The translations under genes were made by a program, and so were the position numbers. The notes under the pieces are model-generated. The model saw nothing but the letters and a program-made list of their open reading frames with translations, did no database searches and was not told where the DNA came from. From IMG/VR virus record IMGVR_UViG_3300014208_000027, positions 128,001-192,000 of that record: DNA of 64,000 nt; one strand, written 5' to 3'. This stretch comes from a virus. Taxonomy: Duplodnaviria > Caudoviricetes. This document shows, piece by piece, positions 1 through 64,000 of this stretch (its first letter is position 1; each line of letters begins with the position of its first letter).

Positions 1-2
1 AG

Positions 3-209
3 CTCACTTGGGATTATTGTGAAAGTGAAGAAGACTTGGCTAATTTCTTTTATGACATTAGTGATGAAAATACTAGTTTAAATGAAGATGAAGTAGATAA
101 GCTATTGGATAATTATCTTGTTTTCGAAGGAAAACTTACTCCACTTTCTCGCCATGTAGAATTAACTGGTTTTAAGGTTAGTTATTCAAAGGATAATGAT
201 AATGATTAA
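3..209 (+). CDS. Hypothetical protein, 3' part (runs in from the window edge)
   Basis: Open frame from position 3 (LTWDYCESEEDLANFF...SYSKDNDND) to TAA 207-209; absent from the ORF track because it has no start in the window. Confidence 0.6.
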   Translation, partial: LTWDYCESEEDLANFFYDISDENTSLNEDEVDKLLDNYLVFEGKLTPLSRHVELTGFKVSYSKDNDND

Positions 210-558
210 TCTTCCTCAAGTAGTTCTTAATGCTCTTGAAAAACGCCGTGATATTCTTGAAGAGTCTCAACGTATCATGAAGTTATCGGATGCTTATCAA
301 AACAAGGCTAATGATCTTTGTGATATGATGTGGCAGGCAGAGGCAGCAAAGAAAAATTTAAGTTGCCTATATTATTCTAAAATGGATCAAGAGGTAGCTT
401 ATAATGGTGTACTAGGTGATTTAGCTTCTTCTAAAGCAGAACAACTTTACATTGAAGGAAATAAATTAGTGCTTGAAGCTGTTGAAAGTAGTATGCCTGC
501 TGAGACAACGGTTAAGTTTTATAAGGGGAATATTTTTATTAATAACGAGGAAATTTAA
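196..558 (+). CDS. Hypothetical protein (start may be ATG 202)
   Basis: 120-aa ORF overlapping the upstream stop; no recognisable motif. Confidence 0.6.
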   Translation: MIMINLPQVVLNALEKRRDILEESQRIMKLSDAYQNKANDLCDMMWQAEAAKKNLSCLYYSKMDQEVAYNGVLGDLASSKAEQLYIEGNKLVLEAVESSMPAETTVKFYKGNIFINNEEI

Positions 559-1775
559 CGCTGTTCGTCCCACGTTAAAGCACTAGAAGCTACTGCTGTT
601 GAGTTTAACGATGTCACTACTACAGAATAGTTAATTGGTGCCGATCCTGACGCATTTAATACGATTGGATATTTTTTAGCATGGTCAAAGAAAGTTGTAT
701 ATGAAAGTCTATTTGCTGCTGAACCTGCTGCCACATATCCAGATTGTATAGTAATTCCTCCAGAAATAGCTGTTGCTGCTACATCAAATTCTGCAACGGA
801 ATTTCCATCTACACTTGCCCATGTTGGTCCCGTTAAAGAACCACTATATACAATCTCCCAAAATACATTGTTTGACCCAACTAAAAAGTCTATTTCTTTG
901 GGAATAATATTTCCACGATTTGTTATTCCACTGAGAGTTGATTTTGGTCGTATTGAAAGAATCGGTCTTCTAGACGTAACATTAAACGAACCTGTTGTGT
1001 TACTAGTAGAAAATGTTTGACCAAATTTATTAAAGCTCCCTTCTGAGATAACTGTGCTGCAAATTTGTGTTAAAGAACCTCCTGCACTGGCTCCTGTATT
1101 AAAAATTTCATATCGTAATGGTAAGTTTGCGGAGGTTAAAGAAACAGTAGAAATAATGTTGGCAATTAAAAATTCATGTACTGGGTAAGCAATGCCATTT
1201 ATGTCAAAACCAACACGAATTCTTCCCTCTCCTAGCCACTGTAAATCTATCCATAAGATTTGACTTTTTGTAATGTCTAAAGTTATACCGCTTGGTCCAT
1301 TACCCTGCATAGTGTCTTTATTCCAAGATGCCTGTGCTACCGTATTATTTACTATGGCGCCGGAAGAAAAAGTTCGTCTAACTACATTTAGAGTTCCACT
1401 CCCAAGTTGTTCAAAGTATATTCCGTTTTGATCGTCAAAATAACCTACTCTTCGAGTGGTATTTGTTACTGCGGTTCCAAACATAAAAGAATTATATGTT
1501 AGTAGAGATTTTCCTGGTTGGTAACGAAAATACTCTCTTGTTTGGTGTCTACTTAAATCAGTAACGCCAGTTGAGACAGTTAAGTTGCATCCAGAAGAGT
1601 TCGGCAAATGGGATAAAGAACCTGTACCGGTTAAAATTGTTTCCCAAACTAAATTACCAGTGTCATATTGAAATCCACTTTCAAATATTGTTTCAGGTGT
1701 TGATACTTTTGCCCGTCCAAAAGCGTCAATTGCGGTATTGTCACCAAAAGCTAGTGCGTTAGGAAAATAACTCAT
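555..1775 (-). CDS. Putative virion structural protein
   Basis: G/S/T-rich beta-type composition; N-terminal DAFGRAKVSTPETIFES resembles a conserved uncharacterised phage protein family; last gene of a fibre operon. Confidence 0.5.
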   Translation of the reverse strand: MSYFPNALAFGDNTAIDAFGRAKVSTPETIFESGFQYDTGNLVWETILTGTGSLSHLPNSSGCNLTVSTGVTDLSRHQTREYFRYQPGKSLLTYNSFMFGTAVTNTTRRVGYFDDQNGIYFEQLGSGTLNVVRRTFSSGAIVNNTVAQASWNKDTMQGNGPSGITLDITKSQILWIDLQWLGEGRIRVGFDINGIAYPVHEFLIANIISTVSLTSANLPLRYEIFNTGASAGGSLTQICSTVISEGSFNKFGQTFSTSNTTGSFNVTSRRPILSIRPKSTLSGITNRGNIIPKEIDFLVGSNNVFWEIVYSGSLTGPTWASVDGNSVAEFDVAATAISGGITIQSGYVAAGSAANRLSYTTFFDHAKKYPIVLNASGSAPINYSVVVTSLNSTAVASSALTWDEQR

Positions 1776-1789
1776 TTTTTATTTCTTCC

Positions 1790-2179
1790 CTATTTTAGAT
1801 ACCAATTCGTACCATTTGAAATTATTGTTACAGCGGCTTGAGATATTAAACCTACTGTCGAATTATTACTTATATTTCCGTTAGAACTTGATACAGTAAC
1901 TTGAGTTCCATTAGTATCGGTTCTAATCATTTCATAAATTTTATTTGTATTGCCAGAAGCAGAGGGAAGAGTGACAATTATTGGAGTTGATGATGCTGTT
2001 ATAAATAATCCGTAATCTGTTGACAGTAATGAATAACTTCCAGAAATTGTAAGATAGGTTGGATTTAAAATATTATTATTGCCATCAACTATAGTATCGG
2101 AAGATGTAGCTGGCCTAAAAGGCCCTATAGAATCCCCTATGGTATAATCAGATTTGACAATAATGGTTCTGCTTGACAT
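1790..2179 (-). CDS. Small tail-fibre-associated protein
   Basis: First ~38 aa nearly match the N-terminus of 2186..3610 (VKSDYTxGDSIGPFRxATSxDxIVDGN). Confidence 0.55.
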   Translation of the reverse strand: MSSRTIIVKSDYTIGDSIGPFRPATSSDTIVDGNNNILNPTYLTISGSYSLLSTDYGLFITASSTPIIVTLPSASGNTNKIYEMIRTDTNGTQVTVSSSNGNISNNSTVGLISQAAVTIISNGTNWYLK

Positions 2180-2185
2180 TAATAT

Positions 2186-3610
2186 CTATGCCCATTTTCT
2201 AACAAGACTCATTGACCCAGTGTCGCTAAGAACACTTCCATTGATTATACCTAACCATGTGCTTCCACTACTTACTGTTGTTATTTGCCCAAGAGTTCCA
2301 GCTAAAGTGGGTGTCCCTGTCGCACTAATTAAAATTTTACTAGTAACATCACAATAAGTTCCCCAACCTCCATTTCCAGAGCCGGATAATGGGACAGTTG
2401 GAGCATTTACTCGTAAATAAGAATTTTCTGATAAGTAAATCCCATGACCTGAACTATCCGCGCAACTTATACCATCACTAATTGATATATTGCTTAAACT
2501 TGAACTAATTCCATATCCTGCAACTCCTGAAAATTGAATTGGAGAATATTGAGATGGGGTGTTGACCATTAGTGTGTTGTTACATGTTTGTAAAATAAGT
2601 CCATGTGTAGTTCCTTTGATACGATTTCCATTATAAACTTCTAAATCTCTGACCCTTGATAGGGAAACCCCAGTGAGATATCCTCCTGTAATCCATATTG
2701 TTGAGGAGTCTCGTACTCCAAAAGAGCCAGTTCTTATCCCAACTCCATTCATCCAATTTGCTATTTCTATTGTTAGAGGGAATGCGGTTGTATCAAGAAC
2801 TATTGCATTTACGGTTCCTGTTTCAGTACAATAAGAAGCGTTAATGGGTGCTGCATTAGAACTTTCCAATACCATTCCAGTTAAGAATACGGATCCAGTG
2901 CTGGATATTGGTTGAATAGAGACAGAACCACCAACAGATACCCTTTGTAAAATTAATCCAGATGGATAAGTTGTAGTTCCTGAATTTTGTAAATATAGTG
3001 TTCCTGTTCCATTTATTATTGTTGATGGTTTGCTGATTTGAAAAGTTGCTGTGCCAGGATCCTCAGAGAAAAATTTATTTGGTGTTATAGTTGTTGAAGT
3101 ATTACTTAAAATTGTTCTTTTTTGTCCAGAACATACGCCAGAGGTTATTTCTATAATATACCCTGCATAACTGTCTACTGTGTATCCAAGCCCTGTTTTT
3201 CCTATGCTAGAAGTGGAATGGATATCAGCACTTGCTATTGGCCCTGCCAAAACAGTTGTGGTAGTGCCTCCATCAATTACAACATTTGCAAAAGCTTTAA
3301 TTGACAAATAAGCGTTAGATGAGAGAGTTACAGTTCCGGCAACATGTATTACGATTTCTGAGTAAGTTGTTGTTGGTAGAATGGAAGAAATCCCATTAAA
3401 AGTTTTTTTTGCGGTTGTTGCGCTTAATCCATCATTAGAATCGTTTCCACTAGTTCCATCTAGATAATATCTTTTAGTTGTTAAATTTAAAGATGGAATA
3501 TTGATTCCATTTCCGTCAACAATTGAATCTAAAGATGTCGCATCTCGGAAAGGACCAATAGAGTCCCCAAGGGTATAATCAGATTTAACTAAGATAGTTT
3601 TATTTGCCAT
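2186..3610 (-). CDS. Tail fibre/spike protein, probable beta-helix
   Basis: YYLDGTSGNDSNDGLSATTAKKTF motif typical of the start of beta-helix fibre/spike domains; G/S/T-rich. Confidence 0.6.
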   Translation of the reverse strand: MANKTILVKSDYTLGDSIGPFRDATSLDSIVDGNGINIPSLNLTTKRYYLDGTSGNDSNDGLSATTAKKTFNGISSILPTTTYSEIVIHVAGTVTLSSNAYLSIKAFANVVIDGGTTTTVLAGPIASADIHSTSSIGKTGLGYTVDSYAGYIIEITSGVCSGQKRTILSNTSTTITPNKFFSEDPGTATFQISKPSTIINGTGTLYLQNSGTTTYPSGLILQRVSVGGSVSIQPISSTGSVFLTGMVLESSNAAPINASYCTETGTVNAIVLDTTAFPLTIEIANWMNGVGIRTGSFGVRDSSTIWITGGYLTGVSLSRVRDLEVYNGNRIKGTTHGLILQTCNNTLMVNTPSQYSPIQFSGVAGYGISSSLSNISISDGISCADSSGHGIYLSENSYLRVNAPTVPLSGSGNGGWGTYCDVTSKILISATGTPTLAGTLGQITTVSSGSTWLGIINGSVLSDTGSMSLVRKWA

Positions 3611-3632
3611 GTTTTAGAATGTTTCCTCATGT

Positions 3633-3639
3633 TAAATAG
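3633..3639 (-). promoter_or_regulatory. Putative late promoter CTATTTA
   Basis: Recurrent CTANTTA motif upstream of ATG 3610, followed by GAGGA. Confidence 0.5.
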
Positions 3640-3647
3640 GTCGGAAA

Positions 3648-4364
3648 TTAGGAACGAGGCTTGATAGTCGCAATTAGATCCCAATTGATAGTTGTGGCAG
3701 CTTTTCCCGTTACTCTAAACAATAAATTTGTGCCACTACCAGTGATATCAGCATCCATAGCCGCTGTAGTTTCTATGTCGGAAAATGTTGTTTGAACGCT
3801 ACCTTGCAAATTAACATCCCCGGCTGATTGTCTATACGCACAAGCAAAGCGCCCATAAGCACACCGTTCTGTTCCTGCTATGTCTCTTCCTGTATATAAA
3901 CCTTCAACTAAATATAAAGTATTATCAGCAAGTGGATAAGATAAAATTGTTGTTATGTTAGAACCTGTAGTTTGAACAGTGGCGTACTGTAAAACTGTAT
4001 TAGCAACAGAACCACTATTGACGGTAACTGTTGGTAAATTTGCTGTCCCTGGGTCACCTGTTGGGCCAGTCACACCAGTTCCAGTAGGCCCGGTTGGCCC
4101 TATTACTGTAGAATCAGCGCCTGTTGGCCCTGTTGGACCAGTCACACCAGCTCCAGTAGGACCGGTTGGCCCTATTACTGTAGAATCAGCGCCCGTAGGA
4201 CCAGTAGGACCAGTCACACCAGCTCCAGTAGGACCGGTTGGACCTACAACTGTAGAATTAGCCCCTGTAGGGCCCGTAGCTCCAGTTGGGCCAATTGATG
4301 GGTAATGATGTTCTACAGGTGTTTCTGTTGGATCCCATTTATGCGGTATGGTTGGATTTGACAT
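3648..4364 (-). CDS. Collagen-like (Gly-Pro-Thr) fibre protein
   Basis: Interrupted GPT repeats followed by a ~130-aa globular C-terminal domain. Confidence 0.8.
4060..4290. repeat. 72-bp coding tandem repeat (24-aa collagen unit)
   Basis: gccctattactgtagaatcagcgcc at 4097 and 4169; unit [24 protein letters not shown]. Confidence 0.85.
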
Positions 4365-4369
4365 GAATA

Positions 4370-4377
4370 TAATTAGT
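4370..4377 (-). promoter_or_regulatory. Putative late promoter ACTAATTA, 5 nt before ATG 4364
   Basis: CTANTTA motif; no SD between it and the start. Confidence 0.55.
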
Positions 4378-4382
4378 TGTCA

Positions 4383-4411
4383 TTGACTTTCCATTTTCTC
4401 TCTGCTACACT
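4383..4411 (+). promoter_or_regulatory. Sigma70-type early promoter
   Basis: TTGACT-17 nt-TACACT with extended -10 TG; predicted +1 coincides with ATG 4418. Confidence 0.7.
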
Positions 4412-4417
4412 GATTTT

Positions 4418-4639
4418 ATGTTCAACCTTGGTGATTTAATTTGTTTTAAGTCTTTAATCGGAGAGAATATTTATAGTGTTCCTTTGTCCTATGGATTTAT
4501 TAAAGCATATTTTACAAGTGAAATAACGGGTGAAGTTATAAAAGATGGATATTATGTTGAGTGGTTTCAAAACAAAGAGAAACTCCCAGGCTTAATTTTT
4601 CCAACTTTAATGGACATTAGTCCATATCATAAAATTTAA
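4418..4639 (+). CDS. Small hypothetical protein (FNLGDLI, SH3/KOW-like start)
   Basis: First ORF after the promoter. Confidence 0.6.
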   Translation: MFNLGDLICFKSLIGENIYSVPLSYGFIKAYFTSEITGEVIKDGYYVEWFQNKEKLPGLIFPTLMDISPYHKI

Positions 4640-4651
4640 AGGAGAATTTTT

Positions 4652-4900
4652 ATGCAAGTAAAGAAAAACATTAACATTTATTTTCTAGAATCAGAAGTGA
4701 AGGAGGCGTTACTTGATTATATGGTTAAAAATGGAATGAATGATGTCGCCGCTCATGCTTTTGAAAATTATTCAATGTTGGATTATACACCAGGGAGCAA
4801 TGAGGAAGATGAAGATGGAAATGTTGTTGAGGATGTTTATGTTTTATGTGTAGATGGTGAAATGGATGATGAAAGTTCTCCAGGGAAAGAAAAAAATTAA
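4652..4900 (+). CDS. Small acidic hypothetical protein
   Basis: AGGAG SD; tightly packed operon. Confidence 0.65.
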   Translation: MQVKKNINIYFLESEVKEALLDYMVKNGMNDVAAHAFENYSMLDYTPGSNEEDEDGNVVEDVYVLCVDGEMDDESSPGKEKN

Positions 4901-4901
4901 C

Positions 4902-5141
4902 ATGCGCAAACTCATTCCGAGAGATAAGTTTCTGAAAAGTAAACAAGGCGGATTCGCCTATATTACAGATGAGCTACTTAAAGAATATCACACAGAAGGA
5001 GAAATTAAAAATTTTGATAAGTGGATAACAGGTCAAACTTGCGCCTTAATTGATGGAAAATGTGCAATTTACTCGTGGGATTATGAGCGATGGGTTGGAC
5101 AAGGTAAAAAGACTGATCAAAACGTAGAAGATTGGGATTAG
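4902..5141 (+). CDS. Small hypothetical protein (start moved to ATG 4902)
   Basis: MRKLIPRDKF..., 1 nt after the upstream stop. Confidence 0.6.
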   Translation: MRKLIPRDKFLKSKQGGFAYITDELLKEYHTEGEIKNFDKWITGQTCALIDGKCAIYSWDYERWVGQGKKTDQNVEDWD

Positions 5142-5149
5142 GTACAAAA

Positions 5150-5407
5150 ATGGCAGAATTATCTAGACAAGAATATTATGAATGCATGGTGAAAAAGGAT
5201 ATGCAAAATTTACTTAATGCAAGAAACATTGAGGATAATACAAAAAGCATTGAGGCACTTGAAAGAGTAGTTTTGAGCTGTGCGGTTAGGTGGTACAATA
5301 TTCAAACAGACCAGTCTGTATCGTCGGGCGTGATTATGGAGTGTGAGAGAAATCTTCAGGCTGCAATTTTTAACCTTGCAACCAAAAACTGGCGATTTCC
5401 ATATTAA
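5150..5407 (+). CDS. Hypothetical protein, paralog A (MAELSRQEYY)
   Basis: Start moved to ATG 5150; aligns with 5488..5724. Confidence 0.65.
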   Translation: MAELSRQEYYECMVKKDMQNLLNARNIEDNTKSIEALERVVLSCAVRWYNIQTDQSVSSGVIMECERNLQAAIFNLATKNWRFPY

Positions 5408-5420
5408 AAGGAATTTAAAA

Positions 5421-5480
5421 ATGTGTAATTTTAATATTGGCGATAATGTTCAAATGAAGGATGTTGAAGATTGGGATTAG
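5421..5480 (+). pseudogene. Chimeric 19-aa mini-ORF at the duplication junction
   Basis: MCNFNIGDNVQMK (copy of the 5738 gene start) fused to DVEDWD* (copy of the 4902 gene end). Confidence 0.6.
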
Positions 5481-5487
5481 GCATAAA

Positions 5488-5724
5488 ATGACAGAACTTT
5501 CTAGACAAGAACATTATGAACTTTTGATGAAAAATGATATGAAAAATTTGTATAGTTCAAAATCCTCAGCCGATTTTGAGCGGGTTGTTTTAAGTTGTGT
5601 AGTTCGATGGTATAGCATAGAAGAAGAATTTTCTTCAAGATCTATATTGTTGCATCGAGCCAAAGAAAATCTTCGTGAAGCAGCTTTTATGCTTAAAAGC
5701 AATAATTGGCAAACTTCCTATTGA
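5488..5724 (+). CDS. Hypothetical protein, paralog B (MTELSRQEHY)
   Basis: Start moved to ATG 5488; shares ERVVLSCxVRWY with paralog A. Confidence 0.65.
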   Translation: MTELSRQEHYELLMKNDMKNLYSSKSSADFERVVLSCVVRWYSIEEEFSSRSILLHRAKENLREAAFMLKSNNWQTSY

Positions 5725-5737
5725 AAGGAAATTAAAA

Positions 5738-5944
5738 ATGCAAAATTTTCAAGTTGGTGATATTGTTCAAATGAAGTACGTTGATAATATTGGATCAGTT
5801 ATTGAAAAGATATATTCTACAACTGGAGAAACACTTTATAAAATCATGTGGCTTACCTCTACAACTCAAGAACATTCTTATTGTCGAAAGGAAAGTTTAA
5901 AAAATCCTCGTCCTGCTAATGTTGCAGAAATTGTTTGGAGTTGA
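5738..5944 (+). CDS. Small SH3/KOW-like hypothetical protein
   Basis: MQNFQVGDIVQMK; AGGA SD; start moved to ATG 5738. Confidence 0.6.
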   Translation: MQNFQVGDIVQMKYVDNIGSVIEKIYSTTGETLYKIMWLTSTTQEHSYCRKESLKNPRPANVAEIVWS

Positions 5945-5945
5945 A

Positions 5946-6176
5946 ATGGAGAAATTTAAATTTAAGGTTGGAGAACATGTAAAGTTGAAATTTTCAGGTA
6001 GAGTTGGTGTGGTCACTTGGAACGATAGAATTGAGTGTTTAAATAAAAACTTGTATCAAGTTTTATGGAGTGGGGATACTGAAGTTGAAAGAGAGCCTGT
6101 GATGGAAGGTAGTGAAATTCATGGAAATAAATGTTATTCGGAAGAATCGTTTTTGGCAAACACTACAGGCAATTAA
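5946..6176 (+). CDS. Small SH3/KOW-like hypothetical protein
   Basis: MEKFKFKVGEHVKL; start moved to ATG 5946. Confidence 0.6.
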   Translation: MEKFKFKVGEHVKLKFSGRVGVVTWNDRIECLNKNLYQVLWSGDTEVEREPVMEGSEIHGNKCYSEESFLANTTGN

Positions 6177-6178
6177 AA

Positions 6179-6367
6179 ATGGCTTATAGTCCAAATAAAT
6201 ATGCTAAATTTCAAACGGGGGATAAAGTTTTTTTATTTGTTAACGGAGAAAGGGTAGATTCAGTCATTATGAGTGTTTATTTAAACGAAACTGATGATGA
6301 GTGGGTTTACAAACTAGTTGGCGTTGATGGGTGGTATACTCAAGTAAAATTAAGCAAAGTTTTATGA
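6179..6367 (+). CDS. Small SH3/KOW-like hypothetical protein
   Basis: KFQTGDKVFL...YKLVG; start moved to ATG 6179. Confidence 0.6.
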   Translation: MAYSPNKYAKFQTGDKVFLFVNGERVDSVIMSVYLNETDDEWVYKLVGVDGWYTQVKLSKVL

Positions 6368-6594
6368 TTAAAGAGAAAGTTAAAGCCGGGGATGTTAAAG
6401 TCGGGGATATTGTTACAGTTTTACACTCGAACAGTATTTATAATAAATTAGCTCTTGTTATAGGAACTGGAGATTATGCTTCGGTTAAAGTTTTTGAATT
6501 TGAAAGTGGAAAAAGATATTCAATTGTTCCTCATATTACATATAAAAGTAGAAAAAAAGAAAAAATAATTCTTTCCTACGAGAAATTTTGCTAG
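6364..6594 (+). CDS. Small SH3/KOW-like hypothetical protein
   Basis: VKVGDIVTV; ATGA overlap with the upstream gene. Confidence 0.55.
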   Translation: MIKEKVKAGDVKVGDIVTVLHSNSIYNKLALVIGTGDYASVKVFEFESGKRYSIVPHITYKSRKKEKIILSYEKFC

Positions 6595-6609
6595 TTTCTA
6601 GTTATTCTT

Positions 6610-7773
6610 GTGCCCGCATATCGTAAATTTAACTCGTCTGATCTAATCTTTAATCGCGTTAAAACTTATCCTAATGTAGAATTTTTTGTTTATGACCGTA
6701 AAGTTTACTATAATAATAAACCATCTCTTTCGGGTGCTTTTACTAATCAAGTTAATCATGTTCCTTCAGGTTATATCTCTTTATATGAAGAAAACGTAGA
6801 TCGTTCTGCTAATAATTTAATTTATCCTTTCCTAATAAAAGATTCTACCCTTTCAGCATTCAAGTCAGTTTCTACTTCAGATTTTAATTCAGATTTTGGC
6901 TATGGTGATGTTATAACAGGTTCTTATCCTTTATCTTCTTCTATCTCTGTTGATAAAATTGAGGCTAACGGTTCTCGTAGTCGTATTACTTCTCTTCAGA
7001 ATACATTAAATTTTTATCAGCCTTTAAGCCCACACTATTCCTATAATTCTTCTCTAGGTGATAAGTCTATACAAAAGTTATCTTTAGTAAGCATTCCAAG
7101 TATATTTTTTGGTTCTAGTATTAAAAAAGGATCAATGAAGCTAGATTATTTTGTTTCCGGTTCTTTAATTGGTAGACTTGAAGATATTAAAAGAAATGGT
7201 GAACTCGTTCAAACGCTTCCAGTGGGCTCTACGGGGTCAGGAAGCATAGCAGGTGTCTGTCTATATAACGAAGGTTTTCTCGTCTTGACAGGTGCGTGGG
7301 ACATCACAAATACACATACAGAAGTATATGATGCTGGTTCTGCTGCAACATACCCTAAATGGTATTATTTTGCTTCTACAGGTTCTTCAGGAGCAGGAGA
7401 AAATATCCCTAGTTCTAGTTTTTCAATGAAATTTGATGGAGTAAATTATATTAATACTATGACGGCGTTTTGCCATGCCCCTATAGGACAAGTTAATTGT
7501 TCTAATAATCCTACCTGGATTGATTATGGTCAAAATACTAGCCCTTCAACATCTTCATATTCGTATGTGGAGAATGAAAACTTAACTATTAAGAATATCA
7601 CAAAGCCTGTTTTTACGGGTGACTCTGGAAGTTTTGAAAAAACTGTTTACATCAACAAAATTTTATTGTATGATCAAGAAAAAAGAGTTATAGGTATTGC
7701 AAACTTGAGTCAGCCTATTAGAAAACGTGAAGTTGATGAATTGGTGTTTAAATTAAAACTAGATTTATTGTAG
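6610..7773 (+). CDS. Putative virion/baseplate structural protein
   Basis: C-terminal KTVYINKILLYDQEKRVIGIANLSQPIRK...KLKLD resembles a conserved tail/baseplate-associated domain; CTAGTTA motif 5 nt before the GTG start. Confidence 0.5.
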   Translation: MPAYRKFNSSDLIFNRVKTYPNVEFFVYDRKVYYNNKPSLSGAFTNQVNHVPSGYISLYEENVDRSANNLIYPFLIKDSTLSAFKSVSTSDFNSDFGYGDVITGSYPLSSSISVDKIEANGSRSRITSLQNTLNFYQPLSPHYSYNSSLGDKSIQKLSLVSIPSIFFGSSIKKGSMKLDYFVSGSLIGRLEDIKRNGELVQTLPVGSTGSGSIAGVCLYNEGFLVLTGAWDITNTHTEVYDAGSAATYPKWYYFASTGSSGAGENIPSSSFSMKFDGVNYINTMTAFCHAPIGQVNCSNNPTWIDYGQNTSPSTSSYSYVENENLTIKNITKPVFTGDSGSFEKTVYINKILLYDQEKRVIGIANLSQPIRKREVDELVFKLKLDLL

Positions 7774-7781
7774 GTTTTTAA

Positions 7782-8072
7782 ATGAATCTTACTCTATTCA
7801 TTCTTTTTTGCTACGGTTTTACACAAATCGTAATTTATGGACATATTTTTGAAGGCATAAGAAAAAAATTGAATTGGTATGTCTTGTTTTGTCCAATGTG
7901 TTCTGGTTTTTGGGTTGGAATGTTGGTTTATGTTTTATTCTATCTATCAACAATCCAACTTTTTCCTAACTTTTTCATAGGTTTATTTTTGTTTCCCTGT
8001 TTATCTTCGGGAACATCTTATTTTCTTTGTAGCTTAATAGATGACGAAGGATTAAAAATTTGCAAAAAATAG
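7782..8072 (+). CDS. Small membrane protein, DUF1360-like
   Basis: Three hydrophobic segments and LFCPMCSGFWVG. Confidence 0.5.
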   Translation: MNLTLFILFCYGFTQIVIYGHIFEGIRKKLNWYVLFCPMCSGFWVGMLVYVLFYLSTIQLFPNFFIGLFLFPCLSSGTSYFLCSLIDDEGLKICKK

Positions 8073-8593
8073 TAATTGGGTTTGATATTTCAACTTCTAA
8101 AGTGGGCATAGCTATACTAAGCTTGGATAAAAAAATTCTTTACAACAATGTTTTAATCTTTAACAAAAGTCTAACTCTTTTCGAAAGAGCATCTACGTTA
8201 AGAAATTTTATTCGTTCAGAGGGTATTGTTGGTTCTGATGCTACAATTGTTATAGAAGAACCTTTGATGACTACTTCTAGTGGTGGTATGGCATATATTA
8301 CAGCCTTGCTTCAGAGATTTAACGGTATGTGTTCTTTTATGTTGGAACAAGATTATAAAGTTGTACCTATAATGGTTAACCCGTCTACAAGTAGAACAGG
8401 TATTGGATTAAAATTTACTCGTAAAACTCCCAAGAAAGATAAAAAAAAGACAATTATAGATTTTATCAAGCAACAGTTTGGCGATTCCTTTAATTATGAA
8501 TTTACTAAGGCTGGTAACCCCAAACCAGGCACCGATGATCGTGCTGATTCCCTGGTTCTCGCTCTATATGGTATAAAAATGCTTAATCCGTGA
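8060..8593 (+). CDS. ruvC: RuvC-like Holliday junction resolvase
   Basis: RNase H-fold acidic triad: IGFDISTSKVG, IVIEEP, DDRADSLVLA. Confidence 0.8.
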   Translation: MQKIVIGFDISTSKVGIAILSLDKKILYNNVLIFNKSLTLFERASTLRNFIRSEGIVGSDATIVIEEPLMTTSSGGMAYITALLQRFNGMCSFMLEQDYKVVPIMVNPSTSRTGIGLKFTRKTPKKDKKKTIIDFIKQQFGDSFNYEFTKAGNPKPGTDDRADSLVLALYGIKMLNP

Positions 8594-8856
8594 GAAGTGT
8601 CGGTTATAAGATAGTTTCCTTTGCTTTTTTCATTACTATTATATCTTTCAGCATTTGTTATATTCTCTTTGACAGCGAAACTGATTTAAAATGCAGAGAT
8701 ATATGTTATACTCAATTTTGCCAAGATTTTGAACATTGTGAATTTCTCTTGGAAGACTCTTTTTTGTCGCTAAATGTTTGTAGGTGTGCTATAGTGAGTA
8801 ATAGATTCATGATGCACGAGCAAAGACGTTTAGCAGAAAAAGTTTTTTATTTTTAA
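8590..8856 (+). CDS. Hypothetical Cys-rich membrane/secreted protein
   Basis: N-terminal hydrophobic segment plus several Cys. Confidence 0.5.
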   Translation: MRSVGYKIVSFAFFITIISFSICYILFDSETDLKCRDICYTQFCQDFEHCEFLLEDSFLSLNVCRCAIVSNRFMMHEQRRLAEKVFYF

Positions 8857-9810
8857 ATGGATGATGTTTCAAAAAAGAAGTTAAAGATCTTTTGTGATCT
8901 TTTCGGTCCTTGTCGTCGCTCTGGCGAAGAATATCTTTTTATCTGTCCTAGCTGCAAACATCATAAATATAAATTTTCTGTTAATTTCATCAAAAACGCT
9001 GCTAAGTGTTGGATATGTGATTATAAAAGAAAAAATCTTTCACTCGTTGTTAAAGCCTTTGGGCTTATTAGCGATTATCAAGAATGGCGAAAATTAGAAG
9101 GTAAAACAGATTTTTCAGAAATTCATGATCTGTTGTCTGAACCTGTGCAGGTAGAAGATAAAAAGATATCTTTGCCTGACGAGTTTGAAACTTTAGTATC
9201 TCATTGTCTTTCTACAGAAGGACAAATAGCTAAGAAATATATCCTTCAGAGAGGGATAAGTGAAGAAGTAATTTTTCTTTATAAAATGGGTTACTGTTCT
9301 AAAGGGGTATATGCTGGTAGAATAATAATCCCTAGTTTTGATGCTGAAGGAAGATTAAACTATTTCATTGCCAGAACATATGTTGATCATTGGAAAAAGT
9401 ACTTGAATCCTAAAGTTGATCGTGGTAATATCATAGCAAATGAGTTATATGTTGATTGGAATAAAGAAATAATCTTAGTAGAAGGTATGTTTGATGCAAT
9501 TAAAGCAGGGATGCAAGCTATCCCATTGTTGGGATCTACATTGAACACTTCAAGTAGGTTATTTCAGAAAATTGTTAGTACAGGTTGTAAAGTTACGGTA
9601 GCATTAGATAATGATGCGAAAGAAAAAGAAAATACTATTATAAATAAATTAGTTAGTTATCGTGTACCAGATATTAGAAAGATCTCTATACCAGTAGAAT
9701 ATAACGATATTGGTGAAATGTCCTGTGAAGAATTTCAACAGGTATATAATAAATTTTCTTTGCCTATGAGTGGGGAAAATCACTTAAGACATTTAATCTC
9801 ACAGATATAG
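8857..9810 (+). CDS. dnaG: DnaG-type DNA primase
   Basis: Zn ribbon CPSC...CWIC; GRIIIP...NYFIAR; TOPRIM ILVEGMFDAI and ALDND. Confidence 0.85.
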   Translation: MDDVSKKKLKIFCDLFGPCRRSGEEYLFICPSCKHHKYKFSVNFIKNAAKCWICDYKRKNLSLVVKAFGLISDYQEWRKLEGKTDFSEIHDLLSEPVQVEDKKISLPDEFETLVSHCLSTEGQIAKKYILQRGISEEVIFLYKMGYCSKGVYAGRIIIPSFDAEGRLNYFIARTYVDHWKKYLNPKVDRGNIIANELYVDWNKEIILVEGMFDAIKAGMQAIPLLGSTLNTSSRLFQKIVSTGCKVTVALDNDAKEKENTIINKLVSYRVPDIRKISIPVEYNDIGEMSCEEFQQVYNKFSLPMSGENHLRHLISQI

Positions 9811-9818
9811 GAGTTACT

Positions 9819-12800
9819 TTGATACGTTTTGCGCTGATTAGTGATGTGCATATTAAAAATTTCAAGAAACATAAACAATATAACCTTGTTTTCGATCAAA
9901 TTTATGAGGTTTTAAAACAAAAGAAACCAGACTATATTTTACTTCTTGGCGATCTTTTTCATTCTAAAAATGCTATATTCGCAGAAGCATATTATGTTGC
10001 TTCTAATTTTCTTCGCAAACTTTCTAAAATCGCAGAAACTCACGTAATTTTAGGTAACCATGAAGTATTTTCTAAAAATTTAGATAGACTTGATACGCTT
10101 ACTCCAATTATTGACGCTTTAAATTTACCCTCTATTAAATTTCATAAATATACTGGTCAATACAGACTTAAAGAAAATATTGTTCTCCACACCTTGTCAA
10201 TTCTAGATAAAAACAATTGGAAAGAACCTTTAGGAAATCTTGACACAAATGTTGCACTGTTTCATGGAACGGTAGAAGGCAGTGTTTCTGATAGTGGATG
10301 GGTGGTTGATAAGGGAGAAATAAATATTGATCTCCTACGAAAATTTGATTATTCCTTTTGCGGGGATATACATGCGCATCAGTTATTAGACTCTAAAGGA
10401 AAAATGTTGTATGTAGGAAGTACAATACAAAACAATTTTGGTGAGAAAGACGATAAAGGTATCATTATATATGATATCTATGATAAGAAAAAATTTGACT
10501 ACGAACGATTCATTTTTCCTAACCCTGCCCCGTTTGTAACGGTTGAATTATGTGGTGGAGACTTACCAGAAGACCTTGATATTAAAGAAGGTTCTGTAGT
10601 AAGAGTTGTGTCTTCCGAAAACATTTCCTATGATATTGTTAGTAAAACGCTTGATATTATCAAGATCAAATATAAACCTGAAAGCGTGGTTTATGTAAGT
10701 AAAATTTCTTCTACGGGTGGTTCGTTAATTGGTAGTGTTTCTGATAGTGACAGACAAAACTTACGAGATGTAAACGTTCAAGAAAAATTGATTAGAGAGT
10801 TTTTATGGGATTATGAACCTTCTGAAGAAGTTCTACAGAAAGTTTTTGAACTGAATAGAAAATTTAATGTTGTAGTAGAACAAGATGAAACAGGTGTTGC
10901 TAGGAATGTTAGCTGGTCACTTAAGAAAGTCGAGTGGTCAAATCTGTTTAACTATGGTGAAAAAAATTGTATTGATTATTCCACGCTGGATGGTATTGTA
11001 GGTCTATTTGGGGCATCGTTTAAGGGTAAATCGTCTGCTATTGAAGTGATTCTATATACAATTTTTAATGCTATAGCTAAGAATTCTCGCAAGAATTACA
11101 ATATAATCAACCAAAACTGTTCTAAAGGATCTGGAAGAGTAGAAATAACCATTGGAAATGATTTATACGTTGTCGAGAGATCTTCTGAAAAGTATATTAA
11201 AAAATCTAAAGGGGTAGAAACAGAAGAGGCTAGAACTACCGTTGATTTTAAGCGGATCAATTCTGTTACCGGAGAAGAAGAAAATAAAAATGGTGCCGAT
11301 AGAGATGAAACAGATAAAAACATTCGACAAGTCTTTGGGACTATTGAAGATTTCCTACTAACTACTATTTCTTCTCAATTTGGAGCATTATCATTTATTG
11401 ATGAAGGGGAGACAAAAAGAAAACAAATTCTTGCTAAGTTTCTTGATTTAGATTTCTTCGAGAAGAAGTTCAAGTTGATGAAGAAAGAGTCTAGTGAGAT
11501 TAAAACACTTATTAAAAAGTACGGTGAACTATCAGATTTTAAGAAACGCATAGATGATGTTAGAAAAGAAGTAACTTATAATAAAAAGCAAATAGAAGAA
11601 AACAAAAAAATATGTGAACAATGTGAAGTAGAAAAAAAGGGTATAGAAAGTGAGATATCAGAACTCAAGAACAAGATCAATTTTGCTCCCAAGATTTCTT
11701 TTAAAATATCAGATATTGTGGGGAAGATCAGTGTTCTGGATGATAAGAAGGCTAGCCTTATATCTCGAAAAGATGCAAGGGTAGAAGAAAATAAAAAGTT
11801 ATCTAAGAAACTTCATGAGATTAAGGAGTTTAGCAAAGATAGAGAGCAAAACGAGCAATCTTGCCACGAGTTGATACAAAAAGCCAACACTTACAAAGAT
11901 ATGGTATATTCTTTGCAGGTAAAATTAAACGCAAAAAATAAAGAGTTAGATAATTGCAATAAAAGAATAAAACTTCTTGAAGAAGTCCCCTGTGGTAACT
12001 CGTTTCCGAAATGTAAGTTTATTGCAGACTCCTTTATAGCGCAAAAAGAAGTAAAGGGTGTGTTAGAAGAGTGTGATAGCTTGCTTCATGAAATACAGCG
12101 TGTTAATGCTGAAACTCCGAGTGTTGCAGATGCTTGTAATTCTCAAGAGTACCTTAAAAAATGTTCATTGTCAGATAAAGAAGAAATTGTTTTAAAGCAA
12201 AAATTACTGGAGGGCAAGAACAGGATTAGCTCCATTGAAAATGATCTATTGAAGAATAATCAAGAGTCAGAGAAACTTCAAGAACAAAAGAGGCTATACG
12301 AAGATAACAAAGAAATTATTGAAGACTATGAAGGCGTGATAAGTTTATTGAACTTAAAAACTGAAGTTCTAGAACAAAAAGAAAAGAATATTCAAGATTG
12401 TGAAAATGTCTCTATGGAACTTTATAAAAAGCATGGTTCCATGGAGCAACAGTTAGAAACTCTGAGGCAGAATAGAAAAGAACTTGTTAAGATTCGTACT
12501 GAGTATGAAGCATATGACTTGTTAGAAAAATGTTTTCATAGTACAGGTATTCCTTTCATTATCATTAAACAGCAGTTACCTTATATTAACTCTGAAATTG
12601 GTAAGGTCTTGGCTAGCGTGGTAGGATTTAAAGTTTTCTTTGAGAGTGAAGATGATAAGCTAAATTTATTTATTCAACATAAAAACTATAGTCCTAGACC
12701 GCTAGAAATGGGTAGTGGCGCAGAAAAAACTTTGGCTAGTATGGCTATAAGAATGGGCTTGACAAAAATTTCTAGCCTTCCACGATGTTCTATGTTAGTA

Positions 12801-12983
12801 TTGGATGAGCCTGTACTGGCTTTGGATAGTAACATTTTAGAGGCGTTTTCAAAATTGCTAGAAGTGTTAAAAGAAGAATATAAGCCAATTGTTCTAATTA
12901 CTCATTTGGAAGCCCTCAAAGATATTGTAGATAATGAAATAATTCTGTCAACCAAGGGTAAATTTGCCCATATAAATCAATGA
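9819..12983 (+). CDS. sbcCD: Fused Mre11(SbcD/gp47)-Rad50(SbcC/gp46) recombination nuclease-ATPase
   Basis: Phosphoesterase motifs SDVH, GDLFH, GNHE, GDIHAHQ; Walker A GASFKGKS, coiled coil, hook-like PCGNSFPKC, signature GSGAE, Walker B LVLDEP; TTG start with AGGAG. Confidence 0.85.
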   Translation: MIRFALISDVHIKNFKKHKQYNLVFDQIYEVLKQKKPDYILLLGDLFHSKNAIFAEAYYVASNFLRKLSKIAETHVILGNHEVFSKNLDRLDTLTPIIDALNLPSIKFHKYTGQYRLKENIVLHTLSILDKNNWKEPLGNLDTNVALFHGTVEGSVSDSGWVVDKGEINIDLLRKFDYSFCGDIHAHQLLDSKGKMLYVGSTIQNNFGEKDDKGIIIYDIYDKKKFDYERFIFPNPAPFVTVELCGGDLPEDLDIKEGSVVRVVSSENISYDIVSKTLDIIKIKYKPESVVYVSKISSTGGSLIGSVSDSDRQNLRDVNVQEKLIREFLWDYEPSEEVLQKVFELNRKFNVVVEQDETGVARNVSWSLKKVEWSNLFNYGEKNCIDYSTLDGIVGLFGASFKGKSSAIEVILYTIFNAIAKNSRKNYNIINQNCSKGSGRVEITIGNDLYVVERSSEKYIKKSKGVETEEARTTVDFKRINSVTGEEENKNGADRDETDKNIRQVFGTIEDFLLTTISSQFGALSFIDEGETKRKQILAKFLDLDFFEKKFKLMKKESSEIKTLIKKYGELSDFKKRIDDVRKEVTYNKKQIEENKKICEQCEVEKKGIESEISELKNKINFAPKISFKISDIVGKISVLDDKKASLISRKDARVEENKKLSKKLHEIKEFSKDREQNEQSCHELIQKANTYKDMVYSLQVKLNAKNKELDNCNKRIKLLEEVPCGNSFPKCKFIADSFIAQKEVKGVLEECDSLLHEIQRVNAETPSVADACNSQEYLKKCSLSDKEEIVLKQKLLEGKNRISSIENDLLKNNQESEKLQEQKRLYEDNKEIIEDYEGVISLLNLKTEVLEQKEKNIQDCENVSMELYKKHGSMEQQLETLRQNRKELVKIRTEYEAYDLLEKCFHSTGIPFIIIKQQLPYINSEIGKVLASVVGFKVFFESEDDKLNLFIQHKNYSPRPLEMGSGAEKTLASMAIRMGLTKISSLPRCSMLVLDEPVLALDSNILEAFSKLLEVLKEEYKPIVLITHLEALKDIVDNEIILSTKGKFAHINQ

Positions 12984-12990
12984 GGAAAAT

Positions 12991-13239
12991 ATGGAATATC
13001 CAGATTTTAGTGTAATAGAACTTGGCGGTGGTGATCTTGAGGTTCTTTTTCTTGAAAAAGTTGGCGAAGATTTGCTTAAAGTGATTCAAAAAGAAATTGA
13101 AGTATACAGTAGAGAAGTTTTGACCACTAGAACGCTATATAGTATGAATTCTACAATCAAGAACAAACTTCATTATTTAGTTATGAGCGGGAAACTAAGA
13201 TATAATTTATTTGACAAATCATGGGTTTTGGAAGCCTAA
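12991..13239 (+). CDS. Hypothetical protein
   Basis: GAGGA SD; 82 aa. Confidence 0.55.
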   Translation: MEYPDFSVIELGGGDLEVLFLEKVGEDLLKVIQKEIEVYSREVLTTRTLYSMNSTIKNKLHYLVMSGKLRYNLFDKSWVLEA

Positions 13240-13252
13240 AAGGAGAATTTTT

Positions 13253-13492
13253 ATGGATCAAAGAACGATGTTGGATTTTGCAAAGAAGTTGTTGTCTCGC
13301 AAGTTGTTAGTGTGGATTGCTTCTACTGTTTTATTATGTTGCAAGGTTATTACTCAAGATGTATGGCAGTTAATATCTATTACTTTCATGGGTGTTCATG
13401 CTGCACAAGCTGTTTTGACTGGGGCTGGTGTAGCAAACAAAGTATCTGCGCTGGTAACTAAAAAAGAAGATGAGAAGGAAGGTGAGGCGTAA
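13253..13492 (+). CDS. Small membrane protein, possible holin
   Basis: Start moved to ATG 13253 (AGGAG); SRKLLVW motif, two hydrophobic helices, charged tail. Confidence 0.4.
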   Translation: MDQRTMLDFAKKLLSRKLLVWIASTVLLCCKVITQDVWQLISITFMGVHAAQAVLTGAGVANKVSALVTKKEDEKEGEA

Positions 13493-13493
13493 C

Positions 13494-13877
13494 ATGCTGC
13501 TCCTACTTCAAAAGGCTTGGTTAGCAGTAAAAAAGTTTTGGTATGTACCTGTGTTGTTAGTTGTGGCCGTTATTTTAGCTGTTGTTTACAGAAAAAACAC
13601 TTCTGTTATTGAGATGTTATATAATACGCTTGATTCTTATAAAGAGCAGGCCGCTAAACTTGACAAACTGAACAAAGAACAACTAGCGCAAAAAGAAGAT
13701 CTGCAAAAAAAATACAATTTGGTTCTTCAGCAAATGATTGAGCAACACGAACACAATGAACAGGTTTTAACAGAGGAAAGAAAAAAAAGAATCAAAGAAC
13801 TTGTAGAGCAATATAAAGGTAAAGATGAAGAGCTAGCAAAAGCATTTTCCCAAGAATTTGGCATTGATTTAAAATAG
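13494..13877 (+). CDS. Membrane-anchored coiled-coil protein, possible spanin
   Basis: Start moved to ATG 13494; N-terminal TM then a long heptad-rich helix. Confidence 0.4.
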   Translation: MLLLLQKAWLAVKKFWYVPVLLVVAVILAVVYRKNTSVIEMLYNTLDSYKEQAAKLDKLNKEQLAQKEDLQKKYNLVLQQMIEQHEHNEQVLTEERKKRIKELVEQYKGKDEELAKAFSQEFGIDLK

Positions 13878-13884
13878 GTGAAAA

Positions 13885-14322
13885 ATGGCTAAATTCATAA
13901 TTGTTTTTTCTTTGTTGTTTCCATGTATTTCTTACGCTCAAGATGGAGCAGTATTCCTAAAAAAAGGTGAACAAGTTCCTTTTAATGGAGTCCTGCTTCC
14001 ACCTGATGTACAAGCTAAAATGATTGCAGATTCAGAGTATAATAAAAAAGTTTGTGCTCTGGAAACAAATTATTTATCTATGCGTCAAAAGACAACGTGC
14101 GATTTTGAAAAGAACTCTATGAAAATTGATTTAGATACGTTAAATAAAAAATACGATTTGGTAACTAAACTTAAAGATGATGAAATTACTAGGCTAAATA
14201 AAAATATCGTAGACAATAGTAAAAGTAGTGATAGATGGGTATGGTGGTTAGCTGGTGGTGTTGTAAGTGGGATTGCCCTAACTGTAGCTGTTACTTATGC
14301 GGTAACTCAAACGACAAAATAA
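13885..14322 (+). CDS. Signal-peptide protein with coiled coil and C-terminal TM
   Basis: MAKFIIVFSLLFPCISYA-Q cleavage-like site; WVWWLAGGVVSGIALTVAVTYAV tail. Confidence 0.45.
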   Translation: MAKFIIVFSLLFPCISYAQDGAVFLKKGEQVPFNGVLLPPDVQAKMIADSEYNKKVCALETNYLSMRQKTTCDFEKNSMKIDLDTLNKKYDLVTKLKDDEITRLNKNIVDNSKSSDRWVWWLAGGVVSGIALTVAVTYAVTQTTK

Positions 14323-14326
14323 TATT

Positions 14327-14857
14327 TTACCACCCCGCTCCGATTCTTCCACCGATTAAAGCATCATTGCCACCTTTTTTCTTCTCGTGTGGCACTTTCC
14401 CTAAATTAGTAGTTTCATCAGCAGGAGGATCTGTTAACCTTTCAATTTCTTTTTCTTTTATTTCTTTTTGATACAACCATTCTTCTCGTTCAGACTCCAC
14501 CCAAGCTGATAAAGTTTTTAAAACGTAATCTGTAGCTGTTAAGCCTTCACCACCGTCTTTTAACTCTGGATAAGTGGCTTCCATAGATCCGTAGACATTG
14601 CCAGCATGTACTGTCTCAGGTTTAATAATTCCTTTCTTCATGAGGAACTTCATAATTTGATTTTGAATATCGTAAGTCTTAGATGATGTGTTTAGACTAT
14701 CATTGGTTAATACTAAAATTTTTCTTTTCTCCGGCATGACAACAACGTCAACGTCGGGATGGTCGAAAATGATAAAATCGCCGTCTAAAGTTTTACGAAT
14801 GTTTAGTTTAAATTTTAAATCGTTTTTATTTGGACCAATCGTTACTATTAGAGACAT
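14327..14857 (-). CDS. Conserved hypothetical phage protein
   Basis: 176-aa ORF under an ACTATTTA motif at 14874-14881. Confidence 0.65.
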   Translation of the reverse strand: MSLIVTIGPNKNDLKFKLNIRKTLDGDFIIFDHPDVDVVVMPEKRKILVLTNDSLNTSSKTYDIQNQIMKFLMKKGIIKPETVHAGNVYGSMEATYPELKDGGEGLTATDYVLKTLSAWVESEREEWLYQKEIKEKEIERLTDPPADETTNLGKVPHEKKKGGNDALIGGRIGAGW

Positions 14858-14873
14858 TTTTAAATCCTTGAGA

Positions 14874-14896
14874 TAAATAGTGGTTAAATCTAATTA
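14874..14896. promoter_or_regulatory. Divergent pair of putative late promoters
   Basis: ACTATTTA on - (14874-14881) and CTAATTA on + (14890-14896). Confidence 0.55.
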
Positions 14897-14911
14897 CTAG
14901 CAGGAGTACGA

Positions 14912-15277
14912 ATGGACAAAGATATTTCAAAACTTGAATCCGCAATTATTGAAAAATACGGTGAAGAAACTAACTTTAATCTTGATAATTGTTGGACGGT
15001 AGAGAAAGAAAAAGAATACCTTATATCTTTAAAAGAATCCGTTACTAGTGAGCCTGAAGAAATCCTTCTAAAAAGCGATGGATACTTACAGTTTAAAAAA
15101 CTAATTATTAAGAATGAAAGTGCTTGTATAGTATGTAAAAGATATACATTGACTAAAAGTGATGATGTTTATTTGACTAAGTATGAATGTTGTGAAAAGT
15201 GCTATATACAACATGTGGAAGGTCGTGAAGGCAAGTGGGAAGGCAAGAAAAAAACTTTTAAGGACATAAAAATATAA
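14912..15277 (+). CDS. Hypothetical Zn-binding protein
   Basis: CIVC...CCEKCYIQHVEGRE; AGGAG SD. Confidence 0.6.
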   Translation: MDKDISKLESAIIEKYGEETNFNLDNCWTVEKEKEYLISLKESVTSEPEEILLKSDGYLQFKKLIIKNESACIVCKRYTLTKSDDVYLTKYECCEKCYIQHVEGREGKWEGKKKTFKDIKI

Positions 15278-15278
15278 C

Positions 15279-15446
15279 ATGAAAATTTCAAGAAAAAGAT
15301 TAGAAGAGATTATTCTAGAAGAAGTGGAACTTCACTTCATGAATGATGAAAAAGAATGCGAGCATGGTGAAGATGAGGAATGCGATTGTAAATTGAAACA
15401 TGAAAAACTTCTTGAGCAAAGCGTAAACCTTAAAGGTGAAAAGTAA
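15279..15446 (+). CDS. Small acidic protein, candidate internal head protein (not in ORF track)
   Basis: MKISRKRLEEIILEEVELH..., 55 aa, 1-nt gaps to both neighbours. Confidence 0.6.
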   Translation: MKISRKRLEEIILEEVELHFMNDEKECEHGEDEECDCKLKHEKLLEQSVNLKGEK

Positions 15447-15447
15447 C

Positions 15448-16011
15448 ATGGCAAAAGATAAAAAAGTTACTGGTAATACTGCCATTTTAAATGTCATTCA
15501 GGGCATTTCTCAGGCTTTAGCCGGTAAGCATGACACAATTTATGATAATGATGGCGAGAAGAAAGAAATTGGGCTTAAGCGTGAAGTAGAAAATTATTTA
15601 ACTATGTCTAGGGGTATGGATGGATTCTCTGCTCGTGTAAGCAGCAATACTCTCATTGTCACATATCAAAGTGAAATTCTTATGAAAGATGTGCATGAGA
15701 AGAAATTTGAAGAAGACATTGAAAGTACGTTTAAAGATATTCTAAAATTTATCAAGAAGCAATATAAAAACTACACCAAGCAAAATTTAACACTTAAAGA
15801 AAATGGTAAATGTGATATTAAAGTTGAAACTGTAAGCCGTTACCGTACATGGGTAATCGCCAAAAAAATGTATGAGATTAAAAACTTTGAAGTTGAACCT
15901 GCTGGAGACAATAAAAAGTTAGATAAAGCCATTGAAAAGTGGTTAGACCAAAAGTCTGATAAAAGACCTACTAATGTAACAATTTCCAAGACGGATAATG
16001 AAAAAGAATAA
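15448..16011 (+). CDS. Conserved hypothetical protein (start moved to ATG 15448)
   Basis: TAATG overlap with the next gene. Confidence 0.65.
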   Translation: MAKDKKVTGNTAILNVIQGISQALAGKHDTIYDNDGEKKEIGLKREVENYLTMSRGMDGFSARVSSNTLIVTYQSEILMKDVHEKKFEEDIESTFKDILKFIKKQYKNYTKQNLTLKENGKCDIKVETVSRYRTWVIAKKMYEIKNFEVEPAGDNKKLDKAIEKWLDQKSDKRPTNVTISKTDNEKE

Positions 16012-17504
16012 TGAAAAATCTAGCCCTTCTTAGCGAGATAGAAACTATCATAGAAGATATGCTATCTGGTACTAATGATGTAGAGTCGGTAGATCAACAA
16101 AAAGTTATTGATATGTTTCGTACTCATCCCGATCCTACGCCTGCAATGGTGGATAGTTTCGCTGAAGATTTGGGTATATCAAAAGAACAACTGGAAGAAA
16201 AAATTTATTGTTTGCTATCTGACATGTTGAATAACAAAACTAAAGTACCTGATGAAGTTAGTCTAACCACTGAAAAGAGAGAAGAAGTGTTAAAAGGTGG
16301 TATTGCTGATGGACATCCTAGAAGTGAATTTGATCCTGGAGAACTTCGCAAGGGTATGAAGGTTGAATTTGAGCATACAAATAATATCGATGCTGCTAGA
16401 GAAATAGCTGAAGATCATTTAATGGAAGACCCCGATTATTATAAAAAACTAGAGAAAATGGAGACCGGACAAGATATGCCGCTTAATAATTTAAAAGAAC
16501 TTGTATCTCGTGTAGTTCAAGAAGTTTGCAAGAAACATCAAACATCTATTGAAGAAATCTTTGAGCCTAACAAGCAAACTCTAGGGGAAGAAGGTAAGAA
16601 ACTTAGGAAGGCATTAGCACATTTTAATAAAGAAGCTGGTGTATGGGGGCTTATTGATGATGAGACAAGAGAAGTGGTTCCTGGTACTCCTATTTGGCAT
16701 TCTCTAAAAGATGCCGTAAGGCAAGCCCCTCAAGGTGGGTATATCGTAAGTGGGCAAATGGAAGGTGACCTTCCACCGTGGCTAACTGAAAAAACTGTTC
16801 AAGGCACAGATACAAAGATTGATATTGGTGATAAACTAGCAAATTTTGAGAGAGTATCTGATCTTCTAAGAGATGAAAATTATCAATTATATCAACTTAT
16901 TAAATCTGGGGAACTAACTCAAAAACAAGCACCTGTGGCTATTGATGCGTTAAAAGATTTATCGCGTTATGCTCGTAGGGAAGACCAACAACAAGTTCTT
17001 GATATTTTAGCTAGAGATATTGAAGATGCTAGCGAAGGCACTGATCACGGTCTAGTAATGGAAGATGAAGTTGAAGGGCAAGAAAAAAATAATCCTACCC
17101 CCGTTGAATTATTTGAGAAAGCTAAGAAATTACAAAAACGTCTTAAGATAGCTTTGCTTAAAATAGCTAAAACTCTTCCTAGCTATAGCGAGGCAAGGTC
17201 TGAACTTAGAAACTCTGTCTTTGCGTTAGATCGTATCAATATTAATGGTTTACAAGAAGAATATGAAGGCGAAATTGAAGACGAGAAAAATTTTCCTCGT
17301 GAGCCACGTAGCCTTAGTTACCCCATGAAAGAAGAACTGGTAGAAGTAGCTCCACCGGGAAGAGAAGAACAAGTCAAGGCATTAAAGAAAAAGTTTCCTA
17401 AAGGGTCTGACTCTCCTTATAAGATTTCATGGGCACAAGAAAAAAGAGAAGAGAACCTTTACGAATCAATGCTTAAAATAGCTACAAAGCGTAGTAACAA
17501 ATAA
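16011..17504 (+). CDS. Acidic modular protein with a DUF5661-like domain, candidate internal head protein
   Basis: ELRKGMKVEFEHTNNIDAAREIAEDHLMEDPDYYKKL; many L/I/V-x-E sites. Confidence 0.55.
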   Translation: MKNLALLSEIETIIEDMLSGTNDVESVDQQKVIDMFRTHPDPTPAMVDSFAEDLGISKEQLEEKIYCLLSDMLNNKTKVPDEVSLTTEKREEVLKGGIADGHPRSEFDPGELRKGMKVEFEHTNNIDAAREIAEDHLMEDPDYYKKLEKMETGQDMPLNNLKELVSRVVQEVCKKHQTSIEEIFEPNKQTLGEEGKKLRKALAHFNKEAGVWGLIDDETREVVPGTPIWHSLKDAVRQAPQGGYIVSGQMEGDLPPWLTEKTVQGTDTKIDIGDKLANFERVSDLLRDENYQLYQLIKSGELTQKQAPVAIDALKDLSRYARREDQQQVLDILARDIEDASEGTDHGLVMEDEVEGQEKNNPTPVELFEKAKKLQKRLKIALLKIAKTLPSYSEARSELRNSVFALDRININGLQEEYEGEIEDEKNFPREPRSLSYPMKEELVEVAPPGREEQVKALKKKFPKGSDSPYKISWAQEKREENLYESMLKIATKRSNK

Positions 17505-17519
17505 AAAAGTAGGCAATGA

Positions 17520-18296
17520 ATGATTTGCGGAACATTTCCTGGTCCAAATAGAAATCATATCTTAGGTATAGACCAATTAGACCCCTTACTTTGGGGGGTT
17601 TATCCAAACTTTAGATACCGTGGAATTGATGCTAATTTAACTAATTGGCCCGCGTGGAAGTATGGACCTACATTAACCTATTATGGAACTTCTTCTCCGC
17701 CAAATTTGTTGGTATCTTCAAGTCCTTACAGTGGACCTTCGGATAAGTCAGTTGAAATGTTTGGGAATACAGGTGCAGTTGGACCTGGAAGTTATCAAGA
17801 TGCTACTGGTACTACAACTGGTGATGTAACAACTGGTGACATATTCATAGAAATGATTATTAAGTTTGTTGCCGGTGGTGGAGGTTGGATTATTTCAAAG
17901 GGGGCCTTTCCATCTGGTGGTAATGGCTGGCGCCTTTATTATGATAGCGTTCCAAACTGGGTTATTCCTAACAACGCATTAGTAGGCTCTTATGGTGCCG
18001 CTTCTGGTTTTGATCATTTAGTATTTTCATATAATCGTGATATAACTGGAGTACAAGGAATTCGTCACTATAGGAATGGAACGTTAAAAAATCTTGGAGC
18101 ACAACAAATTACGACCACACTGACAAATGCTTATCCACTAACAATTAATGGTGATAAAAATAGAGCATTGACAAATACGCATTTTTATATTTCTTATGTA
18201 TCAATGTGGACTTCGCAAGATTGGATACCGGCCGATACTACTGCCGTGGATGCCATGGTTTTAGCACGCTATAATGCGTTGCAAGGAAATTATTAA
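17520..18296 (+). CDS. LamG/concanavalin-like virion protein
   Basis: IISKG...GWRLY...HLVFSY...YRNG...LTING pattern; related to the N-terminal half of 30418..32514. Confidence 0.55.
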   Translation: MICGTFPGPNRNHILGIDQLDPLLWGVYPNFRYRGIDANLTNWPAWKYGPTLTYYGTSSPPNLLVSSSPYSGPSDKSVEMFGNTGAVGPGSYQDATGTTTGDVTTGDIFIEMIIKFVAGGGGWIISKGAFPSGGNGWRLYYDSVPNWVIPNNALVGSYGAASGFDHLVFSYNRDITGVQGIRHYRNGTLKNLGAQQITTTLTNAYPLTINGDKNRALTNTHFYISYVSMWTSQDWIPADTTAVDAMVLARYNALQGNY

Positions 18297-18297
18297 C

Positions 18298-18326
18298 TTT
18301 ACTTTCTTTCAAAAATAATATATCAT
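18298..18326 (+). promoter_or_regulatory. Sigma70-like promoter of the HNH gene
   Basis: TTTACT-17 nt-TATCAT, then an AGGAG SD. Confidence 0.45.
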
Positions 18327-18344
18327 GTAATGTAGGAGACAAAT

Positions 18345-19337
18345 ATGAAGATAGGAATATGCGAAATATGTAAGAAGGAAAAGAAGGTTTGTAGGCGCAG
18401 AAATACTGGCTCGACAACGTGTCACAGGTGTTATCTAGATTTTATTGCACCAAAGAGTTTATGTGAGTGTGGGAGGTTTGAACCTGCTGCAAAGATTGTA
18501 AACGGAAAACCATATTGTAAGAAATGTTTTTATAATAAACTAACTTTGGTATCTGAATGTTATATTTGTCATGAGGAAAAGGAAGTTAGAAAGCAAAAAA
18601 AAACTAATATACTTGTTTGTGAAAAATGTCACAAAGACAATTTTGCTTTAAAACGAATCTGCGCATGTGGAAAAAAAACAATTTCTGCAAAAGTTGTTGA
18701 TGGTGAAGGATTTTGTGACACATGCTACAGAAAAAAGTTTTTATCTGAAGAGTGTGATGGGTGTCATGAAATAAAGGTTATAAATTGTAGAAGTGGTGGT
18801 AACTTTTGTAGTAAATGCTGGTTTAACAATATAAAAGAAAAAAAAGAGTGCCATGACTGCGGCGAGATAAGAAGAATATGCAGAGTTACTAATAACGGTC
18901 CAGTGTGTGAGAGGTGTAGCAGAAAATATCTGGAAAAACGGAAATGCACTGAATGCCCTAGAGTTAGACTAATACAAAAAGTATTGGGGGATAAAGAGTA
19001 TTGCAGTGTTTGTTATAAAAAATATCGATTGCAAAATGATGAATCTTTTAGAGTTAAAGAAAACTTAAGAGATAGACTTGCGTCGGCGTTTAGAAGACTA
19101 TCTAAAGGTGGGAAGAAGGCCAATGCCAAGGAATATGGTATAGACTATCAAGCCATTTTTGAATATATCGGAGAATGCCCTGGAGATAGAAAAGATTACC
19201 ATATTGATCACATAAAACCTTTGTGTTTATTTGATTTTGATGATCCAGAACAAGTAAGAGATGCATTCCGCCCAGAGAACCATCAGTGGTTAACTAAAGA
19301 AGAAAATATGAAAAAAGGGTCAAAATATAATTCATAA
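18345..19337 (+). CDS. Free-standing HNH endonuclease with a tandem Zn-finger array
   Basis: About 14 CxxC/CxCG motifs, then YHIDHIKPLCLFDF...ENHQWLTKEENMKKG. Confidence 0.75.
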   Translation: MKIGICEICKKEKKVCRRRNTGSTTCHRCYLDFIAPKSLCECGRFEPAAKIVNGKPYCKKCFYNKLTLVSECYICHEEKEVRKQKKTNILVCEKCHKDNFALKRICACGKKTISAKVVDGEGFCDTCYRKKFLSEECDGCHEIKVINCRSGGNFCSKCWFNNIKEKKECHDCGEIRRICRVTNNGPVCERCSRKYLEKRKCTECPRVRLIQKVLGDKEYCSVCYKKYRLQNDESFRVKENLRDRLASAFRRLSKGGKKANAKEYGIDYQAIFEYIGECPGDRKDYHIDHIKPLCLFDFDDPEQVRDAFRPENHQWLTKEENMKKGSKYNS

Positions 19338-20959
19338 TGGCTATTCCATCATTAAAACTAACAAAAGAAGACATAAAAAAAGAAATTATACGATGTGGCA
19401 GAGATCCTGTTTATTTCATCTCAAATTATTGCTATGTCCAACACCCCACAAAGGGAGTTGTCCGATTTAATTTGTATGATTTCCAAAAACAAATTATTCG
19501 AGACGTAAGTGATTATCGATTTAATGTCATACTTAAAGCAAGGCAATTAGGGGTTTCTACGGTTTCAGCTTGTTTCTCCTTATGGATGATGTTGTTTCAT
19601 CGTGGTCAGTCTATATTGATTTGCGCAACAAAAGAAAAAGTTGCTGTCAATGTCGTTAAAAAATGTAAATTAGCATATAAGAGGCTTCCTTCTTGGTTGA
19701 AAGTTTCTGATCTCACAATTGACAATAAAAACTCATTTGAATTAGAAAATTCAAGTTGGATCCGAGGAAGTAGTACTAGTGATGATGTGGGCCGTTCCGA
19801 AGCGTTATCCCTGCTAATAATTGACGAAGCTGCAATTATTAAAAATCTGGAAGATTTATGGCCCGGCTTATATAACACGGTTAGTGAGGGTGGAAAAATT
19901 TTGATAATGTCAACTCCGCTTGGAGCTAGCGGTTTGTTCTATAAAATTTACACTGACTCTTTAGCGCAAAAAAATGACTTTCACTCATCATTTTATGATT
20001 GGAGAAGCCACCCAAATCATGACCAGACTTGGTTTGATCACGAAGTAACTAACATGTCGCGCGCTCAAGTAGCTCAAGAATTACTGGGTAATTTCAATAT
20101 GTCCGGTGAAACTGTATTTGATCCTGAGATGATTGAATGGATGGAAAAAACTCATATTCGTGAACCATTATATCATACTGGGTTTGATCGTAATCTTTGG
20201 GTTTGGGAGGGTTTTAACCCTGAAGAAAAATACTTTATTGCTGCTGACTGTGCCCGAGGTGATGCTACAGATTATTCTGTAGCAGTTGTGTTAAAGATTG
20301 GGCTGTCTTCTTTGAGTGATAAAATGGAAATTGTGGCCTCTTATCAGGGGAAAACTCCTCCTGATTTATTCTCTAATTTTTTACACAACTTAGGAAAAGA
20401 GTATGGGAATGCTCTTTTAGTGGTTGAGAATAATACTGTTGGATTTGCTGTTGTTAGTAAATTGCAAGAATTGCAGTATCCAAATTTATATTATTCTGAA
20501 AAAGGAACGCATAATTTTGTTGAGTCTTATGAAGCAGAAACTAGTAATTCCGGTTATGTAGCAGGGTTTAGTACTACTTCAAAAACTCGTCCATTGATCG
20601 TTTCTAAAATGGAAGAAGATTTAAGGAATAAACTTTTAATATTCCACGATGCAAGATTACTAAACGAATGCCGTACTTTTATTTTTGAAAGTGGAAGACC
20701 GCAATCACAGCGAGGGTATAACGACGATCTAGTAATTGCAACTTGCATTGGCTGCTACGTGAAGGATCTTATTTATGCTACCAATACGGTTGAAATGAGT
20801 TATAAAAAAGCTTTCCTTAGTTCAATTTTTGTTAGCAATACAACTTTAAATACTAAAGTAGCTGGTCAAGCTGGAGCGCCCTTAACGGCTCAATATGATC
20901 AAAGTTTAAAAGACTACCAAGAGTATAATTGGATATATGTTGATATGTTTAAAAAGTAG
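19337..20959 (+). CDS. terL: Terminase large subunit (T4 gp17-like)
   Basis: YCYVQHP...FNLYDFQ, ILKARQLGVST, LIIDEAA, IMSTPLG, nuclease AADCARG and YNDDLVIA. Confidence 0.92.
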   Translation: MAIPSLKLTKEDIKKEIIRCGRDPVYFISNYCYVQHPTKGVVRFNLYDFQKQIIRDVSDYRFNVILKARQLGVSTVSACFSLWMMLFHRGQSILICATKEKVAVNVVKKCKLAYKRLPSWLKVSDLTIDNKNSFELENSSWIRGSSTSDDVGRSEALSLLIIDEAAIIKNLEDLWPGLYNTVSEGGKILIMSTPLGASGLFYKIYTDSLAQKNDFHSSFYDWRSHPNHDQTWFDHEVTNMSRAQVAQELLGNFNMSGETVFDPEMIEWMEKTHIREPLYHTGFDRNLWVWEGFNPEEKYFIAADCARGDATDYSVAVVLKIGLSSLSDKMEIVASYQGKTPPDLFSNFLHNLGKEYGNALLVVENNTVGFAVVSKLQELQYPNLYYSEKGTHNFVESYEAETSNSGYVAGFSTTSKTRPLIVSKMEEDLRNKLLIFHDARLLNECRTFIFESGRPQSQRGYNDDLVIATCIGCYVKDLIYATNTVEMSYKKAFLSSIFVSNTTLNTKVAGQAGAPLTAQYDQSLKDYQEYNWIYVDMFKK

Positions 20960-21111
20960 TGTTGCCCAATCTGCACAACATAACCTTTCTAGGCACAACT
21001 TGATTACAATTTGGCAAGGCAACAAAAAATAAAGTGTTCAATGTTCATTATTGTTTCACGCTATGTTGAACAAGCTAATTTGTGAAACACCTACTACTAG
21101 TGCTCCACTAA

Positions 21112-21119
21112 ACTATTTA
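21112..21119 (+). promoter_or_regulatory. Putative late promoter ACTATTTA
   Basis: 20 nt before the portal ATG. Confidence 0.6.
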
Positions 21120-21139
21120 TCATATTCAAAGGGTGAAAT

Positions 21140-23455
21140 ATGCCTCCAAAGAATCATAATACTAGAAATCCGTTAGAACAATCTCATGATCTTTTTAAAC
21201 GCTTAACACGTCTTTTTAGTGGTCCACTAGTCTCATACAAAGCACAAGTTGAGAAGTCTCTTAGGCGTAAACAATTAGATAAGTATTCTCGTCAGCTAAA
21301 GACAACAGATGGTCAACATTTTAAGAAGCAACAATTTAATTTATATGATGCCTTGAGATCTGCTGCGTTTATGAATGTCCAAAGGCATCAACGTTATAAT
21401 GATTTTAATGAGATGGATACGGATGCTTATATCAGTTCTTGCCTAGACATATATTCTGATGAAATGTGTACGTACTCTAAGCTTCAACCAATGTTGACGA
21501 TTAACTGTGCAAATGAAGAAATTAAAGAAGTTTTAAAAGTTCTCTATAAAGATGTGCTAAATGTGGAATGTAATTTGCCTGGTTGGTGCAGGTCAATGTG
21601 TAAGTTTGGTGATTTTTTTATGTTTCTTGACATTGACGATTCTCTTGGAATTCAGCGTGGAATTGCATTACCACCTGGAGAAGTAGAGCGACTTGAAGGA
21701 GAAGATAAGTTAAACCCTGATTATGTTCAATTTCAGTTAAATACCGGAGGATTAACTCTTGAAAATTGGCAAGTTGCACATTTTAGAATCTTAGGTGTAG
21801 ACAAATATGCCCCATTTGGAGTAAGTGTGTTAGATGGTGGGAGAAGAACCTACAGACAGCTTTGTTATGCTAAGGGAACAAAAGTTTGGCTTCCAAATCT
21901 TGAAGAAAAAAATATTGAAGATATGAAAATTGGGGATGTTGTATTTTCTTTTGATCGTAGTATAAACCAAATAATTGAAACAAAAGTAAAAAATGTTGCA
22001 TTTATGGGGATACAAAAGGTAATTGAAATAAAAAGCGGGGAGATTACTTTAAAAGTTACTCCAAATCATGGAGTTTATGTTAGAAATAAAGATGATCAAA
22101 TTATTTGTAAAATGGCAAAAGACTTAATTTGCTTTGAAGATAAGTTGATTTGTCCTACTGAACTAAATGATTGCGATTGCGGTGATTGGAGTTATTATAG
22201 TTTCCAACTTGTAGAAGAAGTTGTTGACAATGGAGAATTTGTTGAAACTTATGATCTTGAAGTTGATCATGAATGTCACAACTTCACTGCTGATGGAGTA
22301 ATTGCTTCTAACACACTATTAGAAGATTCTATTATAGCTTATCGTATTGTTCGCGCACCTGAAAGAAAAGTTTTTTATCTTGACGTAGGTAATATCCCGC
22401 CACAAGATGTTGAAGTATTTATGCAGAAAGCTATGACGCAAATGAAACGTCACCAAATTGCTGATCCCACTACAGGTAGAGTAGACCTTCGCTATCAACC
22501 TATGAGTGTTGAGAATGATTATTTTCTTCCTGTGCGCGGTCAAGGTTCTGCTACTAGAATTGAGCCCCTACCAGGTGGTCAATTTGTTGGCGATATTGAT
22601 GATTTGAAATATATTAAAGATAAATTGTTTGCTGCCTTAAAGGTTCCTATTTCTTATATTTCTCGTGGCGAAGGCTCTAGTGAAGATCAAGGTTCTTTAA
22701 GTGTCAAAGATATCCGCTTTGCTCGCACTATTCAACGCCTACAGAAGTCAGTTATTGCAGAGTTAACTAAAATTGGTCTTGTGCATCTTTTTATTCTAGG
22801 TTACCGTAACGAAGATCTGCTATCATTTTCGCTAGCGTTGAATAATCCTTCGAAGATTGCAGAACTTCAAGAACTTGAACATTGGAAAACTAAATTTGAG
22901 GTTGCTGGCGCTGCTACGGAAAACTTCTTTTCTAGGCGTTGGATCGGTGAAAGAATTTTTAATCTTTCTGAAGAAGAGATGCTTCGTAATCAGCGTGAAA
23001 TGTATCAAGATCGATGGCTAGATTCACAATTAAATTCTATTTCTGAAGGTACTGAGTCTAGCTCTGGAGGTGGCGGTGGACTTGAGGGCTTATCTAGCCC
23101 CGATAACACACCTGACGCTGGTTTAGAGGGCACTGATGAAACTGGAGAGCCATCAGAACCACCTACTCTTCTAGCCGCTCCTGGTAAGCGTGACGAGCCT
23201 CATTTAACGCCTGGTTCAAAAGGTAAAGTTTATTTTCCTGAAGAGTTTGATAAGCGTGGTATGGGGGCTAGATCTGTTCATATGGATTCTTTAGGTGGCA
23301 CTATTTTACCAGGGCTTAAAAAAATGAAATCTCTTGGTAGAGGTATTGCTAATGAATCTTTAACATTGGAAGAAAGTAAACTTCATAACACTAGTTTTGA
23401 AATTAAACAATTATTAGAAAAGTTAGAAAGTAAAACAGACAAGAAGATTATTTAA
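21140..23455 (+). CDS. gp20: Portal protein (T4 gp20-like) containing an intein
   Basis: CKFGDFF, LEDSIIAYRIVRAPERKVFYLDVGNIP, DYFLPVRG, LPGGQ, DDLKY. Confidence 0.9.
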   Translation: MPPKNHNTRNPLEQSHDLFKRLTRLFSGPLVSYKAQVEKSLRRKQLDKYSRQLKTTDGQHFKKQQFNLYDALRSAAFMNVQRHQRYNDFNEMDTDAYISSCLDIYSDEMCTYSKLQPMLTINCANEEIKEVLKVLYKDVLNVECNLPGWCRSMCKFGDFFMFLDIDDSLGIQRGIALPPGEVERLEGEDKLNPDYVQFQLNTGGLTLENWQVAHFRILGVDKYAPFGVSVLDGGRRTYRQLCYAKGTKVWLPNLEEKNIEDMKIGDVVFSFDRSINQIIETKVKNVAFMGIQKVIEIKSGEITLKVTPNHGVYVRNKDDQIICKMAKDLICFEDKLICPTELNDCDCGDWSYYSFQLVEEVVDNGEFVETYDLEVDHECHNFTADGVIASNTLLEDSIIAYRIVRAPERKVFYLDVGNIPPQDVEVFMQKAMTQMKRHQIADPTTGRVDLRYQPMSVENDYFLPVRGQGSATRIEPLPGGQFVGDIDDLKYIKDKLFAALKVPISYISRGEGSSEDQGSLSVKDIRFARTIQRLQKSVIAELTKIGLVHLFILGYRNEDLLSFSLALNNPSKIAELQELEHWKTKFEVAGAATENFFSRRWIGERIFNLSEEEMLRNQREMYQDRWLDSQLNSISEGTESSSGGGGGLEGLSSPDNTPDAGLEGTDETGEPSEPPTLLAAPGKRDEPHLTPGSKGKVYFPEEFDKRGMGARSVHMDSLGGTILPGLKKMKSLGRGIANESLTLEESKLHNTSFEIKQLLEKLESKTDKKII
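21863..22312 (+). mobile_element. Cis mini-intein (150 aa) in the portal
   Basis: CYAKGTKV (block A), VTPNHGV (block B), TYDLEV...HNFTADGVIASN (blocks F/G), Thr at +1; removal restores RRTYRQL-TLLED. Confidence 0.9.
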
Positions 23456-23459
23456 TTTA

Positions 23460-24545
23460 ATGTTCAATTTCAAGAAAATCTTAAGAGAGAATATTCAGCA
23501 AACTAGATTGTTGTTATGGGAAGGTTTAGGTCAACTTGATGAAAGAGCTAGGTATAGAGAGAAAGATATAGAGCTGCCAGAACTATGGGATGTGTTAAAA
23601 AAACTTAAAGTTGACAATCCCAATGATAGTCAATATTTTGTTCATCTTTCACAAATAGAAAAAGTTGGAATTAACCCACAATTTAGTCACGATGAATCGC
23701 CAATTGGAATATATACTTATCCTATAGATGAAGAGTTTTTTCGAATTTTTAAAGACAAAGTAGTATACGCTACAGACTTTCCATATGTTTTTATTCTAAA
23801 GTTTGTCGGAGATCCATCAAAGATTTATACTTTCGGGCAACGAAGCAAACTTTATTCTGAAATGTCGGAAGAAAGCTATAATAAATATTTAAATCTGATA
23901 AAAGTTCTCTTTAATGGGAAGCCTGAATTTGAAAAAATTTCAAAGTTTGAAAAAGAATATAGATCCTTTGAGCCTATCCAAAGGTTATGGAATATAACTA
24001 GAGGGTTAGTTGGCGATGGAAATGGCAAACAGTGGGGATTTTTATTAAAAAAACTTGGAATAAATGGATTCGTAGATTCTGGTCTGGGTGCTATACATGC
24101 CGCAGAAGATTCTCAGGCTATATTTTTTAATTATCCTGATCTTCAAATTGAGTATGAATTTACTAATATAAGTGATTCTAGACGGTATGAAAAACTGATT
24201 AACAACATCATTGATTTGTATAAGAATGGAAAAGTACCTAGCGAAAAAATGTTTAATGAATTAAACGATGTGAATTTAAAAAAAGTAGTGGAAGACGACG
24301 AATTGTATTTTGATAAATTTTGGGTTAAGTTGTCGAAGCGAAAAAATCTACCAGAAGAATTTATTGTTAAGTTTTCGGGTTATCTTGATTGGGGTTATAT
24401 TTCTCTTTATCAAAACTTGAGTGAAGACTTTATTGAAAAGTTTAGGAATAAGATTAATTGGATATCTCTCTCTAAAAACAAGGAAATTCCCGAAGAAACA
24501 AAAAACAAGTTTATTAACAAAGGAAAGGTAAAAAATGGCGTTTAG
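23460..24545 (+). CDS. Accessory protein: MFNFK leader, ART-like domain, Trp repeats
   Basis: YFVHLS, GIYTYP, LGINGFVD...EDSQAIFF; C-terminal LPEEFIVKF..LDW / LSEDFIEKF..INW repeats. Confidence 0.5.
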   Translation: MFNFKKILRENIQQTRLLLWEGLGQLDERARYREKDIELPELWDVLKKLKVDNPNDSQYFVHLSQIEKVGINPQFSHDESPIGIYTYPIDEEFFRIFKDKVVYATDFPYVFILKFVGDPSKIYTFGQRSKLYSEMSEESYNKYLNLIKVLFNGKPEFEKISKFEKEYRSFEPIQRLWNITRGLVGDGNGKQWGFLLKKLGINGFVDSGLGAIHAAEDSQAIFFNYPDLQIEYEFTNISDSRRYEKLINNIIDLYKNGKVPSEKMFNELNDVNLKKVVEDDELYFDKFWVKLSKRKNLPEEFIVKFSGYLDWGYISLYQNLSEDFIEKFRNKINWISLSKNKEIPEETKNKFINKGKVKNGV

Positions 24546-25326
24546 ACACAACAAAAAAAAGAATACGCTTTTTATCTATGAAGTTCTTATACGTGAACTT
24601 ACTAGATGTATTCTAAAAGAAGACAAGGCACAAAAAAAAGAAATTCTCAACATTATTAAAACTTTCTTTGCTAAGGATAAGCCTTTAGCTAAAGAAATAG
24701 AGTTATATCGTATTCTATCTGAAACTACTGACCTTAAAGAAGGGTTAGCGCGTAAACTGTTATCAGAAACTTTACGAGTTTATAGTAACTTCAATCATAA
24801 TGATTTACAACAGGAACAAGAAAAATTACTTGCTCAAGTTAACGAGAAAACTGATTCTGAATCATTATTTACTACTTTTATTCCTTCTTATAGAAATCTT
24901 GCAAGTATCTACCAAATTTTTAACCGTAAAATGAATCCTAAAGAAAAAGTTATTCTTGAAGAACGCATTGTAGAATCTTTAATGAGTTCGCCAAAGTTAA
25001 AAGAGGAAGAAAAATTTAATCCTATTGGAAATTTAGAGTTTAAAACATTTCTAAACTCATTTAATGAAGTATACTCTGGTACGCTTATAAAAGAACAACA
25101 AGAGTTGTTAACTCGTTATGTGCTTTCTAGTACAGATGATGGTACGGAACTAAAAATATATCTTAATGAGGAAATTTCAAGATTGAAAGGTGCTGTAAAG
25201 GGTAGGGAAGAATTAAAAGAAGTGTTACAGGTTTTAGAAAACTTTCAAAATCAACCAATTAGTACGGAAGTATTAAGTCAAGTGTTGCGAGTGCAAGATT
25301 TAGTAAGTCAGTTAGAAAACAAATAG
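24535..25326 (+). CDS. Conserved head-module hypothetical protein
   Basis: FRHNKKKNTLFIYEVLIRE N-terminus; lies between portal and protease. Confidence 0.65.
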   Translation: MAFRHNKKKNTLFIYEVLIRELTRCILKEDKAQKKEILNIIKTFFAKDKPLAKEIELYRILSETTDLKEGLARKLLSETLRVYSNFNHNDLQQEQEKLLAQVNEKTDSESLFTTFIPSYRNLASIYQIFNRKMNPKEKVILEERIVESLMSSPKLKEEEKFNPIGNLEFKTFLNSFNEVYSGTLIKEQQELLTRYVLSSTDDGTELKIYLNEEISRLKGAVKGREELKEVLQVLENFQNQPISTEVLSQVLRVQDLVSQLENK

Positions 25327-25356
25327 AATCACAACTATTTATTGCTAGGAGATATT

Positions 25357-25443
25357 ATGCAAGATTTCGTCTATATTGTTCGTAAGTGGCAAAATAAACG
25401 TAGAGTTGCTTTGTGTTGTAAAGGTAGCATAAGCAAGCCCTAG
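25357..25443 (+). CDS. 28-aa upstream ORF ahead of the prohead protease
   Basis: ACTATTTA 25334-25341, AGGAG SD, MQDFVYIVRKWQNKRRVALCCKGSISKP*. Confidence 0.35.
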   Translation: MQDFVYIVRKWQNKRRVALCCKGSISKP

Positions 25444-25465
25444 CGAGTAGGGCAAGAAAAAATAA

Positions 25466-26068
25466 ATGTCAAAAATGCTTCTTACAGAATTTTTTAGTTT
25501 ATGCCCTGGGGGTCAATGTGAAGATCTGTTAACTGAGCATGATAAACATATGGTTCGTGAAGGCAACATTATTTTAACTGGTAAAATTCAAGAAGCAAAC
25601 ACTAGGAATGGCAATGGAAGAGTTTATCCCAAGAAAATCCTTGAACGTGAAATCAACAAGTATCAGCAATTAATTGAAGAAAAACGGGCACTTGGGACCT
25701 TAGATCACGGAGTGGATGAGACAGTGATGTTGAAAGATGCCTCGCATTTAATGACACAACTATGGTGGGATGGTGATTGCGTTATGGGCAAGCTCAGAGT
25801 GTTAAAAACTCCTGTAGGTCAAATTTTAGAAACTTTGATTAAAGAAGGCATATTACTTGGAATTTCTTCTAGAGCACTCGGTAGCTTAACAGAAGGTAGG
25901 GATGGAAATTCTATTGTCAATGAAGATCTTGCCCTACTGTCGTTTGATATAGTTTCAGTCCCTTCTACAAATCGTGCATTTCTTCAACAAGTTCAAGAGT
26001 CAAAGTTGAACGAATCTAAACAAAGTAAAATTTCTTCCCTAGTTAGTGAAATCCTCAAGAGGCGCTAA
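25466..26068 (+). CDS. gp21: Prohead protease (T4 gp21-like)
   Basis: GKIQEANTRNGNGRVYP, LGTLDH, GISSRALGS, FDIVSVPST. Confidence 0.9.
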   Translation: MSKMLLTEFFSLCPGGQCEDLLTEHDKHMVREGNIILTGKIQEANTRNGNGRVYPKKILEREINKYQQLIEEKRALGTLDHGVDETVMLKDASHLMTQLWWDGDCVMGKLRVLKTPVGQILETLIKEGILLGISSRALGSLTEGRDGNSIVNEDLALLSFDIVSVPSTNRAFLQQVQESKLNESKQSKISSLVSEILKRR

Positions 26069-26514
26069 TGAATCTTCTAGAATTAAAAAAACTCCTTAAA
26101 CCTTTAATTCGTGACATTGTTAAAGAAGTTATCCTTGAAGAGCAAGGTATTATTTCTCATGTCATAAAGGAGTCTATGACTGCTATAGCGGGTAATAAAG
26201 CTTCTTTACCTGTTCAACAGTTGCAAGAAGAAGTTAAATCTTTTCAACCTCGTAAACTCCCTAGTGACGTTAAAGATCAACTAGCAGGCACAAGAAAAAA
26301 ACTTTTAGAAGCTATTGGTAAAGATGCTTATAACGGTGTAGATCTTTTTGCCGGTACAGAACCGCTAAGAGAAAACGCTCCTACGGTTACGCCTATGGGA
26401 AGCGTCCCGTCACCACTAGCAAACATGGATCCTAGTGATCCAGGTGTTCCAATCGATAAATTTTTCGATACTCAAAACTGGGCAAAGTTAGCAGCAGGTA
26501 AGAAAAAAAAATAA
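26068..26514 (+). CDS. Hypothetical head-module protein
   Basis: ELKKLLKPLIRDIVKEVILEE start; TAATG overlap. Confidence 0.6.
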   Translation: MNLLELKKLLKPLIRDIVKEVILEEQGIISHVIKESMTAIAGNKASLPVQQLQEEVKSFQPRKLPSDVKDQLAGTRKKLLEAIGKDAYNGVDLFAGTEPLRENAPTVTPMGSVPSPLANMDPSDPGVPIDKFFDTQNWAKLAAGKKKK

Positions 26515-26541
26515 CTTCAAAACATTAACAAAGGATAGAAA

Positions 26542-26832
26542 ATGGCTTATTATAACCACAAACGACGTGTGCATGAAAAGAAGGAATGGGGTGTTACCGG
26601 AGATGAGGCAGCAGGTTCAATTCTTCTAGAAGTAGTATTTGAAGAAAATGATACTGTTGAAAAACTTATTAAACGCTTCCTAAAGAAGTTTAAGAAGAAT
26701 AAGTTAATGGATGAGATCCATGAGCATAATTATTATGTGAAGCCTTCTATGCGCCGCAAACTTAAACGGTCTAGACGTAGGAAAGTGGCTCAACGCATTC
26801 AACAAGAAAAAGATTTATCTAATTTAGACTAA
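26542..26832 (+). CDS. rpsU: Phage-encoded ribosomal protein bS21, divergent, with an N-terminal extension
   Basis: VEKLIKRFLKKFKKNKLMDEIHEHNYYVKPSMRRKLKRSRRRK matches the bS21 pattern (xEKALRRFKK...E...YxKPS..RR). Confidence 0.75.
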   Translation: MAYYNHKRRVHEKKEWGVTGDEAAGSILLEVVFEENDTVEKLIKRFLKKFKKNKLMDEIHEHNYYVKPSMRRKLKRSRRRKVAQRIQQEKDLSNLD

Positions 26833-26839
26833 CTAACAT

Positions 26840-27820
26840 ATGGCGGTAGAACATCTTTGGCGGCAAATCGGGGGTAGTGGTGGTGGAGCTACTGGGCCTA
26901 CGGGACCTACAGGCCCAACGGGCGCTACTGGAGCCACTGGGACTAGTGTAACCGGACCTACTGGTGCTACTGGTCCAACTGGTGCTGATTCTACTGTACC
27001 TGGCCCTACAGGCCCAACTGGCCCAGTAGCTACATTTGATACCAGACTTCCTCAAATGATGTGGATTTCTTCTACGGCAATAGATGTGTACCCCCCTCCA
27101 GGAGTTTCTACAGCTAGATTAACGCTTCAAAATGGCACTCAATACGCATTAACTTCTGCACTTTCTTTTTCGTTTTCTAATCCTGTAGGAGGGGATTTGG
27201 GGTTAGATGTTGGAGCTGAAGCTCCTTCAACATGGTATTATATGTACGTATTGCCAAAGTCTGGTTCTGCTACGGAATTTACTGTAAAAGCATCTGCAAC
27301 TTCTCCAACAAATACATCAGGGCCTCCAAGCTCTAGTAGTTACGCATACCTTGGTTCATTTTATAATAATTCTGGAAGTAACATTCGTCCATTTGACCAA
27401 AATAATAGTTATTTTTCTTATAGAGATTATACTGGCTTAGAGTTGGTGTTGTATACGGAAAGTGCAGGTTCTCCTGCAACTGGAACATGGACTCTGCTAT
27501 CGGCATCATCTATATCTTCTTCCTTTCCAACCAATACTGCTGGGTCTGTAGTCATTACTGGGGTTATGGATTCGGATGCTGCTGGAGTTCATGAAATAAT
27601 GGTTGAAGCAGGGAACCCACCTTCATATACCCCATCTTCATTTAATCAAACATTTTTAATAGCTCAAGAAAATTCTCGTTGTGCGAATACGAAAATTATA
27701 AATTTAACTTTAAACGGTAGTTCCAAGGGGGATATTTCTAGGTATTGGCTTAATAGAACGGGTTTAGTAGATATTAGGTTGTGGGTATTAGGATACTACG
27801 ATAAATATCTCCCAGGCTAG
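26840..27820 (+). CDS. Collagen-like (GPT) fibre protein
   Basis: GGSGGG then ~40 aa of GPT/GAT repeats, then a fibre-type domain (WYYMY...YAYLGSFYNNSGSNIRPF). Confidence 0.7.
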   Translation: MAVEHLWRQIGGSGGGATGPTGPTGPTGATGATGTSVTGPTGATGPTGADSTVPGPTGPTGPVATFDTRLPQMMWISSTAIDVYPPPGVSTARLTLQNGTQYALTSALSFSFSNPVGGDLGLDVGAEAPSTWYYMYVLPKSGSATEFTVKASATSPTNTSGPPSSSSYAYLGSFYNNSGSNIRPFDQNNSYFSYRDYTGLELVLYTESAGSPATGTWTLLSASSISSSFPTNTAGSVVITGVMDSDAAGVHEIMVEAGNPPSYTPSSFNQTFLIAQENSRCANTKIINLTLNGSSKGDISRYWLNRTGLVDIRLWVLGYYDKYLPG

Positions 27821-27827
27821 GTGATCT

Positions 27828-29120
27828 TTGCGAAACTTAATAAAACTCAATATGATTGTTAAAAATGAGTCTGCCCGTATTCGTCAGACTTTAGAGTCTG
27901 TCCTTCCTTACATTGATTCATGGTGTATTGTCGATACTGGTTCAACTGATGATACGGTAGAAATAATTAAAAGTTGCCTTAGTAATGTCCCAGGCCATCT
28001 TATACGCCATCCTATTATTACTTATTTAGACACTGATTGTATTGATTATGCTGCTACTCGTAATATGGCGCTTGAATATGCTAGTAATAATTCTACCTTT
28101 ATTTTTTTAATGAGCGGTGATGAGATTCTACAAAATGGTGAATCCCTTAGAACGTTTTGTGAAGAGGCAAAAGAAAAAAAAGATTACGACGCTCATTATG
28201 TTCAGTTACTAGGCTCTTCTAGGGGCAGCTATGATCAAATAAGATTATTACGCTCTAACGCTAACCTTCGTTATACTTTTCCTACGCATGAATATATTTT
28301 TAACGCTAAGAATATTGGACAACGCATATTGAATGTAAGTATTAACTCTTTCTCAGAACCCTATGAAAAATCCTGTGAACGCTGGGAACGAGATATAAAA
28401 GTTCTCTACCGCTACATGCAAAATGTTCCTGGTAACTATTTAACTAAAGAATCTGAGGATTCTAATATCGGCGGGGGTCGTCGATTACACGGGTGGAGAC
28501 AAAATAAGACTTCTTTCCCCTTTAAAGAAGCATTGTCGGAGAAGCCCGAAGTTTCGAAAGAAACAACCCACCTAGCTCAGAACTATGATAGCGGAGATCG
28601 AAATAGGGCGATCTTTTATCTTGCGCAAAGTTATGAGTGTCTTGGTAATAATGATTTAGCATTTGAATATTATGAAAAGCGTTCAAAAATGGGTGGATGG
28701 TCTGAAGAAGTATATGAAGCTAAAAAAAGAATGGCTCAATGCGCTGATAGGTTAAAAATAGTATCTTCTAAAAAGTTTTCATGGGAAGAAGTAAAAGAAA
28801 TGTATTTAGAGACATACTCTTTTAGACCAGAACGATTAGAAGCCATATATGAAATAGCCAAGCACTATTACGATGAAAAGAATTTTTCGTTATGTTACTT
28901 GTACGCTTTAATAGGATTAGACTGTAAAGCGCCAGAGCAAGATGTTTTGTTTGTAGATAGAGAAGTCTATACTTGGAAACTTGCAGATTTAGTTTCTGCT
29001 TCTGCTTGGAACATAGGAAAGAAAGAAATTGGGTTAAAAGCAGCTAAAAAGGCGTATCGAGCAAATTCTGAAGATAAGCGACTGCAAGAAAATTATTATT
29101 TCTATCGGGACAACTCCTAA
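27828..29120 (+). CDS. GT2-family glycosyltransferase with C-terminal TPR repeats
   Basis: MIVKNE...IVDTGSTDDT, FLMSGDE, THEY; FYLAQSYE and RPERLEAIYEIAKHY TPR-like helices. Confidence 0.85.
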   Translation: MRNLIKLNMIVKNESARIRQTLESVLPYIDSWCIVDTGSTDDTVEIIKSCLSNVPGHLIRHPIITYLDTDCIDYAATRNMALEYASNNSTFIFLMSGDEILQNGESLRTFCEEAKEKKDYDAHYVQLLGSSRGSYDQIRLLRSNANLRYTFPTHEYIFNAKNIGQRILNVSINSFSEPYEKSCERWERDIKVLYRYMQNVPGNYLTKESEDSNIGGGRRLHGWRQNKTSFPFKEALSEKPEVSKETTHLAQNYDSGDRNRAIFYLAQSYECLGNNDLAFEYYEKRSKMGGWSEEVYEAKKRMAQCADRLKIVSSKKFSWEEVKEMYLETYSFRPERLEAIYEIAKHYYDEKNFSLCYLYALIGLDCKAPEQDVLFVDREVYTWKLADLVSASAWNIGKKEIGLKAAKKAYRANSEDKRLQENYYFYRDNS

Positions 29121-29132
29121 ACCATTCTTCAG

Positions 29133-29140
29133 ACTAATTA
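29133..29140 (+). promoter_or_regulatory. Putative late promoter ACTAATTA
   Basis: Upstream of the AAGGAG SD and ATG 29173. Confidence 0.55.
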
Positions 29141-29172
29141 TTTTTGGTTAAGTACAATCTAAGGAGCTATTC

Positions 29173-29598
29173 ATGGCAAATTGGCAAACACCACCCCAAC
29201 CTGGTTACGGAAATGTTGGGTCATATCAAATTTCAGGTATCCCATTTTTAACTGGTTCTGATGTTAATGGAACTGGAACAAATAATGGTGAAGTAAAGAT
29301 TTCTTTTCCGTATGTAGCTAGATCTATCACTGTTGTAAATACTGGATCTGTAGCTCTTTGGATACACTTTGATAGCCGTGCGAATACTGATGTTGTTACT
29401 TATAAACATTATGCTGTTGTGGCTAATAGTGGTGATGCCTGGGCATTTAACGTAAGGGTAAAAGAAATATATGTTTCTGCTGCCACTGCTGTAGCTGGTG
29501 GAGGTTTTTCATTAGGAGCAGAACTAACGCCAATTCCAGTACGAGATATTCCAGTTATGACTGGTTCTGGAATCAATAGCAAAGGCTTAGGATTTTAG
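29173..29598 (+). CDS. Putative virion structural protein
   Basis: PGYGNVGSYQISGIPF...ISFPYVARSITV, a jelly-roll-like pattern. Confidence 0.5.
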   Translation: MANWQTPPQPGYGNVGSYQISGIPFLTGSDVNGTGTNNGEVKISFPYVARSITVVNTGSVALWIHFDSRANTDVVTYKHYAVVANSGDAWAFNVRVKEIYVSAATAVAGGGFSLGAELTPIPVRDIPVMTGSGINSKGLGF

Positions 29599-29601
29599 CT
29601 T

Positions 29602-30408
29602 ATGAGTGGTTCACCATTTGGAGCACCTAGGTTTAAACAGAGTAGTAATGTTTTAAGTGGCGATGTTATTATTTCTGGCTCGTTAACTGTGTCTGGAAGT
29701 TTTAATGTTTCTGGTTCTTCTACTGGGTCGATGGCAGCAACTTTACCTGTTGCTGATAATGCTGTTGCCCGTTGGGATGGTACGAGTGGTTTAATCCTTC
29801 AAAATTCTCTAGTCGTCATTGATGATGTAGGAAATATTTCTGGTCCTACTGGCTCAATATCTGTTTTAGGAACTGCTTTAGATGGTGGTTCTGCTGTGGG
29901 TGTAATTTTAGGAAGTAGTGCAAGTTATATAACTTCTGGAGCAAAATTAGTTAGTATTCAAAATAGTGGATTGGAAAGAAACTATACTGATTATAGCGGA
30001 AGCCATACATATAATATTTCTAATTGGGGTGGTTATCTAAGGAATAATTATTTTAGTGAATTGGTTACATGTGCTACTGGAACACTCTGGACAACTGTTA
30101 ATGTAATTCCTGCTGGAGCATTAAATTTAGGGGTAGGGTTACGAGTAATTGATAGTTTTGCTACGGCATCAAAATTATATTTAGGCGTATTGTCTAGTTC
30201 CTACAACAAATGGGCTATTGGAATGGATAGTAACAGTACTGTAACAAATTTAACAAGTTCTATGGCATCTGGGTTAGAGTTTTACCAATCTAATCAAGCT
30301 ATAACGCTTAGTTCATCTGTGGGACAACAACAAAGTTTAACAACTACTGTAACAGGTAGTGTTCGAGTAGAGGCACGATATATTACTTTACTTCCACCTC
30401 AAAGTTAG
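29602..30408 (+). CDS. Putative tail fibre protein
   Basis: SGSLTVSGS and DNAVARWDGTSG..LQNSLVVIDD fibre motifs. Confidence 0.55.
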   Translation: MSGSPFGAPRFKQSSNVLSGDVIISGSLTVSGSFNVSGSSTGSMAATLPVADNAVARWDGTSGLILQNSLVVIDDVGNISGPTGSISVLGTALDGGSAVGVILGSSASYITSGAKLVSIQNSGLERNYTDYSGSHTYNISNWGGYLRNNYFSELVTCATGTLWTTVNVIPAGALNLGVGLRVIDSFATASKLYLGVLSSSYNKWAIGMDSNSTVTNLTSSMASGLEFYQSNQAITLSSSVGQQQSLTTTVTGSVRVEARYITLLPPQS

Positions 30409-30417
30409 GAAAAATAA

Positions 30418-32514
30418 ATGAAAATTAAAGGTGGTAAAAGTAAAGGTGGAATAATCGTACCAACACCTGACCCAACATTTTCATTATTTGATTTTGATAA
30501 TAATCCTAATGGAGTAGAAAATTTAGATCCTGCGTGGACAGTTAACGGACAAACTGTTTATCCAGCTTTAAGATATAATGCTGCCGATGCTACGCCAACC
30601 GGATGGAAGTCCTGGGGCTATGGTGGTCCATTGGCCGAAGCTGGGACTGGGGTATCTCCATCATATAATACGGGATCTCCATTCTTAGGGCAAAAAAATG
30701 ATGGAGTAAAATATAATGGCACTGGAACAAAATATCATTTAGGACAAGATGTTGTTCCAACGATTGGAACAAATGATATTATTATCGAATATGTTTTCAG
30801 AGCTACAAATGGTTCGGCGGGCGCGACCGTACCTGGATTGTTTGATTTGCGATTAAACACACTTACCCCTGGATTTACAGCTTACAAATCGGTAGGACAC
30901 CACATAAGTGTTTTATATGGAACCACTGCGAATGGATTATTACATTATTTTACTTCTCCTGCAGTCTCCCCTGTAGATGGTAGATATGCTTATGTTGTTT
31001 CTTGTATGGATAATAGTGAGGGAGGCTCTGTAACTAACGGAATAAGAGTTTGGTTAAATGGAGTTTTTTCTACGGCAACATACGCACTGCTTGGTGCTGG
31101 AACCGTGGGTTTAAGTTTTTCTGCTGGAGAGAAATTAAAAATTGGTTATGTTGTGAATGCCGGTTCTGTTACATCTGAAGAATCTATAATGTATTTTGCA
31201 ATGTGGAACAAGGCAGATTTATTTGCTGCTACGGGTGGGTCTTGGACCGAGATGGATACGTTTGTAGCAAAGAGGGCACAGAAACTTTTTGGGACATATC
31301 CGAATCAATCAAGAGGGACGCCTTCTTTAATTTCTCAAAGTACAAGGAACTCTCTTGCGCATTTCGGGAAAATAGAATCGGACGGTACAACAAAACTTTA
31401 TTCTGTTTCCAACAACTGGGCTAGAGTAGAGTCAAAAAAGAATGGAAGTAGCAGTTCTGTGGTTAAAGGTTTATTAATAGAGCCTGCAGTAACACAACGA
31501 ATTGCACAAAGTGAAGAATTCAGTAACGCCTCTTGGGCAAAAACAAGAAGCTCAATAGCTTCGACATCAATTGTTTGTCCTACTGGCTTTGCATCTACCT
31601 ATGTAACTTTGCATGAAGACGCTACGGCTGGTTCGACACACTTCGTAAGTCAATCTGCGGTACAGTTAATAACTGGAACACGACAGACAATAAGTGTTTT
31701 TGCAAAACCGATTAATAGAAATTGGATACAAATTGAAAATTTAATAAATCCGAATGCTTCTGCTTATTTTAATGTTTCAACGAAAACGGTTGGTACAACT
31801 TCAGGATGTGTAGCTGGAATTGATCCAACAGTATATACAAATGGATGGGTTAGAGCATATATATCTTTTGTTGCTACTGCCTTAACTGGTTCTGCTATTA
31901 GTTTTTATGTTGCTTCTGCCGATAACGTAAATTCTTTTGATGGATTAAATCAAGATTCTTTAGCCATTTGGGGTGCTCAATCTGAAGGTGGAACTGCTCA
32001 AATTTTTCCATCATCATACTTGTCTTCATCTGCGGCTGTTTCCCGTACCGCAGATACTTTTAGATATATTGGTAATGATGGCAATTTGAGTAGTTCTATT
32101 GGGACTGATGTTTCTTCTTCAGGTACAATAGAAGCAAATATTTTTCTTCCTAGTTTTGACCTTTTAAATAATGCGTATATTTGTGATTTAACTGGATCTG
32201 GAACGAATAGAGTTTCTTTATATCTTAACCCAACTGGAGATATCTTACAAGCCAGTTCAAGTTTAAATAGTATAAGTCAATATGATGTGAGTGGCTCTAC
32301 CGATATTGTAGATGGAAATATGCATAGCGTAAAACATGTTTATCAAGTTAACAATGCAAGTATTTTTGTTGATGGTGCGTTAGAAGGTTCTCCCGATACA
32401 TCTTGTTCTTCTTCTGTAAAATTAGATCGCATTGATATTGGTCAATCATCTGCTCAAACCAGCCAGTTAAACGGTCTTATTTCTAATTTCAAGATCTATG
32501 ATCGTATCAAGTAA
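30418..32514 (+). CDS. Tail fibre/adhesin with LamG-like domains
   Basis: GLLIEPAVT..I..SEEF..ASW and WGAQSEGG...SSY..S..AAVSRTAD motifs typical of phage fibre lectin domains. Confidence 0.65.
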   Translation: MKIKGGKSKGGIIVPTPDPTFSLFDFDNNPNGVENLDPAWTVNGQTVYPALRYNAADATPTGWKSWGYGGPLAEAGTGVSPSYNTGSPFLGQKNDGVKYNGTGTKYHLGQDVVPTIGTNDIIIEYVFRATNGSAGATVPGLFDLRLNTLTPGFTAYKSVGHHISVLYGTTANGLLHYFTSPAVSPVDGRYAYVVSCMDNSEGGSVTNGIRVWLNGVFSTATYALLGAGTVGLSFSAGEKLKIGYVVNAGSVTSEESIMYFAMWNKADLFAATGGSWTEMDTFVAKRAQKLFGTYPNQSRGTPSLISQSTRNSLAHFGKIESDGTTKLYSVSNNWARVESKKNGSSSSVVKGLLIEPAVTQRIAQSEEFSNASWAKTRSSIASTSIVCPTGFASTYVTLHEDATAGSTHFVSQSAVQLITGTRQTISVFAKPINRNWIQIENLINPNASAYFNVSTKTVGTTSGCVAGIDPTVYTNGWVRAYISFVATALTGSAISFYVASADNVNSFDGLNQDSLAIWGAQSEGGTAQIFPSSYLSSSAAVSRTADTFRYIGNDGNLSSSIGTDVSSSGTIEANIFLPSFDLLNNAYICDLTGSGTNRVSLYLNPTGDILQASSSLNSISQYDVSGSTDIVDGNMHSVKHVYQVNNASIFVDGALEGSPDTSCSSSVKLDRIDIGQSSAQTSQLNGLISNFKIYDRIK

Positions 32515-32567
32515 CCTGTACGGCAACAAAAAAATAAAACCTTTCTAGTACTTTCTTCTAAGTAATC

Positions 32568-32575
32568 ACTACTTA
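32568..32575 (+). promoter_or_regulatory. Putative late promoter ACTACTTA (scaffold-capsid operon)
   Basis: CTANTTA motif 41 nt before ATG 32617. Confidence 0.55.
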
Positions 32576-32616
32576 ATGGAGATACAAGTATTTTATCAGA
32601 TTTAGGAGAATAATAT

Positions 32617-34179
32617 ATGTCCGACCTTTTAGACAAAGCTATCGTGGATGCAAAGACTCTCAAAGAAGTTGCTACTCGAAACGCTGAGTCTCTTATAGTT
32701 GAAAAATACTCCAAGCAAATTAAAGAAGCTATTAATTTTATGTTGGAAAAAGATGACGAAGAATTAAATGGGGATATGGGAGGAATGCCGTCTGAACCTT
32801 CTCTAAGTGGTGATGATGGTGGAGCTATGAGTCCTGGTGGAAGTCCTGAAGGTATGGATGCTCCTCCTATGGATATGGGTTCTGATTCTTCACTATTAGG
32901 AGCTACATCATCTGAAACTAGCTTGGCCGATTCGCAAGTTCCTATGGCGGCCGGAACGAATGCTCCTGGTCAAGATGATATGGTGGAAATTGATTTTTCT
33001 GGTTTAGATAATCAAACAAGCGATGAACAAGGCTTAGAAGTTTCTCAATCTTTAGATATGGGCAATCCTTCTAGTGAAATACCTAATCCTCAAGAAATGC
33101 CTAACGAAATGCCTACTGATTCTACAACTGGTGACCTGCCTTTACCGGGCGAAGAAAAAAAGAATGTTCCTGTAACGGAAAATGAAAATGATGGAGTAAG
33201 AGATAATTTAGTTCGCAAATTACAATATCATGATGAAATGATGAAATACTATTTAGAAGCATCTAAAAAAATTCCTACGAAAAAGAATGCTTTTGGAATG
33301 AATGTTATTACTCCCGAAATTCAAGCACATAACGATGCTTATCGTGAGCATAAAAATGCAGCCGCAAAACTTGAAAATATTTTGACTGGGGATGGAGCAT
33401 ACGATTCTGAAGGTATACCAATAGAAGGTTCTGATGAGGATATTCTTTCTATTAAAGAAAATGATGTTGTGCCTTCTAATAGTCCTCCAGCCTGGAATGG
33501 TGGTGATACTGAACAAGATTTAACTTTAGAAGATATTGATGAAGGTCTTTTAAATGAACTTATGGAAGCATTTAAAGTAGGTTATGAGCCTGCTCTAGAT
33601 GGTTGGTTAGGTTCTAACCCTGTAGAAAAGCGAGAGTACGAGGATGGCACTAAAGCCGTTCAAGCTGCTCATGAGACTAGTGAGTCTGAAGAGGAAGAAA
33701 AAAAAGAAGATGAGAATGAGAGTTGGATGAAAGAAAGAGTAGAACTCCAAGAGTCACTTAAGAGAACTACTAATAAATCTAATAAAGTAGAAAAAGAATT
33801 AGCGGTACTACAAAAAGATAACAGGGAACTAAAAAATAATCTTAAAGTAGTATTAAACAAGTTAAATGAAAGCAATATAAGTAATGCAAAATTATTGTAT
33901 ACGAATCGTACTCTAGAAAACTCCTCACTGAATGAGCGACAAAAGAAAGTTTTTGTTGAACAGTTATCTAAAGTTGATTCTGTAGAACAAGCGAAGGTGA
34001 TTTATGAAACACTTAATTTAACGGGTCTTACTGGTAAATCTAGTAAGCCACAATCGCTAAATGAAATAGTTTCTAAACCTTCAATGACTTCTCTACTCAC
34101 GCGCCAACATGAAGAGAAGAAAATATCCGACCCTCTAAAGGACAGGATGAGAGTATTGGCAGGCATAGGCAAAAAATAA
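32617..34179 (+). CDS. Prohead core/scaffolding protein (T4 gp22-like)
   Basis: DLLDKAIVDAKTLKEVA, acidic linker, coiled coil, LNESNISNAKLLYTNRTL; directly upstream of the capsid gene. Confidence 0.8.
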   Translation: MSDLLDKAIVDAKTLKEVATRNAESLIVEKYSKQIKEAINFMLEKDDEELNGDMGGMPSEPSLSGDDGGAMSPGGSPEGMDAPPMDMGSDSSLLGATSSETSLADSQVPMAAGTNAPGQDDMVEIDFSGLDNQTSDEQGLEVSQSLDMGNPSSEIPNPQEMPNEMPTDSTTGDLPLPGEEKKNVPVTENENDGVRDNLVRKLQYHDEMMKYYLEASKKIPTKKNAFGMNVITPEIQAHNDAYREHKNAAAKLENILTGDGAYDSEGIPIEGSDEDILSIKENDVVPSNSPPAWNGGDTEQDLTLEDIDEGLLNELMEAFKVGYEPALDGWLGSNPVEKREYEDGTKAVQAAHETSESEEEEKKEDENESWMKERVELQESLKRTTNKSNKVEKELAVLQKDNRELKNNLKVVLNKLNESNISNAKLLYTNRTLENSSLNERQKKVFVEQLSKVDSVEQAKVIYETLNLTGLTGKSSKPQSLNEIVSKPSMTSLLTRQHEEKKISDPLKDRMRVLAGIGKK

Positions 34180-34216
34180 AAAACTGTTCTAAAAGAACAA
34201 AAGGAGAAGTACAATT

Positions 34217-35989
34217 ATGAGTTCCATCGTACAAAGATTAACAGAAGGCGTCATTAGTCGTGACGTTAAAGCAGAAGGTCAAGCCCTTCTAGCTAAGTGG
34301 GAAAAGACTGGTCTACTTGAAGGTCTTTCTAGTGACCATATGCGTAATGGTATGGCCATTCTACTTGAAAACCAAGCTAAACAATTACTGAAAGAAAGCA
34401 CTTCTATGTCTAATGGGGATGTGGAAGGATTTGCCGCAGTAGCATTCCCATTGGTCCGACGTGTATTCGGTAACTTGATTGCTAATGACCTCGTGTCTGT
34501 GCAACCAATGAGTCTACCTTCGGGTCTGATCTTCTTTCTTGACTTTACCTATAACGAAACTAAACGCGGCGCTGGTGCTGTTGCCAATGCTTCGCTCTAT
34601 GGGCAAGGCAAGGTTGGTTCGCAACTTACGGGCGGTGCCGATCTTACATCGCTTGATCTTACTAATGGTCTTCGAAATTCGGAATTAGGATTTTATTCGC
34701 TTAATAATGGTTATGCTAGCCCAACTGGTTCTGTTGCTGTTCAAATGACTCTCGTGGCTGCTCGTTCTGGTTCTGGTACTTGGTCGACTAACCAAAACGC
34801 AAACGCACTTCCTACTGAGTATTCTAATAAGCAAGATGGCCTTATTTTGGGGGATGTCGATCTTTCTGGTTCTTCCATTGTGTGTTACACTGTTCCCAAG
34901 GCATCTTATACTAATTTGAATACTGAGAATCTTATTGGTATTCATACAATTCTAACTGGTTCTCGGTCTGGTTGGGTGCTGGTTCGCCGCTTAACTCGTG
35001 ATTGCCCTGTTTCTGGTTCTAGCAAATTACTGTTGACCTACGCTACCAATAATTCGGGTAGTGTTGATACATCTAGTCTTGATGTTGGTACGGGTCTTTC
35101 TGGATCTACGCTTACTTTCACCTACCCACTTGCTGACGCTTTTACTGCTGGTGGCGCACTTGGGTCGACTCAAGGAACTTCGCCTTGGGGTCTTGAATTT
35201 AGTGGGAATGCAACAGGTCTTAATGTGGACATTCCTGAAATTGACATCAAGATTGACTCGGTTGCTGTAACTGCAATCACTAAGAAACTTAAGGCTGTTT
35301 GGACTCCCGAACTTGGTCAAGATCTTAACGCATATCACAATCTTGACGCTGAAGTAGAACTTACTTCTATTCTGTCTGAGCAAATTGCTCTTGAGATTGA
35401 TCAAGAAATCCTTAATGACCTCGTTAAGGGTGCTTCTGCTGGCACTTACTTCTGGAGTCGTCGGCCTGGTAAGTTTGTCAATCGACTGACTGGTGCTGAC
35501 GTGTCTGGTGGAACCAATCCTCCTGATTTCACTGGTAACGTATCAATGTGGTACGAGACCTTACTTGAGACGGTTAATGATGTGTCGGCTCAAATCCATC
35601 GTAAGGTACTTCGTGGTGGGGCAACCTTCATTGTTTGCTCTCCTGAAGTAGCTAACCTTCTTGAGTTCACTGCTGGTTTCCGTGCTAGCACTACTGCTGA
35701 TGAAGAGAAGGGTGAGGCTGGTGCTGTTAAGGTCGGATCGATTAACAAGAAATGGGATGTGTACGTTGACCCATACTTCGTCCGTAATCTAATCTTGGTA
35801 GGTCGTAAAGGTAGTAGCTTTTTGGAATCCGGATATGCGTTCTGCCCTTACGTTCCCCTACAAGTAACCCCTACAATCTTTAATCCAACTACCCTTGTCC
35901 CCACGAAAGGGGTCCTTACTCGCTACGCTAAACGCATGTATAGGTCCGATCTTTTTGGATTAGTTGTGGTGCTTGATTTACTAGGCTAA
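34217..35989 (+). CDS. gp23: Major capsid protein (T4 gp23-like)
   Basis: ILLENQ, AFPLVRRVF, VSVQPMSLPSGLIFFLDF, TKKLKAVWTPELGQDL, EQIALEIDQEI, PYVPL...KGVLTRY; strongly biased codon usage. Confidence 0.95.
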   Translation: MSSIVQRLTEGVISRDVKAEGQALLAKWEKTGLLEGLSSDHMRNGMAILLENQAKQLLKESTSMSNGDVEGFAAVAFPLVRRVFGNLIANDLVSVQPMSLPSGLIFFLDFTYNETKRGAGAVANASLYGQGKVGSQLTGGADLTSLDLTNGLRNSELGFYSLNNGYASPTGSVAVQMTLVAARSGSGTWSTNQNANALPTEYSNKQDGLILGDVDLSGSSIVCYTVPKASYTNLNTENLIGIHTILTGSRSGWVLVRRLTRDCPVSGSSKLLLTYATNNSGSVDTSSLDVGTGLSGSTLTFTYPLADAFTAGGALGSTQGTSPWGLEFSGNATGLNVDIPEIDIKIDSVAVTAITKKLKAVWTPELGQDLNAYHNLDAEVELTSILSEQIALEIDQEILNDLVKGASAGTYFWSRRPGKFVNRLTGADVSGGTNPPDFTGNVSMWYETLLETVNDVSAQIHRKVLRGGATFIVCSPEVANLLEFTAGFRASTTADEEKGEAGAVKVGSINKKWDVYVDPYFVRNLILVGRKGSSFLESGYAFCPYVPLQVTPTIFNPTTLVPTKGVLTRYAKRMYRSDLFGLVVVLDLLG

Positions 35990-36033
35990 TCTTTTTAGCA
36001 TAACTTCCCTCCTATTTGACTATTTAATCTAAT

Positions 36034-36051
36034 CCCCCTCGAAAGAGGGGG
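36034..36051 (+). terminator. Stable hairpin after the capsid gene
   Basis: CCCCCTC-GAAA-GAGGGGG; the U-tract is weak, so termination is probably leaky. Confidence 0.5.
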
Positions 36052-36109
36052 AACTCTTTATACTTGATCTTTTTGAAAATAGGGTATAAACTAAAAATAG
36101 GAGAGTTTT

Positions 36110-36865
36110 ATGCTCGAAAAAGTAGACGAAATTGTAGGTGTAACAAAAAAATGCCGTGTTTGTAATGAAGAGAAATTATTAAAAGAATTTCATGTAGATA
36201 AAAAAGCAAAATATGGAGTTAGGACTATTTGTAAAATTTGTGCAAATGAAAATTCTAAAAGAATTCGTGGAGAAGACGCGGAGAGAATTTCTAAGCAAAG
36301 AAAAGAACATTATGAATTAAATAAAGAAAGAATTTTGGAAGAACGGAAAGAGTACTATGAAGAAAATAGAGAAACAGTCAAAGAAAGAGTTTTGAGATAT
36401 TATCAAGATAATAAAGAAGTTGTTCTTCAAAAGAGCAAAAAATATCAAGAAGAACATAAGGAAGAAATGAAAACATATAGGAGAGAACATCGCTTGGAAA
36501 ATATAGAAGAATATAAGGCCAGAGATAAAAAATATAGTGAAGAAAATAAGGATCGCATTCGTGCTTATCGACAATCTCTTAAAGGAAAGTGGGTAGCTTA
36601 TCGTACTACAGCTAAACGTCGTAATCGCCCTTTCGAGTTAACTTTAGAACAATTTGCATCTTTTTGGCAGCAACCTTGTCATTATTGTGGATGTGATGTT
36701 CCTACAATTTGTCTTGATAGAGTTGATAGTTCTAAAGGTTATATTTTTGAAAATGTTGTTTCTAGTTGTTTAAACCATAATAGAATGAAGTTAGATCATA
36801 CGACAGAAGAATTTATACAACTTTGTCGCGATGTAGTTAATTTTCACGATAAGAAATCCCCTTGA
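36110..36865 (+). CDS. Free-standing His-Me/HNH-type endonuclease
   Basis: N-terminal KKCRVC...TICKIC Zn finger, charged helix, PCHYCG...LDRVDSSKGY..ENVVSSC..HNRMK; TTGATC-17-TAAACT at 36064-36092. Confidence 0.8.
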   Translation: MLEKVDEIVGVTKKCRVCNEEKLLKEFHVDKKAKYGVRTICKICANENSKRIRGEDAERISKQRKEHYELNKERILEERKEYYEENRETVKERVLRYYQDNKEVVLQKSKKYQEEHKEEMKTYRREHRLENIEEYKARDKKYSEENKDRIRAYRQSLKGKWVAYRTTAKRRNRPFELTLEQFASFWQQPCHYCGCDVPTICLDRVDSSKGYIFENVVSSCLNHNRMKLDHTTEEFIQLCRDVVNFHDKKSP

Positions 36866-36890
36866 CATCTTTTCTTTCCCCTGCTATACT
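36862..36890 (+). promoter_or_regulatory. Strong sigma70-type early promoter
   Basis: TTGACA-17 nt-TATACT with extended TG. Confidence 0.8.
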
Positions 36891-36908
36891 ATTTTTATAG
36901 GTGATTAA

Positions 36909-37145
36909 ATGTCTTTAAGTGAAATTCTTGAAAATTTGCAAGTTCGTAACGGTTCTTTATGTTTCCGACCTTTATATTGGAAAGGTTCAGGAACTTCGCT
37001 TATAGTTGGTCCAAAATTAAATATTTTTTACGCACCTGAAGGTGAATTCTGTAAGGTTTGGATTCCTAATTTAATTGATTTAATTAACGAAAAGTGGGAA
37101 ATTTGTTCTTTAATAGAAGTTATGAATGAAACAAATGTAGAATAA
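36909..37145 (+). CDS. Small hypothetical protein, paralog of 37542..37766
   Basis: FRPLYWKGSG...W.P.L.DL..KW.IC. Confidence 0.65.
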   Translation: MSLSEILENLQVRNGSLCFRPLYWKGSGTSLIVGPKLNIFYAPEGEFCKVWIPNLIDLINEKWEICSLIEVMNETNVE

Positions 37146-37158
37146 TTTTTTTCTTGCC

Positions 37159-37344
37159 TTGGAGAATGTTGTGAATAATAGAGTAGATTGCTTTTGTCCT
37201 AAATGTGGTAAAATTCGTCGTGCTTTTATGAAAGCTAATGGCAAATTAGAATTTCTTATGAGTCATTACTTGCCAGCCGGTAAATTTAATAAACGCGCTC
37301 CAAAATATTGCTATCGTCCTTGTAAAGATTGTTTAGCGCATTAG
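37159..37344 (+). CDS. Small Zn-finger protein
   Basis: CPKC...CKDC; TTG start. Confidence 0.5.
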   Translation: MENVVNNRVDCFCPKCGKIRRAFMKANGKLEFLMSHYLPAGKFNKRAPKYCYRPCKDCLAH

Positions 37345-37357
37345 AAAGTATTTTATC

Positions 37358-37540
37358 ATGGAAAAGAACTTAATGGATGTGATTTGTCCTCATTGCGGTA
37401 GAAATTGTAAAGCTCATGGTAATAAAAGGGGTTATCGTTTGGTTACATCATGGAGTAGGTTACAATCTAAGAAACAATCTCATAGATATGTTTATAAACT
37501 TTGTGATCATTGCGAAGATCGAAACATAGGAAGGTCTTAA
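37358..37540 (+). CDS. Small Zn-finger protein
   Basis: CPHC...CDHC. Confidence 0.55.
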   Translation: MEKNLMDVICPHCGRNCKAHGNKRGYRLVTSWSRLQSKKQSHRYVYKLCDHCEDRNIGRS

Positions 37541-37541
37541 A

Positions 37542-37766
37542 ATGTTATTACATGAAGTTTTAAGTTGCGAAGATGTTCAAAAAGGTGTAGTCTGGTTTAG
37601 ACCATTATTTTGGGAAGGTAGTGGTCAAGCTTTGAGCATTCACGGTGGTATTAAAATTGAGCCAAGTTTTTCCCATGATGTAAATTGGAACCCAAGATTA
37701 GAAGATTTAAAAGGTGAATGGCAGATTTGTCCTCCTAGCACTGTTTTAAATGAGATAGAAGTTTAA
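37542..37766 (+). CDS. Small hypothetical protein, paralog of 36909..37145
   Basis: FRPLFWEGSG...WNPRLEDLKGEWQIC. Confidence 0.65.
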   Translation: MLLHEVLSCEDVQKGVVWFRPLFWEGSGQALSIHGGIKIEPSFSHDVNWNPRLEDLKGEWQICPPSTVLNEIEV

Positions 37767-37767
37767 A

Positions 37768-37998
37768 ATGATAACATTTTCTTCGATTGAAGACGCACTT
37801 AAGGTTCAATCTGGTGATTTATTTTGGGTGAAGTTGCCAGAACCTTATGGTGAATATGTTCCTGCTGAAGTGTTAGATTATAAAACACAAGAATTTGGCG
37901 AACATGCTGGTGAAGTAGGTTATGAAATTAAACTTTGCTCAGGAACATATTGTGTTAATGTTTATAAAAAAGATTTATTTGTTAAGAGGATTCGATAA
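37768..37998 (+). CDS. Small hypothetical protein
   Basis: Packed operon with 1-nt gaps. Confidence 0.55.
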   Translation: MITFSSIEDALKVQSGDLFWVKLPEPYGEYVPAEVLDYKTQEFGEHAGEVGYEIKLCSGTYCVNVYKKDLFVKRIR

Positions 37999-38300
37999 TG
38001 GTTAAATTTAAAAAAGTTAAGGTATGTTGTAGTGAAATAGAAGATGTTATCTGCAATAAGTGTGGCAACTCTATGATGCCCGAGCATAATGTTTGTGGTT
38101 TGAACGCTGAAGTTACAGGTTGTTATGAGTCTTCAGTATTCAGTGATATGGATAAATATAAGTTTTCTATATGTGAGCATTGTCTTTTAGAAATTTTTGA
38201 AACTTTTAAAGTTCCAGTTGAATTTGAACATTATTATTTTGATAATTCAGATTGTTGGGAAATTGATAGTGATATGGAGGATTGTAATGACGTGAAGTGA
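37998..38300 (+). CDS. Small Zn-binding hypothetical protein
   Basis: CNKC...ICEHC. Confidence 0.6.
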   Translation: MVKFKKVKVCCSEIEDVICNKCGNSMMPEHNVCGLNAEVTGCYESSVFSDMDKYKFSICEHCLLEIFETFKVPVEFEHYYFDNSDCWEIDSDMEDCNDVK

Positions 38301-38360
38301 TTTATTTTTTATTGCCTAGTAAACTTTTTTAACCTTTAACCGTTTTTGAGGAGTTTTAAA

Positions 38361-38576
38361 ATGTCAAAGAAGAATCAACAACTTAATTTGCGAGATGACC
38401 TTTCTTATTCTTTTGTAGGTTCTAAGAAGGCTTGGATGACTACTCGGCAAGCGTCTAATTGGTATAGCGTTAATGATCGCACTGTTCGTAAGTGGGTGGC
38501 TAAGGATCGGCTAAACTGGACAGATGTTGGTCTTAACGCCTCTCGATATCTTGTCGAAGTAGATCTTCTTTCCTAA
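38361..38576 (+). CDS. Helix-turn-helix DNA-binding protein (excisionase/MerR-like fold)
   Basis: WMTTRQASNWYSVNDRTVRKWVAKDRL; GAGGAG SD; start moved to ATG 38361. Confidence 0.65.
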   Translation: MSKKNQQLNLRDDLSYSFVGSKKAWMTTRQASNWYSVNDRTVRKWVAKDRLNWTDVGLNASRYLVEVDLLS

Positions 38577-38631
38577 TAATTTCTTTTTCTTCCCACCCTA
38601 TTTTTTTGTAGTTAATTGTGCTAGTTAGTTT

Positions 38632-40944
38632 ATGGCGCAAGAAGAAACAATAATTTCTCATTCGAAGTATCTTGATAATGTATATACTGCAATGGGAGAT
38701 TATGTAAAATCTGTATATGTTGAATCTGTTCAGGTTCTTCGAGACAGTATAGTTAATTCTTATAGTAAATTTGCTAAAACATTAGGGTACTGGAAATCTG
38801 GAGATGGTGGCGGTAGCACTTATTGGTGGGATGCTTCTTGTACTTTAAATGACGATGGTGGATCTGTTTTAAAACCTGCAAATATTGTTAATGTTTTAAC
38901 GCCCGGAAGATGGAGATTGATTATAAATGAATCTGTTAATGTAAAACAATTTGGGGCTAAAGGAGATGGCATTGCAGATGATACTACTTCTATTCAGAAT
39001 TGTTTAAATTATGCTTTCCCGATTCCAGGTGCTAGAAGTTATTCTTTTGCTTTGTGTAGTGTTTTTATTCCCAGAGGATACTATAAAATAACAAGAGCAT
39101 TAATTGTTGGCATTACTTTAGAAAATTTAGAAGCATTAACCAACCTTCCACAGTATATTTATGGTCCCAGAATATATGGTGAGGGCTATGTCACGACAAA
39201 ATTACTTTGGTGCGGAGATGCTTATGATAAAGTAGGAACCACAGCGGAAAGAACTACTGTTTTAACAATGTTTCACTGTCAACATCCTAGTGTTGAAAGT
39301 TTAGTTATTGAATCTAAATCTACTAACTTTAGATGTGGAATACATTTTAGATGTGGTCCTTCTTCTGCAACAGATGCTATTAATTATCAACATACAAAAG
39401 ATGTTACAGTGGTCGGCGGGACTTGGGTTTATGATGGTTTTTATTGGAGACCTGGGGGAGGAATTGCCGCAGGCGGACATTTAGACTGGACAGGATGGAA
39501 TTCTCCTTTTCCTAATGGTCAATATAGTTATGGAACTTACAATACTTCATTTTATATTGGTTCTGGAACCGGGTTTATTTTTATTGGAACTAATGGAGAA
39601 AATCAATCGCTTTGGAATTGTGGTTCGATCAATGCTGTTCCTTCATCTGCACAATATAAAAAATGTATGGTGTATGGATATAATCTTCGTGGGCTATATG
39701 TTGATGGATATGAGTGTGCTACAATAAACGGACAAAATCAAGCCCCTGGAACACACAATCAAGGATTTTTATATGTTGAGGGAACATCTACGGATTGTCC
39801 TTATGATTTAAAAAATATGCGTTTGGAACACACTTGGCAAATAGCAAAAATAGTATATCCTTTTGGTGCAGCTAACGGGGGTACTATTCCAAGAAATAGC
39901 ACTCATGCTTCAATAAATATTGAAAATGTACAAACTTCTGCCGAAACAGATCATGATCCAGGTAGTGCTCCATGTTATGTTGTTGATGTTGGCCAACCAA
40001 CCAATGTTTATATGAAACATGTTCACTGGGGTCTTGTAGATACTAAAATCAGAGTTGCCGATCCTGGAACAGATAATTTATCTCCTTCTATTGTAACTTT
40101 AGATGGTTGTAGTTTTAAAAACTCGGAAGCTTTGACGAATCCGGCTGCTTTACTTGAAGTTGTTGCTGGCCCTGAAAACTCTTCTACTTATCCGACAAGT
40201 TGCTTGATTACACGAGGTTGTACTGTGATGACTAATGGCAGGACTCAGAATATTAATGTTTCATTAGCCAACACAACTTCTTACAATGTCACTATTATAA
40301 TTGACATGAATGGGACTCCGATATCTTCCACATATACTTCTAGTGAAAATGCCACTATAACAGAGATTGTGAATGCTCTTGTTTCTGCTATCAATAATAG
40401 TTCTGCTTCAACTTATTTAATAGCTAGTAATGCATCTAATACACTTAGAATAACTTCTGTAAATGGTGTATATTGTGTCAAATTACTTACTGATACTCCA
40501 AATGTAGTTACCGTTCCTTCTTTGGCTGGCGAAGCGAATCAAGCACATCTACCTGTTTGGAACGCAGGATATATTGCAGATGGAACTTGGTATCGTAATG
40601 CTGCAACAGAAACAGGCGTGTCTTTTACTAATCCAATAAAAATATCTCAGACGGGCGTTTCAATTGGTTTGGCTGGGACAGAAATAAAAAAACATCTCTC
40701 TGCGAAGGGAGTTTGGTCTTCTGGGAATATTAATGCTTCATCTGTTGGAGTTTTTGATGTAACCGTTCCTGGTTCTTGTGCTGGAAATACTATAAATGTC
40801 GGAATTACTTCTCCACTATCTAAAGCAACTATAAGTGGCTGTTATTTATCTGGAAGTGTTGTTCGAGTTGTAGTGAATAATTTAGATAACTCACCTGCAA
40901 ATGTAAACGGTTCTACTGTTACAGTTGATTGCTGGCAGCATTAA
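38632..40944 (+). CDS. Tailspike / beta-helix depolymerase-like protein
   Basis: GYWKSGDGGGSTYWW, VNVKQFGAKGDGIADDT (pectate-lyase-3-type start); CTAGTTA 4 nt before the ATG. Confidence 0.75.
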   Translation: MAQEETIISHSKYLDNVYTAMGDYVKSVYVESVQVLRDSIVNSYSKFAKTLGYWKSGDGGGSTYWWDASCTLNDDGGSVLKPANIVNVLTPGRWRLIINESVNVKQFGAKGDGIADDTTSIQNCLNYAFPIPGARSYSFALCSVFIPRGYYKITRALIVGITLENLEALTNLPQYIYGPRIYGEGYVTTKLLWCGDAYDKVGTTAERTTVLTMFHCQHPSVESLVIESKSTNFRCGIHFRCGPSSATDAINYQHTKDVTVVGGTWVYDGFYWRPGGGIAAGGHLDWTGWNSPFPNGQYSYGTYNTSFYIGSGTGFIFIGTNGENQSLWNCGSINAVPSSAQYKKCMVYGYNLRGLYVDGYECATINGQNQAPGTHNQGFLYVEGTSTDCPYDLKNMRLEHTWQIAKIVYPFGAANGGTIPRNSTHASINIENVQTSAETDHDPGSAPCYVVDVGQPTNVYMKHVHWGLVDTKIRVADPGTDNLSPSIVTLDGCSFKNSEALTNPAALLEVVAGPENSSTYPTSCLITRGCTVMTNGRTQNINVSLANTTSYNVTIIIDMNGTPISSTYTSSENATITEIVNALVSAINNSSASTYLIASNASNTLRITSVNGVYCVKLLTDTPNVVTVPSLAGEANQAHLPVWNAGYIADGTWYRNAATETGVSFTNPIKISQTGVSIGLAGTEIKKHLSAKGVWSSGNINASSVGVFDVTVPGSCAGNTINVGITSPLSKATISGCYLSGSVVRVVVNNLDNSPANVNGSTVTVDCWQH

Positions 40945-40963
40945 TTTTTTCCTTCCTCTCTTC

Positions 40964-40971
40964 ACTATTTA
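40964..40971 (+). promoter_or_regulatory. Putative late promoter ACTATTTA (neck operon)
   Basis: Upstream of the AGAGGA SD and GTG 40997. Confidence 0.6.
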
Positions 40972-40996
40972 ACAGTAACTATAAGAGGATCACTAT

Positions 40997-42319
40997 GTGG
41001 CACATTTAATCGATCTTAACCCTTTATCTACTATATCAGAAGTTGTATTGCCTGCTACAGGTAGTATTAACAATGTTAATTTATATGTGCCTAATGGAAT
41101 TTATAGTGATCCAGGTTCAGAGTTTTATTCAGTAAATTTTCTTTATGGTGCAGTAGATCAAGTAGCTTATACCTATAAAAAGTTAGGTGGAGATGTACTT
41201 GATATTGAAGTTACAGAAGGTACGGTATACGCTAACTATGAAGAAGCTGTTTTAGAGTATTCTTATATTGTTAACATTCACCAAGCTAAAAATTCTTTAT
41301 CTCGTATGCTTGGTTCTCAAACAGGTTCTTTTGATAGTGATGGTACACTTACTTCAGGTTCTTTAAAAACTAGTTTATCCGGTTCTCACGTAGGACAAAA
41401 GTTTCCTAAATTTTCTTTTGACTATGCCAATAGTATTATGCAAGGCGTATCAAATCAAGTTCCAGTTGGTCAGGCCATTACGGAGTATTCAGCTAGTTTT
41501 TCTATTGTTTTAGAACAACAAGATTATGACCTTCAACAGGCCGTTCAAGATATGGCAGCTTCAGGATCTTTTGGTCCTTATTTTAGTTTAGGTAATAAAC
41601 GTGTGAAGGTAACAAAAGTTTTTTATATTACCCCTCAAGCTACATGGAGATTCTTTGGTCAATATGGAGTAGGTGGATTTAATGTTATTGGTAATTTGTC
41701 TAACTATTCAGGTTATGGTCAATATACCGATGATTCAACTTGGCAAGTTGTTCCTGTTTGGCAAAATATTTTACAAGCCCAAGCATACAGAGAAGCTATT
41801 ACAGTTAGATGCTCAAATTATTCCTATGAATTAAATGGTTCTAAAATTAGAATTTACCCTACGCCTCAAATTTATTCACCGGATAAGTTTTGGTTTAGAT
41901 TTACTTTAGAGAATAGCGATATTTGGAATGAAAAAATAGAAGATGACGGGGCTAAACTTGATTCAGGCTTGAACGGCATTAACAATTTAAACAATGCTCC
42001 GTTTGAGTCTATACCTTACAATGATATCAACAGTATTGGTAAAAATTGGATTAAACGCTTTTGTTATTTGTTAAGCCTTGAAACTCTTGGTCAAATTAGA
42101 AGTAAATTTGATCCGCTTCCTATTCCTAATACAAATATAAGTTTGAACGGCAAAGAATTAATTTCTAATTCGCAAAAAGGTCAGGAAGATATGCGAAAAG
42201 AATTATTTGAAGTACTTGACCAGTTGACTTATGCAGAATTAACTAAACGTGATGCAGAATTACTTGACAGTACCAAGAGCATAGCAGAAAAAATTCCTAA
42301 TATGATTTATATAGGGTAA
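40997..42319 (+). CDS. Neck/head-tail adaptor (T4 gp13-like)
   Basis: C-terminal NWIKRF...LGQIRSKF..LPIP...LNGKELI...MRKEL parallels the gp13 C-terminus. Confidence 0.7.
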   Translation: MAHLIDLNPLSTISEVVLPATGSINNVNLYVPNGIYSDPGSEFYSVNFLYGAVDQVAYTYKKLGGDVLDIEVTEGTVYANYEEAVLEYSYIVNIHQAKNSLSRMLGSQTGSFDSDGTLTSGSLKTSLSGSHVGQKFPKFSFDYANSIMQGVSNQVPVGQAITEYSASFSIVLEQQDYDLQQAVQDMAASGSFGPYFSLGNKRVKVTKVFYITPQATWRFFGQYGVGGFNVIGNLSNYSGYGQYTDDSTWQVVPVWQNILQAQAYREAITVRCSNYSYELNGSKIRIYPTPQIYSPDKFWFRFTLENSDIWNEKIEDDGAKLDSGLNGINNLNNAPFESIPYNDINSIGKNWIKRFCYLLSLETLGQIRSKFDPLPIPNTNISLNGKELISNSQKGQEDMRKELFEVLDQLTYAELTKRDAELLDSTKSIAEKIPNMIYIG

Positions 42320-42325
42320 TTTTAA

Positions 42326-42826
42326 TTGTCCCAAGCTAACAAAAAGTATGATCGTCAACTTGCTCCTGCTCCTCCACTATTTCTAGGGGCAAAAGAAAAA
42401 AAGTATCAAAAGCAAATTAACGATCAGCTTATTGAAACTGTTCTACCTTTTCAAATTCTATATTTTCCTATTGATATAGACACTACTAATTTTCACTCAT
42501 TATATGGCGAGGCAATAGAAAAAAACTTTCTTAACCCTATAGTAGTTCGATGTATTGTAGAATGGGCAGGCGAGCAAACAGAGACTACAGGTTATGGTAT
42601 TGATCGCAAGGCTTCACCAATTAAAATATATTTTCATAAGCGTAGACTAGTAGAAGATCAAAATCTTTATGTTCGCATGGGTGATTTCGTTCAGTATGGT
42701 GACAACTTCTATGAAATTATAGACCTTAACGAAACTAGAGAACTTTTCGGGGATAATTCTTTTAAAGTTGAGATTAGTGCTACGTGCATTAGAGCCAGAG
42801 AAGAATTATTTAATGGGCAATTTTAA
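42326..42826 (+). CDS. Head closure/neck protein (gp14-like)
   Basis: ILYFPID...HSLYGEAIEK, YVRMGDFVQYGDNFYEI; gene order. Confidence 0.55.
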   Translation: MSQANKKYDRQLAPAPPLFLGAKEKKYQKQINDQLIETVLPFQILYFPIDIDTTNFHSLYGEAIEKNFLNPIVVRCIVEWAGEQTETTGYGIDRKASPIKIYFHKRRLVEDQNLYVRMGDFVQYGDNFYEIIDLNETRELFGDNSFKVEISATCIRAREELFNGQF

Positions 42827-42829
42827 TTT

Positions 42830-43714
42830 ATGACTGCAATTTCAAATAAATCTATTCATGAAATACCATTTCAACCTTCTACGATTGAAAATATCGATAT
42901 AGCCTTTTATCAATGGCTTAATGAAACAGTAAATGTTTTTTGTACGACTAAAGAAGGTTGGCAAAAAGTTGAAGTAGTTTGGGTAGGTTCTGAACGTGCT
43001 TGGTTATCTAAAAAAACTAAAGATGCCCATGAAAAAACTGGTGCTTTATTTTTCCCACTTATATCGGTGGAAAGAAAAAATATAGTTAAGGATCTCGCCA
43101 AGAAAGGTAAATTTTTTGCTGGTCTACCTTTAGTTAATGATGAAAAAGGTGGTACTGAAACGGTTACTATAGCTAAAAGAATTAAACAAGATAAGACTGC
43201 TAATTTTGTTAATAATGATATGAAACAACGGTTTGGTCAAAGTAATTTTCCTCGTAAATCTAGTAAAATAGTTTATGAAACCATGTCTATCCCTATCCCG
43301 GTATATATTGAGATTGATTATGAGGTAAAGATTAAAACTTTGTATCAACAACAAATGAACGAAATGCAACAACCATTTATGACGAAGACGCTAGGGTTAA
43401 ATTATTTTGTTATCCGTAATGAAGGTCATAGATACGAGTCTTTTATGGATTCAAACTTTAACAATCTTCATAGCAATTCAACTCTAGATGGTAAAGAAAG
43501 AATATTTGAAACATCATTTAGTGTCAAAGTTCTAGGTTATCTAATTGGTGGTGGTAAAAACGATAGTCAACCTAAAATAGTTATTCGTGAGAATGCCGTA
43601 GAATTTCGGATGCCAAAAGAAAGTATTGTGTTTGGAGATAAAACACTACAAGGTGGTGAATATGTAGGTATAGGCGGGTTTGGTAGCAATCCTAAGAAAA
43701 TTAGACCTATTTAA
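42830..43714 (+). CDS. Tail terminator / sheath stabiliser (gp15-like)
   Basis: SERAW, FPLISVER, IPIPVYIEIDYEV...QQMNE; lies directly before the sheath gene. Confidence 0.6.
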   Translation: MTAISNKSIHEIPFQPSTIENIDIAFYQWLNETVNVFCTTKEGWQKVEVVWVGSERAWLSKKTKDAHEKTGALFFPLISVERKNIVKDLAKKGKFFAGLPLVNDEKGGTETVTIAKRIKQDKTANFVNNDMKQRFGQSNFPRKSSKIVYETMSIPIPVYIEIDYEVKIKTLYQQQMNEMQQPFMTKTLGLNYFVIRNEGHRYESFMDSNFNNLHSNSTLDGKERIFETSFSVKVLGYLIGGGKNDSQPKIVIRENAVEFRMPKESIVFGDKTLQGGEYVGIGGFGSNPKKIRPI

Positions 43715-43767
43715 ATCGTTACAAGTCAAGAAAAATTTTTCTTTGCTAGCATAAGGAAAGTGTTGGA

Positions 43768-43775
43768 ACTATTTA
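43768..43775 (+). promoter_or_regulatory. Putative late promoter ACTATTTA (sheath)
   Basis: Upstream of the AAGGAG SD and ATG 43809. Confidence 0.6.
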
Positions 43776-43808
43776 TTTGGAGATAGCCTTATAAGGAGAA
43801 ATTTAAGC

Positions 43809-46748
43809 ATGTCGGTTTCCCAATACAAATTTGTAAGTCCCGGAGTTTTTGTTTCAGAGATTGATAACTCACAACTTCCAAAAACTTCTAATAAGCTTGG
43901 TCCAGTTATTATTGGTCGTTCTGAACGTGGTCCTTCTATGCGTCCTGTACGAGTAGAGTCTTTTTCTGAGTTTATTGAGATCTTTGGGAATCCTATTCCA
44001 GGTGGTCAAGGTGGTGATGTTTGGCGAGATGGAAATTATACCGCTCCTACTTATGGACCTTACGCAGCCCAAGCATGGTTAAAAAATAATTCTCCTCTAA
44101 CATACGTTCGACTTCTGGGTTTCTCTCATACCAATGCTACTGCCGCTGGCGCGGCTGGTTGGACTACTAAAGACACTAGTGGGAATACTACTGGTCTTGG
44201 TGTGCAAGATACTAATGGTGGAGCATACGGACTTTTTATTATTGCCTCGTCATCCTATGGTGTATTGTCTGGGTCTACTGGACTTACAGGGACTGATACA
44301 AGCCCCGCTACAGGCTCACTAGCCGCCGTTTGGTATGTTAACCAAGGGTCTATTGGTTTGACGGGTTCATATCCTGGAACGGGCGGGAGTGGAGCCACAA
44401 CGGCATCTGGTTCTGCCGTCATGGTTCAATCTGTTGGTGCTAACAAAGAATTTAAAGTTGTTCTACGCGATAAAAACAGTAGTGTTGTCAGTACGACTAC
44501 TTTCAACTTTAATCGTGATTCACAAAAGTTTATTCGCAAGGTTTTTAATACTAATCCTACACTTACAAATCTTAGTGTAACTCAAGGCGCGAATACTGCT
44601 TCTTATTGGCTCGGACCTACTTATGAAACTTTTCTTGACAATACTGTTAGTAGCGGTTCTACTGCTGGTGATTGTTTCGGAATTATCCTTGGGTTGAAGA
44701 ATTCTACTACCGAAGGAAGCAATTTTAAAGTTTCTGCTCAACCTGCTAAAACTGGTTGGTTCTTTAGTCAAGATTTACAATCTGTTACTGGTTCTTCTAA
44801 TTCTTATCAACCAGAGAATATGACGAAGCTGTTCCGATTCCTTTGTCTTGACACTGGAGAATGGACTCAATCAAACATTAAAATCTCTATTCAAGATGTC
44901 AAGGCTTCAACGAATCCATTTGATCTTTATGGAACTTTTACAGTTGTACTTCGTAAAGCTGATGACACTGACAATGCAGTTAGAGTTATCGAACGCTTTT
45001 CGGAATGCAGTTTGAATCCATTTTCTCCAAATTACATTGCTAAGAAAGTTGGTGATAAATATCTTACTTGGGATGACACCGAAAGACGTTATCGAGAATA
45101 TGGAAACTATAATAATCTTTCTAAGTTTGTTCGTGTGGAAATGAATTCTGACGTAGACCAAGGTGCTGTCAATGCTGAATGTTTACCATTTGGTGTTTAT
45201 GGCCCAGTTCGATTTAAAGGGTTTGGTCTTGTGAGTGGTTCTACAGATACATTAGTTTATGGAGCTAATACTTCTGGAGCTACTGCATTTGCTAATGCTA
45301 TGGCTGAAGGTGGTACTAGTTTAGTTCGGGCTGATGTAAATGGTTCACAAGTATTTAATCCTGGAAATTTGGCCTTTACTGGCTCTTTCTTATTCCCGGC
45401 GCTTACGATTCGTAGTGCTTCTAGCGACGGTGGTATGGCTAGTCCTAAAGATGCTTATTGGGGTCTTCAAACTACAATTTCCAACACCAACACTCGTTAT
45501 GACGCAGCTTATAAAGATGTTGTTCGTATGCTTCCAAGTGGCTATAATGATACTCTAGCTGATAATACCGTAACTGAGTACTCTTGGATTGTTACCCTTG
45601 ATAACGTAGCCAAGACTTCTTCTACTGCTACTCATGCAGTTTATGTGTCAGGTTCTCGTGCTACCGGATATTCTTTGACGGCTCAAGGATCAAATAATTA
45701 TAAAGCTGTCCTAGATGCAGGGTTTGATCGGTTCACTACACCTCTTTATGGTGGTTTTGATGGTCTAGATATTACTGAAAAAGATCCTTTTAACAATACT
45801 GATCTAGCTGGTGGTTCTGAGACTACAAATTATGCTTTCAACTCTGTTAAACGTGCAATGGATTGTTTAGCTGATCCAGAGATGGTTGAGTGTAACATGA
45901 TGTCTTACCCTGGATTAACTCATGATGGTTTAACGGCTCACCTTTTAAATATCTGTTCTGATAGAGCAGATGCTTTTTGTGTGATTGATCTTCCAGGTGG
46001 TTATGTTCCTCCTTCTGAGAATGGCAATGGTGATTCTTCTGTTGGAAACCGTGGTGATGTTGACACTACCGTTTCTAATCTTCTCGGAAGAGGAGTAAAT
46101 AATAGTTACGGTGGAGCTTATTATCCTTGGGTACAGGCTAAAGACACTATCACTGGCGCTACTCTTTGGGTGCCGCCCTCTATCGCTGCTATCGGCACTA
46201 TGGGTAGTTCTGAAGCCAAGTCTGAAATTTGGTTTGCTCCTGCTGGTTTTAATCGTGGTGGGCTTTCCGACGGTGCAGCAGGTATCCCAATCGTAGGGGT
46301 AAAAGAAAAATTAACTGTTAAACAGCGTGATAAACTTTATGCTGCCAATATCAATCCGATTGCATCCTTTCCAAGTGAAGGTATTGTAATCTTTGGCCAG
46401 AAGACTCTTCAAGTAACTCCTTCTGCTCTTGATAGAATCAATGTTCGTAGAATGCTTATTCATGTCAAGAAAGAAATTTCTAGAATGGCAGCAACGATTC
46501 TTTTTGATCAGAATGTTAAAGCTACTTGGAATCGTTTCATTGGTAAGGCAGATCCTTTCCTTCGTACTGTTAAAGTTCGATTTGGTTTGGTAGATTATAA
46601 AATCGTTCTTGATGAGACTACAACTACTCCAGACCTTATTGATCGAAATGTTTTGTACGCTAAGATTTTCCTTAAACCTGCTAAGGCGATTGAATATATT
46701 GCTCTTGATTTTAATATCACTGGTCAAGGCGCTTCATTTATTGACTAA
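43809..46748 (+). CDS. gp18: Contractile tail sheath protein (gp18-like)
   Basis: FVSPGVFVSEID, WFAPAGFNRGGL, QRDKLYAANINPI...GQKTLQ..SALDRINVRR. Confidence 0.93.
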   Translation: MSVSQYKFVSPGVFVSEIDNSQLPKTSNKLGPVIIGRSERGPSMRPVRVESFSEFIEIFGNPIPGGQGGDVWRDGNYTAPTYGPYAAQAWLKNNSPLTYVRLLGFSHTNATAAGAAGWTTKDTSGNTTGLGVQDTNGGAYGLFIIASSSYGVLSGSTGLTGTDTSPATGSLAAVWYVNQGSIGLTGSYPGTGGSGATTASGSAVMVQSVGANKEFKVVLRDKNSSVVSTTTFNFNRDSQKFIRKVFNTNPTLTNLSVTQGANTASYWLGPTYETFLDNTVSSGSTAGDCFGIILGLKNSTTEGSNFKVSAQPAKTGWFFSQDLQSVTGSSNSYQPENMTKLFRFLCLDTGEWTQSNIKISIQDVKASTNPFDLYGTFTVVLRKADDTDNAVRVIERFSECSLNPFSPNYIAKKVGDKYLTWDDTERRYREYGNYNNLSKFVRVEMNSDVDQGAVNAECLPFGVYGPVRFKGFGLVSGSTDTLVYGANTSGATAFANAMAEGGTSLVRADVNGSQVFNPGNLAFTGSFLFPALTIRSASSDGGMASPKDAYWGLQTTISNTNTRYDAAYKDVVRMLPSGYNDTLADNTVTEYSWIVTLDNVAKTSSTATHAVYVSGSRATGYSLTAQGSNNYKAVLDAGFDRFTTPLYGGFDGLDITEKDPFNNTDLAGGSETTNYAFNSVKRAMDCLADPEMVECNMMSYPGLTHDGLTAHLLNICSDRADAFCVIDLPGGYVPPSENGNGDSSVGNRGDVDTTVSNLLGRGVNNSYGGAYYPWVQAKDTITGATLWVPPSIAAIGTMGSSEAKSEIWFAPAGFNRGGLSDGAAGIPIVGVKEKLTVKQRDKLYAANINPIASFPSEGIVIFGQKTLQVTPSALDRINVRRMLIHVKKEISRMAATILFDQNVKATWNRFIGKADPFLRTVKVRFGLVDYKIVLDETTTTPDLIDRNVLYAKIFLKPAKAIEYIALDFNITGQGASFID

Positions 46749-46773
46749 GGGAAGAAAAAATAAGTTAACACGG

Positions 46774-46780
46774 CTATTTA
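46774..46780 (+). promoter_or_regulatory. Putative late promoter CTATTTA (tube)
   Basis: Upstream of the AGGAG SD and ATG 46808. Confidence 0.5.
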
Positions 46781-46807
46781 GTTTGTTACAGGAGACTTTA
46801 AGTAAAA

Positions 46808-47338
46808 ATGGCTAAATATAGTTTCTGGTCAGATGCATCACTAGAACCAAAAAGAAATTTTAGGTTTACCTTGCTTATGAATGGTATTCCATCTTGGCTT
46901 ATTAAGAAAGTAAATAAACCTGCCTTCAAAATTAACGAAGCTAAGCATCAATATCTTGGACACACTTTTTATTATCCTGGGAATGTTGAGTATGAACCTG
47001 TTACCATTACGTTAGTTGACCCACTTACTCCTGATGCGTCTAGAACGATTATGAATCATATTGCAGCTTCAGGTTATAAATTTCCTCTTGATGCGACAAG
47101 TACTTCTACAGTTTCTAAAGTTAATGCTGTTGCTGCTTTAGGAAATTTAACTGTTGAGCAAATTGACGCTGATGGTAACATTGCTGATAAGTGGACATAT
47201 AAAAATGCTTGGATTAGTGATGTTAAGTTTGGTGAACTTGCTTATGAAGATAATAACTTAACTGAGATTACATTAACAGTTCGTTATGACTGGGCTGAAA
47301 TGGATGTTCCTGGTCCCGAAGCTGGTGGTCAAAGCTAG
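46808..47338 (+). CDS. gp19: Tail tube protein (gp19-like)
   Basis: EPKRNFRF, IKKVNKP, YPGNVEYEPVTITLVDP, ITLTVRYDWA. Confidence 0.85.
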   Translation: MAKYSFWSDASLEPKRNFRFTLLMNGIPSWLIKKVNKPAFKINEAKHQYLGHTFYYPGNVEYEPVTITLVDPLTPDASRTIMNHIAASGYKFPLDATSTSTVSKVNAVAALGNLTVEQIDADGNIADKWTYKNAWISDVKFGELAYEDNNLTEITLTVRYDWAEMDVPGPEAGGQS

Positions 47339-47420
47339 TTAATCTTTAAACCTCTTGGTGATGTTTGCTTTATAATCTTTCGCTGCAACAAAATAATAAT
47401 TCATTCATAAGGATTTTTTA

Positions 47421-48269
47421 ATGTCTAGAAACAACGATAAACTTGTAGGTACTCTACCCGATGATAGCTTACCTATTATGTCACAAGATAATTCTAATTC
47501 ACAACTTAATTTTATTACGCCTACTCAACTTGTAGATTTGCCTTCTAAGGGTAGATTTTATCCAGATGGCCATCCTTTGAAAGATAAAGAAGATGTTGAA
47601 ATGCTTTTTATGTCTGCTAAAAGTGAGGACATTCTAACTAACAAATCTTTTATTAAGAAAGGCGTAGCTATTGATAGAATGCTATCGTCTCTTCTAGTAG
47701 ATAAAAATTTAGATCTTGACTCGCTTCTTATTGGCGATAAGAACGCTATGATCATTGAAGCGAGGATTAGTGGTTACGGTAGCGAATATAAAACTAAATT
47801 TACATGCCCTACGTGTGGAGAATCTCAAGACTATGAGTTTGATCTTGACACTGCAAAGAAAATAAACTTTGGTGAAGATGTAGAAGAGGTTAGTGAAGTT
47901 ACTGCTCAAGGAACATTTGTTGTTACTTTACCCCGCAGTAAGGCGTTGGTAGAGTGTAAGTTGTTAACAGGTAAAGATGAAAAAGAGTTAGCATTTTTAC
48001 AGGAAAAGAAAAAGAAACATAACCTACCTGATTCTTTAATGACAGATCAATTGAAAATGTTCATTGTAGCTGTCAATGGGGATAGTAGCAAAGAAAAAGT
48101 TTCTAGAGCAGTAGAGACTATGCCAGCTATTGATTCTAGGTGGCTAAGAAGCGTTTACAAAAAGGTTAATCCTAATATGACACTTAAGCAGGAGTTCACC
48201 TGCAAGGCTTGTGCCAGCGCCGAGGAGGTGGATGTGCTGCTCGGCACAAGCTTTTTTTGGCCTAACTAG
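47421..48269 (+). CDS. Tail/baseplate-hub assembly chaperone (gp26-like; short form)
   Basis: VDLPSKGRFYP, EDILT, LLIGDKNAMIIEARISGYG, CPTC...CKAC, ends FFWPN*. Confidence 0.75.
   Translation: MSRNNDKLVGTLPDDSLPIMSQDNSNSQLNFITPTQLVDLPSKGRFYPDGHPLKDKEDVEMLFMSAKSEDILTNKSFIKKGVAIDRMLSSLLVDKNLDLDSLLIGDKNAMIIEARISGYGSEYKTKFTCPTCGESQDYEFDLDTAKKINFGEDVEEVSEVTAQGTFVVTLPRSKALVECKLLTGKDEKELAFLQEKKKKHNLPDSLMTDQLKMFIVAVNGDSSKEKVSRAVETMPAIDSRWLRSVYKKVNPNMTLKQEFTCKACASAEEVDVLLGTSFFWPN
48252..48258 (+). promoter_or_regulatory. Putative +1 frameshift site TTT TTT T
   Basis: Phe-Phe codons can re-pair in the +1 frame, which stays open to 48435. Confidence 0.65.
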
Positions 48270-48435
48270 CGAGTATTCCAAAGCTATTTACGATATCTTT
48301 TTTCAAATGAAGTATCATGGAAATTTTTCTTTGTTTGAGTTGTATAATCTACCAGTGCAGATAAGAAGTTATTTTCTAGAGAAGCTGTCAGAGCAGATAA
48401 ACAAAGAAAACGAAGCCGCTAACAAATCTCACTAA
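48253..48435 (+). CDS. Frameshifted C-terminal extension of the tail chaperone
   Basis: FFGLTSEY...FFQMKYHG.FSLFELYNLPVQIRSYFLEKL; no SD-led start of its own nearby. Confidence 0.65.
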   Translation, partial: FFGLTSEYSKAIYDIFFQMKYHGNFSLFELYNLPVQIRSYFLEKLSEQINKENEAANKSH

Positions 48436-48452
48436 CAATAGTTAAATTTCTT
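48380..48452 (+). repeat. 73-bp imperfect direct repeat, left copy
   Basis: 61/73 identical to 49541-49613, ungapped. Confidence 0.9.
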
Positions 48453-48464
48453 TCTAATTAGGAT

Positions 48465-49553
48465 ATGTCATTTAACTTCAAGTCTTTAATCCAAGACAGC
48501 CTTATAAATAACAAGCGAATTCTTTGGGAAAACCTTTCAGAAAGGTATTACCCTGATGAATTTAAAAATGTCTTTCCGGATAAAGAAGCTGCCTATGATA
48601 AAATCAATAGACAAGTTAGCCAACGAGCGTTCATTCCTTTTGTTTTGAAAAATTCAGATGATTATGATGTTGATGAACTTGTAAAACTTGTTAATTACTA
48701 TTATATGCTTATTCGTAGTGGTGTAATTGATAAGTTCATACGACAAACCAAAACTCGTTTAGATGTCAAAGATATCAATAGTTGGAAAAATGTAGAGAGT
48801 CTCAAATCTTTTTTGAAATCTGTAGCTGGATTCGCTCAAGAAACAGAAAATAAAACAAAGGTAATTGGTGGAACAAACATTTACGAAGACAAAAGTTCTG
48901 TAGTTATTTTTATGCACACTTCAAATCTTTTTCTCGAAGAAGAAGATATTTCTATGAAAGAAAGTTTGTTTAGTCGTTATTTGAAACTTGGGAAAATGGT
49001 TTATGTGATAGCGGATAGATTGCAAGAAGGCTTTAAAAAAACTTTTGTTGTCGTTAATATCGATGGTTCTCGTGAAGACTCTTTGTTGGAAAGTATAGCA
49101 GTTGAGTGGAAAGATAAAAAGATTATGAATGCTATTGACACTCACCATAAACAAGGATTAAAGAACTGGATAAAACAACATGAAGAAGTAATAAATTGGA
49201 AAGGTGTTTCTTACAGCGAGATTTTACCAGAAGAATTCATTGACGTATTTCAAGATAAAGTTGATTGGACTTATGTTTCTCAAAAACAAAAACTGTCTGA
49301 ATCTTTCATTGAAAAGCACGAACATCTTGTCAACTGGAAAGAAATTGCTAAGCATCAAACATTGTCGGCAGAGTTTATTTACAAGTATCAGAAGCAACTT
49401 CCCTGGAGTTTATTATCGTTAAATCCAAACATTCCAGATTCGGTTAAAGAAAAATACAGGAAGTCTACTGCGGCTGGGAAACCTTTACATAATAGTGTTA
49501 TGCAAAGTAGAGGACCGGGAAATCAGTTCATCAAGAGGGAAGAAGCTGACTGA
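48465..49553 (+). CDS. Accessory protein: MSFNFK leader, IPFV domain, Trp repeats
   Basis: CTAATTA 4 nt before the ATG; ~23-aa LxExFIxKxxxxVxW repeats at the C-terminus. Confidence 0.7.
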   Translation: MSFNFKSLIQDSLINNKRILWENLSERYYPDEFKNVFPDKEAAYDKINRQVSQRAFIPFVLKNSDDYDVDELVKLVNYYYMLIRSGVIDKFIRQTKTRLDVKDINSWKNVESLKSFLKSVAGFAQETENKTKVIGGTNIYEDKSSVVIFMHTSNLFLEEEDISMKESLFSRYLKLGKMVYVIADRLQEGFKKTFVVVNIDGSREDSLLESIAVEWKDKKIMNAIDTHHKQGLKNWIKQHEEVINWKGVSYSEILPEEFIDVFQDKVDWTYVSQKQKLSESFIEKHEHLVNWKEIAKHQTLSAEFIYKYQKQLPWSLLSLNPNIPDSVKEKYRKSTAAGKPLHNSVMQSRGPGNQFIKREEAD

Positions 49554-49613
49554 GCAAATTAGTAAAGAAAATGAAAGTGCTAATAAATCTCACTAGCAAT
49601 AGTTAAATTTCTT
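49541..49613 (+). repeat. 73-bp imperfect direct repeat, right copy
   Basis: Translates as KLTEQISKENESANKSH* versus KLSEQINKENEAANKSH* in the left copy. Confidence 0.9.
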
Positions 49614-49803
49614 CAAAAAGACCTTTCGTTGGATAATACTTAATAGTTTGACCTTCTTCAAAAAAATATAAAAAATATGATCCTGGAAATCGTTTATCAT
49701 CAAAATCTTTAGTGCTTTTATAAAGAACCAAGGCAATTTGCCCAGCGCCAGTATAATATGACGTTTCGTTCATCCGAACAAGCATTCCTGGTTTAAACTT
49801 CAT
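49603..49803 (-). CDS. Small SH3/KOW-like hypothetical protein
   Basis: MKFKPGMLVRM; its stop lies inside the right repeat. Confidence 0.6.
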   Translation of the reverse strand: MKFKPGMLVRMNETSYYTGAGQIALVLYKSTKDFDDKRFPGSYFLYFFEEGQTIKYYPTKGLFEEI

Positions 49804-49809
49804 CTAGCT

Positions 49810-50055
49810 CTATCCTCGGAACACACAATAAACAACAAATGCAATTAGTAGAAGGTAAATAATCACTAGTCTGAATTGGACATCCGGCATTTCTCTAGAA
49901 AACGGTATTTGACTAGAGCCTGTCTTCTCTCCCAGTATATGATCTGCGGATTTCTGACCCAGCGCGACTTCTAGTCCTCCTCTGATCTTTGTGCCAGCAC
50001 TAGTCAAACTATCGTCTTTGGTAACGCCAAATAGGTCTAGTAAATTTTGTGACAT
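49810..50055 (-). CDS. Small protein with a C-terminal TM helix
   Basis: FRLVIIYLLLIAFVVYCVF; follows a sigma70-type promoter. Confidence 0.55.
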   Translation of the reverse strand: MSQNLLDLFGVTKDDSLTSAGTKIRGGLEVALGQKSADHILGEKTGSSQIPFSREMPDVQFRLVIIYLLLIAFVVYCVFRG

Positions 50056-50099
50056 GTCTTATCCCCGCGTTAGGTTGTTTTTTTCTTGCCTACACCTAT

Positions 50100-50127
50100 A
50101 CTCTAGCACGGCTCTTACAAAAGTCAA
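50100..50127 (-). promoter_or_regulatory. Sigma70-type promoter, antisense to the tail operon
   Basis: TTGACT-16 nt-TAGAGT with extended TG. Confidence 0.55.
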
Positions 50128-50145
50128 GTGTTCTCTAATTACTTC

Positions 50146-52617
50146 ATGGCCGACAAGTCGTTTGATGCCACAAAACTGTTAAAATCCTACCAAGAGATTG
50201 AAAAGCTTGCAGAATCTACCGTTACAAAGGCTGCTCGCCTCAATCAATTAAAAGAAGTTGAGCAAACTTTACTTGAAAAAGGAAAAACTGAACGCGAAGT
50301 TCAAGCAAGCCTTCTTGAAAAACAAGGTGAATTGCTAGGTAAACAAAAAGATAATCTTACTAACCAACAAGCTTTGATGAATCAGATTCTTGAGAAGCAC
50401 CAAGAAATTGTTAAAAATGGCGGTGAGCTTAACGATCTTCAGTTAATATACAACGAGCGCGCTCAAAAGAATTTAAACATTACTAATGACAGGTTAGAAG
50501 TTCTCAAGAAACAAACAACTGAGTTGAACAAACAAACAACTGCTTTTGAACGATTTTCTAAGCTTGAAAAAGACGCAGATAGAATCATGTCTACTCTTTT
50601 TAAGTTTAAAGGTGCTGAGTGGGAAACAACTGCGCTAGGTTCTTTATTTAAGTCACTGTCAAAAGACGGTCTGATGGCTAGTTTCAAGTCTATTGGTTCT
50701 AGCATTATGACAACTATAAACCCTCTTAATTTACTTGGCAACGCTCTTGTCGATACCATCGATATGTTCAAGTCGTTTGAGGAGGCTCGTGCTAGTCTTG
50801 TTAAAGATACAGGTGTTGCTGCTTATGGTGATACGCTAAAAACCGTAGGGCAACAAAATATAACTCTTGGTATTAAATCTGAAGGTGCTTCTCAAGCATT
50901 AAAAGATCTACATAAAGAGTTTACTGATTTTACTACCCTTGGAGCGCCTGCTCAACTTCAGCTAACAACTTTTGCTGCTAGTATGGAAAAGTTAGGTGTT
51001 AGTACAAGTGTCACAAGTGCTAACATTCAAATAGCTAATAAAGTTATGGGCATGAATGCTTCTCAGGCTATGAAGAGTCAGAAAGAAATTTTATCTTTAG
51101 CTAATCAACTTAAAGTAGCACCTCAAAAGATGGCAGCAGATTTTCAAGCCGCTATGCCCAAACTAGCTGCATGGGGTAATCTAGCTATTGATAAATTTAA
51201 AGAGTTGTCAGTTGTGGCTAAGCGTACTGGTATGGATATTAACGAGTTAATAGATTGGTCTGCACAGTTTGACACATTTGAAGGTGCTGCTGATGCAGTA
51301 GGTAAATTAAATGTCATCCTAGGTGGACCTTTACTTGATTCTATGCAAATGGTTTATATGGACGAGAAGGAACGAGCACAAGCCATTAAAAAAGCTGTTG
51401 AAAGCTCTGGTCAAGCCTTTGGAACAATGTCGAAACAAATGCAACAAGCTGTTACGAAAGCCGCTGGTATGAAAGATGTAGCCACAATGGCGAAATTTAT
51501 GTCTTCAAGTTTTGAAGGCGTTGAAGCGGCAGCTAAAGCGGAAGCAGCTAGTCAAGAAAAAATGAATAAAATGATTGAAGAGGCTAGACCTTTGATGGAT
51601 AAGTTGATGGACTTTGCTAGGTCTATTACTGCTCTTGTTATGCCGGCAATAGACGCATTAGCTTGGGCTGTTGATAAACTTCATAAAGGCTTTGTGTTTT
51701 TATCTGAATATCTAGGACAAAATGGAGCAGCGGCGTTTATATTGATTATAGGAGTTGTTTCAAGATTTGTGGGCATTCTTAACATTATACCGTGGTTATT
51801 TAATAAAATTGGTATTTCTGCTGGTTTAGCAGCAATGAAGAATTTTTTCTTTGCTGAATCATCTGCAACCGCTGCCGCTGCTCAAGGTCCATTAGCCGCC
51901 GCTACCACTACAACCGGCGCAGCCATGACTTCAGCATCTCCTGGGGTATTAGCTTTTGGTGCTGGTATAGGTTTAGCTTCTGCTGGTATTGGTTTGTTAT
52001 TTTGGGGATTGTCAAAAGTTATTGATTCACTTTCTAGTTTTGCAAAAGAGTCTAAGATGTCTGCTTCTAATGTTCTGGGTTTAGCAGGTGCTTTAGGATT
52101 ATTTAGTTTAAGTGGTGCCGCAGCATCTATAAGTTTAGTTTTGTTAGCTGTTGGATTTGGTGCTTTAGCCTTATCCTTAGCTCTTATTAAAACAGATGAT
52201 TTGAAAGCTGTTGCTTTAATGTTTGCTAGTATTTCCATGATTACAACAGATACGATAGAAAATATAAATTCTGTGTCTAGTGCCATTAAAAATATGGCTA
52301 AGGCTATGGATGACTTACCTACTGATAAAACTATTAAATTTACTCAACTGTTAGATACCACTAGCAATATGACGGCAGAAAAAGTTGGTAATGTTAAAAA
52401 GTTAGTAGAAGCTACTGAGAAATATAAAAATGTTACTAACTCTACAAATACAAACGAAACGAACACTAAAACCACTAATTCAAATGTGAATACTCAAAGT
52501 TCAACAGGCACAAATAATAATAACACTAGACCGATTATCTTACAACTTGACGGAAGAGTTTTGAAAAAGTTTGTAATGGATATAGTCAATGATGAGATGA
52601 ACCCAAGGAAAATCTAA
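50146..52617 (+). CDS. Tape measure protein (start moved to ATG 50146)
   Basis: Long Ala/Gly/Lys-rich helical protein with hydrophobic C-terminal segments, ending IILQLDGRVL; follows the chaperone; CTAATTA 4 nt before the ATG. Confidence 0.85.
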   Translation: MADKSFDATKLLKSYQEIEKLAESTVTKAARLNQLKEVEQTLLEKGKTEREVQASLLEKQGELLGKQKDNLTNQQALMNQILEKHQEIVKNGGELNDLQLIYNERAQKNLNITNDRLEVLKKQTTELNKQTTAFERFSKLEKDADRIMSTLFKFKGAEWETTALGSLFKSLSKDGLMASFKSIGSSIMTTINPLNLLGNALVDTIDMFKSFEEARASLVKDTGVAAYGDTLKTVGQQNITLGIKSEGASQALKDLHKEFTDFTTLGAPAQLQLTTFAASMEKLGVSTSVTSANIQIANKVMGMNASQAMKSQKEILSLANQLKVAPQKMAADFQAAMPKLAAWGNLAIDKFKELSVVAKRTGMDINELIDWSAQFDTFEGAADAVGKLNVILGGPLLDSMQMVYMDEKERAQAIKKAVESSGQAFGTMSKQMQQAVTKAAGMKDVATMAKFMSSSFEGVEAAAKAEAASQEKMNKMIEEARPLMDKLMDFARSITALVMPAIDALAWAVDKLHKGFVFLSEYLGQNGAAAFILIIGVVSRFVGILNIIPWLFNKIGISAGLAAMKNFFFAESSATAAAAQGPLAAATTTTGAAMTSASPGVLAFGAGIGLASAGIGLLFWGLSKVIDSLSSFAKESKMSASNVLGLAGALGLFSLSGAAASISLVLLAVGFGALALSLALIKTDDLKAVALMFASISMITTDTIENINSVSSAIKNMAKAMDDLPTDKTIKFTQLLDTTSNMTAEKVGNVKKLVEATEKYKNVTNSTNTNETNTKTTNSNVNTQSSTGTNNNNTRPIILQLDGRVLKKFVMDIVNDEMNPRKI

Positions 52618-52619
52618 TA

Positions 52620-53078
52620 ATGTCTTTTAATTTTAAACAGTTACTACGAGAAGGCATTGATGAAATCAGAAAATCTAAACAGTCTGATCTAGATGAACCA
52701 GAATCTTATTTTTCTGTTAAAAGTTTAGACGCTGCAAAAGAAAAAAATGAACCTCAAGGGCATACGTTATTTAAAGCGTCACAAGAAAAAGGGCTGCCAC
52801 CAGAGTCATCTTCTACTGCTCATTATATTCCATTTGTAACAAAATATATGCGCTCTTATCCTCGTGAAGAATTGATTAGTATTTGTAAAAAGTATGATAG
52901 GGCTATGAGGACTAATCGTAAGTTTGAAAAGTTTCTTGCTATTCATTCACCAGGCAAACTTAGAATGGTTGATTTCACACCCGAAGAATTAAATAAAGTG
53001 TTAGACACCTTCCTTTCTAAACCAGGTGAAGCATCTAAAGAACTTGGTGATATTATCCAAAATCTCAAATTTCGATAG
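52620..53078 (+). CDS. Accessory protein: MSFNFK leader plus IPFV domain
   Basis: MSFNFKQLLREG; HYIPFVTKY..SY..EEL is similar to FIPFVLK...Y..DEL in 48465..49553. Confidence 0.6.
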   Translation: MSFNFKQLLREGIDEIRKSKQSDLDEPESYFSVKSLDAAKEKNEPQGHTLFKASQEKGLPPESSSTAHYIPFVTKYMRSYPREELISICKKYDRAMRTNRKFEKFLAIHSPGKLRMVDFTPEELNKVLDTFLSKPGEASKELGDIIQNLKFR

Positions 53079-53098
53079 TTTTCACTCAGCTCCTAAGA

Positions 53099-53347
53099 TT
53101 AAACTTCTTTGCTAGAATAATTTAATACTTTGATTGCTTCTTCAAATTCATCTAGTTTTTTAGATGCAAGTGAAAGCATACAGGAGAATACTGGCATATC
53201 TAAACAAACCTCTACAAAAGAAATATTTTTTGTAGCTTTATATAATAGTTTGTGTTGTGACGTGCTATCATCTAGATAACTTACTTGTAAAATCAACTGT
53301 CCTCCTTCTTCATTGTCCGCTAGAAGCATGTTACATGTTTTGTGCAT
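53099..53347 (-). CDS. Small hypothetical protein (start moved to ATG 53347)
   Basis: AAGGA SD; the TTG start given in the ORF track is the -35 box. Confidence 0.6.
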   Translation of the reverse strand: MHKTCNMLLADNEEGGQLILQVSYLDDSTSQHKLLYKATKNISFVEVCLDMPVFSCMLSLASKKLDEFEEAIKVLNYSSKEV

Positions 53348-53384
53348 TTTTTCTATCCTTTGTTGTTTGTTAGACTTCTCTTGA

Positions 53385-53413
53385 ACTATAGCAGGTTGTT
53401 TGAACTTTGTCAA
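53385..53413 (-). promoter_or_regulatory. Strong sigma70-type promoter, antisense to the tail operon
   Basis: TTGACA-17 nt-TATAGT with extended TG. Confidence 0.75.
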
Positions 53414-53454
53414 GGCGCAAAATTTAATTTCCTTCTCTTTCTAATTACAATATC

Positions 53455-54273
53455 ATGGCTTCCTATGTCTTAGGTGACAACGAAAAAAAAGATGGCATAG
53501 TTGATGCTACTTTAGTATTTACAAACCGTGAATACTTTATAGAGATTTATCACATCCCTTCAGGTCAAACTGTTCAATTTAAAGCATTCTTAACTAACTT
53601 TAGCGATAAATATAATTCTTCTTGGGACGATCAATCTGCCTATGGACGCATGGATCCTTTAAGCGCATTTAAAAATACTACACGAACTATTTCTTTAGCT
53701 TATGATGTCGTAGCTAATAGCGAAGGTGAAGCTATTGATAACATGAGAAGGGTTTCTTTATTAGCTGCTATGCTTTATCCATCTTATGATAACGACCCTC
53801 AAGGAAGTGCAACAAGTATTAATTCTGCGCCTCTACTCAAACTTAGTTTTGCTAACTGGATCAAAAATAGCAATACTATTTCTAAAAGTTCAATATCTCA
53901 AGCAAGTGGCTTGGTGGGAAAAATAAATGGTGGGCTAGCTATAACACCTAATATACCAGCAGGTATGTTTGATTCCGAAACAGGTGTCTTATATCCTAAA
54001 GAATACAAAATTTCTTTTAACTATACAGTTTTTCATACGCATAGATTAGGTTGGAATAGAGAAAGTAAAGAATTTTTCGCTAAGAACTTTCCTTATGGTG
54101 TGTCACATTTATCTAGTAATCCACCTAACAAAGTTAAAGAAGATTCTAAGAGTAACAAAACAACTCAACAAAAACAAGCGGCAGTAAATAAAATAACTAA
54201 TCGAAATGTCGTGAATGGTCAAAGTACACCAGACTTTTTTCCAGCTAGTTTACCTCAAAGTAGGGCGAAATAA
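53455..54273 (+). CDS. Baseplate tube-initiator-like protein
   Basis: FKAFLTNFSDKYNSSW....YGRMDP...FKNTTRTISL; follows the tape measure gene. Confidence 0.6.
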   Translation: MASYVLGDNEKKDGIVDATLVFTNREYFIEIYHIPSGQTVQFKAFLTNFSDKYNSSWDDQSAYGRMDPLSAFKNTTRTISLAYDVVANSEGEAIDNMRRVSLLAAMLYPSYDNDPQGSATSINSAPLLKLSFANWIKNSNTISKSSISQASGLVGKINGGLAITPNIPAGMFDSETGVLYPKEYKISFNYTVFHTHRLGWNRESKEFFAKNFPYGVSHLSSNPPNKVKEDSKSNKTTQQKQAAVNKITNRNVVNGQSTPDFFPASLPQSRAK

Positions 54274-54275
54274 TA

Positions 54276-54611
54276 ATGGCTTCACGATTAGATGGCAAAA
54301 ACATAGCTGTTAATGCTGATCCAATGTATGCTAATGTTTTTAAATCTCGTGGAGTCAATTATATTCGTCAATATACCACACAAAGATTAACTTATCCTAC
54401 GCCAGAAGAGTTAGCAGATATTCAAGACATTGGTGTTGTGTGGGGTGTTGGGGATCATCTTTGGAAGTTATCACAAAAGTATTATGGACTTCCAGAGTAT
54501 TGGTATATCATAGCGTTCTATAACCAGACTCATGAATTTAATATCAAGCCTGGACAAACAATTTATATTCCTACTCCGTTGAGTAGAATTCTCAGCATCA
54601 TAGAAGTTTAA
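54276..54611 (+). CDS. LysM-like baseplate wedge protein (gp53-like)
   Basis: GDHLWKLSQKYYG.PEYWYIIAFYN......PGQTIYIP. Confidence 0.7.
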   Translation: MASRLDGKNIAVNADPMYANVFKSRGVNYIRQYTTQRLTYPTPEELADIQDIGVVWGVGDHLWKLSQKYYGLPEYWYIIAFYNQTHEFNIKPGQTIYIPTPLSRILSIIEV

Positions 54612-54612
54612 A

Positions 54613-57270
54613 ATGGCAGAAGTTAATGGCATTATTGATATAGCTGGTAACCAGGTAGCCTCTACTAGTGCTCCTTTAATAAATCTTGCCGGTAGAAAAA
54701 CAGCAGAGCAAATCTCAGAAGAAAAAAAGAGTTCTGACATTGACACTAAAGAAGGTTTAAATGTTCAATGCTTTTTAGTTGACAATCTTCTTCAAATTGC
54801 TCAAAGTAAAGCTAAACAGGCTATCAATTCCGGTCTACCTGAATATGATTCTTTTGTTATGCTTGAAGCTCATGGTGGTGGTCCTGGTGATGTAACTCAA
54901 GAGATCTTATCCCGTAAAGGTCTTAAAGAACTTTTTAATCTTTCCTCTGCTCAGAAAGCATTACTTGTTCCTAAGATTGAAATATATAAGATTACCTATA
55001 ACAACACTGAAGGTGTTAACGGTACTGACGTTAAATTAGTTTTTGCTGATAGTATGCGCAATTCTGAAATTGAAAGTTTGATAAGCGGTAAAAAAGGTAG
55101 GGGCGATGATGTAGGATTAAAGAGTTTCTCTTATGCTTTTGATGCTACTCAACCAGCAGAAAGTGGTATTATTAAAACCACCTTGACTTTATTATTTCAA
55201 AATGCTTCAGGATTCACAGAGTCTAGACCTAATGGCATAACTTTTAGCGATCTTATATGGGATAAAAACTCAGTCTCTAAGACAGGAATAGTTTTTAATC
55301 CTTTAGCTTTCAGAATGAAAATTGTATCAGGTTGGGCAGTCCCGTCAGATCCGGGTGGTGTATTATTTTCTAAAGACTTATTGAAAGCTATTGAGAATAC
55401 TAAGACTATTTTATTTGTTACCCATGTAAAACATGACTTAGAATTTAATGAAGATGGTACGCTTCGAGTCACTATAGAATTTTGTGGTGCCATTGATATT
55501 GCGCTAGGCGATACAATAAAATCTAACTTATTCCAAACTAATAGTTATCTACAGAAGAGGCTTGATAAAGAACGCCTTAAAGAAAAAGAAAAACAAGAGG
55601 CTATTACGAAGCAGTCACAGGCTTCAGGACAAGCCGCAGTTGATAGTGCCATCGCAGGCTCAAAGGTAGATGAGAAAGGCTCTATTGCTATCCTAGAGGC
55701 TATAGATAAGCAAGAGAAGTACTCTCGCATTATCAAAGAACTGTACGACTCAAGCAGTATGTATTATATTGATATTGATGCTAGCATGCTACAAGTTCTT
55801 GATGATGAAAAGAAAAACTATACTGCTGAGAAAATTAAAGAGAAAAGAGGTACAGATAAAGTAGATGACAAAGAAATAGAAAATGTAGCTATTCAAGAAA
55901 GAATGAATGGTCGGAGAGTTTCTTCTAAGTTAGAAATTAATAGAGTAGATTCTGATGAAGGCAAAAAGAGACTAGAGAAGAAAAAAGAAATCTTGAAAGC
56001 TGGTATGAAAGAAGCTTTAGATGTGAGTAGACAATATGGATTAAAGTTCACAACAAGTCTAAGCACGGAAAAAGATTTTTGGGACGAAACTGTTACTACT
56101 AAAAAAAATACCGAGGAAGAGAAAAACAAAATCATTGCTACGGCTATTAAATCTGCTAGTACTTCTGAACTTTTAACGTCTGGTAAAGTTAGAGCATACT
56201 TTTTTTACCTTGGCGATCTTCTCGATAGTATCTTTAGAAAATTTGTTTATAAGCGTGCTGATCTTGACAATATGAGAATTATGTTAGGTACGCTTGTTTA
56301 TACTGATCCTAGGACTAAAAAGCAAGAAGAAGTTAATATAGCCGATATTCCTATATCTTTAGAACGATTTATTACATGGTACACTAAAAAAGTTATCTCT
56401 ACTCAACCAGTTACATATTTAGTTAGACAATTTATTAGAGATGTGTTAGAACAAATTGTTATTGGTGCTTTAGGTGAGTACTGTTTTGGCAACCTTAGTC
56501 AGAATCTTCCTAACATTGTATTCAATATTTTTTCTGTTCCTGCTACAAGTGGTGAACCATTAGCACATCTTAAGAACGGTAAACGATATTCGTTTAAAGG
56601 TGGTTTATCTAAGCCAGGTGACGATTCTATAAAGAAAAGTGACGCTTCAGATTCTACAAAGGTACAACATTTTCTTTATATTTATGCTAACAATTATAAC
56701 ATTACAAACGCTAACGGTGATTTAAATGAGGATGCTTCTAGAGGCGTGTATCACTTAGCTCCAGGATTAGATAGAGGTCTGGTTAAGAATGTTAAATTTG
56801 TTAAGAATGCTGTACAGTTTATGGCTGAAGCACAATTAACTTCAGAAAATAAAAAGACTAGATTGTCTCCTAATGTTTATAATGCTACTGTTCGCATGCT
56901 TGGGAATAATTTGTTTATGAATGGAAACTATATTTATATTGATACTGCTCGTATGAATCTTGGCTCTCCATTTAAAAAAGAGTTTGGCAAATTACAACCA
57001 AATATGTTATCCTTTGAATATCACTTAGGCGGTTATTATATGGTAACAAAAGTTTCTTTTGACTTTACTGAATCAGATTACGAAACAGTTTTAACTGCTA
57101 GATGGGTAGGCGCTTTGCCAGAAGAGAATGATTTATTTAACATGGCTAATAATGGATTAGGTACGGTTAAATTTGCATCTCAACAGTCTGTTATGAAGGA
57201 TAAAAGTTTATTCTACGGTGACGAACTCCCCAACTTGAAAGATTTTAAAGGTCAATCAAAGGCGAAATAA
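54613..57270 (+). CDS. Baseplate hub protein (gp27-like)
   Basis: Large protein after the LysM gene; C-terminal YNATVRMLGNNLF..GNYIYI...GGYYMVTKV. Confidence 0.55.
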   Translation: MAEVNGIIDIAGNQVASTSAPLINLAGRKTAEQISEEKKSSDIDTKEGLNVQCFLVDNLLQIAQSKAKQAINSGLPEYDSFVMLEAHGGGPGDVTQEILSRKGLKELFNLSSAQKALLVPKIEIYKITYNNTEGVNGTDVKLVFADSMRNSEIESLISGKKGRGDDVGLKSFSYAFDATQPAESGIIKTTLTLLFQNASGFTESRPNGITFSDLIWDKNSVSKTGIVFNPLAFRMKIVSGWAVPSDPGGVLFSKDLLKAIENTKTILFVTHVKHDLEFNEDGTLRVTIEFCGAIDIALGDTIKSNLFQTNSYLQKRLDKERLKEKEKQEAITKQSQASGQAAVDSAIAGSKVDEKGSIAILEAIDKQEKYSRIIKELYDSSSMYYIDIDASMLQVLDDEKKNYTAEKIKEKRGTDKVDDKEIENVAIQERMNGRRVSSKLEINRVDSDEGKKRLEKKKEILKAGMKEALDVSRQYGLKFTTSLSTEKDFWDETVTTKKNTEEEKNKIIATAIKSASTSELLTSGKVRAYFFYLGDLLDSIFRKFVYKRADLDNMRIMLGTLVYTDPRTKKQEEVNIADIPISLERFITWYTKKVISTQPVTYLVRQFIRDVLEQIVIGALGEYCFGNLSQNLPNIVFNIFSVPATSGEPLAHLKNGKRYSFKGGLSKPGDDSIKKSDASDSTKVQHFLYIYANNYNITNANGDLNEDASRGVYHLAPGLDRGLVKNVKFVKNAVQFMAEAQLTSENKKTRLSPNVYNATVRMLGNNLFMNGNYIYIDTARMNLGSPFKKEFGKLQPNMLSFEYHLGGYYMVTKVSFDFTESDYETVLTARWVGALPEENDLFNMANNGLGTVKFASQQSVMKDKSLFYGDELPNLKDFKGQSKAK

Positions 57271-58409
57271 TGTCTCTTAAAAATCTCTACCTTGCCAACA
57301 ATGCCATGAGTGCCTTGGAAATGTATGAGTATCGTAAGTTGTATCACGATTCTGTTATGGCGCTAGGTAATGAAAAAAAACTTGATCTATGGTATGATGC
57401 ACCTCACTATGGGAAGGTTAATCTTCGAGGGCAACCTATTTTTCTTTCTGAATCAAACTTAAAACAACTTGACTCCGAAGGTAGCGATACTCTAATGGCT
57501 TTAGATTTTGTTGCAGATGCTTTTGATGATCTCCAGCATTATTTTCAGAAGGCTTTGTCAACGAATAGAATTAAGTCTACAGGTATTCTTTCTAACATTA
57601 AAGCTAAGTCAGCTTGGGTAAATGTTTCTAAACTTCACCATATTCATATGGATAGTCTTTATAAATCTTATACATTTTCATATCTTAGAGATATTGGTGA
57701 AAACAAAGTAAAAACCTTTGATGATTTCTTGGTAAATTTTCTAAACTTCATAGAGTTTTCATCAGCAATTCTACCTGTTACAAGAACTTCTTTTATTCGC
57801 TCTAGTTTTTGCACTCCAATGATCACTGGTTTAATGATTGAAATTTCTGATGAGGATAGAAGTGATGATTATTTAAAGCAAACTCATGTTCTTGAAGATG
57901 AAAATTATTTATTCTACGTGAACGCCTTGAAGCGGTTTGGTTTCTTTATTGACAAGAATGTTCCTTCTAGGCTTGTAGCAGATGTTATGTCTAAGAGCAT
58001 GATCAAGTATATGCAAACCTATGGAATGACAAGTGAGAAACTATTTTCTTCCTACTTCTACAGGTCACTAGATTATGATATTGAAATTTTGATGAATTAC
58101 TTAGTACAGATGTGGAATAGCTATGCTACGATGAACTCTCTAGTAAAAGAAATAAAAGAAGATTGTACCGGTAGAAAGCTGTTGTCAAAAATCTCACATC
58201 GTGAAAAAGTAGACTTACAATCGCTTCATGAACAGTATGACTTCTCATTCTGGGTAGGTTATTATTTTCAACTGAGGCTAAAGGAAGAAAATATATTTTT
58301 AGATCGCGACGACCTGGAAAGAAAGTTGGAAACTCTTAAAAGAATTGTAGAAAAAACAGATGGAAAGATTGTTTACCAATTCATAGAGAATGAAATAAAC
58401 AACATCTAG
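57270..58409 (+). CDS. Conserved hypothetical protein
   Basis: 379 aa; TAATG overlap; no assignable motif. Confidence 0.65.
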   Translation: MSLKNLYLANNAMSALEMYEYRKLYHDSVMALGNEKKLDLWYDAPHYGKVNLRGQPIFLSESNLKQLDSEGSDTLMALDFVADAFDDLQHYFQKALSTNRIKSTGILSNIKAKSAWVNVSKLHHIHMDSLYKSYTFSYLRDIGENKVKTFDDFLVNFLNFIEFSSAILPVTRTSFIRSSFCTPMITGLMIEISDEDRSDDYLKQTHVLEDENYLFYVNALKRFGFFIDKNVPSRLVADVMSKSMIKYMQTYGMTSEKLFSSYFYRSLDYDIEILMNYLVQMWNSYATMNSLVKEIKEDCTGRKLLSKISHREKVDLQSLHEQYDFSFWVGYYFQLRLKEENIFLDRDDLERKLETLKRIVEKTDGKIVYQFIENEINNI

Positions 58410-58412
58410 TAC

Positions 58413-58440
58413 TTGACATCCCTGTAAAATCTGCTAAAAT
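58413..58440 (+). promoter_or_regulatory. Sigma70-type promoter of the replication block
   Basis: TTGACA-16 nt-TAAAAT with extended TG; predicted +1 at about GTG 58447. Confidence 0.65.
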
Positions 58441-58446
58441 TTTAAT

Positions 58447-59469
58447 GTGGTTACCTGGGCATATCATCCTTCGCTAGATTCTTTTGACGTTCAATACGCC
58501 AAATTATATTGTCTTGGTAAGCCTATTAAAGATGTATGTCCTAAGCGGTTACTTTCTCAGTGGCTTGCCTCTAAACAAAAAATAAAAGCATACAGTGTTT
58601 CTATCAGTGAGTCAAGAGTTTCTAAAGATATTTTATTATCTTCTTTAATTCCTAAACATGTCCTAGAGAATCATCTTAACTTAAAAAGTCTTATTTGTGA
58701 GCACGTATTAAAAACTTATCCCAAGCCAGAAAATTATGATTTTTTACTCCAAGCAACCAAACTTCTTTATGCTATTTCTACCAAAAAGGTTAATTTCGGC
58801 AATAATAGTGACCGTTACTGCAAGTATAATCTTTTTGGATCTAAGACTGGAAGGCTTACAACATTAAAAGATTCCTTTCCCATTCTAACTTTAAAACGCG
58901 AAGATCGTGTTCATATTAAACCTAACAATGATCTATTCATTGTGATGGATTACAATTCTGCTGAGCTGAGAACTTTGAATTGTTTGCTAGGCAAAGAAAA
59001 TAATGTTGACGATCTTCATACCTGGAATGTTGAAAATCTCTATGACAATTCTACAACACGTGACCAAGCTAAGAAAGAATTTTTTGCATGGCTTTATAAT
59101 CCAGAATGCGTTAATGAACGGTTAGAAAGTCACTATAATAGGCAGAAATTATTGGAGAAGTATTTTGACGGGGAACAAATAAAAAACCCCTTTCAACGCG
59201 CTATAAAGTGTGACAATTACCATGCTTTAAACTATTTAATACAGTCAACTTTGACGGATCTGTTCTTGAGACAAGCCACTAAAATCTTTGAGAAATTACA
59301 GAATAGTAAAAGTTATATTTCTATGCTAATACATGATAGTATAGTGATAGATTCGTGTAGGCAAGAAAAAAATATTTTGATGGAATGTGTTGACGCTTTT
59401 CAAGACACATGCTATGGTAAGTTTAAGGCTAGTGTAAAAGTCGGAAACAATTTAGGAGAGTTAAAATGA
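58447..59469 (+). CDS. Short family-A DNA polymerase-like protein (polymerase core only)
   Basis: SKTGRLT, MDYNSAELRTL (motif A), RDQAKK..F (motif B-like), ALNYLIQST, MLIHDSIV (motif C). Confidence 0.75.
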   Translation: MVTWAYHPSLDSFDVQYAKLYCLGKPIKDVCPKRLLSQWLASKQKIKAYSVSISESRVSKDILLSSLIPKHVLENHLNLKSLICEHVLKTYPKPENYDFLLQATKLLYAISTKKVNFGNNSDRYCKYNLFGSKTGRLTTLKDSFPILTLKREDRVHIKPNNDLFIVMDYNSAELRTLNCLLGKENNVDDLHTWNVENLYDNSTTRDQAKKEFFAWLYNPECVNERLESHYNRQKLLEKYFDGEQIKNPFQRAIKCDNYHALNYLIQSTLTDLFLRQATKIFEKLQNSKSYISMLIHDSIVIDSCRQEKNILMECVDAFQDTCYGKFKASVKVGNNLGELK

Positions 59470-59636
59470 ATTTAATTTGCCCAGAATGTGAAGAAGTTGA
59501 GTCTGATGCTCAAAAGAAACTTAACAAGATTAAAAAGCAACTTGATATGTGGAACGATATGAATGTTTACGGTATGACCACATCAACGGAAGCATATCAA
59601 CTTATTGATATTATCAAGAATATCGTGGAAAAGTAA
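59466..59636 (+). CDS. Small Cys-containing protein (not in ORF track)
   Basis: MNLICPECEE...KKLNKIKKQL...IIKNIVEK*; GGAG SD; ATGA overlap. Confidence 0.6.
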   Translation: MNLICPECEEVESDAQKKLNKIKKQLDMWNDMNVYGMTTSTEAYQLIDIIKNIVEK

Positions 59637-59637
59637 A

Positions 59638-59928
59638 ATGAGCAAATCGTGGATTCATTATTATAGTAGAGAAACTCGTAATCAATGTAAGGATTATAAA
59701 CTTCCTTTTTTGGAAAGAGCCAATTATTGTGATTGGGAAGACGCAGAAGAAACGAGATGGCAATGTTTTTGCGATAGACCTAAAAATCCTGGAAAAAATC
59801 TTAGTGCCGAAGAAAAACTCGATAAAATCGAAAGTGTAATGAAGTTGTTCACCTTGGAAAATCAAGAAAATTACATCGATATTCTTGTCGACATTTACGA
59901 AATTCTTTATGGTTCACAAAATGAGTAG
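59638..59928 (+). CDS. Small hypothetical protein (start moved to ATG 59638)
   Basis: Cys motif, then EEKLDKIE...ILVDIYEIL. Confidence 0.55.
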   Translation: MSKSWIHYYSRETRNQCKDYKLPFLERANYCDWEDAEETRWQCFCDRPKNPGKNLSAEEKLDKIESVMKLFTLENQENYIDILVDIYEILYGSQNE

Positions 59929-60139
59929 CCATTTAAAATGTTTAGGTCGTGCTAATTGTGGCTGGGTAGATGGTGGTCAATATGTTTGTCATTGTTTTGA
60001 ACCTGTCAAGAAAAATAGTTTAGAAGAGATAAAAGAACTTGTCTCATCAGTCTTGGCGAGGTTTGATTCTGTTAGGACTGAAAACGAAAATATCATGTTG
60101 AGTGTTTTAAATAAGATTAAGAAGGTCGTTGAAAAATGA
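59921..60139 (+). CDS. Small Cys-containing protein (start moved to ATG 59921)
   Basis: KC..ANC....YVCHC, then LEEIKEL...LNKIKKVVEK. Confidence 0.55.
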   Translation: MSSHLKCLGRANCGWVDGGQYVCHCFEPVKKNSLEEIKELVSSVLARFDSVRTENENIMLSVLNKIKKVVEK

Positions 60140-60390
60140 TTACCAGGGATTCTATGGGTGAATACTTTCCGGAATATGATTTTGTTGGTATACGATGCGA
60201 TGTATGTAATACATATATCGGAAAATGTACTCAAGATAGACAAGATAAAGAAGATGAAATAGATCTCTGCAAAGAGTGCAACGATAATGAAGAAATAAAA
60301 AATATGATCATTGATTACAAAGACAATGGAGCTGGATTCTTTGGACCTGAAGAACTCTTAGTAAAGATTAAAAAACTCATAGGTAAATAA
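60136..60390 (+). CDS. Small Zn-ribbon protein
   Basis: CDVC...CKEC, then EEIKNM...LVKIKKLIGK. Confidence 0.6.
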   Translation: MITRDSMGEYFPEYDFVGIRCDVCNTYIGKCTQDRQDKEDEIDLCKECNDNEEIKNMIIDYKDNGAGFFGPEELLVKIKKLIGK

Positions 60391-61226
60391 TGATCGTACT
60401 TTCCCTTGGCCCTACTGCTTGTCGCATAGCAGATAAGTTTTCTTCTTACCCTGGCTATAAACTATACAAAATTAGCCACGACCTTGTGCGCATTAAAAAT
60501 AATTTAAAAGTCCCTCAATATGAACAGTTTTATGAATATGAACAAACTTTTCCGCAGGATAAATTAGATAGATTCCTCAAGACTTTGAGGGGTGAGGTTT
60601 TATTTGTTACTTGTGGAAGCGAACCGATATCATTATTATCATTACGTGTCTTGGAGATTTTGAGCAAGTCGTGTACGATTTCAATTTGTTATATTAAGCT
60701 AGACCAAATGTTGGTAGGACAAGAAAAAAAAGAGATTGAAAAACTTGTATATGAGATGTTACAAAATTATACTTTGTCAGGTTACGTTCAACAGATGTAT
60801 CTTTTTGACAACACTTTAGTTGAAAAAATGTGTCAAGATATAGATGTTTTTAATTATTATGACAAAGTATACGAGATGATAAGTTGGATACTTCATACAA
60901 ATAATTCTTTAAAGTACCAAGATGCTATATTTGATAATCTTAACAAAACTAGAGAGATGGGTATTAAGTCATTTAGTTTAGGATCTTTAGAAGGTGAACA
61001 AAAAAATAGTACATTTCTACTTGACAAAGTGACTGAAGAAAAGGTATATTATGTTATCAATAAAAACTTAATACAGCAGAATAAAGAATTATTTAATACG
61101 ATTAGAAATGACATTCAAAAGGAGTCTATTGGCATAAATAAAAAAATGTGTTATGCGGTGTATTCAACAGAATTAGAGCAAAGTTTAGTACTAACAGAAC
61201 AACAAAGTTTAATTTACCAAAAATAA
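60390..61226 (+). CDS. Divergent tubulin/FtsZ-like protein
   Basis: IVLSLGPTACRIADKF (FtsZ-like beta1-helix1) and VLFVTCGSEPIS where the GGGTG(S/T)G loop would be. Confidence 0.45.
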   Translation: MIVLSLGPTACRIADKFSSYPGYKLYKISHDLVRIKNNLKVPQYEQFYEYEQTFPQDKLDRFLKTLRGEVLFVTCGSEPISLLSLRVLEILSKSCTISICYIKLDQMLVGQEKKEIEKLVYEMLQNYTLSGYVQQMYLFDNTLVEKMCQDIDVFNYYDKVYEMISWILHTNNSLKYQDAIFDNLNKTREMGIKSFSLGSLEGEQKNSTFLLDKVTEEKVYYVINKNLIQQNKELFNTIRNDIQKESIGINKKMCYAVYSTELEQSLVLTEQQSLIYQK

Positions 61227-61236
61227 GGAGAATAAA

Positions 61237-61425
61237 ATGTCAAAGAAATTGTATCGTGTTTGCTATGATCATCCTGAACGAAATTGGTTTGTAGTGGCTA
61301 AAAGTGAGGAAAGTGCAAAGAAAAAGGTTTTTGCCGAGTATGAAGTTGCTGATGAAGAATCTGTGTATGTTTATGAATACGAAGGTGTTGTTGAGGTTGG
61401 TTCAACTCTATTTTGTGATGGATAA
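61237..61425 (+). CDS. Small hypothetical protein
   Basis: AAGGAG SD. Confidence 0.6.
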   Translation: MSKKLYRVCYDHPERNWFVVAKSEESAKKKVFAEYEVADEESVYVYEYEGVVEVGSTLFCDG

Positions 61426-61446
61426 CAAACAATAAGGAGAATAGAA

Positions 61447-62250
61447 ATGGCTTTAAATTTAGAAAAGATTCAAGAACGTCTTAATCGTCTTAACTCTAAG
61501 GGAAGGAATAATAATTCTTTTTGGAAGGTTCCTGAAGGCGAAAGTGTAATTCGTATTCCACCTATGCCTGATGGTGATCCATTTGTCGAGCATCATTTAC
61601 ATTATAATGTTGGTAAGGCTGTAGGGTTTGTTTGTCTTAGACGAGAATATAATAAACCTTGCCCTGTGTGTGCACTTGTGAATAAACTTTATAAGTCTGA
61701 TAATGCTGAAGATGTTGTATTAGCAAAGAAGTTAACTGCTAAGGCAAGATTTTATTCTCCTGTTCTAGTACGAGGGGAAGAAGAGAAGGGTGTTAGGTGG
61801 TGGAGTTATGCTAAGACTCCTTATGCTAAGCTGCTTAAATGGGCTAGCAATCAAGAAGAGTATGGAGATATCACGGATTCTAAACATGGTACTGATATTG
61901 AATTAGTTAACAAGAAGCCACCAGGTGGTGAGTTTTTTGTTACTGATATCGAGTTAAAGCGTAAGGAAAGTGATTTCTGCAAGGGTATGGAAGAAGGGAA
62001 GTGCAAGGAATTATTAGAAAATATTCCTGAACTTATGATTGATAAAAAGACTGCTGAAGAAATACAAGTTCTACTTGACGAGTGGCTACTAGGAGACGAA
62101 GAAGAAACTGTTGAAAGTGCTGAGGAAGGTGGTGAAGTAGAGAAATTTGGTGTAGGTAAAGAAAAGAAATCTTCTCCTGCTAAGGCTGATAAAGAAATGA
62201 GCGAAATTGACAAGAAGTTTGCCGAGCTAACTACTGAGGATGATGAATAA
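61447..62250 (+). CDS. Single-stranded DNA-binding protein (T4 gp32-like)
   Basis: FWKVPEGESVIRIPP, HHLHY...C...CPVC Zn site, RFYSPVLVRG, acidic tail. Confidence 0.75.
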   Translation: MALNLEKIQERLNRLNSKGRNNNSFWKVPEGESVIRIPPMPDGDPFVEHHLHYNVGKAVGFVCLRREYNKPCPVCALVNKLYKSDNAEDVVLAKKLTAKARFYSPVLVRGEEEKGVRWWSYAKTPYAKLLKWASNQEEYGDITDSKHGTDIELVNKKPPGGEFFVTDIELKRKESDFCKGMEEGKCKELLENIPELMIDKKTAEEIQVLLDEWLLGDEEETVESAEEGGEVEKFGVGKEKKSSPAKADKEMSEIDKKFAELTTEDDE

Positions 62251-62579
62251 TGGCGCCGCCTAAGAAAGAAAAAGAAGGCGAGGAGAAGAAAAAGAATAAG
62301 TTTAAACTTGATGGGCTTTCGACTGATATGTCTAACGCTGAAAGAATGGAAACACTTAGAAATATCTTAAATAAGAGTGCTGGAAGCAAGGTGGCTTATA
62401 ATTTAGAAGAAGAAAATCCTACCAAGGTAAAGCAATGGATTTCTACAGGAAGCTATCTTTTAGATAGAATTATTTGCAAGGGGATGGTGGGCGGAATTCC
62501 AATGGGGAAGATAGTGGAAATGTCTGGGTTAGAAGCGTGTGTTACAGAGGATACAGAGGTTGACATAGAAGTAGAATAA
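62250..62579 (+). CDS. recA: RecA/UvsX N-terminal half fused to a 13-aa split-intein N-fragment
   Basis: WISTGSYLLD..I...GGIPMGKIVEMSGLEA stops mid-Walker A, followed by CVTEDTEVDIEVE*. Confidence 0.85.
   Translation: MAPPKKEKEGEEKKKNKFKLDGLSTDMSNAERMETLRNILNKSAGSKVAYNLEEENPTKVKQWISTGSYLLDRIICKGMVGGIPMGKIVEMSGLEACVTEDTEVDIEVE
62538..62576 (+). mobile_element. Split intein N-fragment (13 aa)
   Basis: Block A pattern C-x-x-x-D-T-x-V. Confidence 0.8.
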
Positions 62580-62585
62580 GGGTGG

Positions 62586-62627
62586 TCTCCTACTAATTAG
62601 TATAAGTTACTCTGTGATAGTAGGAGA
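62586..62627 (+). promoter_or_regulatory. SD-sequestering hairpin containing a late promoter
   Basis: TCTCCTACTA (62586-62595) / TAGTAGGAGA (62618-62627); ACTAATTA at 62592-62599. Confidence 0.75.
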
Positions 62628-62634
62628 TTTATCA

Positions 62635-63759
62635 ATGACATTCGTTAGTTCTATCTCGGAAGAGACACTAAAACAAATTGCGGACCTTATTGTGGATGGC
62701 TATGGAAACAAGTATATTTTTGAACAATTTAATTTTGCGTTTTCTCACAAAGTGATTTATAGAGCTGCAAAAAAATTTGGTGTCTATGAACGATTAAAAG
62801 AAAATAACAAAAAAACGAAATCTTTTGCTATTAAGGATCGAGTAAAGAATTCTGCTTACGAAAGATATGTTGAGTTTGATGCGAAATACGGTGAAGACGT
62901 TAAAAGAATGATAAATGACGGATTTCATATGAGCAAAATCTTAGTAGAGCTTGATCTTTGGCAGTCTTTTTTTACGAAATATTTAAAATGGAAAGATGCC
63001 GATGGGGGTTTGAAAAATCAGTTGTCAATCAACTCTGAGAGAGTTATTCGCGAAAATGGGTTGCGTAACATACAGTGGATAAAAGAAAATGTCGTTCCTT
63101 GGAATAAGAAAACAATTACTAACGACATTGCTCTTTACTACAAAGAACTGGTTGAGAATGGGCTGTATAGAGCACAAATCACTCGGTCTATGAAAAAAAT
63201 ATATGATATTGGGCCAAAAAAAGTTGCTGAGATTATAAAAACATATGGGAAACCAAACGTTAAGTGTGATGGCAAAGGGAAAAATAATCCAGCTTATGGA
63301 AAGACATACATAAAAGGCGGAAGAGGAATTGTTGGTTTTATTTTGGCGAGCGGGAAGAAAATTTACTTCAGAAGTTCATTAGAGATGAAAATATATTTTT
63401 ATTTACTTGAAAATGATGTTGCGTTTTCGCTTTCAAAACATTCAATAGAATATGAATTTGATGGGGCGAAGCGGACATATAACCCAGACATCGTAATTAG
63501 TGATGTGATTTATGAAATTAAACCCAGAAAATTGGTTTCTTTAAGAATCAATGTAGAGAAATTTAATGCACTAAAAAAATATTGTGAAAAGTTTAGCTTA
63601 AAATGCGATCATATTTTTGAGGATACATTTAACTGTAGTTTTATTGATTTAGATTATGTAGAACAAAAAATAAAGGACGGAATTTTGCTTTTAGACCAAA
63701 AACAAGAAGAGAGATTGAAGAGGATTATGAAATATGAGAGTAAAAATATCAAAAATTAA
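62635..63759 (+). CDS. Free-standing PD-(D/E)XK (TnsA-like) endonuclease inside the fractured recA (start moved to ATG 62635)
   Basis: GKNNPAYGK (NUMOD-like), YFRSSLE, RTYNPDIV...YEIKP; AGGAG SD. Confidence 0.75.
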   Translation: MTFVSSISEETLKQIADLIVDGYGNKYIFEQFNFAFSHKVIYRAAKKFGVYERLKENNKKTKSFAIKDRVKNSAYERYVEFDAKYGEDVKRMINDGFHMSKILVELDLWQSFFTKYLKWKDADGGLKNQLSINSERVIRENGLRNIQWIKENVVPWNKKTITNDIALYYKELVENGLYRAQITRSMKKIYDIGPKKVAEIIKTYGKPNVKCDGKGKNNPAYGKTYIKGGRGIVGFILASGKKIYFRSSLEMKIYFYLLENDVAFSLSKHSIEYEFDGAKRTYNPDIVISDVIYEIKPRKLVSLRINVEKFNALKKYCEKFSLKCDHIFEDTFNCSFIDLDYVEQKIKDGILLLDQKQEERLKRIMKYESKNIKN

Positions 63760-64000
63760 AGAATTGTTGTCTTCTGGAAAGAAAGTTAGAATCAAGAGTG
63801 TGGATGGGAGATTTGTAAGCGTTGGAAAATACATAGAAAAAGGAATCAAGGATACATACTGTGTTTTATTGCAGAACGGACTCTCCATTAAGGTATCGAA
63901 TCATCATAAATTTTTTTCTAACTCAGGTTGGTTAGAAACTAGACATTTAATTCCAGGAGAAACTAAACTCTTGTGTGATGATGGAAATTATTATGTCGTT
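63734..64000 (+). CDS. Split intein C-fragment (presumably fused to the RecA C-terminal half); runs off the window; not in ORF track
   Basis: GAGGA SD; MRVKISKIKELL...VRIKSVDG...EKGIKDTYCV...IKVSNHHKFF..SGWLETRHL (block B and downstream Hint motifs); open to position 64000. Confidence 0.8.
   Translation, partial: MRVKISKIKELLSSGKKVRIKSVDGRFVSVGKYIEKGIKDTYCVLLQNGLSIKVSNHHKFFSNSGWLETRHLIPGETKLLCDDGNYYVV

Follow-up and report, generated by a model that had tools for sequence, protein, structure and literature searches.

The split uvsX locus

The window analysed here, a stretch of 64,000 nt, comes from the T4-like genome of a 203-kb groundwater phage that is rated complete by CheckV. Towards the end of the window, the uvsX/recA gene is broken in two within the ATP-binding loop (P-loop, Walker A), with a further gene lying between the two halves (Table 1). 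The TAA of the upstream gp32-like gene overlaps the ATG of the first uvsX ORF (N-ORF) by 1 nt, and the gp32-uvsX gene order is also present in the related loci L052 and L054.

Table 1. Features at the split uvsX locus (positions are those of the window)
Feature	Position	Strand	Basis or remarks
gp32-like ssDNA-binding protein gene	61447..62250	+	Pfam gp32 E 3e-12; ORF list
UvsX/RecA N-extein, 96 aa, ends ...MGKIVEMSGLEA (first half of Walker A)	62250..62537	+	Pfam RecA 10-63; PHROG 97 11-82
N-intein fragment, 13 codons (CVTEDTEVDIEVE) + TAA	62538..62579	+	aligns with residues 1-13 of contiguous homologues
RNA hairpin between N-intein and nuclease ORF	62581..62633	+	MFE -18.3 kcal/mol, z -2.16
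Free-standing endonuclease gene	62635..63759	+	374 aa from ATG 62635; 381 aa from GTG 62614
C-precursor ORF start	63734..64000 (first 89 codons in window)	+	Hint profiles; Pfam RecA; PDB VidaL alignment

A sequence-only reading of this DNA had proposed that the recA ORF breaks in Walker A (SGLEA) and continues for 13 residues, and that an ORF led by a Shine-Dalgarno (SD) sequence, from ATG 63734, carries the rest of a Hint domain. Both ORFs were confirmed. Precisely, the N-ORF (62250-62579) encodes 109 aa, ending in ...SGLEA, then CVTEDTEVDIEVE, then TAA, and its extein aligns with the intein-free metagenome allele P0004. The second ORF starts with GAGGA-N9-ATG, encodes the motifs KVSNHHKFF and GWLETRHL, and overlaps the end of the gap ORF by 26 nt; it is 404 aa long, with the stop codon at 64946-64948. 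Its first 121 aa (63734-64096) represent the C-intein, which ends in ...GNGILNHN and is followed by SGKSYIAMQ..., the beginning of a UvsX C-extein of 283 aa from Ser+1 (64097-64945). The intein end and the RecA C-terminal half expected by that reading beyond position 64000 are therefore both in place. Hint-domain profiles, proposed as a further check, match the C-precursor ORF, and PDB VidaL aligns over residues 2-121 of the C-intein.

Pfam RecA matches 10-63 in the N-ORF and, as a direct continuation, 62-254 in the C-ORF (E 4.6e-22); PHROG 97 (UvsX-like) is colinear, with 11-82 in the former and 83-315 in the latter. The joined exteins correspond to a 379-aa UvsX with a restored Walker A (GLEA-SGKS; GxxxxGKS) and 80% protein identity to P0004, in which the site reads GLNS-VGKS and the gene order is identical to that of the split locus.

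No second recA/uvsX copy was found across the complete phage genome, in which the split uvsX is the sole RecA. An assembly artefact was also considered. Both the N-ORF end and the nuclease/C-intein junction recur without any difference in contigs from an independent groundwater study, hence the split is no artefact of one assembly; the single "joint" listed in the same comparison consists of 18-nt matches to an unrelated contig. The sequencing runs that contain the stretch are all DNA runs, with no RNA run among them.

Intein hallmarks and position of the break

Residue 1 of the intein is a Cys right after the N-extein (...SGLEA/C), kept in all split and contiguous relatives. The other class 1 hallmarks are block B S55-x-x-H58, block F D102, H120-N121 and +1 S122. 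Among 16 sequences, H58, D102, H120 and N121 never vary, and the +1 residue is always S or T. The two intein pieces sum to 13+121 = 134 aa, which matches the 133-139 aa of contiguous homologues at the same site, so that no part of the split intein is missing. It is encoded in two separate precursors, with a TAA after codon 13 and an SD-led ATG of its own for the second, and the same holds for all split relatives.

We located the break on the AF2 model of the contiguous homologue P0017 (pLDDT 95.1), in which beta1 is formed by residues 2-3, beta2 by residues 7-13 and beta3 by residues 18-23. Foldseek with this model returned inteins as best matches, with VidaL (PDB 6vgv/6vgw) first (TM 0.90, rmsd 1.7 A, sequence E 7.5e-12). 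E13 of the N-fragment aligns with the last beta2 residue, and the C-fragment begins (M1) opposite residue 20, within beta3. The break therefore lies in the turn between beta2 and beta3, the published S1 split site, and the 13-aa N-fragment is the equivalent of beta1 and beta2 in the Hint fold. A natural break just after beta2 with a very short N-fragment is what defines the S1 type, in line with the atypical split previously suggested.

In agreement with the charge complementarity claimed by the sequence-only reading, our recount gave 6 acidic against 0 basic residues for the N-fragment, and 8 basic against 1 acidic for the C-fragment over its first 22 residues. Across lineages we found net charges of opposite sign in the N-fragment and in the C-intein start (first 22 residues), with a negative correlation between the two (r about -0.7; n = 9-10 related lineages, not corrected for phylogeny). 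Complex prediction with a 40-residue N-precursor tail and the C-intein gave 0.58 against 0.01 for the best control, a value in the weak-support band with an uncertain partner fold; 51 of 78 solved complexes attained this mark, versus 2 of 108 mismatched pairs. In these runs contact agreement was at least 68% and partner pLDDT at least 47. The predictor's familiarity with solved split inteins may account for part of this docking score.

The gene between the two halves

The sequence-only reading had pointed to known fractured phage genes with a free-standing endonuclease between the halves, and the gap ORF here encodes a TnsA-like PD-(D/E)xK nuclease domain. This domain is C-terminal; it is preceded by a helical N-terminal part of ~205 aa and by a NUMOD3-like NPxYGK motif. 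Both the catalytic residues and the restriction-endonuclease-like fold of PD-(D/E)xK nucleases were recognised, the residues being E250, P284-D285 and E294-x-K296, invariant in 34 sequences. Among profiles, Pfam TnsA-like N and Phage_endo_I match, the first of them at its cutoff in two relatives, and phrog_15427 "endonuclease" matches with E 1.6e-10. The AF2 model (pLDDT 92.7) has TnsA 1t0f as its top Foldseek match (E 1.5e-3, prob 1.00, rmsd 2.9 A over 131 columns), with a modest TM of 0.25-0.35 because just one domain aligns. At E <= 0.001 the nuclease family comprises 2,503 cluster representatives.

At the insertion site, DNA identity to the empty allele is 62% locally versus 82-85% in the neighbouring bins. 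Considering this local divergence together with the presence, absence and remnant patterns described below, the gap gene most likely encodes a homing endonuclease through which the cassette reaches uvsX alleles without it.

Distribution of the split among relatives

The same split is found in at least 13 phage lineages, whose C-inteins are only 45-60% identical. Each of them has its own N-stop and its own C-ORF start with its own ribosome-binding site. Their N-fragments are 13 or 14 aa long except for one of 11 aa (L055, with a double stop after it), so the 13-aa fragment studied here is not the shortest of its own family. The L055 population, with two such 11-aa N-fragments, has a coverage of 2.

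Syntenic homologues of the nuclease occupy the gap in L002, L007, L009, L052 and L054. In L004-6 only a nuclease remnant of 138-150 aa is left, hence parts of the cassette can degenerate. There is no nuclease gene in the gap of L008, L011, L055, L063, L068 and L070/71, where the gap is just 59-212 nt long and AT-rich (GC 18.5% in L011). Both the loci with a remnant and those without the gene are still split, with intact catalytic residues. The intein family illustrates how an essential phage recombinase gene can be fractured by a mobile nuclease gene and remain split once the latter is lost.

A protein search for N-precursor ORFs with the 109-aa N-ORF returned the query alone, and no members of the sub-family were found in a collection of 50,697 phage records. 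The sister loci L009 (split) and L012 (contiguous) were considered for the exact cassette boundaries and dropped, because their flanks are just 68-70% identical. One sub-clade belongs to phages in which TAG seems to be read as Glu, the contigs behind L063, L065 and L068 being examples of this recoding; a search for a suppressor tRNA in the sequence pieces of these relatives found no tRNA of any kind in those pieces.

Comparison with known split inteins

The split uvsX intein is a relative of the characterised VidaL, and it extends a known class with no new mechanism. VidaL matches its C-intein with E 0.003 and is likewise a Cys1/Ser+1 mini-intein with an S1 split after beta2, just before the P-loop SGKS. 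VidaL is described as a fast trans-splicer (PMC13014065). The crystal construct of VidaL ends in ...SHA-SGK, and VidaL matches the C-intein of uvsX in the cultured Pseudomonas phage PA5oct with E 4.7e-37; because of this SGK C-extein and this match, VidaL probably derives from a uvsX gene. The name "VidaL UvsX" presumably goes back to Thiel et al. 2014. The VidaL N-fragment was sought in the PDB with junction peptides, with no match.

PA5oct uvsX (gp276 / gp275 / gp274) has a comparable arrangement, reading ...GESG/C...SSHN/SGKSY, with a same-strand ORF between the halves. Its gap protein, however, is unrelated in sequence to the TnsA-like one (BLASTP E 0.07) and has no match among Pfam, PHROG and PDB sequences; we presume that it is perhaps Vsr-like. 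VidaL shows ~26% identity to the split uvsX intein and has an N-fragment of 16 aa (17 aa in PA5oct), compared with 13 aa here and 11-14 aa in the family. The charges are also reversed, since PA5oct has a basic N-fragment (CLPETAKVKIRLSKKQS) and an acidic C-intein start, whereas here the N-fragment is acidic and the C-intein start basic. Because of the ~26% identity and the 13-aa acidic N-fragment, we place the split uvsX intein, by sequence comparison, in a sister sub-family to VidaL, outside the VidaL clade proper.

Fractured phage genes with gp41-1, NrdJ-1, IMPDH-1 and other split inteins were described by Dassa, London, Stoddard, Schueler-Furman and Pietrokovski in 2009 (PMC2677866). As in our case, a replication or repair gene lies in two same-strand ORFs, with split-intein halves flanking an endonuclease gene, and gp41-7 is also without an endonuclease gene, like the nuclease-free relatives above (PMC2677866). 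They differ in having Vsr-like endonucleases (I-Bth0305I family) and in that uvsX is just a neighbouring gene (PMC2677866). The gap protein studied here was not classed as Vsr-like, I-Bth0305I (3r3p) being a weak structural match (E 0.017). Gp41-1, NrdJ-1 and Gp41-8 are listed apart from atypically split inteins (PMC13014065); canonical splits leave N-fragments of ~100 aa, in contrast to the 13 aa left by the S1 split of uvsX.

Natural N-fragments range from 15 to 37 aa, with 15 aa as record-short (PMC13014065, PMC10189870). The earlier description of the uvsX fragment as "one of the shortest natural N-fragments" thus holds, 13 aa being slightly under this range. The 15-aa case, PolB16 OarG, "the shortest characterized to date" (PMC10189870), is similarly a natural S1 split with an ultra-short N-fragment (PMC13014065). 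It differs in being cysteine-less, in residing in a DNA polymerase and in its N-fragment, two residues longer, and it is structurally more distant (8cpo at rank 50, TM 0.65, in the Foldseek search with P0017). In the literature, an 11-aa N-fragment occurs in an engineered split (M86) alone.

Function of the split gene and alternative explanations

We consider it highly probable that the locus is a fractured uvsX with a naturally split class-1 mini-intein that splices in trans, with a nuclease gene between its halves. The split is real and, judging from its conservation, very probably functional, since the 13/14-aa arrangement and intact catalytic residues are kept across diverged lineages, including the nuclease-free ones.

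That the nuclease insertion simply broke a contiguous intein, leaving uvsX as a non-functional two-piece remnant, is very unlikely. The decayed nuclease genes of L004-6 would fit such a history, but the two exteins and the two intein pieces show no damage, the catalytic residues do not vary among lineages with 45-60% identity, and the split persists where the nuclease gene is absent. Moreover, the gene is the sole recombinase gene of a complete T4-like genome, and the ribosome-binding site and start of the C-ORF are kept in every lineage.

Just as improbable, in our judgement, is a two-chain recombinase whose halves are held together non-covalently by the intein fragments, without splicing. 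Some fragmented phage enzymes do assemble without ligation, a ribonucleotide reductase among them (PMC3045599). In uvsX, by contrast, it is the P-loop that is interrupted, a turn that has to be continuous. The conserved residues include Cys1, the block B His, the block F Asp, His-Asn and the +1 Ser/Thr, a pattern that only selection on the splicing chemistry would explain, and the homologous VidaL is described as a fast trans-splicer (PMC13014065).

Removal of the interruption as RNA (an intron with a nuclease ORF) or by ribosome bypassing, which would give one cis-intein mRNA or protein, has a precedent in the group I introns with endonuclease ORFs in recA of Bacillus and its phage (PMC2677866), but we regard it as scarcely credible, given the very short AT-rich gaps of nuclease-free relatives and the conserved stops after codon 13/14 and SD-led C-ORF starts, to which the double stop of L055 adds. 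Rfam searches showed no intron family at E <= 1 at the split uvsX locus (L001; a chance snoRNA match had E 0.48), nor did any reach E <= 0.1 when five related loci were searched, and on these grounds we rejected the idea that the gap holds a group I/II intron or another kind of RNA element.

Proposed mechanism of trans-splicing

For the putative trans-splicing intein we propose the following mechanism. A class-1 mini-intein would have inserted in the Walker A loop and been split at the beta2/beta3 hairpin, so that two precursors are translated, one of 109 aa (96-aa N-extein and 13-aa acidic N-intein) and one of 404 aa (121-aa C-intein and 283-aa C-extein). The 13-mer would give beta1 and beta2 to the C-fragment, completing the Hint fold, and charge attraction probably helps the association. 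An N-S acyl shift at Cys1 would be followed by transesterification to Ser+1, and cyclisation of Asn121, assisted by His120, by an O-N shift. The expected product, for which the predicted tryptic junction peptide is IVEMSGLEASGK, is a UvsX of 379 aa whose P-loop (GLEASGKS) is intact. The TnsA-like endonuclease, with its helical, putatively DNA-binding part, would home the cassette into uvsX alleles without it.

We also advance, more tentatively and with slightly less than even confidence, a broader proposal: that the sub-family (13-14 aa, possibly 11 aa) holds the shortest functional natural N-inteins and may be orthogonal to VidaL, the latter because the charge polarity is reversed; that the gap gene represents a family of free-standing TnsA-like PD-(D/E)xK homing endonucleases not described before; and that the cassette entered or left the beta2/beta3 hairpin more than once. 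If so, a second ultra-short peptide-ligation pair would stand beside VidaL. Ultra-short N-inteins are sought in protein chemistry for label attachment, since a synthetic peptide can serve as the short piece. In this locus and its relatives, nature keeps N-fragments of 13-14 aa, perhaps 11 aa, at S1, compared with 15 aa (PolB16 OarG) and 16 aa (VidaL) as the shortest in the literature, and the sub-family offers many diverged natural variants together with contiguous relatives for comparison.

Other elements at the locus

We scanned the region 61300-64000 for sigma-70 promoters and terminators, and nothing exceeded chance; the motif CTAWTTA occurred 4 times versus 2.0 expected, which is not significant. 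The hairpin of Table 1 includes in its 3' arm the AGGAG Shine-Dalgarno sequence of the nuclease ORF and has a CTAATTA motif in its loop, and might have a regulatory role. Though absent from some loci, a comparable hairpin was found in L052.

Organization of the split uvsX locus

The source record of the window (203,498 bp, of which bases 128001-192000 were used) was complete by CheckV and originated from groundwater metagenomes; judging from its T4-type portal gene and its gp32-like gene, the phage is T4-like. As the sequence-only reading had described, the RecA ORF is broken in Walker A and continues with a short intein start and a stop. Precisely, the first 96 residues of the upstream ORF (N-ORF) match Pfam RecA (positions 10-63) and PHROG 97, labelled 'UvsX-like recombinase' (positions 11-82), the ORF is interrupted midway through Walker A (...MGKIVEMSGLEA), and it goes on with CVTEDTEVDIEVE up to a TAA stop. 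That reading had also pointed to a downstream ORF with a Shine-Dalgarno sequence encoding the rest of a Hint domain, and had proposed to read past the window end for an intein terminus and the RecA C-terminal half. All of these were found when the full downstream ORF (C-ORF) was read from the genome copy of the locus (L001), past the window end: residues 1-121 match Hint/intein profiles and terminate in ...GNGILNHN, and from residue 122 (SGKSYIAMQ...) the ORF aligns with positions 62-254 of RecA (E 4.6e-22) and with positions 83-315 of PHROG 97. Taking out the 13 + 121 intein residues left a colinear UvsX of 379 aa with GLEASGKS as Walker A.

Contigs from an independent second groundwater study were identical, with zero differences, across the end of the N-ORF with its stop and across the junction of nuclease and C-intein, and when the entire genome was searched with a RecA profile, the N-ORF and C-ORF pieces were the only matches. 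The locus is real DNA, and uvsX is the only recombinase gene of the genome. We considered the initial observation as confirmed, and sequence comparison supports its interpretation as a functional split intein.

Features of the window discussed in the text (positions in the window)
Feature	Position	Strand	Remarks
Portal gene	21140-23455	+	Pfam Portal_T4, E 1.5e-65
Portal mini-intein	~21860-22312		~150 aa, contiguous
gp32-like gene	61447-62250	+	directly upstream of the 109-aa ORF
uvsX N-ORF, 109 aa	62250-62579	+	RecA/UvsX N-terminus, then N-intein and TAA
Spacer, 55 nt			between N-ORF and gap ORF
Hairpin	62581-62633	+	-18.3 kcal/mol, z -2.2
Gap ORF, 374 aa	62635-63759	+	predicted PD-(D/E)xK nuclease
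uvsX C-ORF, 404 aa	ATG 63734	+	GAGGA upstream; overlaps last 26 nt of gap ORF

Homologues and position of the split

The relatives obtained by a protein search with the C-ORF were of three kinds: an intein-free protein, proteins made of a C-intein and the C-terminal part of UvsX (about a dozen), and 3 proteins of 512-533 aa with an unbroken mini-intein of 133-139 aa at exactly the same uvsX site. The intein-free protein, P0004 (377 aa), shared 83% identity over the aligned extein and 80% with the joined exteins; its insertion site has the sequence GLNSVGKS, and its gene order is as in the window locus. The Logan contig carrying it (L051) has the order uvsX, 176-aa ORF, 5'-3' exonuclease, DnaB-like helicase and RNR, and this allele could be used as a natural 'empty site' in homing tests.

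The two parts of the window intein sum to 134 aa, against 133-139 aa for the contiguous inteins, hence the fold is complete. For one contiguous member, modelled with AlphaFold (pLDDT 95.1), beta1 spans residues 2-3, beta2 7-13, a turn 14-17 and beta3 18-23; by alignment, the window N-fragment ends at the last residue of beta2 and the C-fragment starts at position 20, within beta3. Modelled in this way, the break coincides with the atypical split site 'S1' known from VidaL and PolB16 OarG (PMC13014065). H58 (block B, S/TxxH), D102 (block F), H120 and N121 were invariant in 16/16 aligned sequences, all of which had either Ser or Thr as +1 residue, and Cys1 was found in all the N-fragments recovered.

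Persistence of the split without the nuclease gene

Genomic loci were gathered from viral contigs, metagenomes and encoding contigs. The intein was split with an N-fragment of 13 aa in L001, L004-6, L008, L009/10, L011 and L063, and of 14 aa in L002, L007, L052, L054, L068 and L070/71; it was contiguous, with no N-fragment, in L003, L012/13, L060, L066, P0014 and P0017. The sequence pattern of the N-fragments is C-V-T/S-E/D-D-T-x-[IV]-x-[IV]-x-[IV]-acidic. The metagenome contig L055 (coverage 2, positions 439-535) encodes an N-fragment of only 11 aa, CVTEDTLVEIE, closed by the double stop TAG TAA, with a Shine-Dalgarno-led GTG start (GGAAGGA-N4-GTG) 59 nt downstream; its code is standard, in-frame TAG being absent across 277 codons.

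A homologous gap ORF of ~355-375 aa was present in six lineages. In L004-6 only a remnant of 138-150 aa, the nuclease domain, was left, and the nuclease gene was absent from the gap in L008, L011, L055, L063, L068 and L070/71. The nuclease-free gaps measured 59 nt (L055), 157 nt (L011), 212 nt (L008) and ~230 nt (L063), and the Cys codon of the N-intein lay 194 nt (L068) or 77 nt (L070/71) upstream of the C-intein match. Since uvsX is still split, with its catalytic residues intact, after loss of the nuclease gene, we considered these loci as the strongest evidence for a working split pair.

Three other explanations were weighed. Non-covalent assembly of the two halves, with no splicing, does not explain the selection on the splicing residues, nor a break that falls inside the P-loop. 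Joining of the two uvsX ORFs at the RNA level, by an intron or by ribosome bypassing, would have to accommodate the nuclease-free relatives, in which the gaps are short and AT-rich and the stops and starts are conserved, and these speak against both; moreover, a search with Rfam found no intron family in the window locus or five related loci. A pseudogene does not fit the conservation of the split intein across relatives and the absence of a second recombinase gene.

The backbone of the intein tree was unresolved. Within it, the split L009 paired with the contiguous L012 (support 100/100), and the contiguous P0013 grouped with L001 and P0005 (support 90/79), so that split and contiguous states are interleaved.

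Possible association of the two fragments

The acidic and basic residues of the window N-fragment and C-fragment start had been counted correctly in the sequence-only reading. Across ten standard-code lineages the net charge was -1 to -6 for the N-fragment and 0 to +7 for the first 22 residues of the C-intein, and the two were anticorrelated (r = -0.71, n = 9; r = -0.69, n = 10), with related lineages taken as independent. In the TAG-recoded L063 the N-fragment is basic (CVTEDTKVKIKIK).

When N-precursor residues 70-109 were modelled in complex with C-precursor residues 1-140, the score was 0.58 (best control, 0.01); 51/78 solved complexes and 2/108 mismatched pairs reached the 0.58 mark. Contact agreement between runs was at least 68% and partner pLDDT at least 47. 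The tool rated the prediction as 'weak support'; the predicted complex is compatible with binding but does not prove it.

Comparison with known split inteins

Short N-fragments have been described for the atypically split inteins AceL TerL (25 aa), VidaL (16 aa) and PolB16 OarG (15 aa); that of OarG has been termed 'record-short' and 'the shortest characterized to date'. Published natural lengths span 15-37 aa, and a length of 11 aa is found solely in the engineered M86 (PMC13014065, PMC10189870). With its 13 aa, the window N-fragment bears out the earlier claim that it is one of the shortest natural ones. The window locus and its relatives would be a natural source of N-inteins of 13-14, possibly 11, residues, presumed to splice.

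VidaL is the nearest solved structure to the window intein family. Its crystal construct terminates in SGK and matches the C-intein of the uvsX of Pseudomonas phage PA5oct (E 4.7e-37), hence the VidaL type itself appears to be an S1-split intein of the UvsX P-loop. The uvsX split intein of this phage, a cultured jumbo phage (L045, NC_071039.1 132975-140955), is unannotated. The N-extein and a 17-aa N-intein make up gp276 (82 aa, 'hypothetical'), the gap ORF corresponds to gp275 (478 aa, 'hypothetical'), and a 128-aa C-intein followed by UvsX makes up gp274 (annotated as 'UvsX-like recombinase' and flagged ESI-MS/MS). At ~26% identity, the window locus belongs to a sister sub-family of the VidaL type. 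Its N-fragment is shorter and its charge polarity opposite (in PA5oct the N-fragment is basic and the start of the C-intein acidic), and the two gap proteins are unrelated in sequence. A literature search with partial coverage found no published description of a uvsX split intein.

The nuclease in the gap

The gap protein was 31-38% identical to homologues at the same position in related loci and 51% identical to the L004 remnant, with RSSLE, PD and EIKP invariant among the homologues. A profile search of 1.84 billion representatives retrieved 2,503 relatives at E <= 0.001, of which 63 had E <= 1e-30; in the longer ones the extra part consisted of N-terminal helical repeats only. Pfam TnsA-like N matched at cutoff in two relatives, Phage_endo_I and NUMOD3 matches were weaker, and the protein matched PHROG 15427, labelled 'endonuclease'. 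Its AF2 model (pLDDT 92.7) has a helical N-terminal part to ~residue 205 and then an alpha/beta domain; Foldseek ranked TnsA 1t0f first (E 1.5e-3, prob 1.00, rmsd 2.9 A, 131 columns) and the catalytic domain of I-Bth0305I second (E 0.017). The protein is thus predicted to be a PD-(D/E)xK nuclease with a modular DNA-binding part, an architecture that fits a putative homing endonuclease. Fractured genes of this layout were reported by Dassa et al. 2009 (PMC2677866), with an endonuclease of the Vsr-like family, to which the window gap protein does not belong.

At the DNA level, the window uvsX was 74% identical to the empty allele overall and 62% in the 60-nt bin of the insertion site, with bins of 82-85% next to it; target-site divergence would give such a dip, which is no proof of it. 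The hairpin in the spacer buries the Shine-Dalgarno sequence of the nuclease ORF and has a CTAATTA motif in its loop. A comparable hairpin was found in L052 and not in every locus; CTAWTTA or ATATTTA, not significant alone, precedes the nuclease ORF within the spacer in all five other lineages examined. The arrangement is reminiscent of the delayed-translation control of T4 intron endonucleases.

Recoded relatives and further inteins

A sub-clade of the window intein family (metagenome contigs L061, L063, L065-L072) lies in TAG-recoded phages, with 15-29 in-frame TAG per 400 codons. When the TAG positions were aligned with standard-code homologues, Glu was enriched there 3.4-fold in uvsX and 2.9-fold in a set of 28 ORFs (359 positions), and Gln was not (~1-fold). 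TAG falls on Glu columns with 100% conservation, one of which we take to be the catalytic Glu of RecA. On the same 359 positions the BLOSUM log-odds were 98.5 for E, 24.9 for K and 19.8 for Q; E ranked first in 7/7 recoded loci, and controls returned the true residue. TAG is apparently read as Glu in these phages. For phages with a code unlike that of the host, the literature covered reports only TAG-to-Gln and TGA-to-Trp (bioRxiv 10.1101/2021.08.26.457843; PMC11210395).

In L065 and L072 the window intein type lies in a second host gene, before SGKSW...YYTLEM; it is split in L065 (22-aa N-fragment, ~570-nt gap) and contiguous in L072. This gene is presumably a DnaB-like helicase, with the intein in its P-loop.

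In the viral contigs L012/L013 a uvsX ORF of 679 aa (3635-5671 of L012) carries contiguous inteins both at the P-loop and at a second site (...GYGDKF/CVDPFTT...GRNNHN/TTSGGKAL), hence uvsX has at least two insertion sites. In L055 the uvsX ORF near 1360 terminates in ...ADPY/CVCPLTTKIKI with the stops TGA TAG. This end resembles another N-intein of 11 aa, placed at the second site, and uvsX may be in three pieces there. The portal mini-intein, bounded by ...RRTYRQL/CYAKGTKVW...GVIASN/TLLED, is the second intein of the window genome.
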